From: an uncultured Verrucomicrobiae bacterium
GTDB taxonomy: Bacteria > Verrucomicrobiota > Verrucomicrobiia > Chthoniobacterales > JAFAMB01
DNA: 64,000 nt
Direction of reading: 5' to 3'
Assembly (NCBI GenBank): GCA_963775805.1
Contig: CAVZKG010000002.1
Coordinates: 454,693 to 518,692 of the forward strand
The position numbers and the translations under genes are program-made. A model generated the notes under the pieces. That model worked only from the letters and a program-made list of their open reading frames with translations, did no database searches and was not told where the DNA came from. Of the stretch, positions 1-64,000 are shown piece by piece. How positions within the stretch are numbered: position 1 is the stretch's first letter; every line of letters begins with the position of its first letter.

Positions 1-221
1 GCCCCTACCGCGACACCGGCCAATAGTGCGCCGAGTAATTCCAAATTCCTGGCAACTCCGAAGACGATAAACCCGCCGATTACGGCGAAGAGCCCGATAC
101 GAATCTGAATCCGCCAAACGGCCACCGGCTGCCGTCCGATATTGCGCCTTACACGGCGATAGACAGACCAGATAAACAGTGCGCCGATCAAGATCGGAAA
201 AATTAGATGTTGTTGATTCAT
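1..221 (-). CDS. small integral membrane protein, C-terminal part cut off by the window edge
   Basis: An ATG at 221 (minus) opens a frame that runs off the window: MNQQHLIFPILIGALFIWSVYRRVRRNIGRQPVAVWRIQIRIGLFAVIGGFIVFGVARN... Hydrophobic helices alternate with Arg-rich loops. It is absent from the ORF track because no stop is visible. Confidence 0.4.
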   Translation of the reverse strand, partial: MNQQHLIFPILIGALFIWSVYRRVRRNIGRQPVAVWRIQIRIGLFAVIGGFIVFGVARNLELLGALLAGVAVG

Positions 222-440
222 CGCAGGTGAAGGTTCGAACGGAAAATTGTCTGGCGCTTAGACTTTAATGCACCAAATCCGTGAAGGGAATGGTTTGGCA
301 GGGTTCGCGCTTTCTTCAAGGAAGTGCTTTCGAGAGGAAGAACGCGATCACTACGTTGACTTGGTCTGCTCTCACATTTGCTTTGTGCGTTTTAACTTTT
401 CAATACCTCAGTTCGCCTAAGCGCGGTATAAGTGGGAACC

Positions 441-824
441 ATGCGCGAAGTCCGATTAGATTCTTGGATGCTCCGGAAGTTTCCGGATTCAAGTCCGACG
501 GAAATTGCGGAAGCGGCGGATCGACTGCAATCAGTCGACCTTGAAGAGTATCAGCGCGCGGTGTGGCTTTGGAAACGGCGACCATCGGAGATCAGTATTC
601 TGGTACATCTCCTGGCTTTCGGCGTGGGCGGGCTGCTTCACGTACCGCTTATTCTGGCGGATAATTTTGTGATCTTTGCGGTGTATCACACGGTTTATGT
701 CTGCGCGGCGGTGGTGTGCGTCGGAAGATTTTTGTGGTTGGAGTCGAGGTATCGAAGATGGCGACAGGATTATCTGAAGGCGGTGGTGCGGATGGAGGAA
801 CGGCAAGGGCGCGGTGAGGCGTAG
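441..824 (+). CDS. hypothetical membrane protein
   Basis: The track ORF is 432..824 with a GTG start. The first ATG is at 441 (MREVRLDSWMLRKF...). There are two hydrophobic helices (ILVHLLAFGVGGLLHVPLILA, FVIFAVYHTVYVCAAVVCVG). No family was recognised. Confidence 0.4.
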   Translation: MREVRLDSWMLRKFPDSSPTEIAEAADRLQSVDLEEYQRAVWLWKRRPSEISILVHLLAFGVGGLLHVPLILADNFVIFAVYHTVYVCAAVVCVGRFLWLESRYRRWRQDYLKAVVRMEERQGRGEA

Positions 825-841
825 CCCAACCTCGAGGAGGC

Positions 842-1500
842 GTGCCGGGGTGTCGGCGTATGGGCGTATGGGCGTGTCGGCGACACTTGGCTAGAATTGG
901 TATCGTCTTCGCAAAGTATCGTAGGCTTCCAGCCTGCGGCCTTTTCCCGGAGAGCAGTGATCGAGCTGAGGAGTTACCGGCGTGTCCCGTATCGGACCTG
1001 TCCCTCTCTTCCCAGAATGTCGAACGCAGAGCGTCAAACCGTGAACGCCGAACGCAAAGGAGCGTAGGCTTCCAGCCTGCGGTCTGTTCCTGGAAAGCAG
1101 TGCTCGAGCTGAGGGGGTTACTGGCGTGTCCCTCCTTCCGTCTTTAGAATTGGTATCGTCTTATGGGGACAGGACACTAGCGCGCAAACCCTAACGACCA
1201 TGAAATGAGAGATGCGAATCCGGTAATAATTGACCTGTCCCTCCTTCCATCTACAGACAGCGCAGACATCTTCCCAGAGCGTCGAACGCTTAGCGCCGAA
1301 CCGTGAACGTCGAACGCAAAGTATCGTAGGCTTCCAGCCTGCACCTTTTCCCGGAGAGCAGTACTCGAGCTGGGGAGTTACGGGCGTGTGCCGTATCCGA
1401 CCTGTCCCTCTCTTCTCTGAATTTTCTCGCGCTCCAAGAAACTGTCGCCTCGGCGCTTATCCCGAGCACGGATCGTCCATGAAATCCCTCAGATTTTAAT
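842..1500. repeat. cluster of REP-like mosaic repeats
   Basis: A ~100-nt unit starting gcaaagtatcgtaggcttccagcctgc and ending gacctgtccctctcttc occurs at ~911-1012 and ~1316-1417, about 90 percent identical by eye. A diverged copy lies at ~1053-1145. The leader cttcccaga..gtcgaacgc..ccgtgaacg.cgaac is repeated at 1008-1052 and 1270-1315. agaattggtatcgtctt occurs at 893-909 and 1147-1163. The core GACCTGTCCC occurs at 995-1004, 1232-1241 and 1399-1408. Confidence 0.75.
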
Positions 1501-1736
1501 ATGAGGATGATGATGTTTCTCCGGCTCCCGCAAAATAATCCAAGCCAAGAGCGCGCAAAGAAGGCTCCCTATGACAAGAAGCACGATACCTGGAATTTCC
1601 ATTACCGATAACCACGATTCCGAGCGGAACTCCTTCTGAGTATTGTTCGATTCTGGCGAGCCTTTTGGACAGAGGATATTTTGTAAATGGTGCGCAATTT
1701 GTCGCGGTTTGGAACACTTTGGTGCATTGCCCGAGA

Positions 1737-2099
1737 CTAAGCTATTTTCTCTGCGCGCCCTCGCTGTCGCCGTCGATCTCTCATAATCGTGAAAGCGGAG
1801 ACAACAAAGATTCCGACGCCGTACAAAAACGTCGAGGGCTCGGGCGTAACAGCGGACAGGATAATTCCGAATCCTACCGCTTGTCGTCCGTCTAGCGACG
1901 TAAAGTTTGCTATCACACGAGTCGGATCAACGGTGCCAAGAATGCAATCCTCGGCACTTCCGCCAACCGTTCCGGTAATAGTGAAAGCGTTCGATCCGAC
2001 CCCTGACAACGTGGGTATAGATCCAGTCCCGTTGTACACTGAATCTAATAAACTCCAGGAATTGCCGCCAGTTATCGTTCCCGTGACAGTTTCCGGCAT
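1737..2099 (-). CDS. PEP-CTERM sorting-domain protein, N-terminus uncertain or truncated
   Basis: The C-terminus VTPEPSTFLYGVGIFVVSAFTIMRDRRRQRG has the PEP motif, a TM helix and an Arg cluster. The track ORF extends to 2375, but that part is antisense to the VOC gene. The first internal ATG is at 2099. No signal peptide is visible for any start. Confidence 0.55.
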   Translation of the reverse strand: MPETVTGTITGGNSWSLLDSVYNGTGSIPTLSGVGSNAFTITGTVGGSAEDCILGTVDPTRVIANFTSLDGRQAVGFGIILSAVTPEPSTFLYGVGIFVVSAFTIMRDRRRQRGRAEKIA

Positions 2100-2174
2100 C
2101 AGCGTATTTTGAGCAGTGATTTGGTCGTTGGTTGATTCGACATCGGCCAAAACAACCAAACGAAAGGAAAGTCT

Positions 2175-2612
2175 ATGGCAAAAGTCAGTACCTACCTCAA
2201 CTTCAGTCGCAACACCGAAGCGGCGTTCCTCTTCTACAAGTCGGTCTTCCAAACCGAGTTTGTTGGCCCAATCATGCGCTTTGGTGATGGCCCAAGCTGC
2301 GCAGATCAACCGCCACTTTCGGAAGCAGACAAAAACCTGGTGCTGCACGTGGCGTTGCCCATTTTGGGCGGACATGTTCTTATGGGATCCGATGTGCCGG
2401 ACTTTCTAGCTACAAAGTTTGTGAGCGGAACGAATGTGCATATCAATCTGGAACCCGATACTCGCGCCGAAGCTGACCGCCTATTCAATGGCCTCTCCGA
2501 CGGCGGCTCGGTGGAGATGCCGTTGCAGGACATGTTCTGGGGTGCATATTTCGCCAGTTTTACCGACAAGTTCGGCATCCACTGGATGATCAACTGCGAA
2601 AGCAAAAAATAA
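2175..2612 (+). CDS. VOC/glyoxalase-fold protein, PhnB-like
   Basis: This is a 145-aa ORF with an RBS aaaggaaag upstream. The sequence MAKVSTYLNF...AEEAF.FY..VF...HVALPILGGHVLMGSD...MPLQDMFWGAYFASFTDKFGIHWMIN is typical of the PhnB/3-demethylubiquinone methyltransferase-like VOC family. Confidence 0.85.
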   Translation: MAKVSTYLNFSRNTEAAFLFYKSVFQTEFVGPIMRFGDGPSCADQPPLSEADKNLVLHVALPILGGHVLMGSDVPDFLATKFVSGTNVHINLEPDTRAEADRLFNGLSDGGSVEMPLQDMFWGAYFASFTDKFGIHWMINCESKK

Positions 2613-2680
2613 GCATTCGCTCTACCCGACGCTATGAAACAAATCCATGCTCACAAAGCTGAAAAGGGCGTCAAAGAAAT

Positions 2681-2911
2681 AAGTAAAAAAGGGACAGATC
2701 AGATAACTTGGGCGAGTCAAGGGAAGCGAGCAGGATTGGGGTGTAAACCTTCGGTCTGGATGCGGCCAAAGGTTTTTAGGGATGAACTAACCATGTCGTA
2801 AGTAAAAAAGGGACAGGTCAGATAACCTGGGCGAGTCAAGGGAAGCGAGCAGGATTGGGGTGTAAACCTTCGGTCCGGATGCGGCCAAAGGTTTTTAGGG
2901 ATGAACTAACC
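2681..2911 (+). repeat. tandem duplication of a 112-bp unit (2681-2792 and 2800-2911, 7-bp spacer)
   Basis: The two copies differ at 3 positions. Each starts aagtaaaaaagggacag(a/g)tcagataac and contains an internal hairpin aaacctt...aaggttt. GGGACAG(A/G)TC is the reverse complement of the GACCTGTCCC core seen elsewhere. Confidence 0.9.
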
Positions 2912-2980
2912 AGGAAGGCGATAGCTTTCTGGCAGAAATTGAGAAGCCCTACGTACAGATGAGCGGTAGACAACGAACCC

Positions 2981-3007
2981 GCATTTCTCCGATCGAGTGA
3001 GAAATGC
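2981..3007 (+). repeat. REP-like hairpin (gcatttctc / gagaaatgc family)
   Basis: A 9-bp perfect stem gcatttctc (2981-2989) / gagaaatgc (2999-3007) encloses a 9-nt loop. Related hairpins occur at 16804-16852 and 21806-21856. Confidence 0.6.
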
Positions 3008-3107
3008 GCACCGAGCTCCGACAATCGTCCGAGTGAAATGTTTCTGGAGAATGCAAGAGTGTGAGCACCCGGCGAAAATGACAATTGGGTTTCTGGATGG
3101 GATGACC

Positions 3108-4115
3108 TCAGCCGCTTGGTTGGACTCGCGGTTCCCGTAAGACCCAAAGCCGCTCAGAACGGTCCAGCACCGTCAACGGCGTGCCGGTGTGCTCGCGTTT
3201 GTAACCAAGCTTTGTCTTTAGTTTAGAGAAATGCGATTCCACAAAGGCCTGACTTCCCAGGATCACTCCATCGGTGAAGTAGCGGATCCGGCAACGCAAA
3301 ACTTCGGGCAGGGAGAGTTCGCCATTTTGTTCATCCACCACAGTTTGAGCGGTGCGCAGATCGAAGGCCCGGTGATTGGCTTTGGTATTCAAACTCCCGT
3401 GTACGAAGAGGTATTTGCGATACTCGCGGCTGACTTCTTTCCAGGAAGCTGTCTCTGGCTGACCCAGTATTGTTCTAATCCCCTGGCGTGCCAACTCACA
3501 ACCCTTGCCGAGCGCCTCGCCATAACCGCAATAGCGATAATCTTTAGGATCGGCACACAGGCCTGCCCGAACCGGGTTGAGGTCGATGTAAGCAGCAACG
3601 GCGGCCAATGCCTCACCCCCTTCAAGCAGAACACTCTTAAAACGCTCTGCCCAAAGCACCCCGTAGCGACCATGACGTCGGTTGTAGCCTTGGGCGAAGC
3701 GACCTTTAAGTTCCTTGACGAAAATCGAGATATCGTACATGCGCCTGCGGTAGGGCCCCAAGAGTCGTTGGATCGGACCGGCGCCATCCGGTTGCTGACG
3801 CAAGCGCTCTAGCTCCTGTTCGAGAGCTTGGCGACGCGCCGGGCCGTAGCCGGCCTCGATACGTTCAAGTAGCTCGAGCTCGGAAAGCGCTTTGGCCTCG
3901 GGCACTTCGCACAGAATGTGGAAGTGATTAGACATCAGGGCATAGGTCAAAACCCGTACACCGCTAAAGGCCTCCAGCCGTCGCATGAGTCGCACAAATC
4001 GTTCGGCCTCAGCGGAGCCGTGAGCGGAAGCATGGAAAATGAATAGACGGTCGACCACCCTGGAAACGCAGTGGTAGAAACTCTGACCCTCAGCCTTGAC
4101 GCGCGGAAATCTCAT
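3108..4115 (-). CDS. Y1 (HUH) tyrosine transposase, IS200/IS605 TnpA-like, REP-associated (RAYT) type
   Basis: The track ORF is 3108..4163. The likely start is the ATG at 4115 (MRFPRVKAEGQSFYHCVSRVVDR...). It has the HUH motif in LMSNHFHILCEV and the distal block RHGRYGVLWAERFKSVLL...YIDLNPVRAGL. There is no tnpB and no IS termini, and it is flanked by REP-like repeats. Confidence 0.7.
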   Translation of the reverse strand: MRFPRVKAEGQSFYHCVSRVVDRLFIFHASAHGSAEAERFVRLMRRLEAFSGVRVLTYALMSNHFHILCEVPEAKALSELELLERIEAGYGPARRQALEQELERLRQQPDGAGPIQRLLGPYRRRMYDISIFVKELKGRFAQGYNRRHGRYGVLWAERFKSVLLEGGEALAAVAAYIDLNPVRAGLCADPKDYRYCGYGEALGKGCELARQGIRTILGQPETASWKEVSREYRKYLFVHGSLNTKANHRAFDLRTAQTVVDEQNGELSLPEVLRCRIRYFTDGVILGSQAFVESHFSKLKTKLGYKREHTGTPLTVLDRSERLWVLREPRVQPSG

Positions 4116-4189
4116 CGGTGTGCGGCGCAACATACACAACATAATAAGAAAGTGTAGTGACATTTGCTCGGATACACCAATATTTGACC

Positions 4190-4225
4190 TGTCCCTCCTT
4201 CCGTCTTTGTCCCTCCTTCCGTCTT
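4190..4225 (+). repeat. perfect 18-bp tandem duplication tgtccctccttccgtctt x2
   Basis: 4190-4207 is identical to 4208-4225. The first copy is preceded by gacc, giving the core GACCTGTCCC at 4186-4195. This is inverted relative to 2691-2700 and 2810-2819 on the other side of the transposase gene. Confidence 0.9.
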
Positions 4226-4346
4226 GTCTTTACACATATCGCGGGCTGCAGTCACGTTCGTACGCCTCTGATGCGCCAAAGCAAAAAGCAGGGTCCTCTC
4301 GAAGCCGGGCGCAACGTTCCTGGTTCCGGGGGGTTAAATCGGCGCA

Positions 4347-4670
4347 ATGAAACTCCTATCTATCCTCCCTCTTGCCCTCCTGGCGGTAACGATCTCGATG
4401 TACTCTGCAAAGGCCGATCAGGTTTACCACGGGGCGCGCGGCACCGCGGTACGCGGGCCGAACGGCGCGGCCGTCCATACTCACCATGGCACAGCAGTGC
4501 GCACCGGAAACGGTACCTACACCCACGTCCACGGCAGTGGAACCGTCACCCACACCAACTACAATTGGAATAACTCCTACTGGCGCTCGAACAAGTACGG
4601 CTATTGGAACGGAAACCGCGGTTACTGGCGCGTAGTCAACGGTAATCACGTCTTCGTTGTCGTGAATTGA
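4347..4670 (+). CDS. small secreted His/Gly/Thr/Asn-rich protein
   Basis: It has a signal peptide MKLLSILPLALLAVTISMYSAKA. The mature part has reiterated G(T/A)AV(R/H)T and H-x-H motifs (HGARGTAVRGPNGAAVHTHHGTAVRTGNGTYTHVHGSGTVTHT), followed by an aromatic/Asn-rich tail. Confidence 0.6.
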   Translation: MKLLSILPLALLAVTISMYSAKADQVYHGARGTAVRGPNGAAVHTHHGTAVRTGNGTYTHVHGSGTVTHTNYNWNNSYWRSNKYGYWNGNRGYWRVVNGNHVFVVVN

Positions 4671-4864
4671 GTCCCATTTAGGCGCAAGTGATTGGCCCAA
4701 GTTGTTTCCGTACCCCAACAACTGGGCCGGCGTCTATGGATTCCCCGGGGAACCGGATAAACTGAACCGGCCTTGGCCGATGTCCGGCCGTTCGGTTTGG
4801 TCAGAATCTTTTCCAAAGCACTTTCCCAAATGTAATTGGCTTAAGTGCTTGGTTATAAGGCCTT

Positions 4865-4909
4865 TGTCCCCGCCGGGAATCGAACCCGGATTTAAGGTTT
4901 AGGAAACCT
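4865..4909 (-). repeat. 45-bp perfect copy of the 3' half of tRNA-Arg(CCT), a candidate distal att site
   Basis: tgtccccgccgggaatcgaacccggatttaaggtttaggaaacct at 4865-4909 is identical to 7999-8043 in the same orientation. It is not a complete tRNA, because the 5' half is missing. Confidence 0.9.
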
Positions 4910-4980
4910 ATAATATCTCCTGGGGGAGGTGGGTATTTTTCTTGAAATGTGTGCTTTAGAGACATGGCCCGATCCGAAAA

Positions 4981-5189
4981 GTGGGTGATCTACGCCCTGC
5001 TTCCGACCACGGGCTTGAGCCAGGCGACGTTGGGGTCGTCGTCCACGTACACCTCACAATGAGGCTTACGAAGTCGAGTTTGTAAAGCTGGCGGGACAGA
5101 CAGCCGCGATTGTTACTGCGTCAGCCGGCTAAATTCGGCCGATTGGCAAAGATGAGATTCCGCATACGCGGGAACTGGCGCACCGTTAG
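4981..5189 (+). pseudogene. DUF4926-like gene disrupted by frameshifts
   Basis: Three frames read in succession give GDLRPASDHGLEPGDVGVVVHV / HNEAYEVEFVKLAGQTAAIVTASAG / IRPIGKDEIPHTRELAHR. As I recall the family, the GDVG.VVHV...AYEVEF pattern is its hallmark. No single frame stays open. Confidence 0.35.
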
Positions 5190-5269
5190 CTAGCGCAAAT
5201 CCTGGCCGAACAGAGCATTGGAGATCGGTCAGCAGCCACGTATAGAAACAATCTGAGAGGACGAGCGAG

Positions 5270-5608
5270 ATGCCATCCGAGAAACCTGGAAAAATCACTT
5301 TCAAGGGTAAGATCGATCCACGATTGATCCCCACCGACGCCGCACCTGGTTATGAGATTGTCGATGCCAAGGTGACAGAGACGGGTGTCGACGTTTGGCT
5401 TTCAGATGGCAGAGTCATTATCACTCCGCTCTCGTGGTATCCAACTTTGGAAGCTGCAAGTCCAAAACAGCGTAAGGCGTTCGAGAATTGGGGAGTTGGA
5501 CTAGCGTGGGAAAACTTGGACTTCCACTTAAGTGTTGAAAGAATGCTTGCTGGGACGAGGAGCTGTTTCTCTAGATTTCAGGTGACCGCTCCAGATTATG
5601 GCCAGTAG
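5270..5608 (+). CDS. DUF2442 domain protein
   Basis: This is a 112-aa ORF. The segment VWLSDGRVIITPLSWYPTLEAASPKQRKAFENWGVGLAWENLDFHLSVERMLAG matches the DUF2442 pattern (PLSWYPRL...A.P..R..W....G..I.W..LDEDISVEGLL). Confidence 0.7.
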   Translation: MPSEKPGKITFKGKIDPRLIPTDAAPGYEIVDAKVTETGVDVWLSDGRVIITPLSWYPTLEAASPKQRKAFENWGVGLAWENLDFHLSVERMLAGTRSCFSRFQVTAPDYGQ

Positions 5609-5614
5609 GCGAGA

Positions 5615-5638
5615 TTGCAAAAACGGTGGTTTTTGCAA
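5615..5638 (+). terminator. 10-bp perfect hairpin after the DUF2442 gene; terminator function is uncertain
   Basis: ttgcaaaaac (5615-5624), loop ggtg, gtttttgcaa (5629-5638). The stem is AT-rich and no separate U-tract follows. Confidence 0.3.
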
Positions 5639-5743
5639 CTGCCAGAACGCAGTCATTCCACTACGCTCTGCGGCTCGTTGTAGAAAAAAGATGCTCTGGT
5701 GGACATCAAACGAGTAAGTTGTCGAAACTGTACGCACCGAAGA

Positions 5744-6127
5744 ATGAGAATTGGCGAACTCGCGAAATCCGTCGATGTGAACGTCGAAACAATTCGATAT
5801 TACCAGCGTATCGGACTACTGGGACTTCCGCAAAAACCCTACGGAGGGACCCGGTCCTATAGCGGCGACGATCTGAGGAGGCTGCGCTTCATCCGTCGCG
5901 CTCAGCGGATTGGATTTTCGCTGGAAGATATTCGAGCGCTTTTGGAGCTTTCGAGTTCCGATTGCAAACAGGTTGGAAAACTTGCTGCCGAAAAGCTAAC
6001 CCTGGTTCACACGAAGCTAATACAATTGCGCAGGATCGAATCGATCCTCACGAAGACCGTTGAACAATGCGCCAGCCGCAAAGGGCACCAACCTTGTCCG
6101 ATCATCGAGACGCTCAGTCAATCCTGA
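5744..6127 (+). CDS. merR: Hg(II)-responsive MerR family transcriptional regulator
   Basis: The start is the ATG at 5744 (the track ORF starts at 5699). It has an N-terminal HTH MRIGELAKSVDVNVETIRYYQRIGLL. The metal-binding Cys pattern SSDC...CASRKGHQPCP corresponds to the three conserved MerR cysteines. Confidence 0.85.
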   Translation: MRIGELAKSVDVNVETIRYYQRIGLLGLPQKPYGGTRSYSGDDLRRLRFIRRAQRIGFSLEDIRALLELSSSDCKQVGKLAAEKLTLVHTKLIQLRRIESILTKTVEQCASRKGHQPCPIIETLSQS

Positions 6128-6135
6128 AGTAGCTA

Positions 6136-6167
6136 TTGACACCGTACCCTAGTACGGCGCTTAAGGT
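6136..6167 (+). promoter_or_regulatory. MerR operator/promoter (merOP-like)
   Basis: The sequence reads TTGACA (6136-6141), CCGTAC-ccta-GTACGG dyad (6142-6157), cgct, TAAGGT (6162-6167), giving a 20-bp spacer between the hexamers. Compare Tn501 TTGACTCCGTACATGAGTACGGAAGTAAGGT, quoted from memory. It lies 14 nt upstream of the merT ATG. Confidence 0.8.
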
Positions 6168-6180
6168 GAGGCTCAGAGAT

Positions 6181-6549
6181 ATGTCTGAGCTGAATAAACC
6201 TAATGCTACCCAAAGCGCAAAAGGCTTCTTGGTGGCGGGGATTCTTGCGGCTGTTGGAGCGTCGATCTGCTGCGTCGGGCCCCTCGTGTTGCTGGCGCTT
6301 GGCGTTAGTGGTGCCTGGATCGGCTCACTGACAGCGCTCGAACCGTACCGTCCGCTTTTTATTGGACTGACGCTTCTCTTCCTCGGGTTCGCGTTTCACC
6401 GCCTCTATTTCGCACGTCGACCTTGCGCTCCAGGGTCGGCCTGCGCGAATCCGCGCACCCTAAAACACCAGCGCTTGGCATTCTGGATCGTTACGATCCT
6501 GGTGCTCGGCCTAATTTCCGTACCGTGGCTGGCGCCACTATTTTATTGA
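6181..6549 (+). CDS. merT: mercuric ion transporter MerT
   Basis: The start is the ATG at 6181 (MSELNKPN...). It has three TM helices, a vicinal Cys pair in TM1 (GASICCVGPLVLLALG) and a second cytoplasmic Cys pair (RPCAPGSAC). Confidence 0.85.
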   Translation: MSELNKPNATQSAKGFLVAGILAAVGASICCVGPLVLLALGVSGAWIGSLTALEPYRPLFIGLTLLFLGFAFHRLYFARRPCAPGSACANPRTLKHQRLAFWIVTILVLGLISVPWLAPLFY

Positions 6550-6551
6550 TT

Positions 6552-6842
6552 ATGAAATCGCATAAGAACCGTCTTGCCCTACTCACTGCCCTCGTGGCGT
6601 TTCCCTTTAGTCTGTTTGCTGGGACCTTACAAACCGTCACTCTCGAGGTGAGGAATATGACCTGCGCGGTCTGTCCGATCACGGTCAAGAAGGCATTGGG
6701 AAAAGTGCCTGGGGTAACGGACGCGAAAGTGGATTTTGATAAGAAAACTGCCAGCGTTTCGTTTGACCCTGATAAAGCGGATGTCGCTCAACTAACCAAA
6801 GCGACTGCAGACGCGGGCTATCTTTCCTCTGTCCGTAATTGA
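6552..6842 (+). CDS. merP: periplasmic mercuric ion binding protein MerP
   Basis: The ATG at 6552 lies 2 nt after the merT stop. It has a signal peptide, then an HMA fold with the NMTCAVCP (GMTCxxC-type) motif. Confidence 0.85.
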   Translation: MKSHKNRLALLTALVAFPFSLFAGTLQTVTLEVRNMTCAVCPITVKKALGKVPGVTDAKVDFDKKTASVSFDPDKADVAQLTKATADAGYLSSVRN

Positions 6843-6850
6843 ATGCGGCT

Positions 6851-7069
6851 ATGAACGAGGCTCTCCAAGAATCCGTGCTGGTCTGCCCCGTTTGCGGCTT
6901 CGCTAAGCGAGAAACGATGCCAACCAATGCCTGCCAATTCTTCTACGAGTGCTCTAACTGCAAAACGCTGCTACGCCCTAAGCCCGGCGATTGCTGCGTC
7001 TTTTGTTCTTACGGTTCGGTGAAATGTCCGCCAATGCAGGGCGAAAATCACATCTGCGCTGCTGGCTAG
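6851..7069 (+). CDS. GDCCVxC domain-containing protein (Cys form)
   Basis: It has an N-terminal CPVC, a central CSNC and the C-terminal motif PGDCCVFCSYGSVKCPP. This small Cys-rich family is, as I recall, frequently linked to mer operons. The start is the ATG at 6851 (the track starts at TTG 6839). Confidence 0.65.
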   Translation: MNEALQESVLVCPVCGFAKRETMPTNACQFFYECSNCKTLLRPKPGDCCVFCSYGSVKCPPMQGENHICAAG

Positions 7070-7100
7070 CTGAACCAATCCACTCCCACAGAGCCCAGTT

Positions 7101-7721
7101 ATGAAGAAATCTATTAGCCAGGAAACTGTTACTTTTTACGATGTGCCGTTAGTATGCGGAGCTGCACCATCGATTGGTTGCGGCAGTCGAGCTAAGCCAC
7201 TCTTGTTAGATCTCGAGCGGCAAAGTGCAATCAAAGAGGTTTGGTTGAACCGGACGGGAACGATAGTAGCGATCGTATGGCATGACGAACCACACATGGA
7301 AGAAGCCGGCAAACCGATCTTCAAAAGGCATGAAGTAGAATACAATGAACTGCGCGGCGATAAGCCCGACTCTCTTCGAATTGACGAGGGCTGGTTTCGT
7401 GGCGCCGAAGTGGATCATCTAAGCTTGGAAGAAGCGCGAGAAATTGCGGAAACCTTGGTGGCCCTGGTAGGCAAGGAGCGGTTGACCTCTATTGAGGAAG
7501 CCGCGCAGATCAAATCCGACATTGAACACTACTTTCGGAAAGAGCTGATCAAGATTCGAACTAAACAAGAATTGCTGCACGACACGCAAGACAAGTTCCG
7601 AAAGGCGGTTCTTAACATCTTTCAGAAGCATGTCGGGACGGAACGAGCGAGCGAGGTACAGGCGCGCATCCAAAACCCATTCGCCATAGCAGAAAAGGCA
7701 GAGACCTCTAGCTGTTGTTGA
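7101..7721 (+). CDS. unassigned cytoplasmic Cys-containing protein, last gene of the mer-like operon
   Basis: This is a 206-aa ORF. The N-terminal ~65 aa looks like a ferredoxin-like/HMA-type module with an extended Cys loop (VTFYDVPLVCGAAPSIGCGSRAKP...VWLNRTGTIVAIVWHD). It continues with a helical Glu/Lys-rich region and ends in a vicinal pair ...AETSSCC. No TM segment or signal peptide is present. Confidence 0.6.
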   Translation: MKKSISQETVTFYDVPLVCGAAPSIGCGSRAKPLLLDLERQSAIKEVWLNRTGTIVAIVWHDEPHMEEAGKPIFKRHEVEYNELRGDKPDSLRIDEGWFRGAEVDHLSLEEAREIAETLVALVGKERLTSIEEAAQIKSDIEHYFRKELIKIRTKQELLHDTQDKFRKAVLNIFQKHVGTERASEVQARIQNPFAIAEKAETSSCC

Positions 7722-7998
7722 GGGGAAAGCCGACCCAGGTCGTTTGTTCGAATTTCCTGTGCGACTTTCACATGGATCTCCGCCCGGCAAGCGGGTTACG
7801 GCTGATCCCCGAGAGCGAGTCGCTCGAAACTAGAAAGTGAGGTTTCGCCGATTAAACGACCGATGGGCAGATAATCCGACGAGCCGTTTGCGTGTGTGTT
7901 TTGTGTGTGTCTTTCAGTGATCGAGCTTGATGGATTGTGAGGCCCGGTGAGATTCGGTGATCTCTCGTAAGCTCCTCGTAATTAGCATAATCTAATCA

Positions 7999-8070
7999 TG
8001 TCCCCGCCGGGAATCGAACCCGGATTTAAGGTTTAGGAAACCTCCGTTCTATCCGTTGAACTACGGAGAC
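7999..8070 (-). tRNA. tRNA-Arg (anticodon CCT)
   Basis: The reverse complement is GTCTCCGTAGTTCAACGGATAGAACGGAGGTTTCCTAAACCTTAAATCCGGGTTCGATTCCCGGCGGGGACA. It folds into a cloverleaf with a 7-bp acceptor, D arm GTTC/GAAC, anticodon stem GAGGT/ACCTT, loop TTCCTAA and T arm CCGGG-TTCGATT-CCCGG. No CCA is encoded. Confidence 0.9.
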
Positions 8071-8363
8071 GTATGATTATGAACGACTTATGATTGATAC
8101 CATCTCCATAGGAGCGAAGTTCTACTAAGGCCCTTTGTGTCCCAAGCCGTGCACAGGCGTTCAAATAGTCTAAAAACTCTCCATCTGCAATTCTGATCGC
8201 GACCCGATTTAAAGTACCGGGATTTCGGAAACAGACATCGCTCTGCAAATTTTTTCCGCGGTTTGGGTGGCCTTTTTGCAGATGATTCGTGCAAGCCGAG
8301 CGCCGTCCAACCTCCGGATCAATCTGACTTGGCGGTCATGAGTGCAGCGGTGACACCGCTTCG

Positions 8364-8573
8364 TCATGTATCCAGAGTGAAGCCGACCTTCACGGTCACC
8401 TGCCAGTTCGCAACTTTGTTATTCTCGAGGTGGCCGCGCACCTCGGCAACCTCGAACCACTTCATATTCCGGATCGTCTTGCCGGCTCGCGTGATTGCAT
8501 TGTTCACTGCGTCTTCGATACCGTTTGGCGAGGAACCGACCAGCTCAATCTTTTTGTAAATGTGGTCACTCAT
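8364..8573 (-). CDS. dodecin family flavin-binding protein
   Basis: The start is the ATG at 8573. The 69-aa sequence [69 protein letters not shown] has the typical dodecin length and pattern. The track ORF (to 8717) is an upstream extension. Confidence 0.8.
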
Positions 8574-8749
8574 AGCCGGAACAAACCATTGCACGTGGCG
8601 TCGGGCGAGCAGATTTCTAGACGTAAGGACAAAGCATTTTTGCAGTTGAAAAAATGAGTTTCGTCTCCAAGTGCGTAGCACTGGTCTTTCTTTTTGTCGG
8701 TAGAACCTGATTTGCAAGAGCCCTCACGGAAATGCTCTGCTCGTTTTGG

Positions 8750-9763
8750 TTACGGCATCTCCTGCTGGCCTGACGCCATCGAGCGTACCATCGCTTCGAG
8801 CACGCGCATCGCCGTTACACCATCGATGATCGTGGGCGCATCGTTCGGCTCGCCTCTTACCGCGGCAAGGAATGCCGATAACAACGCTTGGTAGCCCTTA
8901 TGGTCTTCGTTTGCCGCGGCAGTCAGATTCGGCTCCCACATCAGGGTGTCCTCCTGCGGATCGAGCGTCGCGTCGGCAGCGTTCGCTTTGAACGCCGGGT
9001 TGCGGTAGTAGCGAACCTCATGAACGTTTCGGATTTCCAAGCGCTGATGGTCGCCCATCACCTGCCACCACTCCATTGGCGTGCCGCGCGATTGATTCGT
9101 GCCCATCACGACAGTCGCAAGCGCGCCGGATTTGAATTCGAAGCTAACGTGCAGAACTAGTTTTCCTGGTTCGATCTCATGAGATCGTGCGTGAACGCTT
9201 TTCACCGGCTCACCCATCAGCCAAGGGACAAGGTCCATTGCGTGCACGCAGTGATGCAACAGGAAGCCGGTATAGTCAGGGTTGCCAACGAAATAGCTCG
9301 GCGCGGTCATGTACTCGCCAAGCAGACTGGCCGGAGTTCCGAAGGAGGGAGTGCGCAATATGTTCCCTGCGATTCGATTCGCGGTTGAATAGCGCTTCAT
9401 AAAGCCGACAACGCAAGGCTTCCCAGCGCGCGCCGCTTCATCAGCGAGACGTTGGGCGGCCTTCGCGGTCGGAGCAGGCGGCTTTTCCATGAAAACCGGC
9501 AAGCCGAGTGACAGCGCCTGCAGACCCAACTCGACATGAACGGCAGGCCCCACGGCCATACCGATTGCGTCCAGCCCTTGATGAGCAAGCATTTGACCCG
9601 CATCGGCATAGCGCGCGGCGACACCGTACCGGTTGCCGATCTGTTCCAGGCTCTTTCCGTCGACATCGCAAAGAGCTGCGATCTTCACAGGTAGCCGCAC
9701 GAGTTGAGGCAACAGCATTTCGCTCGCATGCGTGCCACACCCGATCCATCCGATATTGATCAT
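8750..9763 (-). CDS. Gfo/Idh/MocA family NAD(P)-dependent oxidoreductase
   Basis: It has the N-terminal Rossmann motif MINIGWIGCGTHA and the EKP motif (VFMEKPPA), in 337 aa. The start overlaps the upstream stop in an ATGA. Confidence 0.85.
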   Translation of the reverse strand: MINIGWIGCGTHASEMLLPQLVRLPVKIAALCDVDGKSLEQIGNRYGVAARYADAGQMLAHQGLDAIGMAVGPAVHVELGLQALSLGLPVFMEKPPAPTAKAAQRLADEAARAGKPCVVGFMKRYSTANRIAGNILRTPSFGTPASLLGEYMTAPSYFVGNPDYTGFLLHHCVHAMDLVPWLMGEPVKSVHARSHEIEPGKLVLHVSFEFKSGALATVVMGTNQSRGTPMEWWQVMGDHQRLEIRNVHEVRYYRNPAFKANAADATLDPQEDTLMWEPNLTAAANEDHKGYQALLSAFLAAVRGEPNDAPTIIDGVTAMRVLEAMVRSMASGQQEMP

Positions 9764-10668
9764 TCGATCCGCCTTGCCGCATGTAGTGCGGCGCGCAGGA
9801 ATGCGCCGCTGTGATGAAGATCCAGATCCTCGTCATAGGAGGGCGCACGCCACTGTGCGAGCGGAAGTGACAACAATGTTTCGGTGCGGCGGAATGGTTC
9901 CAAGGTGATCGGGCCGCGATAATTGAGTTCGGCCAGCACATGGCAAATCTCCGCCCAGTCGATATGGCCAGTTCCCAGATAGCCGCGATGATTTTCGTTA
10001 GCCTGGAAATGGACCAGGTAAGCGGCGGCCCTCCTTATTGCCCGCCCAAGGTCGTCTTCCTCCATGTTCATGTGGAAGGTATCGAGCATGATTTTTACAG
10101 CCGGACTTCCCACCTGCGTGGCCAACTCGACTGCCTGCCGGGCGGTATTGCAAAAGTCCGTTTCGAATCGGTTGAGCGGCTCGATGGCAAATTCCACTCC
10201 ATGTTGCACGGCGTAGTCACCGGCCTCCTTGAGGCCTGCGACCACCCTCTGAATTCGCGCGAGCCGATGGGGCTCATCGATGGGCCCGGGCAAACGGCCG
10301 GCGAAGACGAGGGGTGCACCGTAAATGGGGCCGCCAATGATTTTTGCACCAGCAGCCACGGCTATGTCTACACAATGCATTAGATAGGCAATTCCACCTT
10401 GATGTTCCGAGGGATCATCAGACGCCAGATTGCGTTGCGGAGTGATCCGCGCGGCAAAGACGAGTGACAGACCTGCTTGTGTTGCCGCGCGTCCCACGTC
10501 GGCCGGATCGAGCTCCCCCTCTTCCGGGACAAGTAGTTCGCAAAAATCCATCCCGGCCGCCTTCATCCGATCGAAAAGCGGATAGTGCGCGGACGTGAAC
10601 GGTCTGATGTAAGTCATCGAATTCACGCCGATCGTCGGCATCCATTTCTCTTCGTTCGTGTTTCTCAT
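9760..10668 (-). CDS. sugar phosphate isomerase/epimerase (xylose isomerase-like TIM barrel)
   Basis: The sequence shows the typical family pattern (GMDFCELLVPEE..., FAIEPLNRFETDF, LDTFHMNMEEDD, HFQANENHRG). The start is chosen at the ATG at 10668, which overlaps the permease stop (ATGA). The ATG at 10641 is an alternative. Confidence 0.8.
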   Translation of the reverse strand: MRNTNEEKWMPTIGVNSMTYIRPFTSAHYPLFDRMKAAGMDFCELLVPEEGELDPADVGRAATQAGLSLVFAARITPQRNLASDDPSEHQGGIAYLMHCVDIAVAAGAKIIGGPIYGAPLVFAGRLPGPIDEPHRLARIQRVVAGLKEAGDYAVQHGVEFAIEPLNRFETDFCNTARQAVELATQVGSPAVKIMLDTFHMNMEEDDLGRAIRRAAAYLVHFQANENHRGYLGTGHIDWAEICHVLAELNYRGPITLEPFRRTETLLSLPLAQWRAPSYDEDLDLHHSGAFLRAALHAARRIE

Positions 10669-11492
10669 CCTTTTACAGCGCCTGTTACCAAGCCTCCAAC
10701 AAGTCTGCGTTGCAGAAATAAAAATAAAACCATGGCAGGCAGGCCCACGACTGTTCCACCTGCTGTCAATAGCCCCCAATCAATTCCGTTTTCCCCAATG
10801 AACATCTGTAGTGCCACCGTCACAGTGCGCACGCGCTCGCCCGCGAGCACAAGTGCGAATAGATACTCGTTCCATGAGGTGATGAAGAGGTAGATGCCAA
10901 CGGCAACCATGCCCGGTCCAACCAGTGGCAGGATCACGAACCTCATCGCCTGAAAGCGGGTCGCGCCGTCGATCAGTGCCGCCTGATCCAGTTCAGTGGG
11001 AATTCCGTCCATGTAGCTTGTCAAAAGCCAGATCGCGAACGGCAGAGTAAAAGTCGCGTGCGCGCTGATCAGCGCAAAGTAGGTATCGAGTAGCCGGAGT
11101 TCACGCATCAGGATGAAAAGCGGCAAAATCAGCATCACGATTGGAAACATGTTGATGATTAGAAAGAGGCTGCGCAAAGCGGTTCGGCCCCGAAAACGGA
11201 AGCGGGAAAACGCGTATGCCGCCGGCAATGCCAAGCCGAGTCCGATGATAACGGTTCCCGCAGCAACGATGAGGCTATCACGCAGATTTTCCGCAAACGA
11301 AGTGCGCTCCAGCAGTTCGATGTGATGCGCAAGCGTCAACGTGCTGGGCCAGATCATGAGTGGAGTGCGAGTCATGTCGCTTTCAGGCCGAATCGAAGAG
11401 AGGAGCATCCAAAACCAGGGTCCGAGTGCGAAAGCAAGCACCGCAAGCATTGGCAACTCTGTGCAAACCAGAGTTTTGAGGCGGCGCTTCAT
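10665..11492 (-). CDS. carbohydrate ABC transporter permease (MalG-like)
   Basis: It is 275 aa with six TM helices and the EAA-loop region ELDQAALIDGATRFQAMRFVILP. Confidence 0.9.
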   Translation of the reverse strand: MKRRLKTLVCTELPMLAVLAFALGPWFWMLLSSIRPESDMTRTPLMIWPSTLTLAHHIELLERTSFAENLRDSLIVAAGTVIIGLGLALPAAYAFSRFRFRGRTALRSLFLIINMFPIVMLILPLFILMRELRLLDTYFALISAHATFTLPFAIWLLTSYMDGIPTELDQAALIDGATRFQAMRFVILPLVGPGMVAVGIYLFITSWNEYLFALVLAGERVRTVTVALQMFIGENGIDWGLLTAGGTVVGLPAMVLFLFLQRRLVGGLVTGAVKG

Positions 11493-12352
11493 TGTGCCCG
11501 CCTCCTCACGAGGGAGAGAATCATTCCACCCAGAAGAATCAAAGTAAGTATTACTGCGAGGGCTGAACCTTTCCCGTAATCGCCGCCGGACCAGGCGGTC
11601 AACATCGCGTGCAACGGCAGCGTGAGTGTAGCCCTTCCCGGTCCGCCGCCTGTCATGACAAGGATAAGATCGAGGGAATTGGCTACCCAGATCATCCGCA
11701 ACAACAACGCGGTCGCAATCACAGCGGTCAATCCGGGGATCGTGACGTGCCAGAATTTTCCCAGTGCGCTGGCGCCGTCAAGCGACGCGGCCTCGTATAG
11801 CTCCGCTGGAATTCCCTGCAGACCCGCTAGAAGCGTCACCGCAAAAAATGGGAATCCCTGCCAAATGACCGCGAGCATCACGGCGACCATCGCGGTGTCT
11901 GGGCGGGAGAGCCACGCGATCGGGCTTGAAATAAGCCCGAGGCGAATGCCCAACGCGTTGACGATTCCCAGGTTGAAATCCAGCATCCAGGTCCAGATGA
12001 GGCCAATTATCACGCTCGGGAGTGCCCACGGGACAATGACGAGCGCCCGAGCAATTCCGCGCCAGGCGAAGCTTCGGTTTAGTAGCAACGCGGCACCGAG
12101 ACCAAGCAGGAACTGCATCGAAACCGAACCAAAGACCCATACGAAGGAATTAAACAAGCTATGCCAAAACAGGGGATCGGCTAAAGCGTTGATGTAATTC
12201 GTCAGGCCTACGAACGGACGAGTTCTCGGGTGGAACAGGTTTACGTAGTGAAAAGACAACGATATCGCTTGAGCAACAGGAAATAACACATAGAGAGCGG
12301 TGATCAGAAGCGCGGGCGTCAGCAGAAGCCAAGGCGTCGTCGTTTTATTCAT
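11489..12352 (-). CDS. sugar ABC transporter permease (MalF-like)
   Basis: The start is the ATG at 12352 (MNKTTTPWLLLTPALLITALYVLFP), which overlaps the SBP stop (ATGA). It has the EAA loop ELYEAASLDGASALGKFWHVTIP. The track ORF extends spuriously to 12541. Confidence 0.9.
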   Translation of the reverse strand: MNKTTTPWLLLTPALLITALYVLFPVAQAISLSFHYVNLFHPRTRPFVGLTNYINALADPLFWHSLFNSFVWVFGSVSMQFLLGLGAALLLNRSFAWRGIARALVIVPWALPSVIIGLIWTWMLDFNLGIVNALGIRLGLISSPIAWLSRPDTAMVAVMLAVIWQGFPFFAVTLLAGLQGIPAELYEAASLDGASALGKFWHVTIPGLTAVIATALLLRMIWVANSLDLILVMTGGGPGRATLTLPLHAMLTAWSGGDYGKGSALAVILTLILLGGMILSLVRRRAQ

Positions 12353-13572
12353 GGGAAGAAAGTGCGCTCGAATTTTCCCATTGCGTCGTCCGGAGCCGAT
12401 TGGCCGAGCAACTCTTCCTGATTTGTTTGGGTCCAGACCGTCCGGACGAAATCCGCAGTTTGTTCCACCAGCGGAAGTGTTCGTGCCGACGCAAGCGACT
12501 GGATCGTCGCGTCGACGAAGCGTTTCGGATGGACGTTCCAATCTTTTGCTCCGGACGTTGTGACAGTCATTTGGCCGGCCAGTTTATTGAACTCCACGTT
12601 GGCCGGCGCACTGGATAGGTAAGATATCCACCGCCAGGCGGCTTCCGGGTTATCGCAGTTCGCGAATATCGCGTTGGACCCGTCTCCAAAGGTTGACCAC
12701 GCTTTACCCGTCGGTCCGCTCGGCATTGGAACCGCGGTGATCGCGTCACCCAGCTGCTGTGTCAGCTGGATCGCGGAACCGATATGGTGAATCGTCATCG
12801 CGGTGCGACCCGCTTTCATGTTGTTGATGATTTGCAGAAAACCGTCTGTGGGCGACGAGGGCGGACAGACTTTGTATTTGCGGTAGAGATCGATAAACCA
12901 TTGATTGGCGGCGAGCGCGACAGGCGTCGTAAGGCCGCCTTTCGTGAATTCGGCGCCGCCTCCGATGACAAAGGTCAACCAGAAATCGACGCCGCCCGAA
13001 TCGCCACGTAATCCGAAGCCCCAACGGTCCTTTTCGGTTAAGGCGCGCGCCGCGGTCAGAAAGTCATCAAAAGTTGTTGGCGTCTGCAGCCCTTGTTTCT
13101 GAATCCAGTCCTGACGGAGATAAAGATAAGTCGTGATGTACTGCAGTGGCAGGTAGTAGTGCTTCCCATCAGCGGCAATATGCAGCTTCCATATAGACTC
13201 CGAGATGTCGCCCCTCGGAGCCCATCCGTTCAGATAGTCATCGATAGGAAGGAGTGCTTCCATTTCGATCAACTGAGGAAGATTGCGAAGCTTTACCATC
13301 GCCGTGTCCGGACCGTGGTTGGCGATCAGGGCGGTGTACAAGCGCGTGTCATAATCGCTACCACCTCCCCACGGAATGCTTTGTGCATGGATGCTGATCC
13401 CGGGATTCGCCTTTTCGAACTCAGCAATGAGGCCGTCAGGCGATGCCTTTGGATCATCAAAGTGATACCACCAGCGGACCGTCGTATGCGTGTTGCCAAA
13501 GGCGAACAGTCGTTGGGTGAGCCCCATGGCAGCAACGGCGCCCACCGTTTTCAGTAGCGTGCGTCTTTTCAT
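12349..13572 (-). CDS. ABC transporter extracellular solute-binding protein (family 1, sugar type)
   Basis: It is 407 aa with a signal peptide carrying twin Arg (MKRRTLLKTVGAVAAMGLTQRLFA). The length and composition are typical of an SBP. Confidence 0.9.
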   Translation of the reverse strand: MKRRTLLKTVGAVAAMGLTQRLFAFGNTHTTVRWWYHFDDPKASPDGLIAEFEKANPGISIHAQSIPWGGGSDYDTRLYTALIANHGPDTAMVKLRNLPQLIEMEALLPIDDYLNGWAPRGDISESIWKLHIAADGKHYYLPLQYITTYLYLRQDWIQKQGLQTPTTFDDFLTAARALTEKDRWGFGLRGDSGGVDFWLTFVIGGGAEFTKGGLTTPVALAANQWFIDLYRKYKVCPPSSPTDGFLQIINNMKAGRTAMTIHHIGSAIQLTQQLGDAITAVPMPSGPTGKAWSTFGDGSNAIFANCDNPEAAWRWISYLSSAPANVEFNKLAGQMTVTTSGAKDWNVHPKRFVDATIQSLASARTLPLVEQTADFVRTVWTQTNQEELLGQSAPDDAMGKFERTFFP

Positions 13573-13655
13573 CCGTTTTCTCTGTCGAAACCGCCTCTAA
13601 CGGATTTTTTGTTTGGGGAGATCTTGCATCACGGGGCGTCCTATTCTTCGAACCG

Positions 13656-14552
13656 CTAGTCGAATGAGCGTCCCACGAGTCGCTCGCGGATCACTTGACT
13701 GAGAGTTCTGACTGCTGACTGCGCTTCGGGCAGCATCGCTGTCATCTGCAGAAAACCATGAACGACTCCGGGAACGTAGTCCGCCCGGCACTCAACGCCA
13801 TGCGCCACCAGTCGAGCGGTGAGGTTAACGGTGTCATCGCATAGCGGATCGAGCCCGGCACCTAGCAGATAGGTCCAAGGCAACCCGGTCAAATCGGCAT
13901 GTAATGGTGCTGCTTGCGGGTCATGCGCCTCTCCCAGCCAGTTGCCCCAATACCAGCGCATCTTCTCGGAGCTTAATCCGTAACGGCCATCGCCGTTGCG
14001 CTGATGGCAATCGTTGTTGAAGCTCGGTTCAAAGCAACCGTACAAGAGCGATAACGCAACCAAATCGGGCGGTCGATACGCCAGCGCGGTTGCGAGCGCG
14101 ATATTCGCTCCAGCCGAGTCGCCGCATAGCACCAGCGGACCAGAAGCATCAGGAAGCGACCAGACCGCGCGCACAGTTTTCCCGACGTCTTCGATCGCCG
14201 CGGGGCACGTCGCTTCGGGCGCGAGTCGATAATCCGGCACAACTACCGTTGTCGCAGAATAGATCGCAAGCAGTCGAGCGAAACGCTCGTGAGTCGCCGG
14301 CGACCCAAATGTCCAGCCGCCGCCGTGCACGAAGATTACGGTGCCTTCTTTGCGGGACGCAGGGACTATGACGCGACAAGGTACACCGTCGAGGACGACG
14401 TCTCGGGCATCGAGATCGGGGAGGGGGATATTCCAGGTAGCGGCTCTGGCGGCAAACGCGCGACGCGCTTCGCTGATATCCATTGCCTGCAAATCAGGGT
14501 CCGCCAATAGCGTATCGAGGATGCTTCGCATTTCTCGCGACATCACACTCAT
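13656..14552 (-). CDS. alpha/beta hydrolase, HSL-type esterase/lipase
   Basis: It has the oxyanion motif VHGGGWTFGS, the nucleophile elbow GDSAGAN, and distal D and H (DPLCDD, VVHGF). Confidence 0.85.
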   Translation of the reverse strand: MSVMSREMRSILDTLLADPDLQAMDISEARRAFAARAATWNIPLPDLDARDVVLDGVPCRVIVPASRKEGTVIFVHGGGWTFGSPATHERFARLLAIYSATTVVVPDYRLAPEATCPAAIEDVGKTVRAVWSLPDASGPLVLCGDSAGANIALATALAYRPPDLVALSLLYGCFEPSFNNDCHQRNGDGRYGLSSEKMRWYWGNWLGEAHDPQAAPLHADLTGLPWTYLLGAGLDPLCDDTVNLTARLVAHGVECRADYVPGVVHGFLQMTAMLPEAQSAVRTLSQVIRERLVGRSFD

Positions 14553-15217
14553 ACTGGCCTCCGCGGCAAAGGTTCATCCCTCTCCTCAATCATCGTATCC
14601 AGGTGCGTCCTCAGTTCGCGCTGCAGCGCCGTCCCATCCCGCTCCTTGATCGTCTTCAGGATGGGAAGATGCCGCTCGGCCGTCTTGCGGAGTGGTCGAT
14701 CGTGCCGAGGCGCCCACAGCTTGAAGCGTTGAGTATGCAGAATGCACCTCATCAAAATCGGCTGAATCGCGTGCAGGCCAGAAATCCGGAAAATAGACTC
14801 GTGAAATGCCATGTCCTGCTCGACCAATGCCCACAGATCGTCTTCGGCGGCGGCCTCGAACATCTTTCGGCAGATAGCCTCTAACCTGGCTAGTTCACCG
14901 TTCCCAACGCGTCGGACAACTGCGGGTGCCGCACGAACTTCGATTCGGCGACGCAGATCAAGAATCTCGACAGCAGCGTCCGCATCCAGATCAGTTACGG
15001 TTGTGCCCTTGCGCCCCTCGCGCAAAACCAGGCCTTCCCCATCGAGACGCAACAGTGCTTCCCGGACAGCAGCCTGACTGCAGCCGAGCGAAGAGGCGAG
15101 TCCCAGTTCGGTTAAAACTGTTCCAGGCTGAAGTTCATTCAGGATGATCTGCCGCCGGAGTTCTCCCAGGACCAGGGCACCGGGGGTGCTTTTAGGATCT
15201 GCGACGCGTCCTGTCAT
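14549..15217 (-). CDS. GntR family transcriptional regulator (FadR/FCD C-terminal domain)
   Basis: It has an N-terminal winged HTH (LQPGTVLTELGLASSLGCSQAAVREALLRLDGEGLV) and a helical FCD-like C-terminus. The stop overlaps the esterase start (ATGA). Confidence 0.85.
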   Translation of the reverse strand: MTGRVADPKSTPGALVLGELRRQIILNELQPGTVLTELGLASSLGCSQAAVREALLRLDGEGLVLREGRKGTTVTDLDADAAVEILDLRRRIEVRAAPAVVRRVGNGELARLEAICRKMFEAAAEDDLWALVEQDMAFHESIFRISGLHAIQPILMRCILHTQRFKLWAPRHDRPLRKTAERHLPILKTIKERDGTALQRELRTHLDTMIEERDEPLPRRPV

Positions 15218-15222
15218 CGATA

Positions 15223-15260
15223 ATATATCGATATATAGCGGGAGATGCAGGTGTTGGCAA
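15223..15260 (-). promoter_or_regulatory. candidate sigma70 promoter with an overlapping 14-bp palindrome upstream of the GntR gene
   Basis: Read on the minus strand, the sequence is TTGCCA (15260-15255), 17 nt, TATATA (15237-15232), 14 nt, ATG. The perfect palindrome ATATATCGATATAT (15223-15236) overlaps the -10 hexamer and the predicted start site. No SD is present. Confidence 0.4.
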
Positions 15261-15464
15261 TTGGATTAGGAGGGTTGTGGGGTCGGGCGGCCGATCGTAC
15301 AGAACCTCGAAGTCGGAACTTCGTACGTGGAACCGATGAACGGTGAACGTCTTGTGTGGATGGCGAGCCCAAATCGAGTACGAGCACGCTCACGATCACG
15401 AGTACGATTGAAAAGAGGTTGCCTGAAAACCGAAAAGTGGGCAGGCGGGGACGCCTATCCTACA

Positions 15465-15540
15465 GAACTTCGAACTTCGAACTTTGAACTTTGAACTTTG
15501 AACGCCGAACGCCGAACGCCGAACGCCGAACGCCGAACGC
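15465..15540 (+). repeat. heptanucleotide tandem array (about 11 units in three variant blocks)
   Basis: The array is GAACTTC x2, GAACTTT x3, GAACGCC x5 plus a partial unit. It abuts the stop codon of the Lrp gene. A short version with the same block order occurs at 50959-50986. Confidence 0.9.
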
Positions 15541-16019
15541 TACTTCGCGGAAGGTTCGTCGCTGGTGCGCATCTGAAGAGGAGGGCCGCCGGATTCTTTG
15601 ATGGTGCAGAGAGAGATCGATGTGACGGTGCGTTCGACACCGCGAAATTCGCGGATCCTGGAGAGCAAACGACGAAGGGAGGCGGGGGAATCAGTCCGGA
15701 TTTTCAGCATGTAGCTGTCTTCGCCCGAGATATCATGGCACTCGAGGATGTTTAATTCCTCCAGTACAAAAGCTTCAAAGGCCTGTTCATCTTTTCCGGA
15801 GGCACTGATCATCACCCGGACAAATGCGAGTAAGGTTTGGTTGACTGCCAGCGGGTCGATGGAAGTGAGGTAACCGCGAATGACACCGTCGCGTTCCAGG
15901 CGCTTGATCCGAGCGTGCACGGCGGGGGCTGTCAATCCGAGCCGTTCTCCGACCGAAGCATGAGCCACGCGCGCATCATTTTGAATTAGAGATAATATCT
16001 CAAAATCGACCGAGTCCAT
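15540..16019 (-). CDS. Lrp/AsnC family transcriptional regulator
   Basis: It has an HTH (MDSVDFEILSLIQNDARVAHASVGERLGLTAPAVHARIKRLERDGVIRGY) and a RAM-like C-terminal domain. Confidence 0.85.
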   Translation of the reverse strand: MDSVDFEILSLIQNDARVAHASVGERLGLTAPAVHARIKRLERDGVIRGYLTSIDPLAVNQTLLAFVRVMISASGKDEQAFEAFVLEELNILECHDISGEDSYMLKIRTDSPASLRRLLSRIREFRGVERTVTSISLCTIKESGGPPLQMRTSDEPSAK

Positions 16020-16104
16020 TTACTTTATTAACTTTTTAAAACATAATCTCTTGTTGTGTTAAGCAATATTGACTAATCGATTAACAATATTAAATTGGCC
16101 AGCG

Positions 16105-16725
16105 ATGCTCCAATCCGGGGTTATATTTTTAAAAGGTTTTCTGACCTGTGCGAGTTTAATCGTAGCAATTGGCGCACAAAACAGCTTTGTACTGCGCCAG
16201 GGGATCTTGCGCAGGCATATTTTTTTAACTGCGGTGACCTGTGTGATCTGCGACGCGATTCTGATCTGTCTTGGGATTTTTGGTATTGGGGGCGTGGTCG
16301 CTCTGAGTCCATTTTTTGAGAAACTGATCTGCGTGGCGGGGATTCTTTTTTTGATCTGGTTTGGATTGCGGGCAGTGTTGAGAGCGTTTCAGGGATCTTC
16401 GAAGCTGGCAGTGGATGAAGTGGACGCGGGGTCGGCCCGGAGCACGATTCTGGCCGGTCTTGGCTTTAGCCTGTTAAATCCTCACGCGTATTTGGATACC
16501 GTGGTGCTCCTCGGAGGGATGGCGACCCGCTTTGATGGGAACGAACGGGCGAGTTTTGCCGGAGGTGCGGTCATGGCGTCGGCCTGCTGGTTTTTCATGG
16601 TTGCTTATGGGGCCCGCGCATTGTTGCCTGTTTTCCGCCAGCCGAAGGCTTGGGCAGCGTTCGACATCGGGATCGCTCTCGTCATGTGGTGGTTAGCATT
16701 TGGCCTGATTGGCCGGCTGGTTTAA
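16105..16725 (+). CDS. LysE/ArgO family amino acid exporter
   Basis: The start is the ATG at 16105 (MLQSGVIFLKGFLTCASLIVAIGAQNSFVLRQG...). It has six TM helices and is divergent from the Lrp-type regulator, a common pairing. Confidence 0.85.
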   Translation: MLQSGVIFLKGFLTCASLIVAIGAQNSFVLRQGILRRHIFLTAVTCVICDAILICLGIFGIGGVVALSPFFEKLICVAGILFLIWFGLRAVLRAFQGSSKLAVDEVDAGSARSTILAGLGFSLLNPHAYLDTVVLLGGMATRFDGNERASFAGGAVMASACWFFMVAYGARALLPVFRQPKAWAAFDIGIALVMWWLAFGLIGRLV

Positions 16726-16803
16726 CGTGAAAATCGAACGAGACAAAACGGTCCGTCCGATTTTCAAGCTGTGGACCGACTTGGAATGACAATTGAAGAT
16801 GCG

Positions 16804-16852
16804 CAGTCCGTGCGCATTTCTCACGGGTACGTGAGAAACGGGTTAGCGAAAC
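16804..16852 (+). repeat. REP-like hairpin repeat (catttctcac...gtgagaaa family)
   Basis: cagtccgtgcgcatttctcacgggtacgtgagaaacgggttagcg is about 85 percent identical by eye to 21806-21856. It has the 8-bp stem tttctcac/gtgagaaa and lies 3' of the exporter gene. Confidence 0.6.
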
Positions 16853-16876
16853 GTTCGAAGAAGGGGACCTTTTGGG

Positions 16877-17432
16877 CTATTCGATGTAGCGCGTCAGTCG
16901 GTCCCCGGCTCGAAGCAGGTAGATATATTTCCAAGCTGTCCGAAGACCTGCGCGATCGACTGATTGGACAGAGGTGATTTCGGGAAGGGGTCCAAACACC
17001 CAGTCGTGCCTGGCGATCCGCTTAAACACAGATTGACGAACACTTTCTCGATCGGCTGTCGGACGCAATTTGCTTCTCCCGTTTCAGTCCCTTTGCTCGG
17101 CTTCTGAGGCGTCGCGTTTTTGCGCGACGCCTCGATAATTCGCGATAAGGAACAAACAAAGGATGCAGCTCGATTGGATTTCCCCCCTCAGCTGGCCCTG
17201 CAAGAGCCCCGATCTCCTGCAGTGACGACCCACTCCAATCGAGCTGCGCTCCTTTATCTATCCCAGTTGATAGCCGAACGAGTTTTCCATTTAGCACCTC
17301 TTGTGCCAGCGCTAGAGGGTTTGCTGGGTGCCATGGGATCACCAGGATGAAAGTCGTTTTCCAGAGGCCGCGGCTCGCGAAACGCCCGAGCAATGGCAAA
17401 AACTCGCCATACAGTTGGCTTGGAACTCGCAT
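16877..17432 (-). pseudogene. two overlapping unassigned ORFs in different frames, possibly one frameshifted gene
   Basis: The ORFs 17432..17022 (136 aa) and 17068..16877 (63 aa) overlap by 47 nt in different frames. No family was recognised. They occupy most of an otherwise unassigned 880-bp gap. Confidence 0.2.
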
Positions 17433-17545
17433 TCATTTCTCAAACCCAGTGGGAAGAAGTCTGTTTTTATCCAGAGGCGCTTTGTTTCCTTGGCATAGCG
17501 CCGGATGTGTGGTTCGTGTCGTCTACCGCAGCGGTCTGATACTGA

Positions 17546-19615
<2,070 letters not shown>

Positions 19616-19630
19616 CTCTCGAGCTTTATG

Positions 19631-19695
19631 AGGCGTATAGGCCTCATGCGGCCTATGGGCCTCACGCGGCCTATGGGCCTAATGGTCGTATGGGC
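19631..19695 (+). repeat. degenerate ~18-bp tandem repeat (gcggcctatgggcctcac-like)
   Basis: The sequence is aggcgtataggcctcatgcg gcctatgggcctcacgcg gcctatgggcctaatggtc gtatgggc. It shares the cgtatgggc motif with 849-910. Confidence 0.7.
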
Positions 19696-19894
19696 TGATG
19701 ATTTCAACGGCGACGAACGGACGATTTTTTGCCTGATCGATTCGGAGAGCTAGTCTGAACGAAAGCCTTCACGGTCGGCCCGAACGAATGTCGGTTTGTG
19801 CGGCGCAAGCAGGTGGATCATTCGAGTGTCTTGCAACGGATGCGCAATCACTTGACTTCCGGGGGTGTCTCGCCTAAGGCCTAGGGAATTTTGC

Positions 19895-20638
19895 ATGTCC
19901 AATCTTGAATCGGGAGGCGGGCAGCCCAAATATCGACGGATCGTGCTGAAGCTAAGCGGCGAAGCGCTTCGCGAACCCGGAAGCCATGAAGCGATCTCGC
20001 CGATCATTGTCACCGATATTGCCAAACAGATCCTCCAGGTCCGCAACCTCGGGGTCGAAATCGCGGTGGTCATCGGTGGTGGAAATATCTGGAGAGGTCT
20101 CAGCGCCAGTCATCGCGGTATGGATCGTACGACAGCCGATTACATGGGGATGCTGGCGACCGTTATCAACGGGATGGCCCTCCAAAGCGCACTGGAACAG
20201 ATCGGCCTCGTGACCCGTCTTCAGACAGCGATTGAAATGGCGAATGTCGCCGAACCATTTATCCTGCGTCGCGCCATCCGCCATCTTGAACTTGGCCGGG
20301 TGGTCATTTTTGGCGCGGGCACAGGGAATCCATTTTTCTCGACCGACACGACGGCGGCGTTACGAGCGAGCGAGATCCGAGCTGAGGCAATATTGAAAGC
20401 GACCAAGGTCGACGGGATATACGACAGCGACCCCAAGACAAACCCGAATGCGGTTCGGTATGAGACGATCACCTACGGCGAGGCCTTGGTGAAGCGGCTG
20501 AAGATCATGGATTCAACCGCGTTCAGTCTTTGTATGGACAACAAGGTTCCGATAATCGTTTTCGATATGTCCGTACCTGAAAATATCAAAAAGGTGGTTT
20601 GCGGGGAGACAGTGGGTACGCTAGTGACGGCAGATTGA
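19895..20638 (+). CDS. pyrH: UMP kinase
   Basis: The start is the ATG at 19895 ([25 protein letters not shown]). It carries [10 protein letters not shown] and [16 protein letters not shown] motifs. Confidence 0.95.
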
Positions 20639-20703
20639 ACCGAGGGTTCGACGATTACTCGAAGATGGTGACGTGACTAATCGGTGAACAGAAAGAGCTT
20701 TTT

Positions 20704-21264
20704 ATGAAAGGTGACGATATTCTACTCGAGGCGGAGGAGGCGATGGAGAAGGGTGTGGATTACATGCTCCACGAATTTGCCGCGGTGCGAACTGGAAAGG
20801 CTTCGCCGGCGTTGGTTGAAAATATCGATGTCGAAGCCTACAGCACCTCGATGAAATTGAAGCAGTTGGCTCTGATCTCGACGCCGGAACCGCGGTTACT
20901 GCTGATCCAGCCTTTTGATGCTTCTGTGACTAAAGATATCGAGAGGGCGTTAAAGGAATCGAAAATCGGGATCACGCCGGCGGTGGATGGCAAGCTGATT
21001 CGATTGCCAATTCCGGAACTCTCGGAAGAGCGTCGCAAGGAACTGGTCAAAACCGTGCGTCATATGGCCGAAGAAGCCCGGGTCCGGATCCGGAGCAGTC
21101 GCAGGGCGGGGATCGACGGGGTCAAGAAAATCGAAAAGGAAGGCGAAATCACGGAAGATGAACGCCACGATCTGGAACAGGAAATCCAAAAACTGACAGA
21201 TAAATACGTGAAAGAAGTCGACTCGCACACCGAAACAAAAGAAGTCGATATCATGAGAGTATGA
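20704..21264 (+). CDS. frr: ribosome recycling factor
   Basis: It is 186 aa with a typical Frr sequence (VRTGKASPALVENIDVEAYS...LIRLPIPELSEERRKELVK). Confidence 0.95.
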   Translation: MKGDDILLEAEEAMEKGVDYMLHEFAAVRTGKASPALVENIDVEAYSTSMKLKQLALISTPEPRLLLIQPFDASVTKDIERALKESKIGITPAVDGKLIRLPIPELSEERRKELVKTVRHMAEEARVRIRSSRRAGIDGVKKIEKEGEITEDERHDLEQEIQKLTDKYVKEVDSHTETKEVDIMRV

Positions 21265-21788
21265 CCCGCGTTTGGACCTGCCTTATTTCTGCCGTTTGTT
21301 GTTTGATTTCAATCACCGCCTCCGGGCAGTCTCCGAAAGCAAGAGCGGGAACTCCGCCGCCTCCTTCGGTTCCCAGACCGGCTCCGAATTTTCTCTGGAG
21401 CGGCATCAATGGGAAAGTCCGCAGTCTTCGTGATCTGCGAGGACATCCGGTGGTGCTCATTTTTGCTGAAAATCCGACTCAGAAAGTCTTTATCAAGCAG
21501 GTCAGGGAGCTAAACCGCCGTTCGCGACAATTGACATCGCGGTACACGCTGTTTTTTGTCGCATTTACCAGGGAAACAGGGGCTGTGTTACGGACAGAAA
21601 TTCCATTCGTGATTCTTCCTGATCCCGGCTCTACCGCTGACGCCTATCGGGTCGGAGATTTCGGGATAGCGATTATCAGTCCGGACGGGAATGTCGACTA
21701 CGCGACCGATCATTGGATAACGGGGCAGCGGGTCCTTGATGTGATCGTCAACAGTTACGAGTCGCAGGTCCACGGACGCCGGCTTTAG
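21261..21788 (+). CDS. secreted thioredoxin-fold (redoxin/TlpA-like) protein lacking the CxxC motif
   Basis: It has a signal peptide and a redoxin-like core (PAPNFLWSGINGKVRSLRDLRGHPVVLIFAENPTQKVF). The usual WCxxC position reads ENPTQK. The start overlaps the frr stop (ATGA). Confidence 0.5.
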   Translation: MTRVWTCLISAVCCLISITASGQSPKARAGTPPPPSVPRPAPNFLWSGINGKVRSLRDLRGHPVVLIFAENPTQKVFIKQVRELNRRSRQLTSRYTLFFVAFTRETGAVLRTEIPFVILPDPGSTADAYRVGDFGIAIISPDGNVDYATDHWITGQRVLDVIVNSYESQVHGRRL

Positions 21789-21805
21789 CGAACGCGAATG
21801 TCTGC

Positions 21806-21856
21806 ACTCCGTGTGCATTTCTCAAGGGGACGTGAGAAATGCGGGCTAGCGGGCCA
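21806..21856 (+). repeat. REP-like hairpin repeat, second copy of the 16804-16852 family
   Basis: The sequence is cactccgtgtgcatttctcaaggggacgtgagaaatgcgggctagcggg. The stem is gcatttctca/tgagaaatgc. It lies immediately 3' of the redoxin-like gene. Confidence 0.6.
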
Positions 21857-21928
21857 AGGCGCCCGTCAGACTTAAGCGGAATGCAGTCTTTGAGGCAGTG
21901 ACTTGCGATTGCGTGAAAAGGAGTTTGA

Positions 21929-22891
21929 ATGGCCGGCCATCGGTACGGGAGGATCGCTTTGTTTCAGAATCTTGCGAGCGGGTCTCTCAAACCGGAGTCG
22001 CATCGCCGGGTGCTTGAACGTCTGGAATCGATTGGCGATTCCGTGCTGGAAGTCACGGTTGAGCCGGCTCTCAACTTGGCCGCGAGAGCTGCGGAGATCG
22101 CTGGGGAGAAGTATGACCTTGTCGTTGTTGCTGGTGGGGATGGAACGGTCCGGGAAGTTGCCGGAGCGCTCGTGCAGACCGATATACCGCTGGCAATTGT
22201 CCCCTTGGGAACGTTCAATAATTTGGCACTCAGCCTGAAACTCCCGGCAGATACCGATGCGGTTTGTGACTTGATCGAGGCCGGCTTGACCCGGCAGATC
22301 GATGTCGGGATCGCGGACAGTCGTCATCCATTTTTTGAAGGCGCCGGTGTTGGTGTTGACGCGGATTTGTTCCCGATCGGAGAAGAAATGAAAAGCGGCC
22401 GGTTTCATGGTATCGGTCGTGCCCTGGAACTAGCACTCTTCCATCGGCAAGCCTCCCTTGAACTACGATTCGACCGCCCGGTGGCCGCTGCTTACAAACA
22501 TTCTTTCCTGGGCGCCGCCCCTCTTAGACGCCGCCGGCACCGGTTTCTCGGCCTCAAAACAAGAGTCCGCTTGCGCTGTTCGTTTGTGGCGATTGGCAAC
22601 GGGCCATATTACGGAGGGAATTTCAATGTCTGCCCGGGAGCGATCCTTGACGACGGACTTTTCTCGATCGCGGTTTATCGAGATTTCAGCAAGCTCGAGT
22701 TGCTACGTCATTTCTGGGCGATCAGTGGCGGGCATCGGCATTACAATCCGAAGATGGAAATGTTCACCGTTCAAAGCGTGGAAATCTGGTCTGGAAAACG
22801 TTTGTCGGTGCACGTGGACGGGCATTCGATCGGCACGACTCCGGTCCGGTTCGAGGTCCTTCCGAAAGCGCTAAAGGTCATTACGGGTTGA
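21929..22891 (+). CDS. diacylglycerol/lipid kinase family protein (YegS/BmrU-like)
   Basis: It has an RBS aaaggag and the DAGK catalytic motif VVVAGGDGTVREVAGAL...LAIVPLGTFNNLA. Confidence 0.8.
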   Translation: MAGHRYGRIALFQNLASGSLKPESHRRVLERLESIGDSVLEVTVEPALNLAARAAEIAGEKYDLVVVAGGDGTVREVAGALVQTDIPLAIVPLGTFNNLALSLKLPADTDAVCDLIEAGLTRQIDVGIADSRHPFFEGAGVGVDADLFPIGEEMKSGRFHGIGRALELALFHRQASLELRFDRPVAAAYKHSFLGAAPLRRRRHRFLGLKTRVRLRCSFVAIGNGPYYGGNFNVCPGAILDDGLFSIAVYRDFSKLELLRHFWAISGGHRHYNPKMEMFTVQSVEIWSGKRLSVHVDGHSIGTTPVRFEVLPKALKVITG

Positions 22892-23837
22892 GAACCGCCA
22901 ACGCGGCGCGGGCGGCGGCGGTGCGCGTTTCCACCCCGAGCTTCATGAACAGATTGTTCGCGTGTTTCTTTACCGTGTTGATTGACGATTCGAGAATGAT
23001 CGCTATTTCGGGATTCGTTTTTCCTTCTGCTATCCAATACAGAACTTCCGCTTCGCGTGCGGTCAATCCGAGCGCGAGCAATGCCTTGGGTCCTTTATCG
23101 CCGTTTCGATACTCGATTCGCATCATCGAGAGGTTGGCGGAATTTGCGATTGGGAACCGTGCAATTTCAATTTCGCCGCGTTTTTTGTCCACCACGTTCA
23201 TAGGCACGTGATTGTTCCCCAGGGTGAGCCAGGAACGAACCTCCGCTGGCAGCCGATGAATCGTGCCGGATGGGAAAAAAGCGCTTAGGAGCAGTTGCGC
23301 CTGGCGTGTCGCAAAGAGTATCACCCCTTCTTGATCGGAGACCAGAACCGCTTGTTCCAGGGAAGCCTCCAGCTGTTTCTCCGCGTCGAGCCGAAGTTCG
23401 ATTTCTTCTGCGAGAAGTTCGTTCTTTTGGATGAGACTACGATTCGCTGATTCCAGTTCGGATTGCAGCTCACGTATCTGCAGGTGGATGTTCAAGCGAG
23501 CCAGGACCTCTGCCGGTTGAATGGGCTTCGTGAGAAAATCAACCGCCCCAGCTTCGAACGCTGCGAGCTTGCTCGAAAGCTCGTCGGCAGCAGTCATCAT
23601 CAGGATCGGAATATGTTTCCAGGCCTCCTCGGCCTTAATCCTTCGACAAGTCTCGATTCCATCCATCCCCGGCATCATCAGGTCGAGAAGGATCAGATCC
23701 GGGAGTTCGCGCTTCAGTTGTTCGATTCCGCGGCATCCGCTATCAGCGACCAGGACGCGATAACCCGATTCGTGCAACAACCCAAGCAGAACGTCCACGT
23801 TCGCCGGGATATCGTCTACCGCCATGACGGTTTTCAT
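22881..23837 (-). CDS. response regulator with a central coiled coil/unknown domain and a C-terminal LuxR-type HTH
   Basis: It has a REC domain (VMAVDDIPANV...ILLDLMMPGMDG...MMTA) and a C-terminal LTAREAEVLYWIAEGKTNPEIAIILESSINTVKKHANNLFMKLGV. Confidence 0.85.
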   Translation of the reverse strand: MKTVMAVDDIPANVDVLLGLLHESGYRVLVADSGCRGIEQLKRELPDLILLDLMMPGMDGIETCRRIKAEEAWKHIPILMMTAADELSSKLAAFEAGAVDFLTKPIQPAEVLARLNIHLQIRELQSELESANRSLIQKNELLAEEIELRLDAEKQLEASLEQAVLVSDQEGVILFATRQAQLLLSAFFPSGTIHRLPAEVRSWLTLGNNHVPMNVVDKKRGEIEIARFPIANSANLSMMRIEYRNGDKGPKALLALGLTAREAEVLYWIAEGKTNPEIAIILESSINTVKKHANNLFMKLGVETRTAAARAALAVLNP

Positions 23838-24210
23838 CAGGATTCCTGGTTTAGGTGGAATACGTTTTGCGTCCGTTCAGGAAAGGTTTCGGCGTAATCG
23901 ATTACTAAGGCTTGGGTTGGAGGATTCATTGAGAAGAGGAGAGAATGTCAGCCGGGGCGCATGCCTCTGTGGCAAATCGGTTCCATGATTCTGTGCGCCC
24001 TGATGGTTTGCACATTGTCACCGATTGAACGGGCGTAGTCTCTAACCCGTTCGTAGTAGATTTGAAGATTTATTCCGGGTACGAGCAGTAGTTCGCAAAT
24101 ATTCTGGGAGAGATGAATCGCGCGGCGCTGCGGTGCAAGTCGCGGTCATACTTTCCCCGGGGGAATTCCAGTTGATTTACCGGTTATGTCGACCGATTTT
24201 TGGTTCCCTT

Positions 24211-25581
24211 ATGACGCTGACCGAGAAGATATTAGCCAGAGCGAGCGGCCGAACCGGCGTGGATGCCGGAGACAATGTTTGGGTCAATGCGGACATCCTG
24301 CTCACTCACGATGTGTGTGGACCGGGCAGCATCGGGGTATTCAAACGTGAATTCGGCCAGAACGCCAAGGTCTGGGATCCAACCAAAATCGTCATCATTC
24401 CTGACCACTATATCTTTACGGCAGACAGGCTTTCCAATCGGAACGTCGATGTTCTCCGGGATTTCGCGAAGGAGCAGGGGCTTCCCTATTTTTACGATGT
24501 CATTGACGACCCGAACGGACATTGGACGTTCAACGCGGCTCGTGGTCAACTCGGGCGTCAGCATGGCTCGCGGTACCAAGGGGTTTGTCATGCAGCTCTT
24601 CCTCAACGTGGGCACGCGCGCCCTGGTGAAGTGTTGTTTGGGACTGATTCGCACACCTGCATGGCTGGAGCTTTCGGCGAATTTGCGACCGGCATCGGCA
24701 ACACGGACGCAGGTTTTATTTTGGGGACCGGCAAATTGTTGGTCAAGGTGCCGGAAACGATGCGCTTTTACCTGGAAGGCGAATTGCCGAAAGGTGTGAT
24801 GGCGAAGGATGTTATTCTCAATGTTATCGGTGATATCGGTTTCGACGGTGCGACCTACCGGGCAATGCAGTGGGAAGGTCCGGGTGCCTCAGCGCTAAGC
24901 ATTGACGACCGCATGACGATCGCGAATATGGCGATCGAAGCCGGAGGCAAAAACGGAATATTTCCCGCCGACGCGAAGACGTTTGCGTATGTCGATGAAC
25001 GTGCGCGGCTCAACGGTACAAAAGCGACCTATGAACCGGTCGAACTCGACAAAGAGCAGAACCTGATTTTCGACAAGGTCTATGATCTTTCGAAACTCGA
25101 GCCGACTGTTGCGATGCATCCGAATCCGGGTAACCGAGCATTGGCAAAAGCGCTGGAGCACGTGCGTCTGGATCGCGCATATATCGGGTCCTGCACCGGT
25201 GGCAAGACGAGCGATTTTGTGGCGTTTGCAGAGGTCGTAAACGGCAAGCACGTGCAGATCGAAACCTACGGGGTGCCTGCGACATCGGAAGTAGTCAACG
25301 AATTGAAGCAAGCGCGGCTGGGCAGTGCTGCGGTCTGGGATGTCCTCGTCGACGCCGGTGTCCGAATGACCGAGAATGCCTCGTGCGCTGCTTGTCTGGG
25401 TGGTCCGCAGGATACATTCGGCCGGTTAAATACGCCTCTAACCTGCATCAGTGCGACGAATCGCAACTTCCCGGGACGAATGGGCAGCAAGGAATCCAAA
25501 GTCTATCTGGCGAGCCCGTACACGGTTGCAGCTTCGGCTCTCACGGGTCGAGTGACAGACCCTCGTGAATACATTGGTTGA
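24211..25581 (+). CDS. leuC: 3-isopropylmalate/homoaconitate dehydratase large subunit (aconitase family, archaeal-type LeuC/HacA)
   Basis: The start is the ATG at 24211 (MTLTEKILARASG...). It has aconitase motifs: LLTHDVCGPG, GTDSHTCMAGAFG and Fe-S Cys ligands (IGSCTGG, CAACLG). Confidence 0.8.
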   Translation: MTLTEKILARASGRTGVDAGDNVWVNADILLTHDVCGPGSIGVFKREFGQNAKVWDPTKIVIIPDHYIFTADRLSNRNVDVLRDFAKEQGLPYFYDVIDDPNGHWTFNAARGQLGRQHGSRYQGVCHAALPQRGHARPGEVLFGTDSHTCMAGAFGEFATGIGNTDAGFILGTGKLLVKVPETMRFYLEGELPKGVMAKDVILNVIGDIGFDGATYRAMQWEGPGASALSIDDRMTIANMAIEAGGKNGIFPADAKTFAYVDERARLNGTKATYEPVELDKEQNLIFDKVYDLSKLEPTVAMHPNPGNRALAKALEHVRLDRAYIGSCTGGKTSDFVAFAEVVNGKHVQIETYGVPATSEVVNELKQARLGSAAVWDVLVDAGVRMTENASCAACLGGPQDTFGRLNTPLTCISATNRNFPGRMGSKESKVYLASPYTVAASALTGRVTDPREYIG

Positions 25582-25586
25582 CCGAT

Positions 25587-26132
25587 ATGCCAAACAAACT
25601 CACAAGTCCGGTTTATGTGGTGTCTGACAACATTGACACCGACCAGATTATTCCTGCGCAGTACCTGACACTCGTGCCGACGATTCCAGACGAGTACGAG
25701 AAACTCGGTTCCTACGCGATGGTTGGACTTCCAGACGAACTCTATCCAATTCAGTTTATAACCGCAGGAACGGCTAAGACCGATTATAAGATCATCGTTG
25801 CCGGCAAAAATTTTGGCTGCGGGAGCTCACGCGAGCACGCGCCGATCGCGCTCGGCGCGGCCGGAGTCGACGCGGTTATTGCCGAATCTTATGCGCGGAT
25901 TTTTTTCCGCAACAGCGTTGCCACCGGCGAGCTCTATCCGTACGAAGCGCGTGAGCGGTTGATCGACACAGTGAAGACCGGCGATGTCGCCACGCTCGAT
26001 TTCGATAACGACACTCTTGAGATCAACGGGACCGTTCATCAACTGAAACCGATGGGTGACGTGCGACCGGTGATTGACGCCGGCGGGTTATTCAATTACG
26101 CCCGACAAACAGGCATGATCGCCAAGAGTTGA
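25587..26132 (+). CDS. leuD: 3-isopropylmalate/homoaconitate dehydratase small subunit
   Basis: It has the swivel-domain pattern [14 protein letters not shown]...[14 protein letters not shown]...[11 protein letters not shown]. The ATG at 25587 lies just after the large-subunit stop. Confidence 0.8.
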
Positions 26133-26178
26133 TCGGGCCCTAAAGCGATTTTCGGTCGGTGTTCGCTTCATCCGTTGC

Positions 26179-27117
26179 ATGAAGATTTCGATCATCACTG
26201 CGTCACTGAATCGGAAAGAGTTCATTGGTGCGGCGATCGAGAGCGTTCTGGCTCAGAAGTTTGCGGATTTCGAGCACTGGATTATTGACGGTGGATCCAC
26301 CGATGGCACTCTGGAATACCTGAAGCAGTACCCGCATTTGAAGGTGGTGTCGGAGCCGGATCGCGGGGTGTACGACGCGTGGAACAAGGGGATTGATCGG
26401 GTAACCGGGGACTTGGTTGGGATTCTGAACAGCGACGACGTCTACGCGGCTCATGCGTTTGAGAATTGCGCGAGACTTATAGCCAGATCACCATTTGCTC
26501 AGGTGGTATCGGGTGGTTGCCAGATATTTCGAAAAGGGCCTCGAAGCAACGAGATCGAGATGCATCGATATCAGGATCCTTCGCGATATCGTCTTTCTCT
26601 TCGGAATGCGACGCTTGGTTTGCCGATCATCAACGGCCGGTTTTTTCGGCGTTCGGTATTTGAAAGATTCGGGCGATTTAACCTCGATTATCCGGTCGCC
26701 TCGGATCGGGAGTTTTTGATCAGGATGTCGCTGGCGGGAACGACGGATGTTTGTTCGTCCGAAGTCTTCTATCGCTATCTTTGGCATAGCGGTTCTCTCA
26801 CGATGAACGCGGGGAACAAGACCATGCTGAATGGTATTGAGGATGGTCTGAAGATTGTCCGTGCAACGCGTGAGAACAACAGGTTGCGGAACGAAGCGGA
26901 TGAGGACCTTCGCGATTGGCGCCGTGAACTCCTTGCCACGAGAGTGATGGTTTACGCGGTGATGAAGGAAAGAGGGAAGACATTCGAGCTGGCAAAAGAG
27001 GCGATGGCGACTGATCCCTCCTGGCTGTTTGCTTTTGTACGTTGTGGGACACTCGCCGCGGCCCGCCGTGCGCGAACCAAGCTCCGCACCTGGCGCGAAA
27101 ACTGGAAAGCAAGGTGA
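26179..27117 (+). CDS. glycosyltransferase family 2
   Basis: MKISIITASLNRKEFIGAAIESVLAQKF..WIIDGGSTDGT...NSDDVY is the GT2 (GT-A) signature with DxD. Confidence 0.85.
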   Translation: MKISIITASLNRKEFIGAAIESVLAQKFADFEHWIIDGGSTDGTLEYLKQYPHLKVVSEPDRGVYDAWNKGIDRVTGDLVGILNSDDVYAAHAFENCARLIARSPFAQVVSGGCQIFRKGPRSNEIEMHRYQDPSRYRLSLRNATLGLPIINGRFFRRSVFERFGRFNLDYPVASDREFLIRMSLAGTTDVCSSEVFYRYLWHSGSLTMNAGNKTMLNGIEDGLKIVRATRENNRLRNEADEDLRDWRRELLATRVMVYAVMKERGKTFELAKEAMATDPSWLFAFVRCGTLAAARRARTKLRTWRENWKAR

Positions 27118-28220
27118 ATAGTCTGGGACGGAAGATTCGGGTATTGCACCTGATCGATAGCCTCGACTTGGGTGGTGCACAGACCGCCCTGTTTGCATGG
27201 CTCAACGAGCATGATCGAAGCCGGTTCGACGTGCATCTCGCTTCGATTCACGGTACGTCCGAGAGTCTTTTCTATCATCGGGCAAACGAACTCCAAATTC
27301 CGGTGCTTCCGCTTTCTCCGCGGCGTTGGTTACCGCTTTACGCTTATCGGTTGCCGATCCAGCTGATCATCAACCGCTACGATATCGTTCATTGTCATCT
27401 ATTCGCGTCGAATTGGATCGGCAAACCACTGGCTCGTCTCCTCGGAGTGCCGGTTGTCGTTTCGGAGGATCAATGTAACGACGCGTTTCGAAGTGGATCA
27501 GCGTTGGTTACCCGCATCGACCGATTCGCGAATCGTTTTTGCGATCAGGTCTTCGCGGTTTCACGAAGTATTCGGGATTACCTGGTCGAGCATGAACAAG
27601 TACCGCCCGGGAAGATTCGAGTGATTCCAAATGGATTGCCCGAAACGCCGCCGCCGCCACCGCGTCAATTCTCCAAAAAACGTATCGGAGGTGCCGGCCG
27701 GCTCGTTTCTCAAAAAAACTTTGAGCGATTTCTTCGGATTGCCCGCCATCTCCAAGGTCTTGATCAAACGTACGAATTCAAGATCGCCGGGTATGGTCCG
27801 ATGGAGGAGACGTTACGGAGTTTAGCAAAGCAATTGGGAGTGAAAATGGAATGGCTCGGAGCGCAGCCGGCTCTTGATCGCTTTTTCCAGGAAATCGATC
27901 TCTTTTTGCTGACATCCGATTTTGAGGGGTTGCCAATGACTGTACTCGAAGCATTGCAAGCTGGAGTCCCGGTCGCGGCGATGGCGGTTGATGGTATCAA
28001 AGAGGAGTTTGTCGACGAAGTAGCGTTGCTGACCCCGTCATCAGGCGATTTCGAGATCGCCCAGCGCATCGACGCTTTGATGGCGGACCCGGAGGCGCTT
28101 CACTCTCAAACCCAACGAGGGTTCGCACTTGTCTCGAGCCGGTTTTCGGCCAGAAACCAGATCCGTGAGATCGAAAGTGTGTACATTGATTTGCTGACGA
28201 GGAAGAGGAGGCTTGAGTAG
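27114..28220 (+). CDS. glycosyltransferase family 4 (GT-B, group 1)
   Basis: The GTG at 27114 overlaps the GT2 stop (GTGA). The sequence reads RVLHLIDSLDLGGAQT...FLLTSDFEGLPMTVLEALQAGVPV (E-x7-E region). Confidence 0.85.
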   Translation: MNSLGRKIRVLHLIDSLDLGGAQTALFAWLNEHDRSRFDVHLASIHGTSESLFYHRANELQIPVLPLSPRRWLPLYAYRLPIQLIINRYDIVHCHLFASNWIGKPLARLLGVPVVVSEDQCNDAFRSGSALVTRIDRFANRFCDQVFAVSRSIRDYLVEHEQVPPGKIRVIPNGLPETPPPPPRQFSKKRIGGAGRLVSQKNFERFLRIARHLQGLDQTYEFKIAGYGPMEETLRSLAKQLGVKMEWLGAQPALDRFFQEIDLFLLTSDFEGLPMTVLEALQAGVPVAAMAVDGIKEEFVDEVALLTPSSGDFEIAQRIDALMADPEALHSQTQRGFALVSSRFSARNQIREIESVYIDLLTRKRRLE

Positions 28221-28308
28221 CGGCGTGGGATATGGCGGAAGGCTGTGCATTCCGGGGAGGAGTTCACCACGGAGGCACAGCGCGGCGAAGCCGCAAGCAA
28301 ATGAATGC

Positions 28309-28370
28309 GGTGTCGGCGTGTGGGGGTATCGGCGTGTCGGCGAATAACTAGTGGAATTGGCATCTCATTC
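28309..28370 (+). repeat. dispersed repeat, second copy of the 849-910 unit
   Basis: ggtgtcggcgtgtgggggtatcggcgtgtcggcgaataactagtggaattggcatctcattc is about 80 percent identical by eye to ggtgtcggcgtatgggcgtatgggcgtgtcggcgacacttggctagaattggtatcgtcttc. Confidence 0.65.
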
Positions 28371-28562
28371 TGCTCTGCTTTGGAAGATTCCCGAAGAGTC
28401 CCGGACAAGATGATAATAGCCAGGCACGAAAGGGCCCGGAATTGTGAGAAAAACAGCGCCGTCCCATCGGGAGGGTCGAACGGATCCGAGCCACAGCTTC
28501 CATCGCCAAAGCTATCCCATGTATAGAGGCTGGACCTTTGGCCTGGACAGGCGATGCCTGTC

Positions 28563-29879
28563 CTACGTTTTTTCGGCGCGGTAGGACATTGCTAAGAGGG
28601 TGACTGGATGAAACACGTTCAGTTTCTGCCCATTGGTTTTCGCGCCGTTCTCAATTTGCAGATGGCAGCCTGGGTTTGCCGTGGCAACGACGTTCGCACC
28701 GGTTTTTGCGATGTTATTTAGTTTTCTGCCAAGGAGATTACTGGACATTTCGGGCTGGATCAGATTGTAGATACCGGCACTTCCGCAACACCATGTCGAT
28801 TCGGCCAATTCAGCGATTTTCATCCCGGGAATCGATCGCAGGATCTTTCTCGGTTGCGCGGTGATTTTCTGGCCGTGGCACAAATGACATGCTTCGTGGT
28901 AAGTCAGTCGGTCGATCGCGACTCCGGCTGGTCCGGCAGTTGGTGCGCGGAATCCGATCTCCACAAGAAATTCGCTGATGTCTTTGCATTTCCGCGACCA
29001 GAGTGCGGCGCGTTCGGCATAGCGTTTGTCTTCTGCGAGGAGTCGATTGTAGGTTTTCAGGTGCGACCCGCACCCGGCTGCGTTGGTGATGATTGCATCC
29101 AGGCCTTCCAAGTCGAATGTGTCCAGGTTCCGCCTCGCGAGTTCGCGAGCTGTCTCGGCTTCTCCGTTGTGTCCGTGAAGCGATCCGCAGCAGAACTGTT
29201 CCGGCGGCGTGTGCACCTCGCAACCATTGGCCAGAAGGACATCTGCCGTATCGCGGTTAATATTGGAGAAGACCAGGTCCTGGACGCAACCGGTGAGCAA
29301 TCCAACCCGATAGCGTGTTTTCCCGCTCGCCGGTTTTTCGACTTCGGCGATAATTTGATTCGAAAATTTTGCCTGAACAGTCGGAGTCTGCGGCTCAAGC
29401 TTCTGAAGGCGCTCTGGGAGGAGTTTCGTCAACTCAAGCCGCCTGAACAAACTCTGCAATCCGGAAGATTGATAAAAGTAGAGAAGCCGTCCGACGAACC
29501 GGAGCAGGCCTGGTCGCGTAAACAAGCCTTTCAACAGCACGGTTCTGGTCCAATCACGCCGCGGATTCGACAAGACGGATGATTGCTCAATCGTGGCGCG
29601 CGCAGTCTCGAAGAGTTGCGAATATTCCACGCCGGCTGGACAAGCGGTCATGCATGCGAGGCAACCGAGGCAAAAGTACATTTCATCGCCGAATAATCTT
29701 GTCACTTCCATCCGGCCGTCGGCGATTGCGCGCATGAGCGCGATTCGGCCGCGCGGACTGTTTCGTTCGAGCCGGGTTGCGTCGTAGGTTGGACAGGTGG
29801 GAAGACAGAAGCCGCAATGCATGCATTGCTGGATAACCGAATAATCCAGCGTTTTAAGCGAGTCATGCGAGGCACTCAT
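28563..29879 (-). CDS. glcF: (Fe-S)-binding oxidase subunit, GlcF-like (2x 4Fe-4S plus CCG domains)
   Basis: It has CMHCGFCLPTCPTY and CLGCLACMTACPAGV ferredoxin motifs, and C-terminal Cys-rich CCG-type repeats (CCGSLHG, CCGSAG). Confidence 0.8.
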   Translation of the reverse strand: MSASHDSLKTLDYSVIQQCMHCGFCLPTCPTYDATRLERNSPRGRIALMRAIADGRMEVTRLFGDEMYFCLGCLACMTACPAGVEYSQLFETARATIEQSSVLSNPRRDWTRTVLLKGLFTRPGLLRFVGRLLYFYQSSGLQSLFRRLELTKLLPERLQKLEPQTPTVQAKFSNQIIAEVEKPASGKTRYRVGLLTGCVQDLVFSNINRDTADVLLANGCEVHTPPEQFCCGSLHGHNGEAETARELARRNLDTFDLEGLDAIITNAAGCGSHLKTYNRLLAEDKRYAERAALWSRKCKDISEFLVEIGFRAPTAGPAGVAIDRLTYHEACHLCHGQKITAQPRKILRSIPGMKIAELAESTWCCGSAGIYNLIQPEMSSNLLGRKLNNIAKTGANVVATANPGCHLQIENGAKTNGQKLNVFHPVTLLAMSYRAEKT

Positions 29880-29934
29880 AGAACGAGAACGGAAAGATCA
29901 GGCAAGTCGCGATTGGCCCATTGGAAATGTCCAG

Positions 29935-31314
29935 TCATTTGTCGAAGATCTTTCCCGGGTTAAGGATTCCTTCCGGGTCAAATACGCGCTTGAGTTCGCG
30001 AATCACCCGCACATTGATTTCGCCGATTGCTCCCGGCAGAAAGCTCTTTTTTGTAAGGCCGATTCCGTGTTCGCCGCTAATTGTGCCGCCCAATTCAATG
30101 GCATACGCAAAGATCTCGGTGACCGCCTCGTGGACGCGATGAATCTCATCTGGGTTTCGTTCGTTGGCGAGAAAGGTCGGATGCAGGTTGCCGTCGCCAA
30201 AGTGGCCGAATGTGCCGACAGTCAGTTTGTATTTTTGGGCTGTCTTTTCCACAAACCGGACCATCTCCGGCAACCTGGAACGGGGAACAGTTGCATCTTC
30301 CAAAATGGTTGTGGGCGCCACCCTCGCCATCGCCGGAATCGCCATCCGGCGCGCGGTCATCAACCTGGTGGCTTCTTCCGCGTCTTGTGCGACGGAGACG
30401 GAGCGCGCACCATTTTCGCGAGCGATATCGGCCATGCGTTGTGCTTCTTCCTCGACTGCCGCCGGATGGCCGTCGCTTTCCATCAGCAGAATCGCTTCAC
30501 AATCCAGGGGTAGTCCGACTTTGCTGTAGTTTTCGATGCAGCGAATCGTCGTCCGGTCGAGGAACTCCATCGTGCAAGGAATGATCTTGGCTGCAATGAT
30601 TGCCGAGACAGTGGCAGCCGCTTCATCCATGCGCTCGTATATAGCCAATAATGTTTTGCGCGCAGCGGGCTTTGGAATCAGCTTCAAGAGGATTTTCGTG
30701 ACGACCCCGAGTGTTCCTTCCGAGCCGATAAAGAGATCCTTCAACGAATATCCAGCGACGTCCTTAACACATTTGTTGCCCGTAAAGAAGATCTCGCCGG
30801 TTGCCAGCACGATTTCGAGTCCCATGATGTAATCACGCGTCACGCCGTACTTCAGTCCCCGCAGGCCGCCCGAATTCTCGCTGACATTTCCGCCAATGGT
30901 CGAAACCTTCATCGAACCTGGATCGGGCGGATAGAACAGCCCGACTGAGTCCGCTTTCATTGCCACTTCGTTGTTAATGACGCCGGGCTCGACAAGCATC
31001 GTCAGGTTGGCAGTGTCGAGTTCGAGGATTTGGTTCATTCGAGCCGTGCAAAGCACCATACAACCCTCAACTGGAACGCTGCCGCCACTTAATCCTGTGC
31101 CCGAGCCTCGTGTCACAACGGGTGTTCGATGCTTGGTTGCAAGCCGAAGTACCGTTGCGATTTCATCCCGCGTTTTTACCAGAATGACGGCTCTTGGGAG
31201 CTGTTGCAGGATCGGAGTTCCGTCGTACGAATAGGCCAGGAGATCCTCAGGCTGAGTGATCAGTGCTTCAGGCGGAAAAAAGGCGGAGAGTTCTGAGACT
31301 ATGTCGGTGTTCAT
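29935..31314 (-). CDS. glcD: FAD-linked oxidase, GlcD-like (glycolate / D-2-hydroxyacid oxidase family)
   Basis: It has an FAD-binding PCMH domain (VVTRGSGTGLSGGSVP) and a C-terminal GTISGEHGIGLTK motif. Confidence 0.85.
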   Translation of the reverse strand: MNTDIVSELSAFFPPEALITQPEDLLAYSYDGTPILQQLPRAVILVKTRDEIATVLRLATKHRTPVVTRGSGTGLSGGSVPVEGCMVLCTARMNQILELDTANLTMLVEPGVINNEVAMKADSVGLFYPPDPGSMKVSTIGGNVSENSGGLRGLKYGVTRDYIMGLEIVLATGEIFFTGNKCVKDVAGYSLKDLFIGSEGTLGVVTKILLKLIPKPAARKTLLAIYERMDEAAATVSAIIAAKIIPCTMEFLDRTTIRCIENYSKVGLPLDCEAILLMESDGHPAAVEEEAQRMADIARENGARSVSVAQDAEEATRLMTARRMAIPAMARVAPTTILEDATVPRSRLPEMVRFVEKTAQKYKLTVGTFGHFGDGNLHPTFLANERNPDEIHRVHEAVTEIFAYAIELGGTISGEHGIGLTKKSFLPGAIGEINVRVIRELKRVFDPEGILNPGKIFDK

Positions 31315-31605
31315 CGCATCAGCGAAGACAGATTTATTGTCCGAGAGCCGATCGAGCGTTTCGCTTCAAACCGGCAATGGGTTTCGGTCGGTAGACCAAG
31401 GTAGTGTCCTGTACCCGAAATAGCATGTACTTTGTTGGGATCAAAATGGGCTTCGCGCGGCGTGTGAGGGGAATAGCCCTTTTAGTTTATGTTGTTTTGG
31501 AGAGAGCACATTTGCTCGAAAATCGCGCTAGCTAAAGCGCTTGCGCGATCTTGGAGCTGAAGGTTTTTTCGTGCGAGCCTTCCTGAACGACGTTACTAAG
31601 GTGCT

Positions 31606-32589
31606 GTGGCGCTGTTTCGAATCTTGTCGTTCGATGGTGGCGGGATCAGAGGCTTGCTATCGACAGTGCTCATCGAGCGACTGATAGAAGAGTCTTCGGA
31701 TCCCAATTTGATCTCTGGCGTCGACCTGTTTGCGGGCTCATCGACCGGGGCGTTGATTGCTCTGGGATTGGCAGCCGAGATTCCTCTCGATGCAATCAAG
31801 GAGCTCTATGTCCAGGCCGGTCCGAAGATATTTTCGGAGAATCTCTTCGATCAAATCCGCGATATCGGCAATCTATTTGCTTCGCAGTACTCGAACAAAG
31901 AGCTGGGTCGCTGGCTGTACGAAATCTTCGCAAACAAAACTCTAGGCGACCTAAAACATAGAGTGATCGTCCCGGCATTCGAACTTGATAACGTGCGGGA
32001 TCTTCAACCGGGCGAGCCGCGCCGATGGAAGGCAAAGATTTTTCATAATTTGCCAAACCGTGAAGCCGATAACAGTCGCCTGGTACGCGACGTTGCGCTC
32101 TACACCTGTTCTGCGCCGACGTTGTTTCCGGTTGCGGACGGATTTATCGATGGGGCTGTTGTTGCGAACAATCCAAGTCTTTGTGCGCTCGCTCAAGCCC
32201 TTGATCGGCGATGGTGGAGTCACCCGCGTCTTTCCGATGTTCGATTGCTTTCTATCGGTTCAGGCCAGCGAATCACCTATTTGGAAGGGGCTCACCAAAA
32301 TTGGGGAGTGGTGCAGTGGGGGGCTAAGATTATTCCCATCCTGATGGAGAGTTCCCAGGAAATTACTGACTTTCAATGTGCACAGCTGTTGGGCAGCTCA
32401 CAGTATTGCAGGGTCCAACCGATCATTGACGCGCATTTCAAGATCGATTCGGTTAACCGGATCCCCGACATGCTGGAGTTTGCGCGGAACCGGGTCGACC
32501 TGACCCCACCGATCGTCTGGATTAGAGAGAATTGGCAATCGGGCGTTTGGACGCGGCTGGTGAATCGTGCGCGGAGGTTCGAAAAATAG
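31606..32589 (+). CDS. patatin-like phospholipase
   Basis: The GTG at 31606 is the first possible start after an in-frame stop. It has the oxyanion motif SFDGGGIRG, the nucleophile GSSTG and the catalytic Asp in FIDGAVVANNP. Confidence 0.85.
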   Translation: MALFRILSFDGGGIRGLLSTVLIERLIEESSDPNLISGVDLFAGSSTGALIALGLAAEIPLDAIKELYVQAGPKIFSENLFDQIRDIGNLFASQYSNKELGRWLYEIFANKTLGDLKHRVIVPAFELDNVRDLQPGEPRRWKAKIFHNLPNREADNSRLVRDVALYTCSAPTLFPVADGFIDGAVVANNPSLCALAQALDRRWWSHPRLSDVRLLSIGSGQRITYLEGAHQNWGVVQWGAKIIPILMESSQEITDFQCAQLLGSSQYCRVQPIIDAHFKIDSVNRIPDMLEFARNRVDLTPPIVWIRENWQSGVWTRLVNRARRFEK

Positions 32590-32692
32590 CGGCATCGAAT
32601 CTTTCCGGCACTCTCTGTCGCACGGGCGCTGAAGATAAATCTGTGTTCAGACAAAGTATCTCACCAAACCGATTTGACATTGCGGGTCTAAG

Positions 32693-33163
32693 ATGGTGAG
32701 ATTGAGAGGTTCGGAGAGTTTCGCCAGTATGTCTTCAGCAGACATTAACAACGAAGACTACTTCAAGGATCATCCAAAGCGGTTACCCTCTTTTGATGAC
32801 CTTTTTCGAGGTCAACCCCAGCTCACTCCTGAGCGATTCTTTCGTAGCCTGGAGCAACAGTCCGGTGGGGAAGGCCATTGCAGTCAGGAGGATTTTCAGC
32901 GTGCCGCGTTTCTCTTCCAGCGGCTTCAGTCCTCGCGCCGGTTGATTTCGCGGGTGATTATCTTCCTAGTCGCCGTTTCCATCATCCCGTTTGCGTGTTT
33001 GGCGCTTCCTGAAGATTGGAGATTGGCTGTATTTTCCGGCGGGATCTTCTGCGAATTTGTTGCGGGCGGAATTCTCTTTTTTGCCCATGCCCGGTGGCAG
33101 GCTCGTCGCAAAGATTATTGCCAATGGCTCCGCCTGGTGCAACGTCGCGCGAACGAGCTTTAG
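32693..33163 (+). CDS. hypothetical membrane protein
   Basis: It is a 156-aa ORF with a soluble N-terminal half and two TM helices (VIIFLVAVSIIPFACLAL, FSGGIFCEFVAGGILFFA). No family was recognised. Confidence 0.45.
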   Translation: MVRLRGSESFASMSSADINNEDYFKDHPKRLPSFDDLFRGQPQLTPERFFRSLEQQSGGEGHCSQEDFQRAAFLFQRLQSSRRLISRVIIFLVAVSIIPFACLALPEDWRLAVFSGGIFCEFVAGGILFFAHARWQARRKDYCQWLRLVQRRANEL

Positions 33164-33203
33164 AGTCTGCATCCGGATCTGAGATTTTTCGACTGGTTTG
33201 AAT

Positions 33204-33737
33204 TTAACCTTTTCGCAGCCGGCGGTCCCAGTCGAACGCGCGATCTGTTACGATCGTTTCCATCTTTTGGATACGTTGATCCAGTTGAATCAAACGTTGC
33301 TCCAGGTCGGCGAGAGAGGCTCCAAGCGGTTGTTCCGCACCCGCAGCGGGTGTCGAAGAACCTGGCCCGCTATCGGTTGCGGACGCAGTCTCGCCGCCTG
33401 CCTGAGATTGTGACGCTCTGGAAACACCGTTGACGTTCGTGGGCGCCGGATACCGGGCGTCTACCCGGGTTCTCCATCCCCTGGTCGATGTTCCGTCGGG
33501 GCGGCGCCAGACGCGGTCACGTCTGCGAAGAAAAATCGTCAAAGCGATATATCCGAGAATACTGAACAGCCACGCGACACGATAGGAGGCTCCGAATAAG
33601 TATGGGCCGGCCCATAGGATCAGGAACCCGACAATTCTGGCGGCCGCCCGATCGACACCGAGTTCCCCGGCAAATCGCCCTAAAGTGCCTGCAACGAGCG
33701 GTCGTTCGGACCGCACCAGATCAAGTAGTTTTTTCAT
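33204..33737 (-). CDS. pspC: envelope stress response membrane protein PspC
   Basis: It has a PspC domain (LVRSERPLVAGTLGRFAGELGVDRAAARIVGFLILW) and a C-terminal amphipathic/leucine-zipper-like segment LADLEQRLIQLDQRIQKMETIVTDRAFDW. Confidence 0.8.
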   Translation of the reverse strand: MKKLLDLVRSERPLVAGTLGRFAGELGVDRAAARIVGFLILWAGPYLFGASYRVAWLFSILGYIALTIFLRRRDRVWRRPDGTSTRGWRTRVDARYPAPTNVNGVSRASQSQAGGETASATDSGPGSSTPAAGAEQPLGASLADLEQRLIQLDQRIQKMETIVTDRAFDWDRRLRKG

Positions 33738-33978
33738 GGGTCACGACCTTGTTTGCTTGTTCATCTTTCAGCAGGGTCTCAAGAGCAGTCACCCTATTTT
33801 GTATCTTGTCGATCATCTCCGTGATCCGGATGATTCTCGCCCGGTCCTCCGCATTCATATCCTGCTGAGCAGGCGGACGGCAGAGGATGATTTTAAGCGC
33901 TTTGCATCCAAAAACGCAGAAAAGCGCAAAGATCGGAATCAACAACCCAAAACTGTGTTCAATTGCGATTGAAAGCAT
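33721..33978 (-). CDS. pspB: envelope stress response membrane protein PspB
   Basis: It is 85 aa with a single N-terminal TM helix followed by MNAEDRARIIRITEMIDKIQNRVTALETLL, resembling the E. coli PspB ...RMRERIQALESIL region. It overlaps the pspC start by 17 nt. Confidence 0.7.
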   Translation of the reverse strand: MLSIAIEHSFGLLIPIFALFCVFGCKALKIILCRPPAQQDMNAEDRARIIRITEMIDKIQNRVTALETLLKDEQANKVVTHEKTT

Positions 33979-34029
33979 AGGATGAATGAAAACTGCCGGT
34001 TAATGGTTCACAGTTCTTCATCTGCCGGA

Positions 34030-34716
34030 CTATGAAGCTTGACCAATCGGTGTCGTCTCCTTTTGCACCGATTTCTTGAGATCGTTCAACTCGGCTTCAA
34101 TCTGTTCTGATCTCTCAAGATCCTGAAACTGTTTCTCGAGGCTTACGCCCTTTCCATAGTTCACCAGATCCGCCTGCGCTTCCATCCGTTCGATTTGCTG
34201 CTCAAAATGTTCAAGGCGAGCGGTAGCAAGGTGCGAATCGGCTTTGCGGAGTTGTTCTTGTGATCTGGTTCGTTGCCGAGCCTGGGTGTGCCTTTGTGCC
34301 AAGACGCTCTGCCTCTCCCGGGCGCCGGTGAGTTTCTCTTCCAACTGCGAGATCTCGCTCCGATATTTGTTAATGATTTCTTCCAATTCAGCAATTTCGG
34401 TTTCGGCAGCCGCGCTTCCTTCAAGAGCCTGATGTTTTTGCGCCAGAGCTTCGCGGGCCAGATCTTCGCGGCCTTTCTCCATAGCAAGCCTTGCCCTCTT
34501 CTCCCATTCTTCAGCTTGGTGGCGACGCGCCGTCAAGTTTCTGTCGGCTGTCATCCGTGCGGCCATGGTGCTCGCGCAAGAAGCTTTGATCTCGATCTCG
34601 GTCTCTTCCATCTCTTGGATGATGAGCCGGATCATTTTCTCCGGATCTTCGGCTTGGTCGAGCATGGCATTGATGTTGGAGTGAACGATATCTCTGAATC
34701 GACTAAAGATGTGCAT
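34030..34716 (-). CDS. pspA: phage shock protein A (PspA/IM30 family)
   Basis: The start is the ATG at 34716, preceded by GAGGAG. MHIFSRFRDIVHSNINAMLDQAEDPEKMIRLIIQEMEE is the canonical PspA N-terminus, followed by a long coiled coil. The track ORF (to 34896) is an upstream extension. Confidence 0.9.
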   Translation of the reverse strand: MHIFSRFRDIVHSNINAMLDQAEDPEKMIRLIIQEMEETEIEIKASCASTMAARMTADRNLTARRHQAEEWEKRARLAMEKGREDLAREALAQKHQALEGSAAAETEIAELEEIINKYRSEISQLEEKLTGARERQSVLAQRHTQARQRTRSQEQLRKADSHLATARLEHFEQQIERMEAQADLVNYGKGVSLEKQFQDLERSEQIEAELNDLKKSVQKETTPIGQAS

Positions 34717-34743
34717 TGATTGGTCTCCTCGAGGCAAACAATT

Positions 34744-34759
34744 AGCAACCCGAATGCCA
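34744..34759 (-). promoter_or_regulatory. sigma54 (-24/-12) promoter of pspA
   Basis: The minus strand reads TGGCAT-tcggg-TTGCT, matching the consensus TGGCAC-N5-TTGCW. It lies ~28 nt upstream of the pspA ATG, leaving a short leader that contains the SD. It is divergent from a bEBP gene. Confidence 0.7.
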
Positions 34760-34853
34760 TACAGGGCAAAGATACGTAATACATTGATTAAAAGGATCTT
34801 ACACCTCAGACAATCCTCGATTTCAAGCTCGCCTATTTGGTCGTATATGCCAT

Positions 34854-35894
34854 ATGATGGCGAATATGGCTGATAGTAGGATGGATTCGCCTTCACTCGC
34901 GCAACCGAGAGAGGCGGTCGGGGCGAGTGAGTTGTTTCTCCAGTTTCAGCAGCAGGTCGCGCGGGTGGCTGGTCCGATTCGACCTGTCATTCTGATTGGT
35001 GAACGAGGTACCGGCAAGGAGCTAGCCGCCGCTAGAATTCATTTCCTCTCCCCGAGATGGAGCAGGCCATTCATCAAATTGAATTGTGCGGCTCTTTCAG
35101 AATCGGTGTTGGAGTCGGAACTTTTTGGGCATGAGGCTGGAGCATTTACTGGGGCGCAACAGCGACGTGAAGGGAGGTTTGAGTCTGCCGACGGTGGAAC
35201 CCTTTTTCTGGATGAGCTCGGGTTGATGCCGTTGACCGTTCAAGAAAAACTTTTGCGAGTGGTTGAGTACGGCGTGTTCGAACGGGTGGGTTCGTCTGAT
35301 TCGATTGAGGTCAACGTGCGGCTGGTTGCGGCCACGAGTGTTGACCTTCGGTCATTGGTCGATCAAGGAAAGTTTAAAGCGGACTTGCTGGATCGTCTGG
35401 CGTTTCAAGTCATTCATCTGCCGCCTCTCCGAGCACGGGAAGGGGACGTCTTGCTGTTGGCAAATCATTTTGCCAGACGATTCGCAGTCGAACTCGGCTT
35501 GGGCTGGACACCGATATTTGGTCGCTTGGCGATCGCCGAGCTTGAACGCCATGATTGGCCAGGGAACATCCGAGAGTTGCGGAATGTCGTCGAACGAGCC
35601 GTCTATCTTTCGGATCAGGCTGAAATTACGACTATCGTTATCGATCCATGGATAGCGCCGTTTGATTTTCGGCGACCTGCCGAAACAAATACAGGTTCGA
35701 AGCCGCAAATGTCGCCGGAATATTCACCGATCGATTTCGATAGCGCTGCCGCAAATCACGAAGTTCGGTTACTCCAGGAAGCGCTCAAAGCTTCGCGGTA
35801 CAATCAACGGGAAGCTGCGAGGTTGCTTGGACTGAGCTACGATCGATTTCGAGGGCTCTACCGGAAATATCAGGCGACGCTTGAGCGAGAATAG
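34854..35894 (+). CDS. pspF: sigma54-dependent transcriptional activator PspF (no N-terminal sensory domain)
   Basis: The AAA+ domain starts ~25 aa from the N-terminus ([15 protein letters not shown]). It has the GAFTGA loop ([10 protein letters not shown]), an R-finger region and a C-terminal Fis-type HTH ([23 protein letters not shown]). Confidence 0.85.
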
Positions 35895-35908
35895 GAGGGC
35901 GCGGAGAT

Positions 35909-36014
35909 ACGGAGGAGGACACAGAGGATCGGATTAACCACAAAGGCACGGAGAGCACAGAGTTTCGGATTTTTAGTTGGGTTGCTGCCCGGACTGGGCG
36001 ATATCGCGTTGAAC
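35909..36014 (+). repeat. dispersed ~105-125-bp repeat (acggaggaggacacagagg ... ggattaaccacaa ... ttcggattttt ... ccggactg.ggcgat.tcgcgttgaac), copy 1
   Basis: It aligns by eye with 50799-50923, which carries a ~20-nt insertion. A partial match lies at 28264-28283. Confidence 0.7.
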
Positions 36015-36159
36015 TCGCCATGATGACCGGCAGGTCTTTAACGCAGGATATCAAAATCCTCAGTAAGCGATCCAGTCGACCGCATTGAACCGAACTGGGA
36101 CAACCAAGGATGGGCCCGGCCTACTAAGCCGAAGAGCTCTCGCGGATTAATGACGTATT

Positions 36160-36600
36160 ATGGATGATCAAATCACAGACAGTTTTCGAAGGCTCGCGCG
36201 CGAACGGAGCCATCAGGAATCGAGGCAAAGTTCCGACACCAACCGGATGCTGATTCAAACACTTGCATTGATAAACGGTGCGGCCGCAATCTCGGTTCTG
36301 ACCTATCTAGGGCGGCACGGTGCAGGGAGCGGAAAGTCAGCCGCAATTCTTACAATAATCTGTTATTGCCTAGGGGTTTTCAGCGCGACATTCGCTGGCT
36401 TATTTGTTCGACGAACCAGTCAGGAGTGGGCCAGTTATTGGGAAATCCAGGCGAATCCAGAAGGATCACCACAAAGCCGGGCGATAGATCATCATCGGCA
36501 TTTAGCAATGAAGAGTAAGCGATGGTCGACGGGATTGGTGTTGTCCAGTGAAGCATTCTTTCTGGTCGCCAGCTTGACGCTGGCACTTTCTTTAAGCTGA
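36160..36600 (+). CDS. hypothetical membrane protein
   Basis: It is a 146-aa ORF with three hydrophobic helices. No family was recognised. Confidence 0.45.
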   Translation: MDDQITDSFRRLARERSHQESRQSSDTNRMLIQTLALINGAAAISVLTYLGRHGAGSGKSAAILTIICYCLGVFSATFAGLFVRRTSQEWASYWEIQANPEGSPQSRAIDHHRHLAMKSKRWSTGLVLSSEAFFLVASLTLALSLS

Positions 36601-36789
36601 AAAGCTACGTTGTATTTAGTTTGGGATCGATTGGGACCAATGCAACTGTCTCCGCGGTTGGATTATAAAACGGTGCACCAGCGATGGGCGGAATTCTGAC
36701 GTTCCGTTCAGGAGTTTGCGCGATTCAACTAAATTAAAACCTTCTTAGGAGCTGCTTTCTAAACGGTTCTCGTTCATCCTTTGCGCTTC

Positions 36790-37806
36790 ATGTACATTCT
36801 ACGGCCCGGCCTGGGAATCCTCTGTTCAATCGGTCTCTGTTTTGGGATAGCCCCGAGCATTTACGCGAGTTTTGACGATGCTGTTGCTGCGCTGAAGAGC
36901 AACGATACCGAACGTGGCATGTCGCTATTGACCGATGCAGCCAATGCCGGAGATGTCAAAGCGATGCGGAAACTCGGGGACATCTATTTAAACGGCGATG
37001 GAGTGCCGAAAAATCCGAATGAGGCTTTGAAGTGGTTTCAAGCCGGGGCACGAGCAAACGACGCGCTTTCAATGAGCGGGGCCGCGTTCATCTACCTGAC
37101 CGGACAAGGTGTTCCACAGGATGTAGCGACGGCTCGCCAGTTGGCCAAGGCTTCGGCCGATCTAAACGAACCATCGGGAGAATGGCTATACTATCTAACA
37201 GTGGCCACTGGTCCCGAACTCCGCTACCTCGTCAATGGTGTACCGGATATGGGAATTTACTCTCGTTTGGCCAAACGCTCGATCGAAGAAAGGGCCTTGG
37301 ATATCGCAGGATATTCTGCTTTGGCGAAAGCCCTGAACCAGCATTATCCGCAAGCCTCTATTTCTGCGATTACGGAATTAACGGACCGCTCTGCTCCGGG
37401 TAACAGGGATTTGGCTCTTCGTCTTCTTCAACAAATGCCTCAGCTTTCTCAGCAACTGACCAAGGTCCGAGAGATGCTGGAAATTGAGAAGCGGTTTGGA
37501 GAAAGTTTCGCTAAACCGGGCATGTTTGTCGATGTGCTTCGGACCGCTTCGGCCGCGGCCGCGACTCGCGCAAAAGCCAGTCCTGGCGGGACAACAAATC
37601 TCGTTAAAACAACCATTTCTCAACCACTGAGCGGGGCCGTTTTCTTGCCGGTTTCCGTTCAACCTTTCGACCATTTCTATCTCGTCGAGGGTCATTGGGA
37701 AGAGACATGGACGTTCAAGGTGGGCAACACCTCCGTCGATGTGCCGATTGATTTTCAGGCAGATGGCCTGGGAGGCGCCAATTACCAAACCAAATCGTCG
37801 TGGTAG
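36790..37806 (+). CDS. secreted Sel1-repeat (SLR/TPR-like) protein with an unassigned C-terminal domain
   Basis: It has a signal peptide (MYILRPGLGILCSIGLCFGIAPSIYA) and Sel1 repeats (GDVKAMRKLGDIYLNGDGVPKNPNEALKWFQAGA, NDALSMSGAAFIYLTGQGVPQDVATARQL). The track start is the TTG at 36781. Confidence 0.75.
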   Translation: MYILRPGLGILCSIGLCFGIAPSIYASFDDAVAALKSNDTERGMSLLTDAANAGDVKAMRKLGDIYLNGDGVPKNPNEALKWFQAGARANDALSMSGAAFIYLTGQGVPQDVATARQLAKASADLNEPSGEWLYYLTVATGPELRYLVNGVPDMGIYSRLAKRSIEERALDIAGYSALAKALNQHYPQASISAITELTDRSAPGNRDLALRLLQQMPQLSQQLTKVREMLEIEKRFGESFAKPGMFVDVLRTASAAAATRAKASPGGTTNLVKTTISQPLSGAVFLPVSVQPFDHFYLVEGHWEETWTFKVGNTSVDVPIDFQADGLGGANYQTKSSW

Positions 37807-37864
37807 TTTAGGCGAACAGTCGAGGCACGAGCTAATCAATCAATTTAGTCACGGGATTATTAAT

Positions 37865-37920
37865 TCGTCAGCCTTTGTCGTTAGATTTGATTATTAGTCA
37901 GCCTTTATCATAAGATTTGA
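37865..37920 (+). repeat. imperfect ~26-30-bp direct repeat
   Basis: The two units are tcgtcagcctttgtcgttagatttga and ttattagtcagcctttatcataagatttga. They lie in the 516-bp gap upstream of the 38324 gene. Confidence 0.5.
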
Positions 37921-38323
37921 CGAGTGTATACGGACCGGCAGGTATAGGCTCATGCCGAGCTTGTCGGTAAGCGTGGAGCAGCTCTACTACCTTTTTTCAG
38001 CGTCGGATCGCTTCATCACTAATCGTGTCAGGGTGCAGATACTTTGGAATTCCAATCATTCCAAAACTGCGTTGCCGTCGAACCCAGACAAACATGGTTA
38101 ACACAGGTTTCGTTGCAATTATTGCATTACAATACCGCAGGTAGTCTTTCTAATACAGGCCAAATGAGCGAATGCATTCGGAGATTGACAAACAGTTGTT
38201 CGTGGCGCGTAATGAAAGCCGGATTTCGGGAATGCTGATTGTTGTTTCACCAGCACGGGGACCCAGGGACGGGGCTGACCTTCATTATAACCCTTCAATA
38301 AAAGCAGTAACCGAAAACGAAAC

Positions 38324-39433
38324 ATGAAGACCTCCTCTAACAGATGGACTTGTGTCCATCTTAAGAACCTAGCTGCATGGGGGATACCCTTGGCGATGCT
38401 CACTATATTCGCTATGCCGGCCATGGCGAATCATATAGACACAGCCACAGTCACACCAACTTGCGACCAGTATACCATTTGCGTTCAAGCCTCGGACTTG
38501 AATCCGGGCCAGAGTTACACGATCACCTACTCCATAACAGTGACGCCGTCGTCGGGGACGCCGATGACGACTAGCAATTCGATTCCTTTTACGGGCCCTA
38601 AGAATGGTATTTTCAATACCTGCCTCACGCAACCGTGGGGGCCGCTAATCGGTACTAACACTTTCTCGGGTTCGGCCACTCTGGTAGGAGAGAATACAAT
38701 CCCGATCACCTTTTCGCCGACCAAATTAAAGTGCGGAATGCCAACACCGACGCCGACACCGACACCGACACCGACGCCGACACCGACACCGACACCAACA
38801 CCGTGTCCTCCGTGCGCGAGTTCATGTATCCAGTCGAACTTCAACGGCACGGCGATTCCGGCTGGCGACACTGTCTGGTTTAATGCCCATATCAAGGCCA
38901 GCGGGATACCTTCCTCCGGCGCAACGATCACGTTCTGCGGTTTGACTGTTACGTCCAGCGCGTTCTCGGCGAACGTTCCAAACGGGGTAATTATTTTCAG
39001 CCCGAGCGCCTCGTGCGCCTCCACTTCGTTTAACAGCAGTACGAATACCTGGACCACGACCGTTCCGATCTCGGGGAGCGATGAAATTTTCGTGACCGGG
39101 CTGGCTCTCCCACTGCCAAACGGTTTGCCGGGCGGCGGTATTTCGCCAAACTTGTGTGGTATCTACAGCGCCTCTGTGCCTGGCATATCTCTGCAATGGC
39201 AATGGGGTGCGGCAGTCTACACCTGCTGGCCGCCAGCTCCTGGTGTCTACAACCTGCTTAATGTCAAGCCGACCCACCAGAACGCATGCAACGTGAACAA
39301 CGGTGACCATGCGGGGACTCCAGAAAATGCGTCCTTCCAGTGTGTTACCGGTGGAGCTACGGGCGGTGGCGGGGCGAACTTTACTGGTTCATGGAGCGGT
39401 ACGGTCTCGACAGGGCAGCTCTGCGTACCGTAA
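38324..39433 (+). CDS. secreted Cys-rich two-domain protein with a (PT)10 linker
   Basis: It has a signal peptide ending AMPAMA, an N-terminal ~130-aa Thr/Ser-rich domain, a PTPTPT... linker followed by CPPC, and a ~215-aa C-terminal domain with about 10 Cys and a Gly-rich tail. No C-terminal sorting signal is present. No family was recognised. Confidence 0.7.
   Translation: MKTSSNRWTCVHLKNLAAWGIPLAMLTIFAMPAMANHIDTATVTPTCDQYTICVQASDLNPGQSYTITYSITVTPSSGTPMTTSNSIPFTGPKNGIFNTCLTQPWGPLIGTNTFSGSATLVGENTIPITFSPTKLKCGMPTPTPTPTPTPTPTPTPTPTPCPPCASSCIQSNFNGTAIPAGDTVWFNAHIKASGIPSSGATITFCGLTVTSSAFSANVPNGVIIFSPSASCASTSFNSSTNTWTTTVPISGSDEIFVTGLALPLPNGLPGGGISPNLCGIYSASVPGISLQWQWGAAVYTCWPPAPGVYNLLNVKPTHQNACNVNNGDHAGTPENASFQCVTGGATGGGGANFTGSWSGTVSTGQLCVP
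38741..38803 (+). repeat. hexanucleotide (ccgaca/ccgacg) microsatellite encoding (Pro-Thr)10
   Basis: cca aca ccg acg ccg aca ccg aca ... runs for 63 nt in frame within the 38324..39433 CDS. Confidence 0.9.
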
Positions 39434-39587
39434 GCAGTCCCTGATGGTACATGGACGGGTTGATTTAACGTAACGTTGAGGCGTAGCCGAATGACGATCG
39501 GCTACGCCATTTTTATGTCCGCTGCTAACGTCGCTTCCCAAGGGTTAACGCTCGGGAAAATCGATTTTTACCTTTACACAAACCGGT

Positions 39588-41288
39588 TTGCGACGATTTT
39601 CGTCCGTCGGAGACGTGCGGATTTCAGCCAAAGCCTTTTCAATCATCACCCTGTTGGCGACTTGCCTCTTTGGAGCGATAGGATGGGGTAGTTATTCGCT
39701 TTACCGGATCGAGAAGCAAAAGCGACTTCTTAGCAATGCGAGGATCGCTCTGGAAAAACATGGAACCGAACAGGCATGGTTCTGGGCTTCTCAGGCTTTG
39801 CAGAATAAGCAAGACGGAATCGAAGAGACCCGGCTCATGGCAGATATTGCGCAATCTGCCGGATCGCCCTACGCGATCTCCTGGAGAGCTCAAGTGGTTA
39901 GATTGGAGCCCAAGCTCCTCGAAAACTACCTGGCTTGGGCGGACACGGCGCTCGTTTTTGGGGACTTGGTCGCGGCACGTATCGCGCTGGATGCAGCGCC
40001 GAAAGAGGCACAGCAGAATGCCTCCTGGCACAGCTTATATGCGGGCGTAGCGAGCAATACTGGGCAATCTGCGGTCGCTGAGTTTCATTTTTCGGAAGCG
40101 GTACGACTTGACCCGCAAAACCCCACCCATCAAGTAAATTTAGCCACCTTCCAGTTACGCTCGCCAAACCCTGAAATTGCCGAGGCGGCGCGAAAGACGC
40201 TTGAATCACATAGCGGAATTGCCGCAGTTCAGATCCTGGTTTGGAGAGCTCTGCTAAAAGATACAATTCGCCGAAACGATTTGGAGCTCGCCAAGGCTTA
40301 CAAGGAACGTTTGTGGAGCGACCCCCGCGCAGAGTTTGGTGATAAAGCAGATTGTCTTGAGGTAGCCCAGCGAGAAGGGAATTTGCAGGTGTCTTTGGAA
40401 CGGCTGCAAAGTGAGGTGGGTAATCAACCGGAAAAAGCAGCGCTTCTAATCTACTGGATGATGAATCATGGGCTTGCCCGCGAAGCGGTTGCCTGGGCGG
40501 ACACGGTTTTTCCGGCGAGCGTTGCGAAACTGCCCATACAGATTGCGGTAGCAGATGTCTTGGTGCAAACGAAGGAATGGTCGGAGCTTCGCGAACGGAT
40601 AGCGAATGAGAAGTGGAACGGGTTTGATTTTATTCGGCTGGCCATGTTAGTCCGCATCAGTCGGGAAGAAGGTCTCGTCTGGCGCGCGGACTGGAATAAA
40701 CTGACGCAATCGGTTCCAATAGACGGAGGAAAGATGCCGCTGGGCCGACTAGTGCAGTCGTGGGGATGGACAGCCGAGTCGCGCGATTTGTATTGGCAGG
40801 TCGCGGATGCTTCGGCGCCGGAAGAACGCGAAGCACTTGAGCGGCTTTGGAGAATATACGAAGACGATAAAGATACCGCAGGGCTGCTCCGCGTCGCCAC
40901 AAAGCAGTACGAGGAAAATCCAAACAACGTGGTTGCGCGAAATAACTACGCATTTCTCCTGTTGTTGTTGGACATTAACCGAGAAAAAGCGGTGCGGCTT
41001 GCCGAAGAAACTGCGAAGCAGGCACCAGACCAGCCCAATATTGCAGCAACTCTGGCATTCGCTCGATTTCGGCAGGGCAACCCAGAAGTAGCGAAACAAG
41101 TGCTGGAAAAATTCGATGAACAGACGCTGGAAAAGCCTGGTATTGCTTTGTACTACGCCCTCTCGCTGAGCGGCTCAAAAGAATCTGACAAGGCATTGCA
41201 CTACGCGCAGATCGCCGAGCGATCTCAGAGCCTGCTTCCGGAGGAAGCGGTTTTGGCAGGAAGAGTCGTTGGTGCGCTGGACCGGTAA
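39588..41288 (+). CDS. membrane-anchored TPR-repeat protein (exosortase-system associated by context)
   Basis: It has an N-terminal TM helix (FSIITLLATCLFGAIGWGSY) followed by ~500 aa of TPR-like helical repeats. The start is uncertain (TTG 39588 or GTG 39615). Confidence 0.75.
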   Translation: MRRFSSVGDVRISAKAFSIITLLATCLFGAIGWGSYSLYRIEKQKRLLSNARIALEKHGTEQAWFWASQALQNKQDGIEETRLMADIAQSAGSPYAISWRAQVVRLEPKLLENYLAWADTALVFGDLVAARIALDAAPKEAQQNASWHSLYAGVASNTGQSAVAEFHFSEAVRLDPQNPTHQVNLATFQLRSPNPEIAEAARKTLESHSGIAAVQILVWRALLKDTIRRNDLELAKAYKERLWSDPRAEFGDKADCLEVAQREGNLQVSLERLQSEVGNQPEKAALLIYWMMNHGLAREAVAWADTVFPASVAKLPIQIAVADVLVQTKEWSELRERIANEKWNGFDFIRLAMLVRISREEGLVWRADWNKLTQSVPIDGGKMPLGRLVQSWGWTAESRDLYWQVADASAPEEREALERLWRIYEDDKDTAGLLRVATKQYEENPNNVVARNNYAFLLLLLDINREKAVRLAEETAKQAPDQPNIAATLAFARFRQGNPEVAKQVLEKFDEQTLEKPGIALYYALSLSGSKESDKALHYAQIAERSQSLLPEEAVLAGRVVGALDR

Positions 41289-41479
41289 TTTGGAGCGAAG
41301 CATCAATCGCGAATTGCATTGTCCAAGGTTTGGCTTCGTGGTAAGAAGCCTTGCTCGTGGCCTACCCTATCGTCAGCAGTGGTACTTTGCCGCAAGCTGC
41401 AGAGGGGATGCTTAGCTGTTCTCTTTGTGGCTTGGCTTGCCAGAAGCTCGCACTCGGGATGCTGGTGGTAGAGGAGGAA

Positions 41480-42217
41480 ATGAATCTCGTCAGGCGCCGC
41501 TTGACGCTGCACTTGTTATGGTTGGCCGCGTTCCTGTGCAGCGTGGCCACAGCACAGGCAAACCTACTTTCTGACGGCGATTTTGAAACGCCCGGTAGCT
41601 CTTTGACCACCAACTTTATCGGTCTCATCTCCTCGGGAAACCAAAACGCGCTCACGGGGTGGCAAGCGCAACAGGGCAATCAGTCGTCAGGAGATGTCTA
41701 TTATTCGGCCAACAATTCGTCGAGAGCTTCGATCCCGAATGCCGAGAGCGGAAGCTATTGCGTTCAGCTTTCCAGCACGACCGGTCCTGCATTTAACAAC
41801 GGTTCCTCGATCAAACAGTCATTTTCAGCTATCAGCGGAACCCACTACTCTCTGTCATTCTGGATTAACAGCACGGCCAATGGGCTTGCATTGAATACTT
41901 CAACGATTGATTATTCTATAACCGGCGCAGGATTGAACTTCAGTCAAACGGCGACTACGCAGGCGGCGCCGGTCCTCCCCAACAAGAATCAGCCGTGGAC
42001 GCACGTGACGTTTAACTTCACCGCGACAAACGCCGGCACCGTCACTATTACATTCACTGATGACAAGAGCAACGGGACCAACAGCGTCTCGCTTGACAAT
42101 GTTGATCTTGAGTCTGCTCCGGAGTACTCGCACTGGTCTGTGTTTGCTATTTTCGGCATCGCTTGTTTAGCTCTCGAAACTCGTCGTCGGCATAAGGCTC
42201 GTGAAAACGTCGGGTAA
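41480..42217 (+). CDS. PEP-CTERM-type sorting-signal protein (PEY variant) with a DUF642/CBM-like N-terminal domain
   Basis: The ATG at 41480 is preceded by gaggagga. It has a signal peptide MNLVRRRLTLHLLWLAAFLCSVATAQA. The mature part starts NLLSDGDFETPG and ends SLDNVDLE. The C-terminus is SAPEYSHWSVFAIFGIACLALETRRRHK. Confidence 0.75.
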   Translation: MNLVRRRLTLHLLWLAAFLCSVATAQANLLSDGDFETPGSSLTTNFIGLISSGNQNALTGWQAQQGNQSSGDVYYSANNSSRASIPNAESGSYCVQLSSTTGPAFNNGSSIKQSFSAISGTHYSLSFWINSTANGLALNTSTIDYSITGAGLNFSQTATTQAAPVLPNKNQPWTHVTFNFTATNAGTVTITFTDDKSNGTNSVSLDNVDLESAPEYSHWSVFAIFGIACLALETRRRHKARENVG

Positions 42218-43736
42218 AGCTCCTGGGCGGTGGGTTTGTACCCTTCTTGTTCTGTTTGTTCCTTGGGTCCTTCTGGTCTTCCACTTGAGCAGCTTTTGGT
42301 CCATCGACCCCGAATATAGTTATGGCTGGGTTGTACCGCTGATGGCGGCATTCTTCTTTTGGCAGAAATGGAGAACACATACGGCTTATCCGGGTGAAGC
42401 CGGAGAGCGCTGGCCAGTCATTTGGGCTGGTTTTGCGGCTGTGCTGTTGGCCCTGGTGTGGTTTGTGCACGAAGCGGTTCCGGATTGGAGTGTGGTGAAC
42501 TGGGTCTTTGCCATAACCGTGGTTTTTTACCTGTATTCGCTAGTCGCATCTCGATGGGGTGGGTCGACCGCACGGTATTTTGTTTTTCCGATCGCGTTCG
42601 TTCTCTGTGCAGTGCCATGGCCGCAGCGCCTGGAGCTAATATTGGTACAGGGACTGATGAAAGAAGTTGCGCGTGCAACTGTCGAAATAGTCGCCTGGTT
42701 TAACGTTCCCGCGCTTGCTACAGGCAATGTCATTTTGATACCCAACGGAGTGGTTCGTATCGATGAAGCGTGCAGCGGTGTCCGCTCTTTACAGTCGATG
42801 CTGATGATGTCTCTCTTTTTTGGGGAACTATTGAGGCTGAAAATGTCGAGGCGACTCGGTCTGATTTTTCTAGGCCTGATTTTCGCACTGTTTTTTAACT
42901 TGGCTCGAACCGTAACCCTCGTGTGGATTGCCAGCGCTAACGGGCTCCGGGCGGCGGAAAGGTGGCATGATCCAGCCGGATTGAGTGTCCTGTGTCTCTC
43001 TGTTTCATTACTTTGGCTGGTTGCTCAGCCTTTCGCGAGAGGGACGGCTCACATAGAAAAAAACGGCGGCCTGGCTCGACTTGAGCCATTCCCGATTGGT
43101 TTGATAGCCGCATTCAGCGGCTGGTTTCTGTTCTTCATCGTCGGAACCGAGATTTGGTACCGGCGAGGTGAGGCAGGTCTTGCCCCTGCTCGGCAGTTAT
43201 CGATTGTTTGGCCGACAGACGTCAGTGGTTTCTCTAAAATCTTGATCCCTGACTCGACTCGACGAGTTCTTCTCTGCGACGACGCGAAATGCGCCTTTTG
43301 GCGAGACCAGTCTGGAATCGGTTGGTCATTCTATTCTTTAATCTGGAACTCTGGGCGAACTTCGACGCAGTCTGCGCGGATTCACCGCCCGGAGAACTGT
43401 CTCCAGGGTTCTGGTGCAATCTTAAAGGCAGAGTTAGACAACACGCCGGTCGCTGTGGGTGGCACATTGTTGGCGTTTCGAACATACTTGTTCGAACTTA
43501 ATGGACTACCTTTACACGTGTTCTACCTAATTTGGGAGGACGGTAATAGAGACCTTGATCCAGCTGCGCTCGGACAGGATTGGTCCGGCATTAGCCGGTT
43601 GCAACGCGTTTGGTCAGGTCAAAGAAACCTTGGCCAACAGACTCTTGAGATCGTGCTTTCCGGAGCGACTAGCGACCAGGAAGCAAGGACGACTCTGAAA
43701 GCCGAACTTGGGAAAATTGTCCGGATCCGCTCTTGA
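42201..43736 (+). CDS. exosortase fused to a C-terminal EpsI-like domain
   Basis: It has a polytopic N-terminal half with exosortase catalytic motifs: DEACSGVRS (Cys), FFNLARTV (Arg) and WHDPAG (His). The C-terminal ~200 aa carry the EpsI-like motif IHRPENCLQGSG. The GTG start overlaps the substrate gene by 17 nt. Confidence 0.8.
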   Translation: MKTSGKAPGRWVCTLLVLFVPWVLLVFHLSSFWSIDPEYSYGWVVPLMAAFFFWQKWRTHTAYPGEAGERWPVIWAGFAAVLLALVWFVHEAVPDWSVVNWVFAITVVFYLYSLVASRWGGSTARYFVFPIAFVLCAVPWPQRLELILVQGLMKEVARATVEIVAWFNVPALATGNVILIPNGVVRIDEACSGVRSLQSMLMMSLFFGELLRLKMSRRLGLIFLGLIFALFFNLARTVTLVWIASANGLRAAERWHDPAGLSVLCLSVSLLWLVAQPFARGTAHIEKNGGLARLEPFPIGLIAAFSGWFLFFIVGTEIWYRRGEAGLAPARQLSIVWPTDVSGFSKILIPDSTRRVLLCDDAKCAFWRDQSGIGWSFYSLIWNSGRTSTQSARIHRPENCLQGSGAILKAELDNTPVAVGGTLLAFRTYLFELNGLPLHVFYLIWEDGNRDLDPAALGQDWSGISRLQRVWSGQRNLGQQTLEIVLSGATSDQEARTTLKAELGKIVRIRS

Positions 43737-43814
43737 GAAAGGGAGCGTTACCAGCGCCATCAGAAGATTCACTCGCTTTGTCCGTTGAGAACGAGAAAGT
43801 TACAATGCGGAATA

Positions 43815-43887
43815 TGGAGCCTAGGGGATTCGAACCCCTGACCTCCTCAATGCCATTGAGGCGCTCTACCAACTGAGCTAAGACCCC
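43815..43887 (-). tRNA. tRNA-Ala (anticodon GGC)
   Basis: The reverse complement is GGGGTCTTAGCTCAGTTGGTAGAGCGCCTCAATGGCATTGAGGAGGTCAGGGGTTCGAATCCCCTAGGCTCCA. It folds into a cloverleaf with the G3:U70 Ala identity pair and anticodon loop ATGGCAT. Confidence 0.9.
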
Positions 43888-44024
43888 GCGCTTTTCTGAG
43901 GGAGTCCGAAAATAGCGCGATTTCGTTTGAAGAAAAGTGAAATCTAGCCCGGCCGGGCGATGCCGCGCTCTATTTTGAAGGCTTCCATTGAAAGTTGAAA
44001 CACTTTACAAGCGAACCGGACGTT

Positions 44025-44627
44025 ATGTTTGAGATTCCTATTCCACTGCATCCGGCGATCGTGCATTTCCCCATCGTGTTGATCTTCCTCGGAGCCATCC
44101 TCTCGACTTTAACGATCTTCACGAGACGAGGTGCACTCCCTCAATATGCGGCTCTGACGCTGATTTTGGCTGCCGTTGCTGCGCAGGTTGCAATCGGCAC
44201 CGGAGGAGATCAGGCGGAAGCGGTTCTCAAGCGGATGCCCGAAGCCAAACCGCTGATCCTTGTGCATGCAGAGTGGGGCGAATGGGTGCGCAACGTCGCT
44301 TTTGTTGCAGCGATCAGCGCCGTGATCGCGCTTGCGTTTTACCGTGTCACCAATATTCGGCGTGTCCTGGCGTTTATCACGACAATCATTGCCGGAGCAG
44401 CGTGCTATTGCGTGTTTCAAGCCGCGGAACATGGCGCATCGATGGTGTATCATCACGGCGTTGGCGTGCAAGTAATCGCTGAAGGAACCAGTCCCAGCGC
44501 TACGGTGGCGCCCCCTGGCGAATCCGCCAATCCTCCCGGTCTTTCTTCGCCACCCGCAGCTGTTGCTCAGCCGACCCTCTCTGAACCGCCGGCAACGCCC
44601 GCGGGTTCACCCACACCCGGTGGCTAA
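44025..44627 (+). CDS. DUF2231 domain membrane protein with a Pro/Ala/Ser-rich tail
   Basis: The start is the ATG at 44025. MFEIPIPLHPAIVHFPIVLIFLG is the typical DUF2231 N-terminus. It has 4-5 TM helices and a low-complexity C-terminus. Confidence 0.7.
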   Translation: MFEIPIPLHPAIVHFPIVLIFLGAILSTLTIFTRRGALPQYAALTLILAAVAAQVAIGTGGDQAEAVLKRMPEAKPLILVHAEWGEWVRNVAFVAAISAVIALAFYRVTNIRRVLAFITTIIAGAACYCVFQAAEHGASMVYHHGVGVQVIAEGTSPSATVAPPGESANPPGLSSPPAAVAQPTLSEPPATPAGSPTPGG

Positions 44628-44726
44628 CTTCGAGGCTCGAAGTGCGAGTCTGTTTTCCCGGCAGAGCTTTTTTTCATTGTTCCGCAGGAACTGTGACAAC
44701 GCGGTGAATGTGATAAACTCGCATTT

Positions 44727-45626
44727 ATGAAATCCTCCAGAATCGGTTTTGTGGGTGTGGGACGAATGGGAGCGAACATGGCGCGGCGGCTGCATGAGGT
44801 CGGGCATCCTGTTGTTGCGTTGTACGATACCAACACCGCGAATGCTTCAGAACTTGCAGAGGAAATCGGCGGCGAAGCGGTGGAAAAACCGTCCGATGTA
44901 ACCGCCCTTTCCGATGTCATTTTCACCGTCGTCACGGACGACGCCGCTATGAAAACGATCTTTTTTGGATCCGATAACTTGTTCACCGATGCAAAGGGAA
45001 AGTTGTTTATTAATTGTGCAACGATCAGTCCGGCGGTTCATGTCGAGATCGAGCAAAAGGGTCAACAGCTCGGCGCCGAGGTCCTGGAGGCGCCAATGGC
45101 ATCGAGTCTGACGCATGCGCGCGAAGGAAAACTGTACATGATGCTGGCTGGCGCTAAAGCGAGTTATCTGAGAGCGGAACCGGTCCTCAAGGATCTCACA
45201 GTTTCAGTCCGCTATATTGGAGGCCCTGGAAAAGCCGCGGAGCTCAAAGCGCTGGTCAACATGGTAATGAATATCAATACCGCCGGACTCGCGGAAGGAC
45301 TTGGGCTCGCCGAGGCGCTCGGTCTGGATTTGAAAATCGTCAAAGATGTTTTTTCGCAGACTGGGGCCAACTCGAGAGTCCTCGAAACCGATGGGCCGGA
45401 CATGTTGGACCGTGAGCACTCAACCTATTTTTCTGCCTCGCATGCCGCAAAAGACTCAGGTATCGCACTTGATTTGGCGAAGCAACAGGGGCTTTACCTG
45501 CCGCTTGTAGCAGCGTCCAAACGGCAATTCGACCAGATGGTGAAAGTCGGTTTAGGAGAAATTGATAAATCCGGAATCTCCGAACTGACCTTCAAATCGC
45601 GAAAGGCAAATTTGGCGCAAGAATAG
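44727..45626 (+). CDS. NAD(P)-dependent beta-hydroxyacid dehydrogenase (HIBADH/6PGDH-like)
   Basis: It has IGFVGVGRMGANMARRL (Rossmann) and the conserved family Lys region GKAAELKALVNMVM. Confidence 0.85.
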   Translation: MKSSRIGFVGVGRMGANMARRLHEVGHPVVALYDTNTANASELAEEIGGEAVEKPSDVTALSDVIFTVVTDDAAMKTIFFGSDNLFTDAKGKLFINCATISPAVHVEIEQKGQQLGAEVLEAPMASSLTHAREGKLYMMLAGAKASYLRAEPVLKDLTVSVRYIGGPGKAAELKALVNMVMNINTAGLAEGLGLAEALGLDLKIVKDVFSQTGANSRVLETDGPDMLDREHSTYFSASHAAKDSGIALDLAKQQGLYLPLVAASKRQFDQMVKVGLGEIDKSGISELTFKSRKANLAQE

Positions 45627-45631
45627 TTCAG

Positions 45632-46504
45632 ATGCCGGCTGCTCCCGAAATATCGACCGAGACAGTGACCGCGCCAGACGGTCTAAAGCTGTTTTGCCGC
45701 AAGTGGGAGGTCGTGGATCCAGACACCGCGACGGTGATTATCGTGCACGGACTCGGTGAACATTCCGGCCGTTACGTTCATGTCGGGAACTACTTGGCAA
45801 AAGCCGGATTCCGAACAATCGCATACGATCAGCGAGGTCACGGGCGGAGCGGCGGCAAGCCGGTGTACGTGAATCGGTACGACGCACTGGCGAGCGACGT
45901 CGAGTTCATCGTGAACCGATTCAGACGGGGACCGACATTCCTTTTTGGACACAGTTTTGGAGGGCAAGTGGTTCTTTGGAGCGCACAACATATTCAGCTT
46001 CGAGTGAACGGCTTGATAGTGGGCTCCCCTTGGCTTGCGCTCACTCGCAAACCAGCGAGTTGGCAGATGACGATTGCGAAGATTTTGAATGGCCCTTTTC
46101 CAGGGTTTCGCTTTCCGAACGGCATCAACTCCAAGCAGCTATCGCAGGATCAGGCTGAGTTGGATTCGCTCGACGATCTCGACCTGGTCCACCCATTCAT
46201 AGCCGTTCGCACTTACTTTCGGGCACAAGAAGCAGCAACTGCAATTCTTGGCGTCTCCTCAATGAACTATCCGATCCTCTATGCACACGGTGACGCGGAT
46301 CAGGTGATCTCCTTCGAGGTCGCTCTCGACTATTTCAAGCGGCTGCGTGCGCCCTCCAAGCAGATTATAATCTATCCCGGCATGCGTCATGAACTTCACA
46401 ACGAAACGGCGCGTCTCGAGGTGTTGGCGGATTATGTGAAATGGATGAAATCGGTTATTCGAACCGGATCCCCTGGGCGAGCGGAAGTTCCGAGCCGTAA
46501 TTGA
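45632..46504 (+). CDS. alpha/beta hydrolase (lysophospholipase/monoacylglycerol lipase-like)
   Basis: It has VHGLGEHSGRY, the nucleophile GHSFGG, and distal D and H (HGDADQV, MRHELHNE). Confidence 0.8.
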   Translation: MPAAPEISTETVTAPDGLKLFCRKWEVVDPDTATVIIVHGLGEHSGRYVHVGNYLAKAGFRTIAYDQRGHGRSGGKPVYVNRYDALASDVEFIVNRFRRGPTFLFGHSFGGQVVLWSAQHIQLRVNGLIVGSPWLALTRKPASWQMTIAKILNGPFPGFRFPNGINSKQLSQDQAELDSLDDLDLVHPFIAVRTYFRAQEAATAILGVSSMNYPILYAHGDADQVISFEVALDYFKRLRAPSKQIIIYPGMRHELHNETARLEVLADYVKWMKSVIRTGSPGRAEVPSRN

Positions 46505-48020
46505 TCGTTGCGGTTTGGCGGCGCATGTAAGCTTTCCATGCGTCACTGCCGCTTTCGCGGCCGCCACCGGTCTCTTTTTCACCGCCGAACGCTCCACCGA
46601 TTTCGGCGCCGCTTGTCCCCAGATTTACATTTGCGATTCCGCAATCGCTGCCGGCCACGGAGAGAAATCTTTCGGTTTCCCTGAGATCGGACGAAAAGAT
46701 AGCGGAACTAAGACCTTGAGGCACAGCGTTGTGCATTGCCACCGCCTCTTCAAAATCCGAATAGGTTAGTACATAGAGGATGGGCGCAAAGGTTTCCTGT
46801 TGAACGACAGGCCATTCGTTTCGCGCTTCGGCGAGACAGGGGGTAACATAAAGTCCACCCGGATATTCCGGACCTTCAAGTCTCTGGCCGCCGTAGAGGA
46901 TGCGGCCGCCGACTGATTTCAGTTCGCCAAGCGCGGCATCCATCGCGTTGACCGCTTCCTGGTCGATGAGCGGTCCCATTAATGTCCCGGGGACCAACGG
47001 GTTCCCAATCTGGACCTGGCGATAAGCCGTTTGCAGGGAATCGCCAAACTGTTGCTTCACCGATTCGTGAACGATGAGCCGGCGAGTGGTGGTACAACGT
47101 TGGCCGGCGGTTCCGACGGCGCCGAAGAGAAGCGCTCTTTTCGCGAGGTGCAGGTCTGCGGAGCCAGTGACAACCACAGCGTTGTTGCCGCCAAGTTCGA
47201 GAAGGGTGCGCCCGATGCGATTTGCGACCGATGCCGCGACGGCACGTCCCATGCGAGTGGAACCGGTGGCGGAAATTAATGGCACACGTGGATCCCCCGC
47301 AAGCCGTTGACCAATCGATGGTCCGCCGACGACCAGACTCCAGATTGCCGGATCGACACCTGCATCGCGACACACCTGCTCGGCGATCCGGGTGCACGCG
47401 ATAGCGGTCAATGGCGTCTTTTCTGACGGTTTCCATAGAGTGGCATCCCCGCAAACAATCGCCAGCGCGCTGTTCCAGGACCAAACTGCCACAGGAAAAT
47501 TGAAGGCGGTGATCATGCCGACGATGCCCAGCGGATGCCAGGTCTCGAGCATGCGATGATTGGACCGTTCGGAAGCGATTGTCAGTCCGTACAATTGACG
47601 CGAGAGGCCATGCGCGAAGTCGCAGATATCAATCATCTCTTGAACTTCGCCCTCACCTTCCGACAGGATTTTGCCCGCCTCGAGTGAGACGAGGCGGCCT
47701 AAGGGCGTCTTCAATTCGCGAAGTCGCGCGCCCAGCTTACGTACCAGTTCGCCCCGCTGCGGCGCCGGCACCGTTCGCCAGGCGAGGAACGCCCGCTGCG
47801 CATCCGCAACGACCCGATCATAATCGGCAGGTGTTGCCTGCGAGACACGGGCCAAAAGAGTCCCGTCGATCGGGGATCGCTTTTCCAGAAGGTCACCGCT
47901 CCCGAACCACTCTCCGGAAAAGACACCTCGCTCATTTTCCGTCAATCCTAACAATGGAAATATCTCGGATTTGACGGAGCTGACAGTGGAGGCCGGCACC
48001 GGTGGTGACTTGATTTCCAT
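46455..48020 (-). CDS. aldehyde dehydrogenase, ALDH7 / piperideine-6-carboxylate (alpha-aminoadipic semialdehyde) dehydrogenase type
   Basis: The start is the ATG at 48020. It has the ALDH7-like pattern GEWFGSG...VPAPQRGELVRKLG..LR....LGRLVSLEAGKILSEGEGEVQEMIDICDFAHGLSRQLYG...WHPLGIVGMITAFNFPVAVWSWN, and catalytic ELGGNN and GQRCTT. Confidence 0.85.
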   Translation of the reverse strand: MEIKSPPVPASTVSSVKSEIFPLLGLTENERGVFSGEWFGSGDLLEKRSPIDGTLLARVSQATPADYDRVVADAQRAFLAWRTVPAPQRGELVRKLGARLRELKTPLGRLVSLEAGKILSEGEGEVQEMIDICDFAHGLSRQLYGLTIASERSNHRMLETWHPLGIVGMITAFNFPVAVWSWNSALAIVCGDATLWKPSEKTPLTAIACTRIAEQVCRDAGVDPAIWSLVVGGPSIGQRLAGDPRVPLISATGSTRMGRAVAASVANRIGRTLLELGGNNAVVVTGSADLHLAKRALLFGAVGTAGQRCTTTRRLIVHESVKQQFGDSLQTAYRQVQIGNPLVPGTLMGPLIDQEAVNAMDAALGELKSVGGRILYGGQRLEGPEYPGGLYVTPCLAEARNEWPVVQQETFAPILYVLTYSDFEEAVAMHNAVPQGLSSAIFSSDLRETERFLSVAGSDCGIANVNLGTSGAEIGGAFGGEKETGGGRESGSDAWKAYMRRQTATINYGSELPLAQGIRFE

Positions 48021-48049
48021 GACGATGTAACTTCGGATGAAAGCTGTGT

Positions 48050-49162
48050 TTACGCCTGAACCGATATGCGTGGTGCGACCGTTTCCGCCTCTCGGTAGAC
48101 GCGGCCGCCCCATTGCGTGTCAAAAAACTGACCGAGCGCGATCGACTCCTGTTTCCCGAACCCACTCGGTAAAAGCCCTCGTGCAAACAACTCAAGCACT
48201 GCAACCACCCCTGCGGCGGTCGAGAGTTGGAGAGCTGAGAGCGGGCGTCCGCTGACCGTACCGGCATAGATTTTCTTCACGAAACTCCTCTGGATGAGGC
48301 CCGCTTCCTCGTTCCCGACGCTATTAACGTAGACGACAACTACATCACTGAAAGTGAGTGGTACTTCCTGGTCGAATATCTGAGTTAGCAGGTCTTGTTT
48401 TTGGCTAAGGTTCAGATCGTTTAACAGAAACTTCATCAGGTCGCGATGCCCGGGGTATCGAAGTGTTTTATAATTCAGTTCGCCAATGCGCCCCTCAAAT
48501 GTCTCACACATGGTCGCCACTCCGCCGGACGTGTTGAAGGCTTCATATTCGACACCGTCTATCGTTAAATGCTCCACGCCATCCAATGGCAAAGTTGGAA
48601 TTCGGCGCCCCTGGTAGAGCGCTTCACCGCAATGGCAATACTCATTGATGAGGCCGGCTGTGCTCCAGCTCAGGTAGTATTTCATCTGGTTGCTCGCCGA
48701 GAGAGGGAGTGCGCCAACGCGCATTTCAACCGATCGAACGATCTTGAAAGAATCCGCAAGGCCGCTGGCAATGATGTTAATCGCGCCAGGTGCCAAGCCA
48801 CACTGAGGCATGAATGTCGCAGGCGAATTCCGTGCGAGGTCTCGGACAAAATTTGCGGTCTCAACATCCTCGGTCAGATCGAAGTAGGACTTTTCGAAGT
48901 CGGCACACGCTTTTGCGATCGTCTTATTCAGGTAATAAGGGGCCGCGCTGATGATTGCATCGCAAGCACGGACGAAGCCGTGCAGCCCTGACTCGGAATG
49001 GACATCGAGCTTGTGAAAGTGTCCCTTGCGCAGCCCATCAAGATTTTCCCGCGGAACGATATCGCCGAGCAGCGTTGACTCAACGAAACGTGTTGTGTCC
49101 AGGAGTGCGGCAATGGCCACCCCAACCTTTCCCGCCCCGATTATTCCGACTTTAATCGCCAT
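48050..49162 (-). CDS. saccharopine dehydrogenase family protein (L-lysine 6-dehydrogenase-like)
   Basis: It has MAIKVGIIGAGKVGVAIAALL (Rossmann) in 370 aa. Its size and its adjacency to the ALDH7-type gene fit LysDH. Substrate assignment is inference. Confidence 0.7.
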   Translation of the reverse strand: MAIKVGIIGAGKVGVAIAALLDTTRFVESTLLGDIVPRENLDGLRKGHFHKLDVHSESGLHGFVRACDAIISAAPYYLNKTIAKACADFEKSYFDLTEDVETANFVRDLARNSPATFMPQCGLAPGAINIIASGLADSFKIVRSVEMRVGALPLSASNQMKYYLSWSTAGLINEYCHCGEALYQGRRIPTLPLDGVEHLTIDGVEYEAFNTSGGVATMCETFEGRIGELNYKTLRYPGHRDLMKFLLNDLNLSQKQDLLTQIFDQEVPLTFSDVVVVYVNSVGNEEAGLIQRSFVKKIYAGTVSGRPLSALQLSTAAGVVAVLELFARGLLPSGFGKQESIALGQFFDTQWGGRVYREAETVAPRISVQA

Positions 49163-49243
49163 TGCTCTTTAGATCCGATTTTCCTCTCTGAAATCCCGAG
49201 CCGCTCTCTGTGCGACCAAAAAATCTCAGACTGTTATAGGTGG

Positions 49244-50683
49244 TTAGTGTTCCGCGTTGGCCAGAGACTTCTCCACCGGCCTCTTCTCGACGGCCACAGA
49301 CGCCTGAAGGGCTCTCGGATCCGTCGCCTCAATAATTACACTGACGGACTTTTGGTTAAATCCTTTAAAGCCGCCTTTGCGTTGAAGGTTTTCCAGATGG
49401 CTGCCAATTGCGCCGTTTTGGATGAACCCTGCCGCCTGCTCCTCTGTTATCAGGTTCCTGGACACCAAGGATTGAACTCTTGCCGGGTATACGGTCCATC
49501 GCTCTCCTTCGGTAAACGCCTGTTTCAGAAACGCGAAATCCGAAAACGGTTTCATCGTTGTCACCCCTTCGGAAGCCAACTGGTCGCGTAGCAGCGAAAA
49601 ATCGAATCGTGCTTCCAGGTGATGCATGCCTGCCTGCAACAGACTGTCACCGTGAAGTCCGCACCAGAGCCCTACAGTGGATAGCCGTGGCGCCTCTGGC
49701 AATCTTTCGATCGAAAAATCGATGGTTTTTTCCTCCGGCATGAGGTCGACATCCGCAAATACAGTGATTCCCGTAACGTAGTGCTCAAGAATCTGGGCAC
49801 CCCATCCGGCTTGGTCGCCCGCATAATAGCGTTCCCGTTTTGTGAATCCGAACCGGAGCAGGAACGTGACAAGATCTGCAAATAACCGGCGTGAGCAGCG
49901 GAACGTGTGGTGATCATGGTTGCTCCATCCGAGTCCAAGGAGATCCTGGCGCCGTTTTTGGATCTGGCCCGCCCGGTTGCGCATTTCCCAGAAGGCTCTT
50001 TCTTCCGCGAAAAACAGTTCACAGGCGACGTCCGCGCCTACCGTCGCAATTGTCTCGCGCTGGATATCGAGCAGATGGGCGATGCCTTCAGCGTCATCGG
50101 CAAAATCTCTTTTCCGGCTCCGCCATAGCTCCCGGGTCTTAAGGGCCGCGCAGGACCGATCCGTTGTGACTTTGCAGGGCGTGAAGCCGCGGTACCCCAG
50201 CCGTTCCAATGCGAAAAATCGATGGTTTCGTTCAGTGGAGACGGCAACCGATCTCAACCCAGCTCCGTACTCCCCTTCGATCTCAGCATCGAGGTTGTGG
50301 CGTGCGACAAAGTCGACAATTGACTCGACCTTGATTGCAAGAGTTGCGGGGACACCTTCCTCGCTTCCGCCGGGACGGACCAGAACTCGAGGCATCATCG
50401 CTTGAGGATGATAGTAAACCTCGGTACCGGCCGGAGCTTCTACCGACTCGCGCACAAGTCCGGCAGCAACCAGCTCTTCGACCTGTTCAGCGTCGATCGA
50501 GAAGTTGTCGACCCATTCAAAAAAGTCGGTTCCAGTCCGTTCGCGCATCTGGTTGGCCAGGTGATTTGCGAACGGATTCTGGTTGAGAAAAGCGTTTACA
50601 AACCGGCGCAATAGCGCCTCGGTTTGGTATGCCAGTGGCCAGTCAAATTCAGTTGGTTGTGGCGTCGTCAGCTGCGAGTTCAT
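49244..50683 (-). CDS. conserved hypothetical protein, possibly a distant DUF1338/HglS-like (VOC-fold) enzyme
   Basis: It is a 479-aa uninterrupted ORF co-oriented with the LysDH-like and ALDH7-like genes. The segments WSNHDHHTFRCS and GSHLENLQRKGGF loosely resemble the NHLTPR and GEIEQRG metal-site regions of DUF1338 enzymes, from memory. Overall similarity could not be verified. Confidence 0.55.
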   Translation of the reverse strand: MNSQLTTPQPTEFDWPLAYQTEALLRRFVNAFLNQNPFANHLANQMRERTGTDFFEWVDNFSIDAEQVEELVAAGLVRESVEAPAGTEVYYHPQAMMPRVLVRPGGSEEGVPATLAIKVESIVDFVARHNLDAEIEGEYGAGLRSVAVSTERNHRFFALERLGYRGFTPCKVTTDRSCAALKTRELWRSRKRDFADDAEGIAHLLDIQRETIATVGADVACELFFAEERAFWEMRNRAGQIQKRRQDLLGLGWSNHDHHTFRCSRRLFADLVTFLLRFGFTKRERYYAGDQAGWGAQILEHYVTGITVFADVDLMPEEKTIDFSIERLPEAPRLSTVGLWCGLHGDSLLQAGMHHLEARFDFSLLRDQLASEGVTTMKPFSDFAFLKQAFTEGERWTVYPARVQSLVSRNLITEEQAAGFIQNGAIGSHLENLQRKGGFKGFNQKSVSVIIEATDPRALQASVAVEKRPVEKSLANAEH

Positions 50684-50798
50684 CAGTCCCCTTCGGTCGT
50701 TGACACAATCTAGGCCTGGAGCAGTGTCGATTCACACAATATTCATCCCGTGCGGCCGAGGTCGGATAGGGGTTTCATTCCCGGAGAGGGGGTTCGCC

Positions 50799-50923
50799 AC
50801 GGAGGAGGACACAGAGGAACGAAGGAGTGCACAGAGATCTGGATTAACCACAAGGCGCAGAGGACACAGAGGTTCGGATTTTTGAGATGTCAATGTCCGG
50901 ACTGAGGCGATCTCGCGTTGAAC
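50799..50923 (+). repeat. dispersed repeat, copy 2 of the 35909-36014 family
   Basis: The sequence is acggaggaggacacagaggaac[insertion]ggattaaccacaaggcgcagaggacacagaggttcggatttttgag...ccggactgaggcgatctcgcgttgaac. Confidence 0.7.
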
Positions 50924-50958
50924 ACGCTGCAAGGACGTGGACGCGAGGAAAACGCCTT

Positions 50959-50986
50959 AAACTTCGAACTTCGAACGCCGAACGGC
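50959..50986 (+). repeat. short heptamer array (aaacttc gaacttc gaacgcc gaacggc)
   Basis: It has the same units and the same block order as the array at 15465-15540. Confidence 0.75.
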
Positions 50987-51060
50987 GGGAAAACACACTA
51001 AACCCTACAGACAAGTAGAGTTTAGTTGCGTCCTGCGAATGATTGCGTAGTTTTGCGATT

Positions 51061-51918
51061 ATGTCCTCCACCGAATACGCTCATCCTGAAGCATTGGTCA
51101 GCACGGAGTGGGTTGCCGAGCACCTGAAAGATCCGAAGGTGCGGATTATCGAGAGCAACGAAGACGTGCTTCTGTACGATACCGGTCACATTCCTGAAGC
51201 TGTCCATGTTGATTGGCGGCGCGATCTGAATGACCAGACCGTGCGCGATTACCTCGATCCAAAAGGGTTTGCGGAATTGGCAAGCCGGATCGGAATCACA
51301 CCCGAAACCACCGTCGTTTTTTATGGCGACAAATCAAACTGGTGGGCCACCTATGCGCTCTGGGTATTTTCCCTTTTCGGCCACAAAGATCTGCGGATCG
51401 TGAATGGCGGCCGCGACAAATGGATCGCAGAAAAGCGAGAACTAACGCGGGAAATACCAAAATTTACTGCGACCAGCTATCCAGTTCCATCAGAACGTGC
51501 GGACGCCAAAATCCGGGCGTACTTCGATGAGACTTTGGAGCACAGTAAGGCAGGCAAGCCGTTGATCGATGTCCGGTCCCCAGGCGAATTTAAAGGTGAA
51601 GTCACCCATATGCCGGAGTATCCCCAAGAAGGAGTTCTGCGTGGCGGGCATGTTCCAACGGCAAAAAGTGTTCCGTGGAAGACAGCCGCAAAAGAAGATG
51701 GAACTTTCAAGTCGGTCGAGGAACTCAGGAAGATCTATGTGGATAACCTCGGGTTTGAACCCTCCGAAAAAACGGTTGTGTACTGCCGGATTGGTGAACG
51801 TTCCAGTCACACCTGGTTTGTCCTGACGAAGCTTTTGGGATTCGGTAACGTAAAGAATTACGACGGATCCTGGACGGAGTGGGGCAACAAGGTTCGGGCT
51901 CCTATCGAAAAGCCGTAA
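51061..51918 (+). CDS. thiosulfate/3-mercaptopyruvate sulfurtransferase (tandem rhodanese domains)
   Basis: The start is the ATG at 51061. It has two rhodanese domains and the active-site loop [15 protein letters not shown] (CRxGx[R/T] type). Confidence 0.9.
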
Positions 51919-51921
51919 CCC

Positions 51922-51955
51922 GCATTTTTCATAGAAAATGCGGCCGGAGGGCCGC
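51922..51955 (+). terminator. two adjacent hairpins after the sulfurtransferase gene
   Basis: The first is gcatttttcatagaaaatgc (51922-51941, 7-8 bp stem). The second is gcggccggagggccgc (51940-51955, 6-bp GC stem). No clear U-tract follows. Confidence 0.35.
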
Positions 51956-52044
51956 AACCGCCGTTCTGCCAGAGCCAGAACAGCTCTTCGGGGTTAGCCC
52001 GGTATACAATAGCCAGGCTGAATTTTCTCCGTTGTAACAAGCGT

Positions 52045-52078
52045 CAGCCGGCAGAAGCTTGATTGCATCTGCCGGCTG
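52045..52078 (+). other. strong hairpin (11-bp perfect stem) in the leader of the SufE-like gene
   Basis: cagccggcaga (52045-52055), a 12-nt loop, tctgccggctg (52068-52078). It lies 57 nt upstream of the ATG at 52135. Confidence 0.5.
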
Positions 52079-52134
52079 CTTGTATTGTGGGGTCTTGTCC
52101 CTGGGGATAGGACACCAGGGGCTATCGAACCGAC

Positions 52135-52626
52135 ATGGAAAACGAGAATCTCGCGGGCGAACATCAACCGGCATACCCGAAAGGGCTGCAAAAGATAATC
52201 AATCTCTTCGAGTCGCTTCCGGAACAGGAAAAGCGGGATGCGCTCATTTCGTACGCGGATCAAGCAAAGAAATGGGAACCGAAAGCAGGGGAGACATTTG
52301 ATCTCGAGGATATCCGCAAAGACGAAGAGTGCACCGACACTGTCGGGGTTTTTCTCAAGGTGGATAACGAGAATCGCGCGGCGTTTCGAGTGACACTGGG
52401 ACCTCAGGTTCAGACCTTGACTCGCGCGATGACCTCGATTCTTTGCCGTGGACTGGCTGAGGCGACGGTGAAGGAGGTTCTGGAAGTGCCAAGCGACTTT
52501 GTGCCGAAAATTGTGGGTGGAGAACTGATACGAGCCCGGAGTCAGACTGTGTACTATGTGCTGACCAGGATGAAAGGGATTAGCAAGGTCTATCTCGACC
52601 GGCGTCGTGCAGCGATGGCCGGTTAG
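52135..52626 (+). CDS. SufE-like sulfur acceptor protein (divergent)
   Basis: It is 163 aa. It has the pattern L..II.LFESLP.QEKRDALISYA and a single candidate acceptor Cys in DEECTDTVGVFL (at the GCQS.VW position of SufE). The C-terminal SQTVYYVLTRMK resembles the SRxNG region. It lies next to the rhodanese gene. Confidence 0.5.
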   Translation: MENENLAGEHQPAYPKGLQKIINLFESLPEQEKRDALISYADQAKKWEPKAGETFDLEDIRKDEECTDTVGVFLKVDNENRAAFRVTLGPQVQTLTRAMTSILCRGLAEATVKEVLEVPSDFVPKIVGGELIRARSQTVYYVLTRMKGISKVYLDRRRAAMAG

Positions 52627-52700
52627 CTCTAAACCTCCGCAAATAGCATCAGCTGCGAGATTTACGGACTAATATCTGTTCGCAAAAAACCTCTTAAAAC

Positions 52701-53195
52701 GTGAAATCATACGCCGGCTATCCCGTTTTCGCAGTCGCTGGAAAGCTTCCTCATGCGCATCGGTTTCTGGTGCTGATTTCTCTTTTCTTAATCCAGGGTT
52801 GCTATCAGGCGCCAAAACCTTGCCAGAATTTGACGACATCCGAGGATGTCTCGCCGAACGGTCAATTGAAGGCGGTTGCCTTCCGGCGCGTCTGTCCCGA
52901 AGAACACTCGATCACCACTCATGTATCGATCGTCCGTGTCGGTGAAACGCTCCCGGACGGGAACGGAAATGTCTTCGCTTACGACAACGAAATCGCGGTT
53001 CGAGCTGTTTGGCTGAACAACAACCGATTGGCCATTTACACGTACGCGGATCCGTTGAAAGGGACACGCCTGAACCAAGTCGGCAACGTTTCAGTGGAGT
53101 ATTCAAAAGTTGTGGAAACCTACCTAGTCACTCCAATCCCTTCGCCAAATGAGCCGGCCCTGACGCCTGCAGATACCCCAAGCGCGAATAGGTAG
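52701..53195 (+). CDS. hypothetical lipoprotein
   Basis: It has a GTG start and a lipobox LFLIQGC after a hydrophobic helix. No family was recognised. Confidence 0.5.
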   Translation: MKSYAGYPVFAVAGKLPHAHRFLVLISLFLIQGCYQAPKPCQNLTTSEDVSPNGQLKAVAFRRVCPEEHSITTHVSIVRVGETLPDGNGNVFAYDNEIAVRAVWLNNNRLAIYTYADPLKGTRLNQVGNVSVEYSKVVETYLVTPIPSPNEPALTPADTPSANR

Positions 53196-53342
53196 CTTTC
53201 AGTTGTCGGTTGTCAGTGTCAGTTGTCGGTTCTGCTGAGATTTCCCTCGAGGAAGCAGACCACTTCTTCCCTGCCAACTTGCGACTTCCTGGCTCCTATT
53301 TCTTTTCTTCACTGGCAAGTGACCACTGATACTGACGACTCC

Positions 53343-54086
53343 TCAATACTTCACTTTGACAAGATAGAGTCCTTCTGCCGGGGCGGTGCAGTTTGTCTTC
53401 TGGATGCCGGGCGAGTCGAGAAGGGCGGATAACCAGCTCAGTTCCGCTCGACCCGTAGCAACGCGAACGACTGATCCCGTGAGCATTCGGACCATGCGAT
53501 ACAGAAATCCATTTCCATCGAATTCGAGTGTGACGAGTTCTCTTCGGCGCTTGATGCGGATCCGATAAAGTGTGCGAGTCGTAGGCTCATTCGCTTTACC
53601 GCGGTTTGCCGCGAACGACGCAAAATCGTGTGTTCCGGTCAGGAGATCGCATCCGGCATGCATCAAATCGGGATCGAGAGGCTGAGGCACGTGCCACGAT
53701 CGACCTATCTCCATTGGATCAAAAATTTGCGCGTTCCAGATTCGATAGCGATAAACCTTTCCCGCTGCCGAGAATTGGGCGTGGAATTGAGGGCCAATCG
53801 ATTGGCAGCGAACAATACGGATCTCAGGTGGAAGGCGGAAATTCACCGCGGCCATCCATGTCTTGGGGATCATTTTGTTCGTTGGCACATCGACGTGAGC
53901 CACCTGCGCGGTTGCGTGGACACCGGCATCGGTGCGCCCCGCTCCATGGAGCTTCACGGGAGCCGCTAGGATCTCAAAAAAGGCGTATTTAAGGTGATCT
54001 TGAACGCCGTTCTTGTTTGGTTGGCTCTGCCACCCGCTAAATGGTCGGCCGTCGTAGGCGACGGTCAGTTTCAAGCGCTGGCCCAC
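53343..54086 (-). CDS. truA: tRNA pseudouridine(38-40) synthase TruA
   Basis: MGQRLKLTVAYDGRPFSGWQSQ and the catalytic GAGRTDAGVHA motif are present. Confidence 0.9.
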   Translation of the reverse strand: MGQRLKLTVAYDGRPFSGWQSQPNKNGVQDHLKYAFFEILAAPVKLHGAGRTDAGVHATAQVAHVDVPTNKMIPKTWMAAVNFRLPPEIRIVRCQSIGPQFHAQFSAAGKVYRYRIWNAQIFDPMEIGRSWHVPQPLDPDLMHAGCDLLTGTHDFASFAANRGKANEPTTRTLYRIRIKRRRELVTLEFDGNGFLYRMVRMLTGSVVRVATGRAELSWLSALLDSPGIQKTNCTAPAEGLYLVKVKY

Positions 54087-54496
54087 TGGAGGGAATCGAG
54101 GTAGCTTTGCAACAGAATTTGCGCAGCCACCTGGTCGATCATTTTTTTGCTCTGTTTCGCATTCTTGCCTGCGGAGTGCAGGGCGCGTTGCGCTTCTCGG
54201 GTCGTCAACCGTTCGTCCCAGAAAACGATTTTTATCTCTGGCACTAGCTCGCCGAGCTTTCGTCCGAATGATTTCGCCGCTTCCGCCGACGGGCCCAACG
54301 ATCCGTCCATATTCTTGGGCAACCCGATCACGATCCCGCCGATCCGTTCCTGCTGGAGTATCGTCTGGATTTCAACCGTCACGTTTCCGCCGGCCTGCAG
54401 GGTTCGATAAGGATGCGCGAATGATCCAAGCTCGTCGGAGACCGCGAGACCAATTCGGCTATTCCCATGGTCGATGCCTAGCCAGCGAGTTTTCAT
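54071..54496 (-). CDS. ruvX: Holliday junction resolvase-like RuvX (YqgF)
   Basis: It has WLGIDHGNSRIGLAVSD and VIGLPKNMDGS...DERLTT in 141 aa. Confidence 0.9.
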   Translation of the reverse strand: MKTRWLGIDHGNSRIGLAVSDELGSFAHPYRTLQAGGNVTVEIQTILQQERIGGIVIGLPKNMDGSLGPSAEAAKSFGRKLGELVPEIKIVFWDERLTTREAQRALHSAGKNAKQSKKMIDQVAAQILLQSYLDSLQWASA

Positions 54497-55548
54497 TGAA
54501 GCTGTTCAGGAACGAGCTGCACTATCTTCTTAATTTTTTCGACCTCGTGCTTGTGACAGACAAGGATCGCGTCGCTTGTTTCGACCACCACCAAATCGCT
54601 TACGCCGAGGAGTGCCACATGGGTTTTGGATGCCGAATAAACGATGTTGCTTGTGGCGCTTTCCAGCGTGACAGGGCAATTGGCGGCATTGTCTGCCGGC
54701 AACTGGGTGAGGTATTTCGACAGTGCCGTCCAGCTCCCGACATCATCCCAGTCGAACGTCGCCGGCTTGACCACAACACGGCTCGCCTTCTCCATAATGG
54801 CGTAGTCGATCGACGTCTTACGCAGGTGAGGGAAACGCTCAGCCAGAACCTCTTTCGGATTTGGGGAATTCCGAATGGCTGCGACAAATGTTCCTAAGTC
54901 GGGTGCATGACGATTGAACTCCGACAAAATCGAATTCACCGACCAGACGAATATCCCTGAGTTCCAATAGAAGTTGCCGCTACGTACAAATAAATCCGCA
55001 AGGTCCGGATTGGGCTTCTCGCGAAAGCGGACCACTTGAAATCCGTCACTCTTTTCAAACGCTGCGCCTCGTTCGATGTAGCCGAAGCCGGGGCAAGCCC
55101 AGGTTGGCGTAACCCCGATGGTGATGAGGGCGCCGCTTTTTTGGGCGACATCTGCTGCACTCTTCAAATCCGCCTGAAACGCGGTTTGATTGGCGATGCG
55201 ATGATCGGCAGGCAAAACCACCATCGTTGCCGAGGCATCCCGAGCTGCGATGAGACCGACCCCGAGAGCGATTGCGGCTGCTGTATCGCGTTTCTCCGGC
55301 TCGGCGAGGATGTTCTCTTCCGGATAATCGGGTAACAGGCGTCGAATAGCAGCTTCCTGATCTTGGTTTGTCAGGACGAGGACGTTCTCCTTGGGCACAA
55401 GTCCATCCAGTCTTCGGACGGTTTCTTCGACCAATGAGTGCGAACTGAACAGTCGCAATAACTGCTTCGGAGTCGATTTCCGGCTCAACGGCCAGAACCG
55501 TTCACCGCTTCCTCCTGCCAGAACCAATGTGTAAAAAACATTCGACAT
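54493..55548 (-). CDS. manC: mannose-1-phosphate guanylyltransferase
   Basis: It has the nucleotidyltransferase motif LAGGSGERFWPLSRKSTPKQ in 351 aa. No C-terminal PMI/cupin domain is present. Confidence 0.85.
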   Translation of the reverse strand: MSNVFYTLVLAGGSGERFWPLSRKSTPKQLLRLFSSHSLVEETVRRLDGLVPKENVLVLTNQDQEAAIRRLLPDYPEENILAEPEKRDTAAAIALGVGLIAARDASATMVVLPADHRIANQTAFQADLKSAADVAQKSGALITIGVTPTWACPGFGYIERGAAFEKSDGFQVVRFREKPNPDLADLFVRSGNFYWNSGIFVWSVNSILSEFNRHAPDLGTFVAAIRNSPNPKEVLAERFPHLRKTSIDYAIMEKASRVVVKPATFDWDDVGSWTALSKYLTQLPADNAANCPVTLESATSNIVYSASKTHVALLGVSDLVVVETSDAILVCHKHEVEKIKKIVQLVPEQLQ

Positions 55549-55645
55549 CGCTCAAATATCGCCCAAGATTTTTCTCCGACTGACGAAGAAGCGCGTGAAC
55601 TTATAAATGTTCGCGGCTGACGCCTCAACAGAGTATTACAGGTTT

Positions 55646-55945
55646 ATGTCGAGCGATAACTATAAAACCGTTGTCATTTCGCTCCCGGTCGCGGCTCTGC
55701 TGACCGTTTCCCAAGCGGCGATAGGCTGTGGGATTGGGATACTTTTGGCAGACAAATTTTCGGAGGGGAGACGAAATACCGTCGCAGTAGCGATGCTTTG
55801 CCTGGCGATTGTGACGACTGCCCCTGCAGTTGTTGGCGCTGTAGCGGACCTTGTGAACGGCCCGCAATCGAAGCTTGGCGTGCGCAGAAGGTTGCGCTCG
55901 ATTCGCGAAGGCGCGGGTTTGCAAGCCGAGGAAGAATTGCTTTAG
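55646..55945 (+). CDS. small hypothetical membrane protein
   Basis: The start is the ATG at 55646 (MSSDNYKTVVISLPVAALLTV...). It has two TM helices. No family was recognised. Confidence 0.4.
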   Translation: MSSDNYKTVVISLPVAALLTVSQAAIGCGIGILLADKFSEGRRNTVAVAMLCLAIVTTAPAVVGAVADLVNGPQSKLGVRRRLRSIREGAGLQAEEELL

Positions 55946-56070
55946 CGCAGAAAGGCTTGGCGCCGATCGTGTCCGCATCAGGGAGCACGCCCTTCATACG
56001 CCCTATGGCCCAATGTGCCCACGTGTCGATACGCCGATACGCCGGTCCTACCAACAACTCGACCGGCTTT

Positions 56071-57159
56071 TCACTCCAGAATTCGTGCGCCTTCGGCTGG
56101 CTCCGTCAGAATTGAGGTGCATCTGGCTCCGGTTTTCTGATGATACTGTTCAGAAACCGACTGGATGATTTGCTCCGCCCGTGCCGTGTCGATCAACGAT
56201 ACCGTTGATCCACCGAAACCTCCCCCTGTTAATCTCGACCCGAAGACTCCGGGTGTGTTCCTTGCGATCTCGACAAGCGCATCGAGATGAGAAGTGCTGT
56301 TTTCGAAATTTATCCTGGAACTCTCGTGCGACGCGAACATCAATTCTCCGAACGCCTGCAACTGATTCGCATTCAGCGCCCTGAGTCCTTGGTGAACGCG
56401 CTGATTTTCTCCGATTATATGAAGAGCTCGGCGGCGGGTGATGTCGTCGAGCCGGAATCTGTCGACAAGTTCCGGAGTCGCCTCACGAAGGGATGACAGT
56501 CCCATTTTTTTTGCTGCTAGCGTGCACTGAGTCCGGCGCTCGTTGTATTCGCCGCCGGTCAGCTCGTGCGGGACCCCTGAGTTTAATAGGAGAAGCGAAC
56601 CATAAGGAGGGAGCGAAACGGTTTCGACACTGACCTTCAGAAAATCCAACAGAATGAGGCGGTGCTTTTTTCCAAAGGCAGACGAGGCTTGGTCCAGGAG
56701 TCCAGACTGGACTCCGACAAATTCGTTCTCAGCCTTCTGGCAAAGCTTCGCCATTGGCATCTTCTCAATTTGAAGCGAATAAAGTTCGTTTGCGACCATC
56801 GCTGTCGCGACCTCTAAGGCAGCAGAACTAGAGAGCCCGGCGCCGAGCGGCAAACTGCTGGTAATCGTTAGTTGCATCCCCCCCAGCGAATAACCGGCCT
56901 CAAGCAAGATCTTGATAACTCCGATTGGATAATTGGCCCAGGGATCCTGTTCGAGGGGCTTGAGATGATCCATGTCGACCGCAACACTGCGATGATTGGT
57001 CCGAGAGCTGATCTGCAATATCCGGCTGGCGAGCGGCGATGCCCGAATAGTGACGCCCAAATGAATTGCCGACGAAAGAACGACACCCAGATTGTAATCG
57101 GTGTGGTTACCGAGGATTTCGACCCGCCCGGGAGCAAACGCAGTGACGCCTTTGGCCAT
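56071..57159 (-). CDS. galK: galactokinase (GHMP kinase)
   Basis: It has the galactokinase signature APGRVEILGNHTDYN and the GHMP motif PLGAGLSSSAALEVA. Confidence 0.9.
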   Translation of the reverse strand: MAKGVTAFAPGRVEILGNHTDYNLGVVLSSAIHLGVTIRASPLASRILQISSRTNHRSVAVDMDHLKPLEQDPWANYPIGVIKILLEAGYSLGGMQLTITSSLPLGAGLSSSAALEVATAMVANELYSLQIEKMPMAKLCQKAENEFVGVQSGLLDQASSAFGKKHRLILLDFLKVSVETVSLPPYGSLLLLNSGVPHELTGGEYNERRTQCTLAAKKMGLSSLREATPELVDRFRLDDITRRRALHIIGENQRVHQGLRALNANQLQAFGELMFASHESSRINFENSTSHLDALVEIARNTPGVFGSRLTGGGFGGSTVSLIDTARAEQIIQSVSEQYHQKTGARCTSILTEPAEGARILE

Positions 57160-57270
57160 TCTTTCAGTCTTAGTCTGGACGCGAAAATCTCACAAGCGCT
57201 TTGGCTATTGATATTTTCGTGTTAAACTCGTCGTTGACACGTTACGGGCTTCGGAGTTTGATCCGTCTTC

Positions 57271-57795
57271 ATGAAATGTCTGCTCACAGGGGCGTTTCTG
57301 GCTATGGTTGCCGCCAGCGCGCTAGTCAGAGCCGAAATTCCTCTACCGATCGAAAAAGCGGACATATTGCCATTGGCGATCAGTGACGACTTCGAGTTTC
57401 GAAAATTCGAAATTTTTCGTAACGCAGTGGCGGTCCCCGGTGCAACACCGATTCCGACGAAGGATCTGATGGTTGATTTTGAGCGCAAACACAGACTTTG
57501 GGGAGCAATTGATGCCGCGGATGCATCCGCACATACCGGCCAATTTTTCGACTTTTTTTGGCGCGCAAAGCGGCCTGCAAATCTCACGATCCGTCTCGAG
57601 TACAGGCAAGCCAACCTTAAGAACTACGTGCAGGCACGTGAGATCAGCTACGCGAATGTTAAGGGGAATCATGAGTCGGAGTTTGCGATTGTCGGCAACG
57701 ACTATGAAACCGATGGACCGATTACATCTTGGCGCGCGATTTTGATCGAGGACCGAAAAATTGTGGCACTGCTCCAATCCAGGACTTGGCGTTGA
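57271..57795 (+). CDS. secreted hypothetical protein
   Basis: It has a signal peptide MKCLLTGAFLAMVAASALVRA in 174 aa. No family was recognised. Confidence 0.5.
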   Translation: MKCLLTGAFLAMVAASALVRAEIPLPIEKADILPLAISDDFEFRKFEIFRNAVAVPGATPIPTKDLMVDFERKHRLWGAIDAADASAHTGQFFDFFWRAKRPANLTIRLEYRQANLKNYVQAREISYANVKGNHESEFAIVGNDYETDGPITSWRAILIEDRKIVALLQSRTWR

Positions 57796-57816
57796 TAGGA
57801 GATGAAAGTCTTGAGT

Positions 57817-57846
57817 TTGACACTTAAACTGCAGGGAAGATATATT
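57817..57846 (+). promoter_or_regulatory. candidate sigma70 promoter of the STAS-PP2C-grpE-dnaJ-rsmE operon
   Basis: TTGACA (57817-57822), 18 nt, TATATT (57841-57846). The GTG start at 57858 lies only 12 nt downstream, so either the leader is very short or the true start is further in. Confidence 0.4.
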
Positions 57847-57857
57847 TAGGGCGTTTC

Positions 57858-58370
57858 GTGAATTCAATATCTTCTATCTTGGTTGGGGTAGTAAGCGGAT
57901 GGGTCCATGTGAAGGTGGATGGGAAAGGGTCGTTTCAGAACAGCCCGGGACTGAAGGAATTTTCCAAGCAGATGCTTGAGCGCGGCTTTCGGCACTTTGT
58001 CGTCGACCTCCAAAGCTGTCCTGTAATGGACTCTACATTTATGGGGACATTGGCCGGGATAGCATTGCGTCTCCGGGAATATAACGACGGGTCGCTGCTG
58101 GTACGAAATGCGAACGAGCGCAATAACGACCTCCTTCGTAACTTAGGATTGAACAACCTGTTCGATGTTGAGTCACAAGCGCCGGAAGTGACAGACGACA
58201 TGGTCGATGCGAAACCGCTGGCAGCCGCTGAGGCTGTCCGGCGCAAAGATCAGGCAGAGTGCATGATCGAAGCGCACGAGGCTTTAGTGGATGCAGATCC
58301 GGAGAATCTTGCGCGATTCAAAGACGTTCTAGAGTATTTGAAACAGGATCTTCGCGCCGGCTCCAAATAG
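57858..58370 (+). CDS. STAS domain protein (anti-sigma-factor antagonist-like)
   Basis: WVHVKVDGKGSF...FVVDLQSCPVMDSTFMGTLAGIALRL...LLVRNANERNNDLLRNLGLNNLFDV shows the STAS/SpoIIAA pattern. The position of the phosphorylatable residue is MDST. Confidence 0.7.
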   Translation: MNSISSILVGVVSGWVHVKVDGKGSFQNSPGLKEFSKQMLERGFRHFVVDLQSCPVMDSTFMGTLAGIALRLREYNDGSLLVRNANERNNDLLRNLGLNNLFDVESQAPEVTDDMVDAKPLAAAEAVRRKDQAECMIEAHEALVDADPENLARFKDVLEYLKQDLRAGSK

Positions 58371-58379
58371 TTTTATTCA

Positions 58380-59816
58380 ATGTGGTCCTTTCCGCTCATT
58401 GGACTACTCGTCGCCACATTCCTCATTCTTCTCGGCGTGAATCTCCGGCAGCGCCGGACGATCGACGCGCTTAAGCGAGCTCGCGAGGAGTTACAGGTCG
58501 AAGAGGACAGAGTATTCGATTTCCTCCATGGGCTCGGCGAAGCGTTCTCAGACGATTTGCGGCCTTCCGATCTCCACAGGCTGATCGTCGAGGGTGCTAC
58601 CCGGATTACCGACGCGCATGGCGGCTCGCTTTATCTGGTGGATCGCTCAGGTAAAATGCTTGTCCCGAGCTTTGTTTCTAAAGACTGTCCGCCTTTGGTC
58701 GAAGTGCCGTTGCAAATCTCGCAACAAAGTTTGAGCGCTCCGCAAGCAATGCAGAATTATATTCGTCTTCACACGGTGAAACCTGGAGAAGGGTTGCTCG
58801 GGGCCGTTTGGGAACGAAAGGAACCACTCTTTCTCTCCAGCAAGGACGCGGATCCGCGCATGGAACGATTACGAGACGCCTCTCTCGAAATCGACTCGGT
58901 CATGATCGCCCCTCTAGTCTACGGGGATCAGAACCTGGGCGTATTGGCTGTCGCTAACGGACCGATGAGCATGCCGTTTTCCCTTTCCGATTTCCTCGTG
59001 TTCCAGTCGATCGTCGAGCAGTCTGCTTTCGCTCTTTACAATGCGGTAGTGTATTCGGAAGCCAGTGAAAAACGCAGAATTGATCGAGACCTGGATGTGG
59101 CGCGAGATATTCAACGGATTCTGCTCCCGAATTCCGCGCCGGCCTTTGAGGGGTTTGAAATTGCAGGGTTGAACATTCCAGCTAGCCGAGTGAGCGGCGA
59201 CTATTATGATTACATCCCGATAGACGATGAGCGACTAGGAATCGCAATTGCAGATGTTTCGGGCAAGGGGGTTGCCGCCTCACTGATTATGGCGATGTGC
59301 CGGAGCGTCTTACGATCGGTCGCCAGCTCCAGCGGCTCAGCCGCCGCGGTACTGCAATCGCTGAATCGACAGCTCTATCCGGATATCCGGGAAGATATGT
59401 TCATCAGTATGGCCTACCTTATTGCCCATAAATCAGGGAATGAACTGGTACTGGCCAGGGCAGGACATGACGCGCCTTTGTTGTACCGGGCAATCGATTC
59501 TTCCGTCACGAAGATCAATCCTCCCGGCATGGCGCTTGGAATTGACAGTGGAAGCGTTTTCAATAGGGTAACCGGCGATTGTCGAGTCCGCCTGGAGGCC
59601 GGTGACTGCTTGATTTTGTACACGGACGGCGTGACCGAAGCGCTAGATGCAAACGGTTTGGAATTTGGAATGGGGAAATTGACCGAGGCCATTCAGGCCA
59701 GCGCGCCAGATGGGGCTCCGGGGATCTTGAACCGGGTCACTGCCGACCTAAAAACCTTCGTCGGCAACTATCCGCAGAACGACGATATTACATTGATTGC
59801 AATCCGGAAATTATGA
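58380..59816 (+). CDS. membrane-anchored GAF-domain PP2C (SpoIIE/RsbU-type) serine phosphatase
   Basis: It has an N-terminal TM helix, a GAF-like region (GGSLYLVD...GLLGAVWERKEPL) and a PPM domain (SGDYYDYIPIDDERLGIAIADVSGKGVAASLIMAM...LYTDGVTEA...NDDITLIAI). Confidence 0.85.
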   Translation: MWSFPLIGLLVATFLILLGVNLRQRRTIDALKRAREELQVEEDRVFDFLHGLGEAFSDDLRPSDLHRLIVEGATRITDAHGGSLYLVDRSGKMLVPSFVSKDCPPLVEVPLQISQQSLSAPQAMQNYIRLHTVKPGEGLLGAVWERKEPLFLSSKDADPRMERLRDASLEIDSVMIAPLVYGDQNLGVLAVANGPMSMPFSLSDFLVFQSIVEQSAFALYNAVVYSEASEKRRIDRDLDVARDIQRILLPNSAPAFEGFEIAGLNIPASRVSGDYYDYIPIDDERLGIAIADVSGKGVAASLIMAMCRSVLRSVASSSGSAAAVLQSLNRQLYPDIREDMFISMAYLIAHKSGNELVLARAGHDAPLLYRAIDSSVTKINPPGMALGIDSGSVFNRVTGDCRVRLEAGDCLILYTDGVTEALDANGLEFGMGKLTEAIQASAPDGAPGILNRVTADLKTFVGNYPQNDDITLIAIRKL

Positions 59817-60478
59817 GTCAGGTGAACGAGAAATATGAACGGGAGCCGGAAGAGGAAACGGCCAGGGATGAGCGAGTGATAACTGCCGGTCCTGCTACCG
59901 AAGAAAAGACTGCCAACGAGAATCGCGAGAAAACAGTCGACGTGAAAGAATCCAAATCAGAGACCAAGGCCGGACGATTGGATGATGTGGGCGATCAACT
60001 GACACAATTGAAAACGGAACTCAACAAGTACAAAGATGTCGCACTGAGGTCCGTCGCCGATCTGGACAATTACCGCAAGCGGATGGCACGCGAAAAAGAT
60101 GATGCGATTCGATACGCGAACGCAGGTTTTCTCGAACGTCTTATCCCAATTTTGGACAATTTTGAGCTCGGTCTCCAGGCGGCTAAGGCGGGAGGAAGCC
60201 AATCCGCTGTCCTGGATGGAATGAGCATGGTTTCCAAACAGCTTCAGGATTTTTTGACTAGCTGTGGTGTCGAAACAATCGATGCCACGGGGTTGCATTT
60301 TGATCCGAATTTTCATGAAGCGATTGCTCAGGAGTGGAACGAAGAGGTTCCTGAAGGGTTTGTCGTTCGCCAACTCCGAAAAGGGTACCGGCTCAAGGAC
60401 CGATTGATTCGGCCTGCAAATGTGGTGGTCTCAAAGGGCGCTCCTGTCGGAGAGAATTCCGCAACGGCAGGACGCTAA
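59813..60478 (+). CDS. grpE: nucleotide exchange factor GrpE
   Basis: It has ALRSVADLDNYRKRMAREKDD and a C-terminal beta domain (GYRLKDRLIRPANVVV). The start overlaps the phosphatase stop (ATGA). Confidence 0.9.
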   Translation: MSQVNEKYEREPEEETARDERVITAGPATEEKTANENREKTVDVKESKSETKAGRLDDVGDQLTQLKTELNKYKDVALRSVADLDNYRKRMAREKDDAIRYANAGFLERLIPILDNFELGLQAAKAGGSQSAVLDGMSMVSKQLQDFLTSCGVETIDATGLHFDPNFHEAIAQEWNEEVPEGFVVRQLRKGYRLKDRLIRPANVVVSKGAPVGENSATAGR

Positions 60479-60481
60479 CGA

Positions 60482-61630
60482 ATGGCTACGAAAAGAGACT
60501 ATTACGAGGTTCTGGGAGTCGATCGAAACGCAAGCACGGACGACATCAAAAAGTCTTATCGCAAACTCGCCGTAAAATACCACCCGGACAAGAACCCCGG
60601 GGATTCGACCGCGGAAGAGAAGTTCAAAGAACTCGGCGAGGCGTACGAAGCGCTGATCGACGACAATAAACGAGCCGCGTACGATCGTTACGGACACGCG
60701 GCTTTTGGAGCAGGCGGGGGTGCCGCACGCGGAGCGGCCGGATTCCATGATCCGTTCGATATCTTTCGCGAAGTGTTTGGAGGCGGACAAGAGGGAGGTG
60801 GGGGGATCTTTGACCAGATTTTCGGAGCCACAGCTCCTCGAGATCGGAATGGCCGGCAACGCGGGTCCGATCTTCGTTATGATCTCCAGATCACGTTGGA
60901 GGAAGCGGCATTTGGCACCGAAAAAGAGATTGAAATTCTAAAGCACGAGTCTTGCGCGCGGTGCAATGGCTCAGGAGCAGAATCAGGGTCTCGCGCAACC
61001 TCTTGCCCGACCTGCCAGGGGCGCGGTCAAGTCATTACATCGCGAGGATTCTTCCAGGTCTCACAAACCTGCCCGCGCTGCCGTGGGACTGGCCAGGTGA
61101 TCGAACATCCTTGCCGGGATTGCGGTGGGGATGGCCGCGTTGAGAAAAGGGCCAGGATTAAGTTAAAGATTCCTGCCGGGATCGATGATGGCGCGCGCCT
61201 GCGATCTTCTCGCAATGGTGAAGCAGGTATTCGGGGAGGTCCACCTGGCGATCTTTATGTCGTGATGCACGTTCGCGAGCATGAAATTTTCACCCGCGAA
61301 GAGGACGATCTTTATTGCGAAGTGCCGATCTCATTTTCAACAGCAGCCCTTGGCGGTGAAGCCAAAGTTCCGACGCTGCAAGGCCAGGCACTCCTCAAAA
61401 TTCCGGCCGGTACACAGAGCGGGACACAGTTTCGTTTGCGTGGTCACGGCGTGCAGAACATGGAGTCACGGAACCGCGGCGACTTGCGCGTCCGAGTCAT
61501 TGTCGAAGTACCGACCCGGTTGAATTCGGATCAACGCCGGAGATTGGAGGAATTTGCTTCTTCCTGTGGCGATGAAAACAGCCCGATGCACAAGACGTTC
61601 TTTGATAAAGCCAAAGAGTTTTTCCGCTGA
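60482..61630 (+). CDS. dnaJ: molecular chaperone DnaJ
   Basis: It has a J domain ([33 protein letters not shown]), a G/F region and four CxxCxGxG zinc motifs. Confidence 0.95.
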
Positions 61631-61638
61631 TCGGTCAC

Positions 61639-62400
61639 GTGAGCACGCATCGGTTCTATATCCCTCCGGAACGCTGGAGCGTCGATCGTCTAATGCTCGA
61701 GAATGCAGAAGCGCATCACTGTGTTGATGTGCTCCGGCTTGAGCCGGGAATGCGTGTCGTGGTCTTTAATGGACGCGGAACGGATATCACTGCCGAGATC
61801 ACGGCGATCGAGGACGAAAGAGTTTCTCTGAAGGGCCTGATCACCAATAAGTCGGAACCACTGACTTGTTCGATCACGCTTGGCCAGGCGATTCCCAAAG
61901 GGAAGAACATGGATCTGATCGTCCAGAAGGCGACGGAACTTGGTGTCGGAAAAATTGTCCCGTTATTATCGGAACGGACGGTTGTGCAGGTCGATAAGGA
62001 GGATGCAGACAGGAAAAGAGAGAAATGGAAGCAGGTCGTGATCGAAGCGGCCAAACAATCGGGACAAAACTGGATCCCGGAGGTGGCGGCTCCGGTCGCA
62101 CCCAAACAATTTTTTTTGAAGTTCGAGGAAACTGAACTTCCGCTCATCGCTTCGCTCCAGCGTGATGCACGCAGTCTCAAGAAGGTACTTGCCGAGTTCC
62201 GTGATCAACACGGGCATCGGCCGCGTTCGGCACTGATTCTGATCGGGCCGGAGGGCGATTTCACGCCGGCTGAAATTGGTTGGGCAAAAAGTGCAGGTTG
62301 CATTCCCGTGAGTCTGGGACCCACTGTCCTTCGAACGGAGACCGCGGCGATCTTTACCTTGAGCGTGCTGGCTTACGAGTTGCAAGGTCAGGAAGGCTAA
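61639..62400 (+). CDS. rsmE: 16S rRNA (uracil1498-N3)-methyltransferase RsmE
   Basis: It has a GTG start. The sequence RFYIPPE...HHCVDVLRL..G....VFNGRG... and the C-terminal LIGPEGDFTPAEI...GPTVLRTETAA (SPOUT knot) fit the family. Confidence 0.9.
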   Translation: MSTHRFYIPPERWSVDRLMLENAEAHHCVDVLRLEPGMRVVVFNGRGTDITAEITAIEDERVSLKGLITNKSEPLTCSITLGQAIPKGKNMDLIVQKATELGVGKIVPLLSERTVVQVDKEDADRKREKWKQVVIEAAKQSGQNWIPEVAAPVAPKQFFLKFEETELPLIASLQRDARSLKKVLAEFRDQHGHRPRSALILIGPEGDFTPAEIGWAKSAGCIPVSLGPTVLRTETAAIFTLSVLAYELQGQEG

Positions 62401-62519
62401 CAGCTGCTAACAAACAGCGGCGATAGGCGAATGACTTGGAGCGCCGATCTTCCTCGCTTAAAACACTCTTTCAAGACGATATTCAACAAATCCAAGAGAG
62501 CGGACTTACCTGATTTTCC

Positions 62520-63653
62520 TTGCCAACAATTCTCTTCCTACGCATTGTTCGAGTCGTGATCCGCTCCGGGTGGGTTTGCGTTGCGGTTTGGCTCCTGTTT
62601 GTAAGTCGAGCAATCGCGTTTGATTGGACGCTCGTAAAGTTCGACGGGCGGGACTACGTACCGATCGAAGATATCGCGAAGTTTTATAGTTTCACACAAG
62701 CCAGCTATTCCGGCGATTCGATCGCTCTCCAAGGTGCAACGTTGCGGATGATTGGCGGAGTCAATTCTCGCGAGCTCTATCTGAACGGACTTAAATTCAT
62801 CCTTAGCTTTCCCATCGTGAGCGTCAATAACCGGATTCTCATGTCGCGTATGGATCTTAGCAAACTGGTGGAGCCGGTCTTGAGGCCTGCCAGGATGGAT
62901 GCAAAACCGGTTCGCACAGTGGTTCTGGATGCGGGCCATGGTGGTTATGATCAGGGCGCGACAAGCATGCTCGGGAACGAGAAAGATTTTGCGATGGACG
63001 TGGTTGAGCGCGCGCGCGACTTGCTCATACGGGCCGGATTTAATGTGCGTCTAACTCGCACCGGCGATGTGTTCATACCGCTCGAGGACCGGGCGGCATT
63101 CGCGAACCGGCAATCAAATGCCGTCTTTGTGAGCGTGCATTTTAATGCGGGAGGACGCGAAGAGGCTGGAGGGATCGAAACCTACAGCCTTGCTCCGCGC
63201 GGAGTTCCGTCCACAAACAGTTTGAATCTCACTCTCTCGGATTTTGAGCCCTGCTCCGGCAACATCCGGGATCCTGAAAACATTGCGCTGGCAACGGCGA
63301 TGCATGCTGCGCTGATCACGCGCGTGGGTGCCAGCGATCGTGGAATCAAGCGCGCCCGTTTTGCCGTTCTGCGCAATACGAGCATCCCCGCCGTTCTCAT
63401 TGAAGGGGGCTTTTTGACAAATCCCCAAGACCGGCTTCGAATTGCGACGCCTCTTTACCGGCAATTGCTGGCACAGTCGATTTTGCAAGGTGTGCTATCG
63501 TACAACCGCGCGCTTAACCGCGCCGGCTCATCGGACAAAATGATGGTCAAGCGAACAGAATCGTCAGAACCGGCAACGGCTGATCCAGGTGCGTCCATCT
63601 GGGATCCGATGAAGCCGAATGCTTACACCTTGCCGGAAGATGGACGAAAGTGA
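62520..63653 (+). CDS. N-acetylmuramoyl-L-alanine amidase (Amidase_3, AmiC-like, with an N-terminal AMIN-like domain)
   Basis: It has VVLDAGHGGYDQGA, VSVHFNAG and ETYSLAP/VLIEGGFLTNP catalytic-domain motifs. The start is uncertain (TTG 62520). Confidence 0.85.
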   Translation: MPTILFLRIVRVVIRSGWVCVAVWLLFVSRAIAFDWTLVKFDGRDYVPIEDIAKFYSFTQASYSGDSIALQGATLRMIGGVNSRELYLNGLKFILSFPIVSVNNRILMSRMDLSKLVEPVLRPARMDAKPVRTVVLDAGHGGYDQGATSMLGNEKDFAMDVVERARDLLIRAGFNVRLTRTGDVFIPLEDRAAFANRQSNAVFVSVHFNAGGREEAGGIETYSLAPRGVPSTNSLNLTLSDFEPCSGNIRDPENIALATAMHAALITRVGASDRGIKRARFAVLRNTSIPAVLIEGGFLTNPQDRLRIATPLYRQLLAQSILQGVLSYNRALNRAGSSDKMMVKRTESSEPATADPGASIWDPMKPNAYTLPEDGRK

Positions 63654-64000
63654 ATTAGACCTCCGGCCGATCGGAGTTTTCGATTCGGGTATCGGTGGTT
63701 TGACAGTCGTTCGAGCATTGCGCGATCTGTTGCCGCACGAAGACATCTTCTACATAGGCGACAACGCCCGTTTGCCGTACGGCGGCAAAAGCAAATCCAC
63801 GATCGAACGCTACAGTGTTGAAATCAGCGGTCTACTGCTCGCGGAAAACGCGAAGATGATTGTGGTCGCATGCAACACTTCCTCCTCTTTGGCAATCTCC
63901 AGATTACGCGAAATCCTGAAGGTACCCGTTGTTGGAGTGATTGCTCCCGGCGCTCGAGCGGCGGTGAAGAAGACCCGAAATGGGCATATCGGGGTCATCG
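63640..64000 (+). CDS. murI: glutamate racemase, 5' part (runs off the window)
   Basis: The start is the ATG at 63640 (MDESELDLRPIGVFDSGIGGLTVVRAL...YIGDNARLPYG...IVVACNTSS). It overlaps the amidase stop by 14 nt. It is absent from the ORF track because no stop is visible. Confidence 0.85.
   Translation, partial: MDESELDLRPIGVFDSGIGGLTVVRALRDLLPHEDIFYIGDNARLPYGGKSKSTIERYSVEISGLLLAENAKMIVVACNTSSSLAISRLREILKVPVVGVIAPGARAAVKKTRNGHIGVI

What the first reader, a model, noticed from the sequence alone, without database searches (positions are those of the whole stretch)
4865..8070. 3.1-kb islet bounded by a perfect 45-bp duplication of the 3' half of tRNA-Arg(CCT), with no integrase
4865-4909 is identical to 7999-8043. 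The latter is the 3' 45 nt of the intact minus-strand tRNA-Arg(CCT), running from the 5' strand of the anticodon stem to the discriminator. Both copies have the same orientation, and the 3' end of the intact gene faces the insert. This is the geometry left by site-specific integration into a tRNA gene with crossover in the anticodon arm. The cargo is entirely on the + strand: a frameshifted DUF4926-like gene, a DUF2442 gene, merR, merT, merP, a GDCCVxC gene and an unassigned gene. No tyrosine or serine recombinase ORF exists in any frame between the repeats or nearby. The repeats are nevertheless undegraded. By eye the cargo looks more AT-rich than the flanks, but this was not computed. A minimal integrase-less element mobilised in trans, or a very recent deletion of the integrase module, are both possible.
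Basis: partly seen in the sequence, partly recalled or inferred. Interest (0 to 1): 0.7.

Follow-up and report, generated by a model that had tools for sequence, protein, structure and literature searches.

The report
Integrase-deleted mercury islet at tRNA-Arg
A 3.1-kb piece of foreign DNA carrying mercury-handling genes sits in a tRNA-Arg gene of a soil Verrucomicrobium; it is the worn-down remnant of an ordinary integrating genomic island whose integrase gene was deleted, with only the first ten codons left.

Summary
Bases 4865-4909 and 7999-8043 are an exact 45-bp direct repeat. It equals nucleotides 28-72 of the intact minus-strand tRNA-Arg(CCT) at 7999-8070. The 64-kb window contains no tyrosine recombinase.

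The mechanism can be read from a scar. Bases 4910-4993 match the sequence next to the attachment core plus the first ten codons (MARSEKWVIY) of intact 394-aa tyrosine integrases. In other soil Verrucomicrobiota these integrases sit directly beside a displaced tRNA-Arg(CCT) fragment and are followed by a DUF4160/DUF2442 toxin-antitoxin pair and cargo.

In the window, about 1.3 kb of that backbone is missing: the rest of the integrase and the 5' part of the toxin gene. It is replaced by 215 bp that include a truncated, frameshifted DUF4926 fragment. The antitoxin gene survives, as does a merR-merT-merP-GDCCVxC-unknown cassette without merA.

Both ends keep 11-nt repeats that look like integrase arm sites. 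Relatives show every stage of integrase loss.

So this is a decayed tRNA-gene island. It fits the published definition of a cis-mobilizable element: attachment sites kept, integrase lost. It is a new member of a known kind. Present-day mobility is untested. No empty site could be found.

The parts
4865..4909 (.). Displaced 45-bp copy of the tRNA-Arg(CCT) 3' part (distal attachment-site core). The native chromosomal flank lies to its left.
   Evidence: Exact repeat of 7999-8043. Rfam tRNA scores only 24.3 bits over 4865-4926, below threshold. The 29 nt to the left (about 4831-4859) are 24/29 identical, in register, to the flank of a displaced copy in L047, which carries a different integrase subfamily. 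There are no arm-like repeats on this side.
4910..4963 (+). Integrase-proximal arm of the element (P' side). It holds a small dyad TCTCC..GGGAG at 4917-4929 and one 11-nt unit ATGTGTGCTTT at 4947-4957.
   Evidence: Aligns with L030 and L032, which have two perfect ATGTGTGCTTT units at the same distance from the core just upstream of intact integrase genes. The window lacks the second unit.
4964..4993 (+). Remnant of the integrase gene: start codon plus 9 codons (MARSEKWVIY). Homology to the integrase stops after this.
   Evidence: Identical to the N-terminus of the intact 394-aa integrases P0126 and P0133. 29/30 nt are identical to L032. blastn pairs 4865-4992 with L030 8292-8430.
4994..5207 (+). 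Filler of about 215 bp that replaces 1,295 bp of the backbone. It contains a 5'-truncated, frameshifted DUF4926 fragment at 5005-5175.
   Evidence: 5005-5191 is 76.6% identical to L035 11478-11665 (DUF4926 codon 16 to the stop plus 17 nt). tblastn gives 82% over 38 aa, with the rest in another frame.
5194..5307 (+). 3' remnant of the DUF4160 gene (toxin of a dhiTA-type pair). About the last 35-44 codons remain, with no start.
   Evidence: tblastn with the DUF4160 proteins of L030 and L035. At the DNA level, homology to L030 resumes at 5208, which corresponds to L030 9726, codon 47 of 80.
5270..5608 (+). Intact DUF2442 gene (antitoxin partner), now without its toxin.
   Evidence: Pfam PF10387, E 3e-15. 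93% aa and 91% nt identity to the DUF2442 gene that follows integrase-DUF4160 in L030. Homology ends at 5560, inside the 3' end, where the cargo begins to differ.
5744..6127 (+). merR.
   Evidence: TIGR02051 MerR, E 1e-42, plus Pfam MerR_1 and MerR-DNA-bind.
6136..6167 (+). MerR-type operator and promoter: TTGACA, dyad CCGTAC-CCTA-GTACGG, TAAGGT, with a long spacer.
   Evidence: Read directly from the sequence. The resemblance to the Tn501/Tn21 mer operator is from my own knowledge. The simple promoter scan does not cover 19-20-nt spacers.
6181..7069 (+). merT (6181-6549), merP (6552-6842) and a GDCCVxC gene (6851-7069).
   Evidence: PF02411 at 1e-38, TIGR02052 at 5e-28, NF041374 at 9e-31. The same trio occurs at 67% nt identity on many proteobacterial plasmids.
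7101..7721 (+). 206-aa protein of an uncharacterised family that travels with merT-merP. It has conserved Cys19 and Cys27 and a C-terminal Cys-Cys.
   Evidence: No Pfam, NCBIfam or PDB sequence match. 278 homologues at E <= 0.001, the best non-self at 70% identity. Found beside merT-merP in L012-L014. Conservation.
7826..7998 (+). tRNA-proximal arm of the element (P side). Two 11-nt units, GTGTGTGTTTT and GTGTGTGTCTT, lie at 7892-7913, followed by 85 nt up to the core.
   Evidence: Homologous to the sequence left of the 45-mer in L028 (78% over 162 nt), L007, L001, L003, L024 and L025. Conservation starts at the repeat units. 11-nt tandem units at about -107 to -118 occur in several sequence types that match the integrase-side units. 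The motif is unique in the window.
7999..8070 (-). Intact tRNA-Arg(CCT). Its 3' 45 nt (7999-8043) are the second copy of the repeat.
   Evidence: ARAGORN. Rfam tRNA 66.5 bits. An identical 45-mer occurs in tRNA-Arg(CCT) genes of 10 other Verrucomicrobiota/Chthoniobacterales genomes.

Best explanation
The segment 4910-7998 is the decayed remnant of a tyrosine-integrase genomic island.

The island entered tRNA-Arg(CCT) by site-specific recombination within the 45-bp identity block, with the crossover probably in the anticodon loop. Integration regenerated the tRNA gene at 7999-8070 and displaced the original 3' part to 4865-4909.

The parent belonged to a family found in soil Verrucomicrobiota. 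Read from the displaced fragment toward the tRNA, its order is: core, short arm with two 11-nt repeats, integrase, DUF4160 toxin, DUF2442 antitoxin, variable cargo, second arm with two 11-nt repeats, tRNA.

In this genome a deletion or replacement removed the integrase from codon 11 onward together with the 5' part of the toxin gene. It left the antitoxin gene, a regulated merR-merT-merP-GDCCVxC-unknown cassette, both cores and most of both arms.

Without its own recombinase the islet is fixed in place unless a related integrase acts on it in trans.

Shown here: the repeat, the tRNA, the homology of the left end to intact elements, the missing 1.3 kb, and the absence of any integrase in 64 kb.

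Inferred: the order of events, the crossover position, the arm-site role of the repeats, the view that toxin loss made the deletion tolerable, and present immobility.
For: Repeat and tRNA:
- Exact 45-bp repeat equal to tRNA positions 28-72.

Homology of the left end to intact elements:
- Window 4865-4992 aligns with L030 8292-8430 and L032 90-228. Those stretches comprise the displaced tRNA-Arg fragment, a 65-nt spacer with ATGTGTGCTTT twice, and the first 29-30 nt of the intact integrase genes P0126 and P0133. The N-terminus MARSEKWVIY is identical.
- Homology to L030 resumes at 5208-5560 at 91%, covering the DUF4160 3' end and DUF2442. So L030 8431-9725 (1,295 bp) corresponds to only 215 bp in the window.

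Backbone in relatives:
- The order integrase, DUF4160, DUF2442, beside a displaced tRNA-Arg fragment, is seen in L030, L031, L035, L036, L037 and L025. L032 has the integrase beside a displaced tRNA-Arg fragment, with DUF2442 about 5 kb downstream among the cargo and no DUF4160.
- DUF4160/DUF2442 is listed as a type II toxin-antitoxin pair, dhiTA, in Dickeya (PMC8198452).

Integrase erosion at this site is common:
- Intact integrases: L026/L027, L030, L032, L033/L034, L047.
- Damaged integrases (frameshifted, 5'-deleted, internally deleted, or lacking the start codon): L006, L017, L019, L025, L029, L035, L036.
- Integrase absent beside the displaced fragment: L022, L023, L024, L028.

Arm repeats:
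- 11-nt tandem units lie about 32-37 nt from the core on the integrase side. Their sequence is subfamily-specific: GTGTGTGTCTT, ATGTGTGCTTT or AAAATGCTACA.
- Units of the same types lie about 107-118 nt from the core on the other side. The GCTACA type appears in L026.
- Flanks of displaced copies that sit next to chromosomal genes lack such units.

Other:
- No integrase in the window.
- The geometry matches the main class of mapped tRNA-gene islands (PMC4383910).
Against: - No related genome with an empty site could be found, so presence/absence polymorphism is not demonstrated. There were 0 exact hits for the predicted empty junction in JGI metagenomes. The closest relatives lose synteny at 8746 and lack the tRNA there.
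- Base composition barely differs from the chromosome.
- No integrase-bearing relative was recovered with both ends on one contig. The tRNA-proximal arm is therefore assigned by inference.
- The conserved 107-nt block also lies left of displaced copies in several contigs (L017, L024, L025, L028, L029). That requires tandem or fossil elements there.
- The arm next to the tRNA carries GTGTGTGT-type units, while the integrase-side arm carries the ATGTGTGCTTT type. The DUF4926 fragment is out of the order seen in L035. The remnant may therefore be a mosaic of more than one element.
- The source is probably a metagenome-assembled contig, so the single frameshift in DUF4926 could be a sequencing error. 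The truncations could not.
Confidence: 0.8

Rival explanations
1. The islet is a working cis-mobilizable element. It has no recombinase of its own, but its intact cores and arms are still excised and re-integrated by a related integrase encoded elsewhere in the genome or on an incoming island.
For: - Both 45-bp cores are perfect.
- Both arms retain repeat units.
- Intact integrases of the same subfamily exist in the environment (P0126, P0133).
- Tandem arrangements that would allow co-mobilisation appear to occur at this site (L026, L035).
- Such elements are recognised in the literature (PMC5704250).
Against: - No cognate integrase in 64 kb.
- The integrase-side arm has lost one of its two repeat units.
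- No second copy of this islet or its cargo is seen anywhere: the best non-self hit to the 206-aa protein is 70% identical.
- No empty or circular junction was found.
- Integrases of this family are often decayed, which suggests fixation rather than traffic.
Confidence: 0.15
2. The segment is a composite of two or more elements fused by accretion and internal deletion. It is not a single island that lost one gene block.
For: - The repeat-unit types differ between the two arms.
- The DUF4926 fragment lies upstream of DUF2442, whereas in L035 DUF4926 follows DUF2442.
- Homology to L030 ends inside DUF2442, where the cargo changes.
- Remnant islets between two tRNA fragments exist, for example L035 9219-10046.
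Against: - There is no third tRNA fragment, even a degenerate one, inside or near the islet.
- The two unit types differ by only a few bases within a shared 11-nt frame, so one integrase type could bind both.
- This reading is compatible with the main explanation rather than opposed to it.
Confidence: 0.2
3. The conserved block 7826-7998 is the native chromosomal flank of the tRNA, not part of the element. The foreign DNA would then end near 7825, and the geometry would not be a simple insertion at the tRNA 3' end.
For: The same block lies next to displaced copies in L017, L024, L025, L028 and L029, where the simple model expects chromosomal flank. The region upstream of the tRNA is likewise conserved for about 150 nt across these genomes.
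Against: - In the window, the flank of the displaced copy is of another type. It is shared with L047, where it adjoins a different integrase subfamily. That is what a native flank looks like.
- Conservation of the block begins exactly at the 11-nt repeat units.
- Repeat units of matching types occur on both sides of the core.
- L016/L018 and L021 share 83-90% identity upstream of the tRNA but differ immediately downstream. Only L021 has the block.
- Nothing left of L028's block matches the window's left flank.
Confidence: 0.12
4. The repeat is not an integration product. It arose by local duplication of half a tRNA gene, or it is an assembly artefact joining two contexts at a shared 45-mer.
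For: The sequence probably comes from a metagenome assembly. Short-read assemblies do break at this 45-mer: L031 starts inside it.
Against: - The sequence next to the displaced copy is homologous to the integrase-side end of elements found beside the same tRNA fragment in many independent assemblies.
- The contig is reported as 861,585 bp, which suggests a long-read assembly.
- A chimeric join would not produce a matched pair of element ends.
Confidence: 0.02

Closest known systems
Genomic islands integrated in tRNA/tmRNA genes by tyrosine integrases, as mapped by Islander (PMC4383910)
   Same: The target gene is regenerated and a 3' fragment displaced, in direct orientation. The identity block starts in the anticodon arm. 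This is the 'anticodon-centred' class, 2083 of 3919 islands, with 3' fragments in 3760.
   Different: Islander requires an integrase gene inside the island, and this one has only 10 codons left. At 3.1 kb it is very small. The related integrases are divergent, matching PF00589 at only 27-35 bits with no recognised N-terminal domain.
Cis-mobilizable elements (CIMEs) of streptococci: elements that lost integration and transfer genes but kept attL and attR (PMC5704250)
   Same: Both attachment sites are retained and the recombinase lost by decay of a larger element. Tandem arrangements with other elements at the same tRNA site are seen in relatives.
   Different: The parent here shows no conjugation or mobilisation genes in any relative examined. 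The host is Verrucomicrobiota, not Firmicutes. Mobilisation in cis has not been tested.
Phage-lambda-type attP architecture with arm-type integrase binding sites (own knowledge)
   Same: Short direct repeats lie on both sides of the core, at about -107 and +35, in the same orientation. Their sequence changes with integrase subfamily.
   Different: Binding has not been tested. No arm-binding domain is recognised in the integrases. The integrase-side repeats also overlap the likely integrase promoter region and could be regulatory instead.
dhiTA, the DUF4160/DUF2442 type II toxin-antitoxin pair of Dickeya dadantii (PMC8198452)
   Same: The same domain pair, with overlapping genes, follows the integrase in relatives.
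   Different: In the window only the last third of the toxin gene remains, while the antitoxin gene is intact. Toxicity of the verrucomicrobial pair is untested.
mer operons. The merR-merT-merP-GDCCVxC cluster without merA on plasmids such as Pseudomonas veronii NZ_CP039632.3
   Same: Same gene trio merT-merP-GDCCVxC with merR, and no merA. A MerR-type operator lies upstream of merT.
   Different: Only 67% nt identity. merR is co-directional rather than divergent. An extra 206-aa Cys-containing protein of unknown family follows. The cluster is carried by a tRNA island remnant, not a Tn3-type transposon.

Membership tests
tRNA-gene-integrated genomic island (tyrosine integrase type) | Intact tRNA gene plus a displaced fragment of the same gene in direct orientation, bounding the element | tested here: met
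   45/45 identity, same orientation, tRNA intact.
tRNA-gene-integrated genomic island (tyrosine integrase type) | Tyrosine integrase gene inside the element next to one attachment site | tested here: not met
   Only codons 1-10 remain, at 4964-4993. There is no PF00589-like ORF in 64 kb. The feature is met in relatives L030, L032, L033, L027 and L047.
tRNA-gene-integrated genomic island (tyrosine integrase type) | Presence/absence polymorphism (an empty site in relatives) | tested here: inconclusive
   0 hits for the empty junction. The closest relatives are not syntenic at the tRNA. Other genomes with the same tRNA have other occupants or flanks.
tRNA-gene-integrated genomic island (tyrosine integrase type) | Composition distinct from the host chromosome | tested here: inconclusive
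   GC 52.2% against 54.1% (6th percentile). Tetranucleotide distance is not unusual.
Cis-mobilizable element (CIME) | attL and attR retained | tested here: met
   Both 45-bp cores are perfect. Both arms are recognisable, one with a unit missing.
Cis-mobilizable element (CIME) | Integration and transfer genes lost by decay of a larger element | tested here: met
   The integrase deletion scar. No transfer genes were seen in any relative either, so the parent is an integrative island, not a proven ICE or IME.
Cis-mobilizable element (CIME) | Excision or transfer when a cognate element supplies the recombinase | not testable with these tools
   Needs the complete genome, reads from the sample, or an experiment.
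mer (mercury resistance) operon | MerR regulator with its operator, MerT and MerP | tested here: met
   The operator was read from the sequence at 6136-6167.
mer (mercury resistance) operon | Mercuric reductase MerA | tested here: not met
   There is no Pyr_redox-type ORF in the islet: every ORF is assigned. A MerA-like gene follows the homologous cluster only in L012.
DUF4160/DUF2442 (dhiTA-type) toxin-antitoxin pair | Both genes intact and adjacent | tested here: not met
   DUF2442 is intact. DUF4160 is reduced to its 3' end.
   Related integrases P0121, P0125, P0126 and P0137 match only PF00589, at 27-35 bits.

The most novel reading that the evidence does not exclude
The islet is still a functional, integrase-less passenger. 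Its perfect cores and repeat-bearing arms are recognised by P0126-type integrases of co-resident or incoming islands. A merA-less mercury cassette would then move between soil Verrucomicrobiota as a cis- or trans-mobilised element. The subfamily-specific 11-nt repeats on both arms would be the code that decides which integrase can move which remnant.
Probability: 0.15. Interest if true: 0.5.

Novelty: new member of a known kind. Interest (0 to 1): 0.3.

Why it matters
The result turns an apparent puzzle, an att-bounded island with no recombinase, into a documented case of island decay with a readable scar.

It also gives a first sketch of a family of tRNA-Arg(CCT)-specific islands in soil Verrucomicrobiota, a phylum whose mobile elements are little described. 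The family has an integrase plus toxin-antitoxin backbone, variable cargo (mercury genes here, phage-defence genes in relatives) and candidate arm sites that vary with integrase subfamily.

Island finders that demand an integrase will miss such remnants. The many stages of integrase loss at this one site give material for studying how islands become fixed.

None of this changes current understanding of how tRNA-gene islands work.

Tried and rejected
Empty site:
- An exact search for the predicted junction (9 nt of left flank, the 45-mer, then the start of the tRNA 5' half) found nothing in JGI metagenomes.
- The 11 species-representative genomes with the same 45-mer share no flank genes with the window.

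Synteny route:
- The closest relatives by the GFO oxidoreductase (83-86% aa, 82% nt across 8746-14553) lose synteny exactly at 8746. They have no tRNA there, so they are useless as comparators.

The window's own contig:
- It could not be extended. Its proteins are not in the position index and carry no accession.

Complete integrase-bearing element with both ends:
- None was recovered. L030 extends more than 10 kb without reaching a tRNA. L031 begins inside the 45-mer but ends elsewhere. L047 ends just after the integrase.

Other searches that led nowhere:
- Viral contig collection: no copy of the 45-mer or its variants.
- Composition: not informative.
- Rfam: nothing in the islet or its arms except the tRNA and its fragment.
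- The Y1 (RAYT-type) transposase at 3108-4163 was considered as the agent. It was rejected because such enzymes do not make tRNA-fragment repeats, and the element ends match a tyrosine-integrase family.
- Flank similarity to L010 looked suggestive by eye but was not above shuffled background.
- Structure prediction of the 206-aa protein gave low confidence (pLDDT 58), so no fold search was run.

Full report
OBSERVATION

Bases 4865-4909 and 7999-8043 are identical over 45 nt in the same orientation. No third copy exists in the 64-kb window, even a degenerate one. A 25-mer search with three mismatches has a chance expectation of 0.00.

ARAGORN and Rfam (66.5 bits) find an intact 72-nt tRNA-Arg(CCT) at 7999-8070 on the minus strand. 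With the anticodon at 34-36, the repeat is tRNA positions 28-72. That runs from the second base of the 5' strand of the anticodon stem to the 3' end. The 3' end of the gene faces the insert.

The 3,089 bp between the repeats carry only + strand genes:
- DUF2442, 5270-5608
- merR, 5744-6127
- merT, 6181-6549
- merP, 6552-6842
- a GDCCVxC gene, 6851-7069
- a 206-aa gene without any family assignment, 7101-7721

There is no merA. A MerR-type operator and promoter (TTGACA, CCGTAC-CCTA-GTACGG, TAAGGT) lies at 6136-6167. I read this from the sequence; the comparison with Tn501/Tn21 is from my own knowledge.

GC is 52.2% against 54.1% for the window (6th percentile). Tetranucleotide usage is unremarkable. 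The 'AT-rich' impression is therefore marginal.

HOST AND TARGET

The identical 45-mer occurs in 11 species-representative genomes, all Verrucomicrobiota, mostly labelled Verrucomicrobiae, Chthoniobacterales or Spartobacteria. In ten it is part of an intact tRNA-Arg(CCT). In one (L006) it is a fragment.

A metagenome scan for the 45-mer not followed by C gave 15 more contigs. Eleven of these are fragments next to non-tRNA sequence.

THE SCAR

Right of such fragments, several contigs carry a tyrosine integrase gene reading away from the fragment. A protein search with the intact one from L027 recovered full-length 380-396-aa relatives. Their contigs show a recurrent backbone: tRNA-Arg fragment, about 65 nt of spacer, integrase, DUF4160, DUF2442, then variable cargo.

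The window's left end belongs to this family.
- Window 4865-4992 aligns with L030 8292-8430 and L032 90-228.
- The 30 nt from the ATG at 4964 encode MARSEKWVIY, identical to the N-terminus of the intact 394-aa integrases P0126 and P0133. 29 of the 30 nt are identical to L032.
- Homology then stops and resumes at 5208-5560, which is 91% identical to L030 9726-10078. That stretch is the last third of DUF4160 plus DUF2442; the DUF2442 protein is 93% identical.
- So 1,295 bp of the L030 backbone (integrase codon 11 to its end, plus the first 140 nt of DUF4160) correspond to 215 bp in the window.
- Most of those 215 bp (5005-5191) are a DUF4926 fragment. It starts at codon 16 and is frameshifted, 76.6% identical to the DUF4926 gene that follows DUF2442 in L035.
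- Homology to L030 ends at 5560, inside the 3' end of DUF2442. That is where the cargo differs.

No tyrosine recombinase is encoded anywhere in the window.

DUF4160/DUF2442 is listed as a type II toxin-antitoxin pair (dhiTA) in Dickeya (PMC8198452). The deletion took the toxin's 5' part and left the antitoxin. That is the tolerated direction of loss; this last point is inference.

DECAY IS COMMON AT THIS SITE

Among the contexts recovered:
- The integrase is intact in L026/L027, L030, L032, L033/L034 and L047.
- It is frameshifted in L006, L029 and L036.
- It is 5'-deleted in L025, internally deleted in L017, lacks its start codon in L019, and is truncated in L035.
- It is absent beside the fragment in L022, L023, L024 and L028.

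L035 also has a second, degenerate tRNA fragment 780 bp from the first. This shows tandem remnants. The window's islet is the far end of this series.

THE ENDS

On the integrase side, about 32-37 nt from the core, elements carry two 11-nt direct repeats just upstream of the integrase start. The repeat sequence goes with the integrase subfamily:
- GTGTGTGTCTT in L006, L033 and L036
- ATGTGTGCTTT, twice and perfect, in L030 and L032
- AAAATGCTACA, twice and perfect, in L047

The window has one ATGTGTGCTTT unit (4947-4957) and lacks the second.

On the other side, a block of about 107 nt lies immediately left of the 45-mer. It begins with two 11-nt units: GTGTGTGTTTT and GTGTGTGTCTT at window 7892-7913. 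The block is conserved in the window, L007, L001, L003, L028, L017, L024 and L025, and the conservation starts exactly at the repeats. At the same distance L026 has GCTACA-type units and L008 has CCACACAA-type units.

Flanks of displaced fragments that adjoin ordinary chromosomal genes (L030, L033, L047 and the window's own left flank) have no such units. The window's left flank is 24/29 identical, in register, to the flank in L047, where a different integrase subfamily is inserted. That is what a native flank looks like.

I therefore read 7826-7998 as the element's tRNA-proximal arm, and the repeats as arm-type integrase sites on both arms. This is inference. No integrase-bearing relative was recovered with both ends. 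The same block lies left of displaced fragments in several contigs, which requires tandem or fossil elements there. The rival reading, that the block is native flank, gets 0.12.

WHAT IT IS AND HOW IT WORKS

The best-supported account is as follows.
1. An island of this family recombined with tRNA-Arg(CCT) within the 45-bp identity block. This is the anticodon-centred class that dominates mapped tRNA-gene islands (PMC4383910). The recombination regenerated the gene and displaced its old 3' part.
2. Later a deletion or replacement removed the integrase and the toxin's 5' part.
3. What remains is an att-bounded, recombinase-less islet carrying an apparently intact, MerR-regulated mercury uptake and binding cassette.

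[quoted passage not shown] However, the parent shows no transfer genes, and mobilisation is untested.

The cargo is ordinary in kind. merT-merP-GDCCVxC clusters at 67% identity are common on proteobacterial plasmids. One example, with merR and no merA, lies beside a Tn3 transposase.

WHAT COULD NOT BE DONE

No empty site was found. The closest relatives, at 82% nt identity across 8746-14553, lose synteny exactly at 8746 and have no tRNA there. The window's own contig could not be extended. The viral collection holds no copy of the core.

VERDICT

This is a new member of a known kind, of modest interest. Its main value is the clean scar and the outline of a verrucomicrobial tRNA-Arg island family with candidate subfamily-specific arm sites.

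Noticed in passing
window 7101-7721; L012 10001-10699; L013 9572-10186: The 206-aa protein belongs to an uncharacterised family. 278 homologues have E <= 0.001, most 204-212 aa. The family has invariant Cys19 and Cys27 in LVCGAAPxIGCGSRAKPLL and a C-terminal Cys-Cys. In the three contexts examined (L012-L014) it lies next to merT-merP, and in L012 a MerA-like reductase follows. It has no Pfam, NCBIfam or PDB match. It is a candidate new mercury-handling protein.
   Followed up: partly
window 5744-7069; L046 (NZ_CP039632.3) 2970-4305: merR-merT-merP-GDCCVxC clusters without merA recur, here and on a Pseudomonas veronii IncP plasmid beside a Tn3-family transposase. Mercury import without a reductase needs explaining.
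   Followed up: partly
L032 4534-11384; L030 11831-15704: Relatives with the same integrase backbone carry phage-defence cargo. L032 has AbiEi/AbiEii, a reverse transcriptase and a SIR2 plus Piwi pair. L030 has DACNG/DACNH and HEPN_AbiU2. The family therefore acts as a defence-island vehicle at tRNA-Arg(CCT).
   Followed up: no
window 900-1500, 2680-2912, 3108-4163, 4179-4225: The left flank holds several families of 60-114-nt direct repeats and a 22-28-nt motif (..TGACCTGTCCCTCCTTCCGTCT) at 1116, 1225 and 4179. They surround a 351-aa Y1 transposase that matches the REP-associated tyrosine transposase (RAYT) model only below its cut-off (58.4 bits against 80). This looks like a REP/RAYT system.
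   Followed up: no
window 8746: Synteny with the closest relatives (L041-L045, about 82% nt over the sugar-utilisation operon 8746-14553) stops exactly after the GFO gene. Dodecin, tRNA-Arg, the islet and everything to the left are absent there.
   Followed up: partly
window 4865-4931; L035 10001-10073; L036 9695-9767; L037 2618-2690: The element sequence just beyond the core carries a small dyad where the tRNA D-arm would be. The displaced fragment plus element sequence therefore looks tRNA-like. ARAGORN calls whole 'tRNAs' in L035-L037, one with a changed anticodon. Rfam gives 24.3 bits in the window.
   Followed up: partly
L024 1474-1560: Another displaced tRNA-Arg fragment is followed by a different pair of 11-nt repeats (GTTGCCAAACG / GTTGCCAAAAG) but has no integrase within 8.8 kb. 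This is a second integrase-less derivative with its own repeat type.
   Followed up: no
L035 9219-9265 and 10002-10046: Two tRNA-Arg-like fragments lie 780 bp apart. The outer one is degenerate and the inner one has its anticodon changed to CGT. They bracket a LysR gene fragment: a tiny remnant islet in tandem with a decayed island.
   Followed up: partly

Follow-up and report, generated by a model that had tools for sequence, protein, structure and literature searches.

A mercury-sensing and mercury-import cassette without mercuric reductase, carrying two additional conserved cysteine proteins, on a tRNA-Arg insert of a verrucomicrobial genome

Cassettes in which merR, merT and merP are followed by a gene for a GDCCVxC-domain protein, with no merA, are already known. 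One described example is Tn5563/Tn5563a, a Tn3-family element found on the Pseudomonas plasmid pRA2 and on IncP-6 KPC plasmids, whose mer gene content agrees in these respects with that of the window (by which we mean the whole 64-kb stretch of DNA analysed here). One publication refers to it as a 'defective mer locus' (PMC4785139) and another credits it with 'only part of this operon' (PMC4133298), and both omit the GDCCVxC gene from the content that they list; in the same vein, the merT2-merP2 pair of pMR68, which lies beside a complete mer operon, was termed an 'incomplete mer operon' (PMC3737084). Mer cassettes without a reductase are usually written off as broken in this way, yet they are abundant: Tn5563 persists on hundreds of plasmids, and related cassettes are also present in many soil Verrucomicrobiota and Bacteroidota. 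The Methylomagnum ishizawai chromosome encodes merR-merT-merP-GDCCVxC with merA absent, and on a P. mandelii plasmid (L108) merA, merD and merE adjoin a cassette of the Tn5563 type.

Positions 5744–7721 of the window encode MerR, a canonical mer operator, MerT, MerP, a GDCCVxC protein and a 206-aa protein referred to hereafter as P206. The initial annotation of this DNA had recognized a MerR-controlled merT-merP cassette lacking merA, and profile matches recover each gene where it had been placed; the implication that such a cassette is out of the ordinary did not hold, as Tn5563 and pMR68 merT2-merP2 make this an established category. The locus is a genuine mercury-sensing and mercury-import cassette without a detoxifying reductase, composed of the following features.

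5744–6127, plus strand: merR, Hg(II)-responsive regulator, 127 aa (TIGR02051 145.4 bits, cutoff 150.85; PF13411, PF09278)
6136–6167, plus strand: mer operator/promoter, with −35 TTGACA at 6136–6141, dyad CCGTACCCTAGTACGG at 6142–6157 and −10 TAAGGT at 6162–6167
6181–6549, plus strand: merT, inner-membrane Hg(II) transporter, 122 aa (PF02411 132 bits, NF010314 136 bits)
6552–6842, plus strand: merP, periplasmic Hg(II)-binding protein, 96 aa (TIGR02052 97.5 bits, above the cutoff of 92.55)
6851–7069, plus strand: GDCCVxC-domain protein, 72 aa (NF041374 105.9 bits, cutoff 40)
7101–7721, plus strand: P206, 206 aa, a mer-linked family with no match in Pfam or NCBIfam

The cysteine ligands expected of mercury-handling proteins are in place. 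MerR residues Cys75, Cys110 and Cys119 are spaced by 35 and 9 residues, equal to the spacing in Tn501 MerR (whose cysteines we take to be C82/C117/C126); MerT has a vicinal CC in its first transmembrane helix together with a cytoplasmic pair (RRPCAPGSAC), and MerP combines a signal peptide with an MTCAVC motif. Neither merA nor merB occurs anywhere in the 64-kb window: none of the 10 ORFs of at least 400 aa is a pyridine-nucleotide disulfide oxidoreductase, and tblastn of the window with two MerA queries and one MerB query matched only the HMA domain of MerP. The earlier observation that no mercuric reductase or organomercurial lyase follows downstream thus extends, by ORF check and tblastn, across 64 kb, and the cassette cannot volatilise mercury by itself.

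The mer dyad is perfect (CCGTAC-CCTA-GTACGG) and sits in a TTGACA-N20-TAAGGT promoter whose spacer measures 20 nt. This is the single perfect operator match in the 64-kb window, where a pattern allowing up to two mismatches would be met about once by chance. The merR gene lies on the same strand as the structural genes and its stop codon (6125–6127) ends 8 nt before the −35, confirming the co-directional merR with an operator immediately 3′ of its stop that had been read from the sequence initially; the interval then given, 9 nt after the merR stop, is a counting difference, since 8 nt intervene and the −35 begins at the ninth. This wiring is not unique: co-directional merR with an operator just past its stop is found in the relatives L001, L064–69, L070, L071, L076, L089/90 and L113, and across the clade an operator 3–8 nt beyond the merR stop recurs with a 20-nt promoter spacer. 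A sigma-70 promoter scan of positions 4800–8200 found nothing, because its consensus permits only spacers of 16–18 nt. No promoter for merR itself was located, and the sequence upstream of the merR start holds only a partly conserved stretch of ~60 nt. We considered cluster 1 of pMR68 as a precedent for co-directional merR and rejected it, its merR being divergent.

The new element of the locus is P206. Its family, which comprises at least 1,082 clusters, is unannotated and has no database model, and its members almost always adjoin mer transporters. Seventeen diverse members gave no Pfam (including HMA, PF00403) or NCBIfam match beyond sub-threshold noise; SH3_18, which was hit by 7 of the 17 with a best E of 0.007, was rejected as chance. 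The window protein has no signal peptide, and an exact-sequence look-up found no identical sequence on record for it or for a dodecin-like neighbour protein. Both proteins downstream of merP had been called Cys-rich, a description that captures two real, conserved and tightly mer-linked products and overstates the cysteine content of P206, which has only four: a C19/C27 pair (C-X7-C), invariant in the family, and a C-terminal CC that is a trait of the window's subgroup. An AF2 model derived from 44 diverse sequences (pLDDT 81.7; an alignment of 24 close homologues gave an unusable 57.7) predicts an HMA-like N-domain, a helical bundle (residues 101–190) and a disordered tail ending in the CC. 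Taking as the HMA fold a β-α-β-β-α-β ferredoxin-like arrangement with cysteines in the loop and at the start of helix 1, the top Foldseek matches of the model in the PDB are HMA domains, including MerP (1osd), at target-normalised TM scores of 0.67–0.79 and with probabilities of 0.97–1.0, but with E values of at least 0.04, none reaching 0.001. At the sequence level, hhalign of P206 against a MerP/NmerA profile returned a probability of 5%, and a PDB sequence search gave nothing significant. Outside the near clade, most P206 homologues have a signal peptide or lipobox, or are fused after the HMA domain of MerTP; as most of these are apparently exported, the family may act primarily in the periplasm rather than in the cytoplasm. 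Fusions are of two kinds, MerTP-P206 (L017, L018, L026, L027, L029, L036, L037) and P206-GDCCVxC (L009, L010, L046).

The GDCCVxC protein retains all nine invariant cysteines of its family, which by alignment comprise two CxxC knuckles, C28, a CCxxC motif and C59. This family (NF041374, the GDCCVxC domain-containing (seleno)proteins) numbers at least 6,820 clusters; the window protein has no sequence relative in the PDB, and the term "GDCCVxC" yielded no paper in a full-text search of the literature. The genes are present on 352 plasmids in PLSDB, among them carbapenemase plasmids with Tn5563-type cassettes, and they also adjoin CadD/CDF exporters, DUF411 and chromate transporters. In thousands of bacteria, GDCCVxC and P206 proteins are associated with mercury transporters.

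The cassette resides in a 3.1-kb insert whose two borders are identical, directly repeated 45-nt copies of a tRNA-Arg 3′ end; we annotate three further features at its borders and inside it.

4865–4909, no strand assigned: left copy of the 45-nt repeat, the distal insert boundary, 100% identical to the 3′ part of the tRNA-Arg
5194–5608, plus strand: truncated DUF4160 remnant (5194–5307) and DUF2442 ORF (5270–5608; PF10387, 56 bits)
7999–8070, minus strand: tRNA-Arg(CCT), found by ARAGORN (Rfam 66.5 bits), whose 3′ 45 nt (7999–8043) form the right repeat copy

The 45-nt repeat gave 0 matches in 100 shuffles, and the left border (4865–4926) additionally has a weak tRNA-like Rfam match of 24 bits. 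P206 and the tRNA are just 277 bp apart, all of it non-coding, and G+C is ~52% within the insert against ~57% on its right. The interval 4910–7998 contains no integrase, transposase or resolvase ORF, and the cassette is without flanking terminal inverted repeats. By tblastn and blastn comparison with L101, an unrelated metagenome contig to which window positions 5208–5560 show 90% DNA identity, the DUF4160/DUF2442 pair is an incomplete copy of a small module of two genes. Lacking an integrase and carrying this truncated pair, the insert looks like a decayed tRNA-Arg island; the still identical 45-nt repeats suggest a recent event. Homology to relatives is limited to 5685–7718 and the flanks are unique; blastn of 4300–5700 and 7719–8800 against all relative loci compared detected no homology, and the flanks hence offer no clue to deletion end-points.

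The nearest relatives by DNA identity (L064–69, 87%; L070, 82%; L071, 81%) all share the order merR, merT, merP, GDCCVxC gene, P206. In L064–69, P206 is followed by a 475-aa MerA bearing TCVNRGCLPSK and a C-terminal LSCCAE, in L071 by merC and then merA, and in L070 by merC, after which the contig ends. The merA-plus operons from Verrucomicrobia and soil place merC or a small ORF before the core merA in some cases, and the core MerA of this clade is without the N-terminal HMA domain (NmerA). A direct association of merA with most homologues, as contemplated at the outset, thus describes these closest relatives, where merA or merC comes after P206, but not the broad family: with long flanks, 24 loci have no merA within 5–10 kb on either side, which is 24 of 38 when merA carriers and long-flank merA-less loci are taken together. 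Roughly half of the near clade is likewise without merA, and merA-plus and merA-minus members are interleaved in the P206 tree; about 11 distinct near-clade loci (L113, on a 283-kb contig, being one) have no merA in the 1–9 kb downstream, each in a different genomic context. That merA-less versions are so common argues against a one-off accident, and their wide distribution means that the ancestral cassette could have been merA-less, with merA gained later. In the near clade, L092–96 carry 143-aa merA fragments after P206, demonstrating that merA decay occurs there, and a single MAG yields both L001 (merA-plus) and L002 (merA-minus, with an internal deletion in merR). Judged from the gene neighbourhoods compared, reductase-less cassettes nearly always carry one or two conserved, unstudied Cys proteins, GDCCVxC and P206.

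On balance, this cassette is probably the regulator and uptake part of a Verrucomicrobia-type mer operon, now housed on a small decayed tRNA-Arg island. As the window copy ends after P206, it would have arisen from a merA-bearing operon type, as a derivative or a recombinant without merA, and we infer loss of merA as the direction of change. MerR would occupy the dyad inside the 20-nt-spacer promoter; the gap between the merR stop and this promoter is too short for a terminator, and read-through from merR should therefore provide basal expression of the downstream genes, with Hg(II)-bound MerR then switching on merT, merP, the GDCCVxC gene and P206. Periplasmic Hg(II) would be captured by MerP and carried across the membrane by MerT via its Cys pairs. 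The putative cytoplasmic receivers, acting as thiolate ligands, are the GDCCVxC protein with its nine invariant cysteines and P206, which would contribute the C-X7-C pair on its HMA-like domain and the flexible C-terminal CC. In relatives, both proteins would hand Hg(II) to the core MerA; here, the cassette may feed a merA encoded elsewhere (compare the MAG with L001 and L002) or constitute an inducible thiol buffer only. A hand-off role for the GDCCVxC protein and P206 is favoured on this comparative pattern, because merA-containing relatives carry both of them.

A second reading, possible though in our view unlikely, holds that nothing is missing from the five-gene cassette: MerT and MerP would import Hg(II), and the GDCCVxC protein and P206 would sequester it stoichiometrically or relay it to a non-MerA acceptor, for instance a low-molecular-weight thiol system or an exporter. 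The order regulator-MerT/MerTP-P206-GDCCVxC, with no merA within 5–10 kb, occurs in at least 17 Bacteroidota and Verrucomicrobiota genomes, and GDCCVxC adjacency anticorrelates with MerA (17 of 24 merA-less against 2 of 14 merA-plus loci; Fisher p = 0.002, loci treated without correction for phylogeny). The fusions of P206 with GDCCVxC and with MerTP, the maintenance of Tn5563 across its many plasmids and the GDCCVxC genes beside CadD or CDF exporters are all consistent with such autonomy. So is the absence of MerA from about half of MerB-encoding genomes, for which alternative Hg(II) detoxification has been proposed (PMC8261052). Set against this, the cassette's own nearest relatives have merA alongside both proteins, and in many cases a merA-less cassette shares its genome or plasmid with a complete mer operon (L001/L002, L108, pMR68). 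Moreover, stoichiometric sequestration protects poorly, and uptake of Hg(II) without MerA renders E. coli hypersensitive. That the two proteins constitute a widespread, unrecognised route of MerA-independent handling of imported Hg(II), through thiolate sequestration or relay, is accordingly a proposal we advance tentatively. If true, the label 'defective mer loci' would be wrong for the window cassette, for Tn5563 on clinical plasmids and for the ArsR-MerTP-P206-GDCCVxC modules of Bacteroidota, all of which would be working systems. Buffering or relay by the GDCCVxC protein or P206 would add two parts to the mer paradigm and could explain how uptake, or MerB activity, is tolerated without MerA (a question raised in PMC8261052); if they do neither, the locus is a truncated operon on a decayed island.

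More doubtful still is a non-functional relic, in which a deletion took merA and the integrase and left a remainder silenced by MerR repression, decaying and without present role. The integrase-less island with its truncated two-gene fragment fits such an account, the merA remnants of L092–96 and the deleted merR of L002 establish that members of this clade do decay, and loci of the Tn5563 type have been treated as defective (PMC4785139). The window copy itself argues otherwise: all five ORFs are intact, every conserved cysteine is kept, the operator is perfect and the identical 45-nt repeats point to recency. Comparison with L064 gives dN/dS of 0.13–0.27 over all five genes (merR 0.13), indicative of purifying selection and weak evidence against a relic, since these values mostly reflect history before any loss. 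That another thiophilic metal (Cd, Zn, Au or Ag) is the true substrate, the mer resemblance being ancestral only, is very improbable: MerR (145.4 against 150.85 bits) and MerT (136.4 against 150) do score just under their NCBIfam equivalog cutoffs and GDCCVxC genes do neighbour transporters for other substrates, but MerR has the three-Cys spacing that characterises Hg(II) sensors, both half-sites of the operator match the classical mer dyad exactly, MerP scores above its equivalog cutoff and relatives have bona fide MerA and MerC.

Compared with Tn21/Tn501, the window shares a three-Cys MerR, the CCGTAC-N4-GTACGG dyad between −35 and −10, the MerT CC in the first transmembrane helix and the MerP CxxC; it differs in being without merA, merD and merE, in possessing two extra genes and in having a co-directional rather than divergent merR. 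Its 20-nt spacer contrasts with 19 nt in the Tn21-like Rhodanobacter locus L063 and in the Tn501 mer promoter. Tn5563 has an operator of the same type with a 20-nt spacer (TTGATT-N20-TAGAAT), and its proteins resemble those of the window (~68% identity for MerT and ~71% for the GDCCVxC protein); unlike the window, it has a divergent merR and no P206 gene, and its carrier is a backbone of Tn3-family transposase, resolvase and toxin-antitoxin genes in place of a tRNA island.

For P206, a parallel is NmerA together with the C-terminal Cys pair of MerA, in that P206 likewise pairs a predicted HMA-like fold with flexible C-terminal vicinal cysteines; its motif, however, is C-X7-C and not GMTCxxC, it has an additional helical bundle and no detectable sequence homology, and most members of its family appear exported. 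Engineered bioaccumulators, artificial constructs that join merT-merP to metallothionein or polyphosphate, couple Hg(II) uptake to a cytoplasmic sink, and the GDCCVxC protein and P206 are candidates for such a sink here. A close match also comes from uncharacterised operons of verrucomicrobial and soil metagenomes (L064–69, L071, L072, L076, L114 and L115), whose gene order and merR-operator wiring are identical to those of the window, and which, in contrast to it, run on into a core merA.

Genes were called from an ORF listing and a direct reading of window positions 5200–8400, followed by NCBIfam and Pfam scans, and this placed five genes on one strand at 5744–7721: merR, merT, merP, a gene for a GDCCVxC-domain protein and a 206-aa ORF whose product, like the family it belongs to, is referred to hereafter as P206.

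Features of the cassette and its surroundings (window positions)
4865–4909 and 7999–8043: 45-nt perfect direct repeat, the right copy being the 3' 45 nt of tRNA-Arg(CCT)
5270–5608: DUF2442 ORF, the only content of a 3.1-kb insert besides the cassette
5744–6127, plus strand: merR (TIGR02051 at 145.4 bits, slightly below the 150.85 cutoff; PF13411 and PF09278 matches)
6136–6167, plus strand: mer operator/promoter, composed of TTGACA (6136–6141), CCGTAC-CCTA-GTACGG (6142–6157), CGCT and TAAGGT (6162–6167)
6181–6549, plus strand: merT (PF02411, 132 bits)
6552–6842, plus strand: merP (TIGR02052 at 97.5 bits, exceeding the 92.55 cutoff)
6851–7069, plus strand: GDCCVxC-domain protein (NF041374 at 105.9 bits, cutoff 40)
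7101–7721, plus strand: P206, 206-aa ORF (no NCBIfam or Pfam match)
7999–8070, minus strand: tRNA-Arg(CCT) (ARAGORN)

The encoded MerR carries Cys75, Cys110 and Cys119 (spaced by 35 and 9 residues), the first helix of MerT contains CC and the protein also has the RRPCAPGSAC pair, and MerP combines MTCAVC with a signal peptide. CCGTAC-CCTA-GTACGG is the sole perfect operator dyad within the window, and the promoter spacer is 20 nt. None of the ten window ORFs of ≥400 aa is a flavin disulfide reductase, and tblastn of the 64-kb window with one MerA from Rhodanobacter, a fragment of a verrucomicrobial MerA and a MerB matched only the MerP HMA domain; ORFs, family scans and tblastn thus bear out the initial annotation of a merR–operator–merT–merP cassette without merA.

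Homologues of P206 numbered 278 at E≤1e-3 in a single-sequence search and at least 1,082 clusters in a profile search, all annotated "hypothetical" and none with a Pfam domain. The loci compared (L-numbers below) comprised 60 from species-representative genomes, 31 from metagenomes, several plasmid loci and loci with near-identical MerP; they were annotated by phmmer against a reference set including genuine MerA, and the sequences called as MerA were inspected for a CxxxxC active site and a C-terminal CC. Window and relatives are homologous only across 5685–7718, the cassette flanks having no match in the fetched loci. The closest relatives (L064–69, 87% DNA identity over 5701–7679; next L070 at 82% and L071 at 81%) share the order merR>merT>merP>GDCCVxC>P206, which in L064–69 is followed 105 nt on by a 475-aa core MerA (TCVNRGCLPSK, C-terminal LSCCAE, lacking the N-terminal HMA domain). 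In L071, P206 is followed by merC and then merA, and in L070 by merC and then the contig end. Within the near clade of most related cassettes (P206 60–70% identical), merA is also downstream in L001, L072, L076, L081, L114 and L115, and none was found in the 1–9 kb downstream in L002, L003, L073, L078–80, L082/83, L085, L088, L089, L100 and L113; each of these merA-less loci has a different gene 3' of P206 (SDR, enoyl-CoA hydratase, methyltransferase, hydrolase). Directly behind P206 in soil metagenome contigs L092–96 lies a 143-aa merA fragment (e.g. L092 3747–4178), and such short fragments are apparently merA truncations inside the clade.

A neighbour-joining tree of P206 intermixes merA-plus and merA-minus cassettes, pairing the window with merA-plus L064 and merA-minus L002 with merA-plus L081, and one MAG holds both L001 (complete, with merA) and L002. 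According to the initial annotation, a merA adjoining most homologous loci would make this copy a deletion derivative; merA does adjoin the cassette in the nearest relatives, but in no more than roughly half of the near clade. A tRNA-Ser gene (L002 101–188) is 1.3 kb away from the L002 cassette, whose merR has an internal deletion (L002 1500–1594 against window 5685–6056) with operator and structural genes intact.

Between the window and L064 the four upstream genes encode proteins ~90% identical, with P206 just 69%; dN/dS for this pair is 0.13–0.27 across all five genes. The sequences suggest a recombination mosaic within the P206 gene, because the first ~70 residues are near-identical and the remainder diverged, and because DNA homology ends at 7679 in L064 and extends to 7718 in L001 and L002. 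Near-clade cassettes also recurrently have, ~5 kb downstream, an ArsR-type (HTH_5) regulator and a 410-aa MtrA/pterin-binding DUF4346 protein (L064 12519–16205; L113 14701–16312), which may form another metal- or methyl-transfer module; L064 further encodes a second P206-like paralogue of 257 aa.

On the best-supported reading, a verrucomicrobial mer operon type that in close relatives ends with a core merA is represented here by its regulator, uptake and thiol-relay portion, lying without merA on a decayed tRNA-Arg island. Going solely by the taxonomy of the relatives, the host is probably a verrucomicrobium of soil. The 3.1-kb insert around the cassette bears the classic marks of integration at a tRNA 3' end, since the 3' 45 nt of tRNA-Arg(CCT) are perfectly duplicated at 4865–4909 (0 matches in 100 shuffles; the left copy gives a weak tRNA-like Rfam signal). 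No integrase lies inside the insert, the P206 stop codon is followed by just 277 non-coding bp before the tRNA gene is reached, and G+C is ~52% in the insert against ~57% to its right. Positions 5208–5560 share 90% DNA identity with paired DUF4160 and DUF2442 genes of an unrelated metagenome contig, and of the DUF4160 partner just the final 37 codons are left. The insert is a mosaic with parts lost.

Right behind the DUF2442 stop codon, 47 nt ahead of the start of cassette homology, is a perfect 10-bp inverted repeat (TTGCAAAAAC-GGTG-GTTTTTGCAA, 5615–5638) that, having no T-tract, may be a protein-binding site or recombination scar. To the left of the island are a 114-nt tandem pair (97% identical) and an 18-nt exact tandem pair (2680–2912 and 4190–4225), and a 351-aa protein (3108–4163, minus strand) matching IS200-like Y1 and REP-associated tyrosine transposases, so the surroundings of tRNA-Arg look variable.

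We infer all of the metal-transfer steps: controlled by MerR, the cassette would bring in Hg(II), which the two Cys proteins, GDCCVxC and P206, would then bind. By itself the cassette cannot volatilise mercury, and any benefit would depend on merA elsewhere (compare the MAG with both L001 and L002) or on buffering.

P206 genes nearly always neighbour merT or merTP, with a MerR or ArsR regulator in control (63 loci), and P206 is fused onto the MerTP C-terminus in L017, L018, L026, L027, L029, L036 and L037 and to GDCCVxC in L009, L010 and L046. Across the broad family C19, C27 (PLVCxAAPxIGCG), W48, G53, W98 and a D105-x-L-S-x-x-E-A motif are invariant; a C-terminal CC is retained in the near clade and most Bacteroidota members and absent from a K-62-like subgroup. 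Most members outside the near clade are probably periplasmic, as they have a signal peptide, a lipobox or a position behind the MerTP HMA domain; the window P206 has no leader, and upstream extension is impossible. The AlphaFold model (44 diverse sequences; pLDDT 81.7, pTM 0.76) places C19 within the first loop of a beta-alpha-beta-beta-alpha-beta domain and C27 where helix 1 begins; a helical bundle (101–190) and a disordered tail follow. Foldseek matches in the PDB are, at the top, almost solely HMA domains (Ccc2a, MerP 1osd, PacS, CopZ, ATP7A/B; target-normalised TM 0.67–0.79, probability 0.97–1.0), yet with E≥0.04, and profile–profile comparison with MerP/NmerA gave no significant match, so the modelled HMA-like fold is a structural resemblance rather than demonstrated homology.

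The main rival holds that regulator, transporter, P206 and GDCCVxC form a complete, MerA-independent module, and it draws on recurrence in many lineages, presence on successful transposons and the question raised of how MerB-only genomes handle Hg(II) (PMC8261052). The GDCCVxC family (named by NCBI; at least 6,820 clusters, 352 plasmids; no paper with that name in a full-text literature search) has nine invariant cysteines in alignment (two CxxC knuckles, C28, CCxxC and C59), usually with a C-terminal CC. A gene 71% identical to that of the window is found on plasmids of Pseudomonas, Aeromonas and Enterobacterales, IncP-6 KPC plasmids among them; in L107 (pKPC2_045096) and L108 it is the fourth gene (6001–6213 in each) of a merA-less Tn5563-type cassette, merR<->merT-merP-GDCCVxC-tnpA. 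On the Methylomagnum ishizawai chromosome the order is merR<->merT-merP-GDCCVxC, and no merA lies up to 5 kb away. Further genomic contexts of the family likewise concern metals (MerTP plus CadD; a CDF transporter; DUF411 alongside a chromate transporter; DUF1326/DUF2182). GDCCVxC adjoins P206 in 17 of 24 MerA-less loci (≥5 kb either side, no MerA) against 2 of 14 with MerA (Fisher p = 0.002, kinship ignored), a contrast that is suggestive only, since kinship is ignored and the near clade combines both proteins with MerA. Less likely are a different metal specificity and a silent relic.

Returning to the merA-less part of a longer operon type as the preferred reading, its regulatory wiring also recurs. 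The co-directional merR described initially stands (stop codon 6125–6127, 8 nt before the −35), but is not unique: the −35 begins 3–8 nt past the stop in L001, L064–69, L070, L071, L076, L089/90 and L113, merR is co-directional but farther upstream in L072, L075 and L091–95, and it is divergent in L003, L004, L082 and L086. There being no space for a terminator, merR transcripts would read through the MerR-bound promoter. The merR promoter was not located (the sigma-70 scan is blind to the mer long-spacer class), the upstream region being a partly conserved 60 nt.

In the Firmicutes-type co-directional arrangement the operator lies upstream of merR. Co-directional merR, termed "convergent", predominates among Firmicutes but is rare among Proteobacteria (PMC3466566); we found no description in the literature of an operator directly downstream of it, and pMR68 cluster 1 was rejected as a precedent, its merR being divergent. 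Every clade operator has a TAnnnT −10 element at 20-nt spacing, and the 20-nt spacing is shared by Tn5563 (L107 5000–5035) and M. ishizawai (L104 4300–4335), the GDCCVxC-linked cassettes of these three sources all having this spacer. Of three operator-like sites in the Tn21-like Rhodanobacter operon (L063 5935–5970), two were compared, and both have a 19-nt spacer.

P206 homologues have also gone unrecognised in proteobacterial mer regions that are classical or have been studied by experiment. On the Rhodanobacter plasmid (L063 5995–6588) the homologue is the first gene past divergent merR in a Tn3-type merTPCAD operon, which also has (2Fe-2S)-binding, DUF2282 and DUF692 genes, and on pMR68 of Pseudomonas K-62 (L062 6923–7624) it follows merT2-merP2, the published analysis giving "merT2-merP2" only (PMC3737084). 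Similarly, Tn5563 was published with merR, merT and merP only, as a defective or partial locus (PMC4785139, PMC4133298), and its type of cassette carries between merP and tnpA a conserved GDCCVxC gene missing from those lists.

What the first reader, a model, noticed from the sequence alone, without database searches (positions are those of the whole stretch)
7101..7721. Unassigned 206-aa protein with a C-x7-C loop in an HMA-like N-terminal module and a C-terminal vicinal Cys pair
The residues VTFYDVPLVCGAAPSIGCGSRAKPLLLDLERQSAIKEVWLNRTGTIVAIVWHD read like a beta-alpha-beta-beta metal-binding module. The loop is longer than the usual GMTCxxC. A helical, charged ~120-aa region follows, and the protein ends in ...SSCC. 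A flexible C-terminal Cys pair is what MerA uses to acquire Hg(II). Its position as the last gene of a MerR-controlled operon suggests a cytoplasmic Hg(II) acceptor or buffer not named in the classical mer nomenclature. I could not assign it to any family from memory.
Basis: inference. Interest (0 to 1): 0.65.

Follow-up and report, generated by a model that had tools for sequence, protein, structure and literature searches.

The report
Unnamed HMA-like mercury-operon cysteine protein
The ORF is a real gene of a large, unnamed protein family found next to or fused with the mercury transport genes merT and merP in several bacterial phyla, and it most likely passes mercury ions along the detoxification pathway through conserved cysteines.

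Summary
It is the last gene of merR-merT-merP-GDCCVxC-X.

It matches no Pfam, NCBIfam or PDB sequence. It has 278 close homologues and 503 representatives at 50% identity, and sources call the stand-alone members only 'hypothetical' or 'uncharacterized'. Both loop cysteines are over 90% conserved, and the x7 spacing holds in 249 of 253 motifs.

An AlphaFold model (pLDDT 91.8) shows a beta-alpha-beta-beta-alpha-beta domain with the cysteines in the beta1-alpha1 loop, then a helical domain. The best Foldseek matches are HMA domains including MerP, but none is statistically significant.

50 of 60 genome loci carry merT, merP/HMA, GDCCVxC or merA beside it.

That places them in the periplasm.

The window copy and its clade have no leader, so they are probably cytoplasmic. 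In seven sister contigs a merA without its N-terminal HMA domain follows. The 64-kb window has no merA.

Verdict: a new HMA-like Hg(II)-trafficking accessory protein. Hg binding is untested.

The parts
5699..6127 (+). merR, a MerR-family regulator. The ORF opens at GTG 5699. The likely real start is ATG 5744 (MRIGELAK...).
   Evidence: Pfam MerR_1, MerR-DNA-bind and MerR hits. NCBIfam TIGR02051 MerR scores 144.9 bits, just under the 150.85 cutoff. The three Cys in ...SDC......EQC... and ...QPCP... line up with Hg-ligand Cys82/117/126 of Tn501 MerR; this comparison is from my own knowledge of that sequence and was not run with a tool.
6136..6549 (+). merT, the inner-membrane Hg(II) transporter, with the CC pair in TM1 (ICCVGP) and a C-x5-C in the loop (RRPCAPGSAC).
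   Evidence: PF02411 MerT E 1.9e-38; NF010314 MerT 135.8 bits. Motifs read from the translation.
6552..6842 (+). merP, a periplasmic HMA protein with a signal peptide and MTCAVC.
   Evidence: PF00403 HMA E 9.7e-17. TIGR02052 MerP scores 95.9 bits, above the 92.55 cutoff. Start 6552 taken from the translation.
6839..7069 (+). GDCCVxC-domain protein, 76 aa, Cys-rich, no leader.
   Evidence: NF041374 GDCCVxC E 1e-30, 105.7 bits against a cutoff of 40. It lies next to or fused with X in 31 of 60 genome loci.
7101..7721 (+). X, the 206-aa protein of the finding (stop codon included).
7122..7352 (+). HMA-like ferredoxin-fold domain, residues about 8-84: b1 9-14, a1 28-39, b2 44-50, b3 55-60, a2 66-76, b4 about 82-83.
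   Evidence: AlphaFold model mc3f6f36400ea, pLDDT 91.8. Foldseek best hits are HMA domains with target-normalised TM 0.73-0.79.
7155..7181 (+). Cys19-x7-Cys27 loop (CGAAPSIGC) between b1 and a1, the proposed Hg(II) site.
   Evidence: Invariant in the close clade, at least 90% conserved family-wide, x7 spacing in 249 of 253 motifs.
7392..7709 (+). Linker strand (98-100) and helical domain (helices 101-125, 131-148, 155-163, 165-178, 180-189, 196-203). It opens with the conserved W-x-R-G-x-x-V-D-x-L-S-x-x-E-A motif.
   Evidence: No structural or sequence match for this part.
7713..7718 (+). C-terminal Cys205-Cys206 pair on a low-confidence, probably flexible tail.
   Evidence: At least 90% conserved in the close clade. 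A CC occurs in the last 30 residues in 108 of 114 close-clade members and 59 of 114 representatives. pLDDT of the last block is 59.

Best explanation
X belongs to a large, so far unnamed family of mer-operon accessory proteins. It has three parts. The first is a ferredoxin-fold domain shaped like an HMA domain, whose metal loop is enlarged to Cys-x7-Cys. The second is a helical domain of unknown role. The third, in this clade, is a flexible tail ending in Cys-Cys. The most likely function is to bind Hg(II) through thiolates and pass it on by ligand exchange along the MerP, MerT, MerA relay. The family comes in two forms. Most members are exported or fused to the periplasmic end of MerT or MerT-MerP. 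A minority has no leader. The window copy has no leader, so it is most likely cytoplasmic. There it would take Hg(II) from the cytoplasmic Cys pair of MerT, together with the neighbouring leaderless GDCCVxC protein. In sister operons it would hand Hg(II) to a MerA that lacks its own N-terminal HMA domain, acting as a detached counterpart of NmerA. The 64-kb window has no merA. Here X either feeds a reductase encoded elsewhere or acts with GDCCVxC as a cytoplasmic Hg(II) buffer. What is shown: the gene is real, the family is conserved, the cysteines are conserved, the predicted fold is HMA-like, the gene is linked and fused to mer genes, and leaders are present or absent as described. What is inferred: Hg(II) binding, the direction of transfer, the compartment, and the partnership with MerA.
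For: Family size and conservation. Cysteine spacing x7 in 249 of 253 motifs. Fold: the 118-sequence alignment gave pLDDT 91.8 and pTM 0.86 with beta-alpha-beta-beta-alpha-beta order and both Cys in the b1-a1 loop. The top Foldseek PDB hits are HMA domains (Ccc2a, PacS, MerP 1osd, ATP7B, CadA, CCS) with probability 0.97-1.00 and target TM 0.73-0.79. Linkage: 50 of 60 genome loci from Verrucomicrobiota, Bacteroidota, Ignavibacteria and others have merT, merP/HMA, GDCCVxC or merA beside X. Homologues also sit on plasmids: after merT2-merP2 on pMR68, next to merR in a merTPCAD operon in Rhodanobacter, and beside ArsR and merTP in Fibrella. Fusions: MerT-MerP-X, MerT-X, HMA-X and X-GDCCVxC. Two forms in one operon: an exported and a leaderless copy occur together in L009 and L010 (Bacteroidota) and in L066, L067, L070 and L071 (close clade). 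No leader in the window copy: an in-frame stop lies 10 codons upstream. Seven close-clade contigs (L066, L067, L068, L070, L071, L072, L073) have a 467-482 aa merA downstream. It starts directly at the FAD-binding motif, shows no HMA hit, and in four of the five sequences printed ends in KLSCCAE; L068 does not, and L071 is cut by its contig end. The window's merT and merP keep their cysteine motifs. The merR Cys alignment to Tn501 is from my own knowledge.
Against: No experiment shows Hg binding. Foldseek E-values are 0.08-0.3, with none at or below 0.001. Sequence methods see no HMA relationship: no PF00403 hit for the X domain in any of 118 members, and hhalign probability 3.7%. Most of the family is extracytoplasmic, so a cytoplasmic role for this copy rests only on the missing leader. 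Exported X-GDCCVxC fusions exist (P0124, P0134, L046), so the leaderless-X-with-GDCCVxC pairing is not exclusive. The link between leaderless X and NmerA-less MerA is weak: Fisher p about 0.04 on 16 loci, the seven positives belong to one lineage (MerA 78-88% identical), and the Rhodanobacter plasmid pairs a leaderless X with a long merA (1725 nt, about 574 aa; its HMA domain was not checked). About 40% of full-length representatives have no Cys in the tail. Ten of 60 loci show no mer gene nearby. The window has no merA. No MerR operator was identified.
Confidence: 0.6

Rival explanations
1. X is a terminal Hg(II) sink rather than a relay. Together with the Cys-rich GDCCVxC protein it sequesters imported Hg(II) in operons without a reductase, giving tolerance by buffering or bioaccumulation.
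For: There is no merA or merC in the 64-kb window, nor downstream of X in L001, L002 and L064/L065. In the 60 genome loci GDCCVxC and merA rarely occur together: 1 with both, 30 with GDCCVxC only, 8 with merA only (Fisher p 0.011). Many members carry long Cys-rich tails with several CC pairs.
Against: Stoichiometric binding gives little protection. Close-clade operons carry GDCCVxC, X and merA together (L066, L068, L070). Importing Hg(II) through MerT and MerP without reducing it is expected to sensitise cells (established knowledge of mer systems). A merA may lie elsewhere in the 861-kb contig.
Confidence: 0.15
2. X is a thiol-disulfide oxidoreductase or redox chaperone that keeps the cysteines of MerP and MerT, or of GDCCVxC and MerA, reduced and able to bind Hg. 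It would not carry the metal itself.
For: It has a conserved Cys pair in a loop at a helix N-terminus. Most members are exported into the oxidising periplasm, beside or fused to Cys-dependent MerP and MerT.
Against: The fold is HMA-like and not thioredoxin-like. C-x7-C is not a known redox motif. Leaderless copies would be in the already reducing cytoplasm. No electron donor gene is conserved nearby.
Confidence: 0.08
3. X serves a different soft metal such as Cu(I), Ag(I), Cd(II) or Zn(II), or is a general thiophilic-metal chaperone. On this reading the mer-like operon is not specific to Hg.
For: HMA-like folds bind many soft metals. In L014, X is followed by DUF3347, an HMBD protein and a 1053-aa ORF that I did not scan (an RND-type efflux pump is only a guess from its size). 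In L032 an ArsR regulator sits beside X. The window MerR scores just below the MerR equivalog cutoff, at 144.9 against 150.85.
Against: The dominant neighbours are MerT, MerP and MerA, with the MerA hallmark C-terminal CC in most copies inspected. One homologue sits next to a gene annotated as Hg(II)-responsive MerR inside a merTPCAD operon. The window MerR keeps the three Hg-ligand cysteines (own knowledge applied).
Confidence: 0.08
4. X is a structural, docking or regulatory subunit. For example, the helical domain might bind MerT, or X might modulate MerR, with the cysteines serving only to sense Hg(II).
For: About half of the protein is a conserved helical domain with no known counterpart, opening with the conserved W-x-R-G-x-x-V-D-x-L-S-x-x-E-A motif. 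Covalent fusion to MerT suggests physical association.
Against: No DNA-binding or known interaction domain was detected. The most conserved element is the Cys loop in the position of the HMA metal site.
Confidence: 0.07

Closest known systems
MerP (periplasmic mercury-binding protein; HMA domain PF00403, TIGR02052)
   Same: Predicted beta-alpha-beta-beta-alpha-beta fold, with MerP 1osd among the best Foldseek hits. A Cys pair lies in the b1-a1 loop. The gene sits beside merT. Most family members are exported, as MerP is.
   Different: C-x7-C instead of GMTCxxC. No detectable sequence similarity. An extra helical domain of about 100 aa and often a Cys-rich tail. It occurs in addition to MerP rather than in its place. 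The window copy has no signal peptide.
NmerA (N-terminal HMA domain of mercuric reductase MerA) and the MerA C-terminal Cys pair
   Same: Proposed role: a cytoplasmic thiol acceptor of Hg(II) from MerT that hands it to the MerA core. The tail ...SSCC resembles the MerA ...KLSCCAE. The leaderless X lies upstream of merA genes that lack NmerA.
   Different: It is a separate polypeptide and not a MerA domain. The motif differs. The analogy is inferred from gene context in a single lineage.
CopZ/Atx1-type metallochaperones and P-type ATPase metal-binding domains
   Same: Best structural matches include Ccc2a, PacS, ATP7B, CadA, ZiaA and CCS domain 1. Both are small soluble soft-metal carriers working by Cys ligand exchange.
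   Different: No CxxC motif, no sequence match, two-domain architecture, and mer rather than cop/P-type ATPase gene context.
GDCCVxC domain-containing (seleno)protein (NF041374)
   Same: A small, uncharacterised Cys-rich protein of the same operons. It is adjacent to or fused with X, and the standalone copies also end in CC.
   Different: It is an unrelated sequence (four-Cys, zinc-ribbon-like pattern plus GDCCVxC). It is the neighbouring gene, not X.
Unnamed ORF after merT2-merP2 on Pseudomonas sp. K-62 plasmid pMR68 (WP_015061149.1, UniRef I2FG50)
   Same: A true homologue: 39.8% identity over residues 2-120, a C-x7-C motif (CPSAPEIAC), and a position directly after merT and merP.
   Different: It is exported (has a signal peptide) and ends ...HRPMPGEK without tail cysteines. 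The authors described the cluster only as merT2-merP2 and left this ORF unnamed (PMC3737084).

Membership tests
HMA domain (Pfam PF00403) | beta-alpha-beta-beta-alpha-beta ferredoxin-like fold | tested here: met
   The AlphaFold model (pLDDT 91.8) has this strand and helix order. Top Foldseek PDB hits are HMA domains with target TM 0.73-0.79 and probability up to 1.00, although E-values are only 0.08-0.3.
HMA domain (Pfam PF00403) | GMxCxxC metal-binding motif in the b1-a1 loop | tested here: not met
   The motif is VCGAAPSIGCGS, which is C-x7-C. The spacing is x7 in 249 of 253 family motifs. The position in the fold is equivalent.
HMA domain (Pfam PF00403) | Significant match to the family profile | tested here: not met
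   No PF00403 hit for the window protein at E<=1. Of 118 members only 5 hit HMA; the two I inspected (P0171, P0265) carry an additional canonical HMA domain. hhalign of the X N-domain against MerP/HMA domains gives probability 3.7%.
HMA domain (Pfam PF00403) | Binds a soft metal ion through the two cysteines | not testable with these tools
   Requires metal titration, EXAFS or NMR on purified protein.
MerP (TIGR02052) | Sec signal peptide and periplasmic location | tested here: not met
   The window protein has only 11 residues before b1 and an in-frame stop 10 codons upstream. In contrast, 83 of 150 family representatives have signal-like N-termini.
NmerA (N-terminal domain of MerA) | HMA domain covalently attached to the MerA catalytic core | tested here: not met
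   X is a separate ORF, and no pyridine-nucleotide-disulfide oxidoreductase domain is fused to it. Functional analogy only.
mer operon accessory gene (operational definition) | Recurrent same-strand linkage or fusion with merT/merP, merA or merR across unrelated taxa | tested here: met
   50 of 60 genome loci have such linkage. MerT-MerP-X, MerT-X and HMA-X fusions exist. Plasmid copies lie beside merR, merT and merP.
mer operon accessory gene (operational definition) | Hg(II)-inducible expression and a contribution to the Hg phenotype | not testable with these tools
   No expression or genetic data are available. No MerR operator could be identified upstream.
Named mer proteins with NCBIfam models (MerT, MerTP, MerP and MerD models appeared in the same scan) | Match to any curated model | tested here: not met
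   Zero NCBIfam families at E<=1 for X, while its operon neighbours matched MerR, MerT, MerP and GDCCVxC models in the same search. MerG of pMR26 could not be compared directly because no sequence was available.

The most novel reading that the evidence does not exclude
X and the GDCCVxC protein form a previously unrecognised thiolate relay for Hg(II) that works on both sides of the inner membrane. Exported X copies, often fused to MerT-MerP, would act in the periplasm. Leaderless X copies, adjacent to or fused with GDCCVxC, would act in the cytoplasm, where they replace NmerA as a detached Hg(II) donor for core MerA. Where merA is absent, the pair would provide reductase-independent Hg(II) handling in widespread soil Verrucomicrobiota and Bacteroidota.
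Probability: 0.3. Interest if true: 0.7.

Novelty: new variant of a known kind. Interest (0 to 1): 0.58.

Why it matters
The mer system is the textbook metal-detoxification operon, and its parts list (MerR, T, P, C, F, E, G, H, A, B, D) is usually treated as essentially complete. This family has more than 500 clusters at 50% identity, occurs in mer operons of several phyla and on plasmids, and is often fused to MerT-MerP. It still has no name, no domain model and no published function in the libraries searched.

If it carries Hg(II), three things follow. It adds a step to the accepted relay. It explains how MerA enzymes without NmerA receive their substrate. It also improves annotation of mer loci in soil metagenomes, where merA-centred surveys miss operons such as this one. 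The C-x7-C loop on an HMA-like scaffold would be a new solution for Hg(II) coordination.

Tried and rejected
1. Sequence assignment failed. Pfam, NCBIfam and PDB phmmer, plus a PDB search with the family profile, gave nothing. The weak SH3_18/CarS hit (15 bits against a cutoff of 25) occurs in 1 of 118 members and is rejected.
2. The first AlphaFold run used only 32 close homologues and gave pLDDT 58 with a poor N-domain, so I discarded it.
3. hhalign of the X N-domain against MerP/HMA domains gave probability 3.7%, so there is no sequence-level support for homology.
5. I tested for a selenocysteine variant. The Cys19-to-Trp variants P0089 and P0091 could have been TGA read as Trp, but the codon in L075 is TGG. 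Rejected.
6. I looked for merA in the window. None of the seven ORFs of 459-566 aa, nor the 438-aa ORF also scanned, is a MerA, and tblastn with sister-operon MerA, MerC and the 190-aa unknown found nothing.
7. I looked for a promoter and operator. There is no sigma-70-like promoter, and aligning four upstream regions showed no clear MerR dyad. A 10-nt inverted repeat at 5615-5638 is not conserved in relatives.
8. Strict mutual exclusion of GDCCVxC and merA is rejected. It looked so in the genome loci, but L066, L068 and L070 carry both.
9. Base composition gives no clear sign of horizontal transfer: GC is 0.51-0.54 in the operon against 0.53-0.59 in the flanks.
10. Literature searches found no paper naming the family.
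11. The exact protein P0001 was not found by the look-up of encoding contigs, and cluster look-up gave no names.
Full report
**1. The observation**

ORF 7101-7721 (+) starts at ATG, ends at TGA 7719-7721 and encodes 206 aa. Cys205-Cys206 (7713-7718) are the last two residues. An in-frame TGA at 7071-7073, with no start codon before 7101, excludes a longer N-terminus.

Upstream on the same strand lie four genes:
- merR (5699-6127; Pfam MerR families; TIGR02051 144.9 bits)
- merT (6136-6549; PF02411 E 1.9e-38)
- merP (6552-6842; HMA; TIGR02052 above cutoff)
- a GDCCVxC-domain protein (6839-7069; NF041374 E 1e-30)

X itself matches no Pfam or NCBIfam model at E<=1 and no PDB sequence.

**2. It is a real, widespread family**

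A word-indexed search found 278 homologues, about 110 of them 60-70% identical. The sources call them 'hypothetical' apart from two evidently spurious labels. A profile search of 1.84 billion cluster representatives found 503 at E<=1e-3 and 106 at E<=1e-30.

In 32 close homologues Cys19 and Cys27 are invariant within FYDVPLVCGAAPxIGCGSRAKPLL, and Cys205/Cys206 are at least 90% conserved. In a 118-sequence alignment spanning the family, these positions are at least 90% conserved: L17, C19, A21, G26, C27, G28, K32, P33, W48, G53, T54, A57, W98, V104, D105, L107, S108, E111 and A112. The two cysteines are seven residues apart in 249 of 253 detected motifs.

A second search seeded with a proteobacterial member again returned only 'hypothetical' or 'uncharacterized' names, except where the protein is fused to MerT.

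**3. Fold**

With 32 close sequences AlphaFold gave pLDDT 58. With the diverse alignment it gave pLDDT 91.8 and pTM 0.86. The elements are:
- b1 9-14, then a loop carrying C19 and C27 with isolated bridges at residues 18 and 26
- a1 28-39, b2 44-50, b3 55-60, a2 66-76 and a short b4 near 82-83
- a strand at 98-100 and six helices up to residue 203
- a low-confidence tail

This is the beta-alpha-beta-beta-alpha-beta order of HMA domains, with the Cys pair where HMA has its CxxC.

Foldseek against the PDB ranks HMA domains first for this part: Ccc2a 1fvq, CCS, PacS 2xmw, MerP 1osd, ATP7B, ZiaA and CadA. Target-normalised TM is 0.73-0.79, rmsd about 3 A and probability 0.97-1.00. E-values are only 0.08-0.3, and none reaches 0.001. 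The helical domain has no credible match.

Sequence methods do not see the relationship. hhalign against MerP/HMA domains gives probability 3.7%. Only 5 of 118 members hit PF00403, and the two I inspected (P0171, P0265) carry an extra canonical HMA domain.

**4. Gene context**

A scan of one genome per species returned 60 loci. They come from Chthoniobacterales and other Verrucomicrobiota, Chitinophagales, Flavobacteriales, Cytophagales, Ignavibacteria and a few others, including the cultured Chitinophaga japonensis and Flagellimonas myxillae.

By tblastn with the window's own proteins and a MerA motif, counts within 3 kb on the same strand were: 31 loci with merT, 33 with merP/HMA and 31 with GDCCVxC. 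Nine have merA within 8 kb. Fifty of 60 have at least one of these.

Among the ten without, L014 has DUF3347 and an HMBD heavy-metal-binding protein downstream, and L032 has a divergent ArsR regulator.

The typical Bacteroidota order is a ~125-aa ORF (an ArsR regulator in the annotated Fibrella plasmid), then a merT-merP fusion, then X, then GDCCVxC or merA. In the window's clade the order is merR, merT, merP, GDCCVxC, X.

Three plasmid contexts are informative:
- On Pseudomonas sp. K-62 plasmid pMR68 a homologue follows merT2-merP2. The paper describing that plasmid lists the cluster only as merT2-merP2 (PMC3737084).
- On a Rhodanobacter denitrificans plasmid a leaderless homologue is the first gene divergent from an annotated Hg(II)-responsive merR, in an operon that continues to merT, merP, merC, merA and merD.
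- A Fibrella plasmid has X, ArsR and merTP inside a Tn3-type element.

**5.

Of 150 family representatives, 83 have a signal-peptide-like or lipoprotein-like N-terminus, for example P0122, P0124, P0127 and P0134. Another 27 have long N-terminal extensions. Those inspected are:
- MerT-MerP (P0132, P0138, P0181, P0194; L017, L026, L029, L036, L037, L054)
- MerT alone (P0162, P0163, P0245)
- a signal peptide plus HMA (P0171, P0202, L035)
- unrelated exported domains (P0199, P0232)

P0145 carries an unrelated N-terminal domain with no hydrophobic segment.

MerT is established to have three transmembrane helices with its C-terminus outside, which is why natural MerT-MerP fusions exist (established knowledge; NCBIfam NF033556 appears). 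A domain fused behind MerT or MerT-MerP is therefore periplasmic. Most of the family is thus extracytoplasmic.

The window protein and its roughly 110 close relatives have no leader. Leaderless and exported copies occur together in one operon in two phyla:
- In L009 and L010, an exported X is followed by a leaderless X-GDCCVxC fusion.
- In L066, L067, L070 and L071, an exported paralogue of 226-277 aa lies upstream of merT, and the leaderless X lies after GDCCVxC.

Leaderless representatives are scattered among exported ones by sequence similarity, so the switch probably happened more than once, although some are truncated gene calls. Exported X-GDCCVxC fusions also exist (P0124, P0134, L046), so the compartment rule is not strict.

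**6. Relation to MerA**

The window has no merA. None of the seven ORFs of 459-566 aa, nor the 438-aa ORF also scanned, is a reductase, and tblastn with sister-operon MerA and MerC finds nothing.

In seven other close-clade contigs (L066, L067, L068/L069, L070, L071, L072, L073/L074) a merA of 467-482 aa follows X, sometimes after an exported ~190-aa unknown protein and merC. That MerA starts directly at the FAD-binding motif (MKQTHYDLVILGSG...) and has CVNRGC. In four of the five sequences printed it ends in KLSCCAE; L068 does not, and L071 is cut by its contig end. It shows no HMA hit, so it lacks NmerA.

In Bacteroidota loci with an exported X, merA mostly carries NmerA (L024, L030, L031, L035, L060; by length also L028). 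L040 and L044 are exceptions. The contrast (7 of 8 against 2 of 8) gives Fisher p about 0.04. However, the seven positives are one lineage, and the Rhodanobacter plasmid pairs a leaderless X with a long merA (1725 nt, about 574 aa; its HMA domain was not checked). This is suggestive only.

**7. Mechanism**

The following are shown: a conserved two-domain protein, an invariant Cys pair at the HMA metal-site position, recurrent linkage and covalent fusion to MerT and MerP, and exported and leaderless forms.

The following is inferred. X binds Hg(II) through the two loop thiolates, with the terminal CC of this clade acting as a mobile second site, as in the MerA C-terminus. It then exchanges Hg(II) with the Cys pairs of its partners.

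For the leaderless window copy the most economical reading is a cytoplasmic acceptor of Hg(II) from the MerT C-x5-C loop, working with the adjacent leaderless GDCCVxC protein and, where present, delivering to an NmerA-less MerA. In this window, without merA, it either serves a distant reductase or buffers Hg(II).

I put the general claim (a mer-linked Hg(II)-binding or trafficking protein) at about 0.6. The specific claim (a cytoplasmic stand-in for NmerA) is about 0.4-0.45.

Rivals are a terminal sink with GDCCVxC (0.15), a thiol-disulfide maintenance protein (0.08), specificity for another soft metal (0.08), and a docking or regulatory subunit (0.07).

**8. Comparison with known families**

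X works most like MerP, NmerA and CopZ-type metallochaperones. It is not a member of PF00403 by sequence or motif (membership rows). No curated model or paper in the searched libraries names it.

I rate it a new variant of a known kind: an HMA-like metallochaperone scaffold with a new C-x7-C loop, an added helical domain and two alternative locations. Interest is moderate to fairly high for mercury-resistance specialists. The family is large, sits in the best-studied metal-resistance operon, and offers a testable answer to how MerA enzymes without NmerA get their substrate.

**9. Limits**

- There are no experimental data.
- Signal peptides were judged by a hydrophobicity rule and by eye.
- The MerR operator was not found.
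- The rest of the source genome could not be searched for merA.

Noticed in passing
window 6839-7069 (+); L009 8666-9547, L010 8649-9503, L046 7932-8765: The GDCCVxC-domain gene is the most faithful partner of X: it is adjacent in 31 of 60 genome loci and fused to X in several. Standalone copies are about 70 aa, have no leader and themselves end in CC. It has a NCBIfam model, but I found no paper on it.
   Followed up: partly
window 1-64000: The mer operon here has no reductase. No merA, merC or remnants of them exist anywhere in the 64-kb window, although most longer contigs of the same clade carry merC and merA after X.
   Followed up: yes
L066 6146-6967; L070 4187-4960; L071 4133-4966; L067 6363-7043: Sister operons carry a second, exported paralogue of X (226-277 aa, signal peptide, tail ...CCSPKSTxKS) directly upstream of merT. 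One operon therefore encodes both an exported and a leaderless copy.
   Followed up: partly
L067 8810-9484; L070 6731-7297; L073 6599-7297; L072 1318-1743; L066 8749-9099: A conserved exported protein of about 190 aa (MNxxKKLLIGLVTVAAMPAFADT...) with no Pfam hit lies between X and merC/merA in the close clade. This is another unnamed mer-linked gene.
   Followed up: no
L066 4107-5896; L070 2088-4081; L071 2094-3928: A HisKA_3 histidine kinase and a GerE-type response regulator are inserted between merR and the exported X paralogue in three sister operons.
   Followed up: no
L063 4710-7040 (Rhodanobacter denitrificans plasmid NZ_CP088981.1): Four genes lie between the leaderless X homologue and merT inside a MerR-controlled merTPCAD operon: a (2Fe-2S)-binding protein, DUF2282, DUF692 and a DNA-binding-domain protein. 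This gene set resembles clusters for modified metal-binding peptides (from my own memory, not tested).
   Followed up: no
window 5615-5638: A perfect 10-nt inverted repeat, TTGCAAAAAC-ggtg-GTTTTTGCAA, lies between the DUF2442 gene and merR. It is not conserved in relatives. It could be a terminator or a binding site.
   Followed up: partly
window 3108-4163 (-) and 5270-5608 (+): An IS200/Y1-transposase-like protein (weak PF01797 hit) and a DUF2442 protein lie just upstream of the operon. GC content of the operon (0.51-0.54) is only slightly below that of the flanks.
   Followed up: partly
window 4347-4670 (+): A 107-aa ORF has a signal peptide and a Gly/His/Thr/Asn-rich repetitive body (…HGTAVRTGNGTYTHVHGSGTVTHTNYNWNN…). 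Its function is unknown.
   Followed up: no
L003 897-1415: MerP and the GDCCVxC domain are read as one 172-aa ORF in this Verrucomicrobiota MAG. This is either a genuine fusion, which would put GDCCVxC in the periplasm, or an assembly error.
   Followed up: no
L075 1548-1556; P0089, P0091, P0066, P0084: A few metagenomic close-clade variants replace a loop cysteine (C19W, C19S, C27Y). The C19W codon is TGG and not TGA, so these are not selenocysteine forms. They may be decaying copies or sequencing errors.
   Followed up: yes
window 8364-8717 (-): The ORF on the opposite strand downstream of X, containing [27 protein letters not shown]...WFEV...VKVGFTL, looks like a dodecin-type small protein (from memory, not tested). 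It is unrelated to the operon.
   Followed up: no
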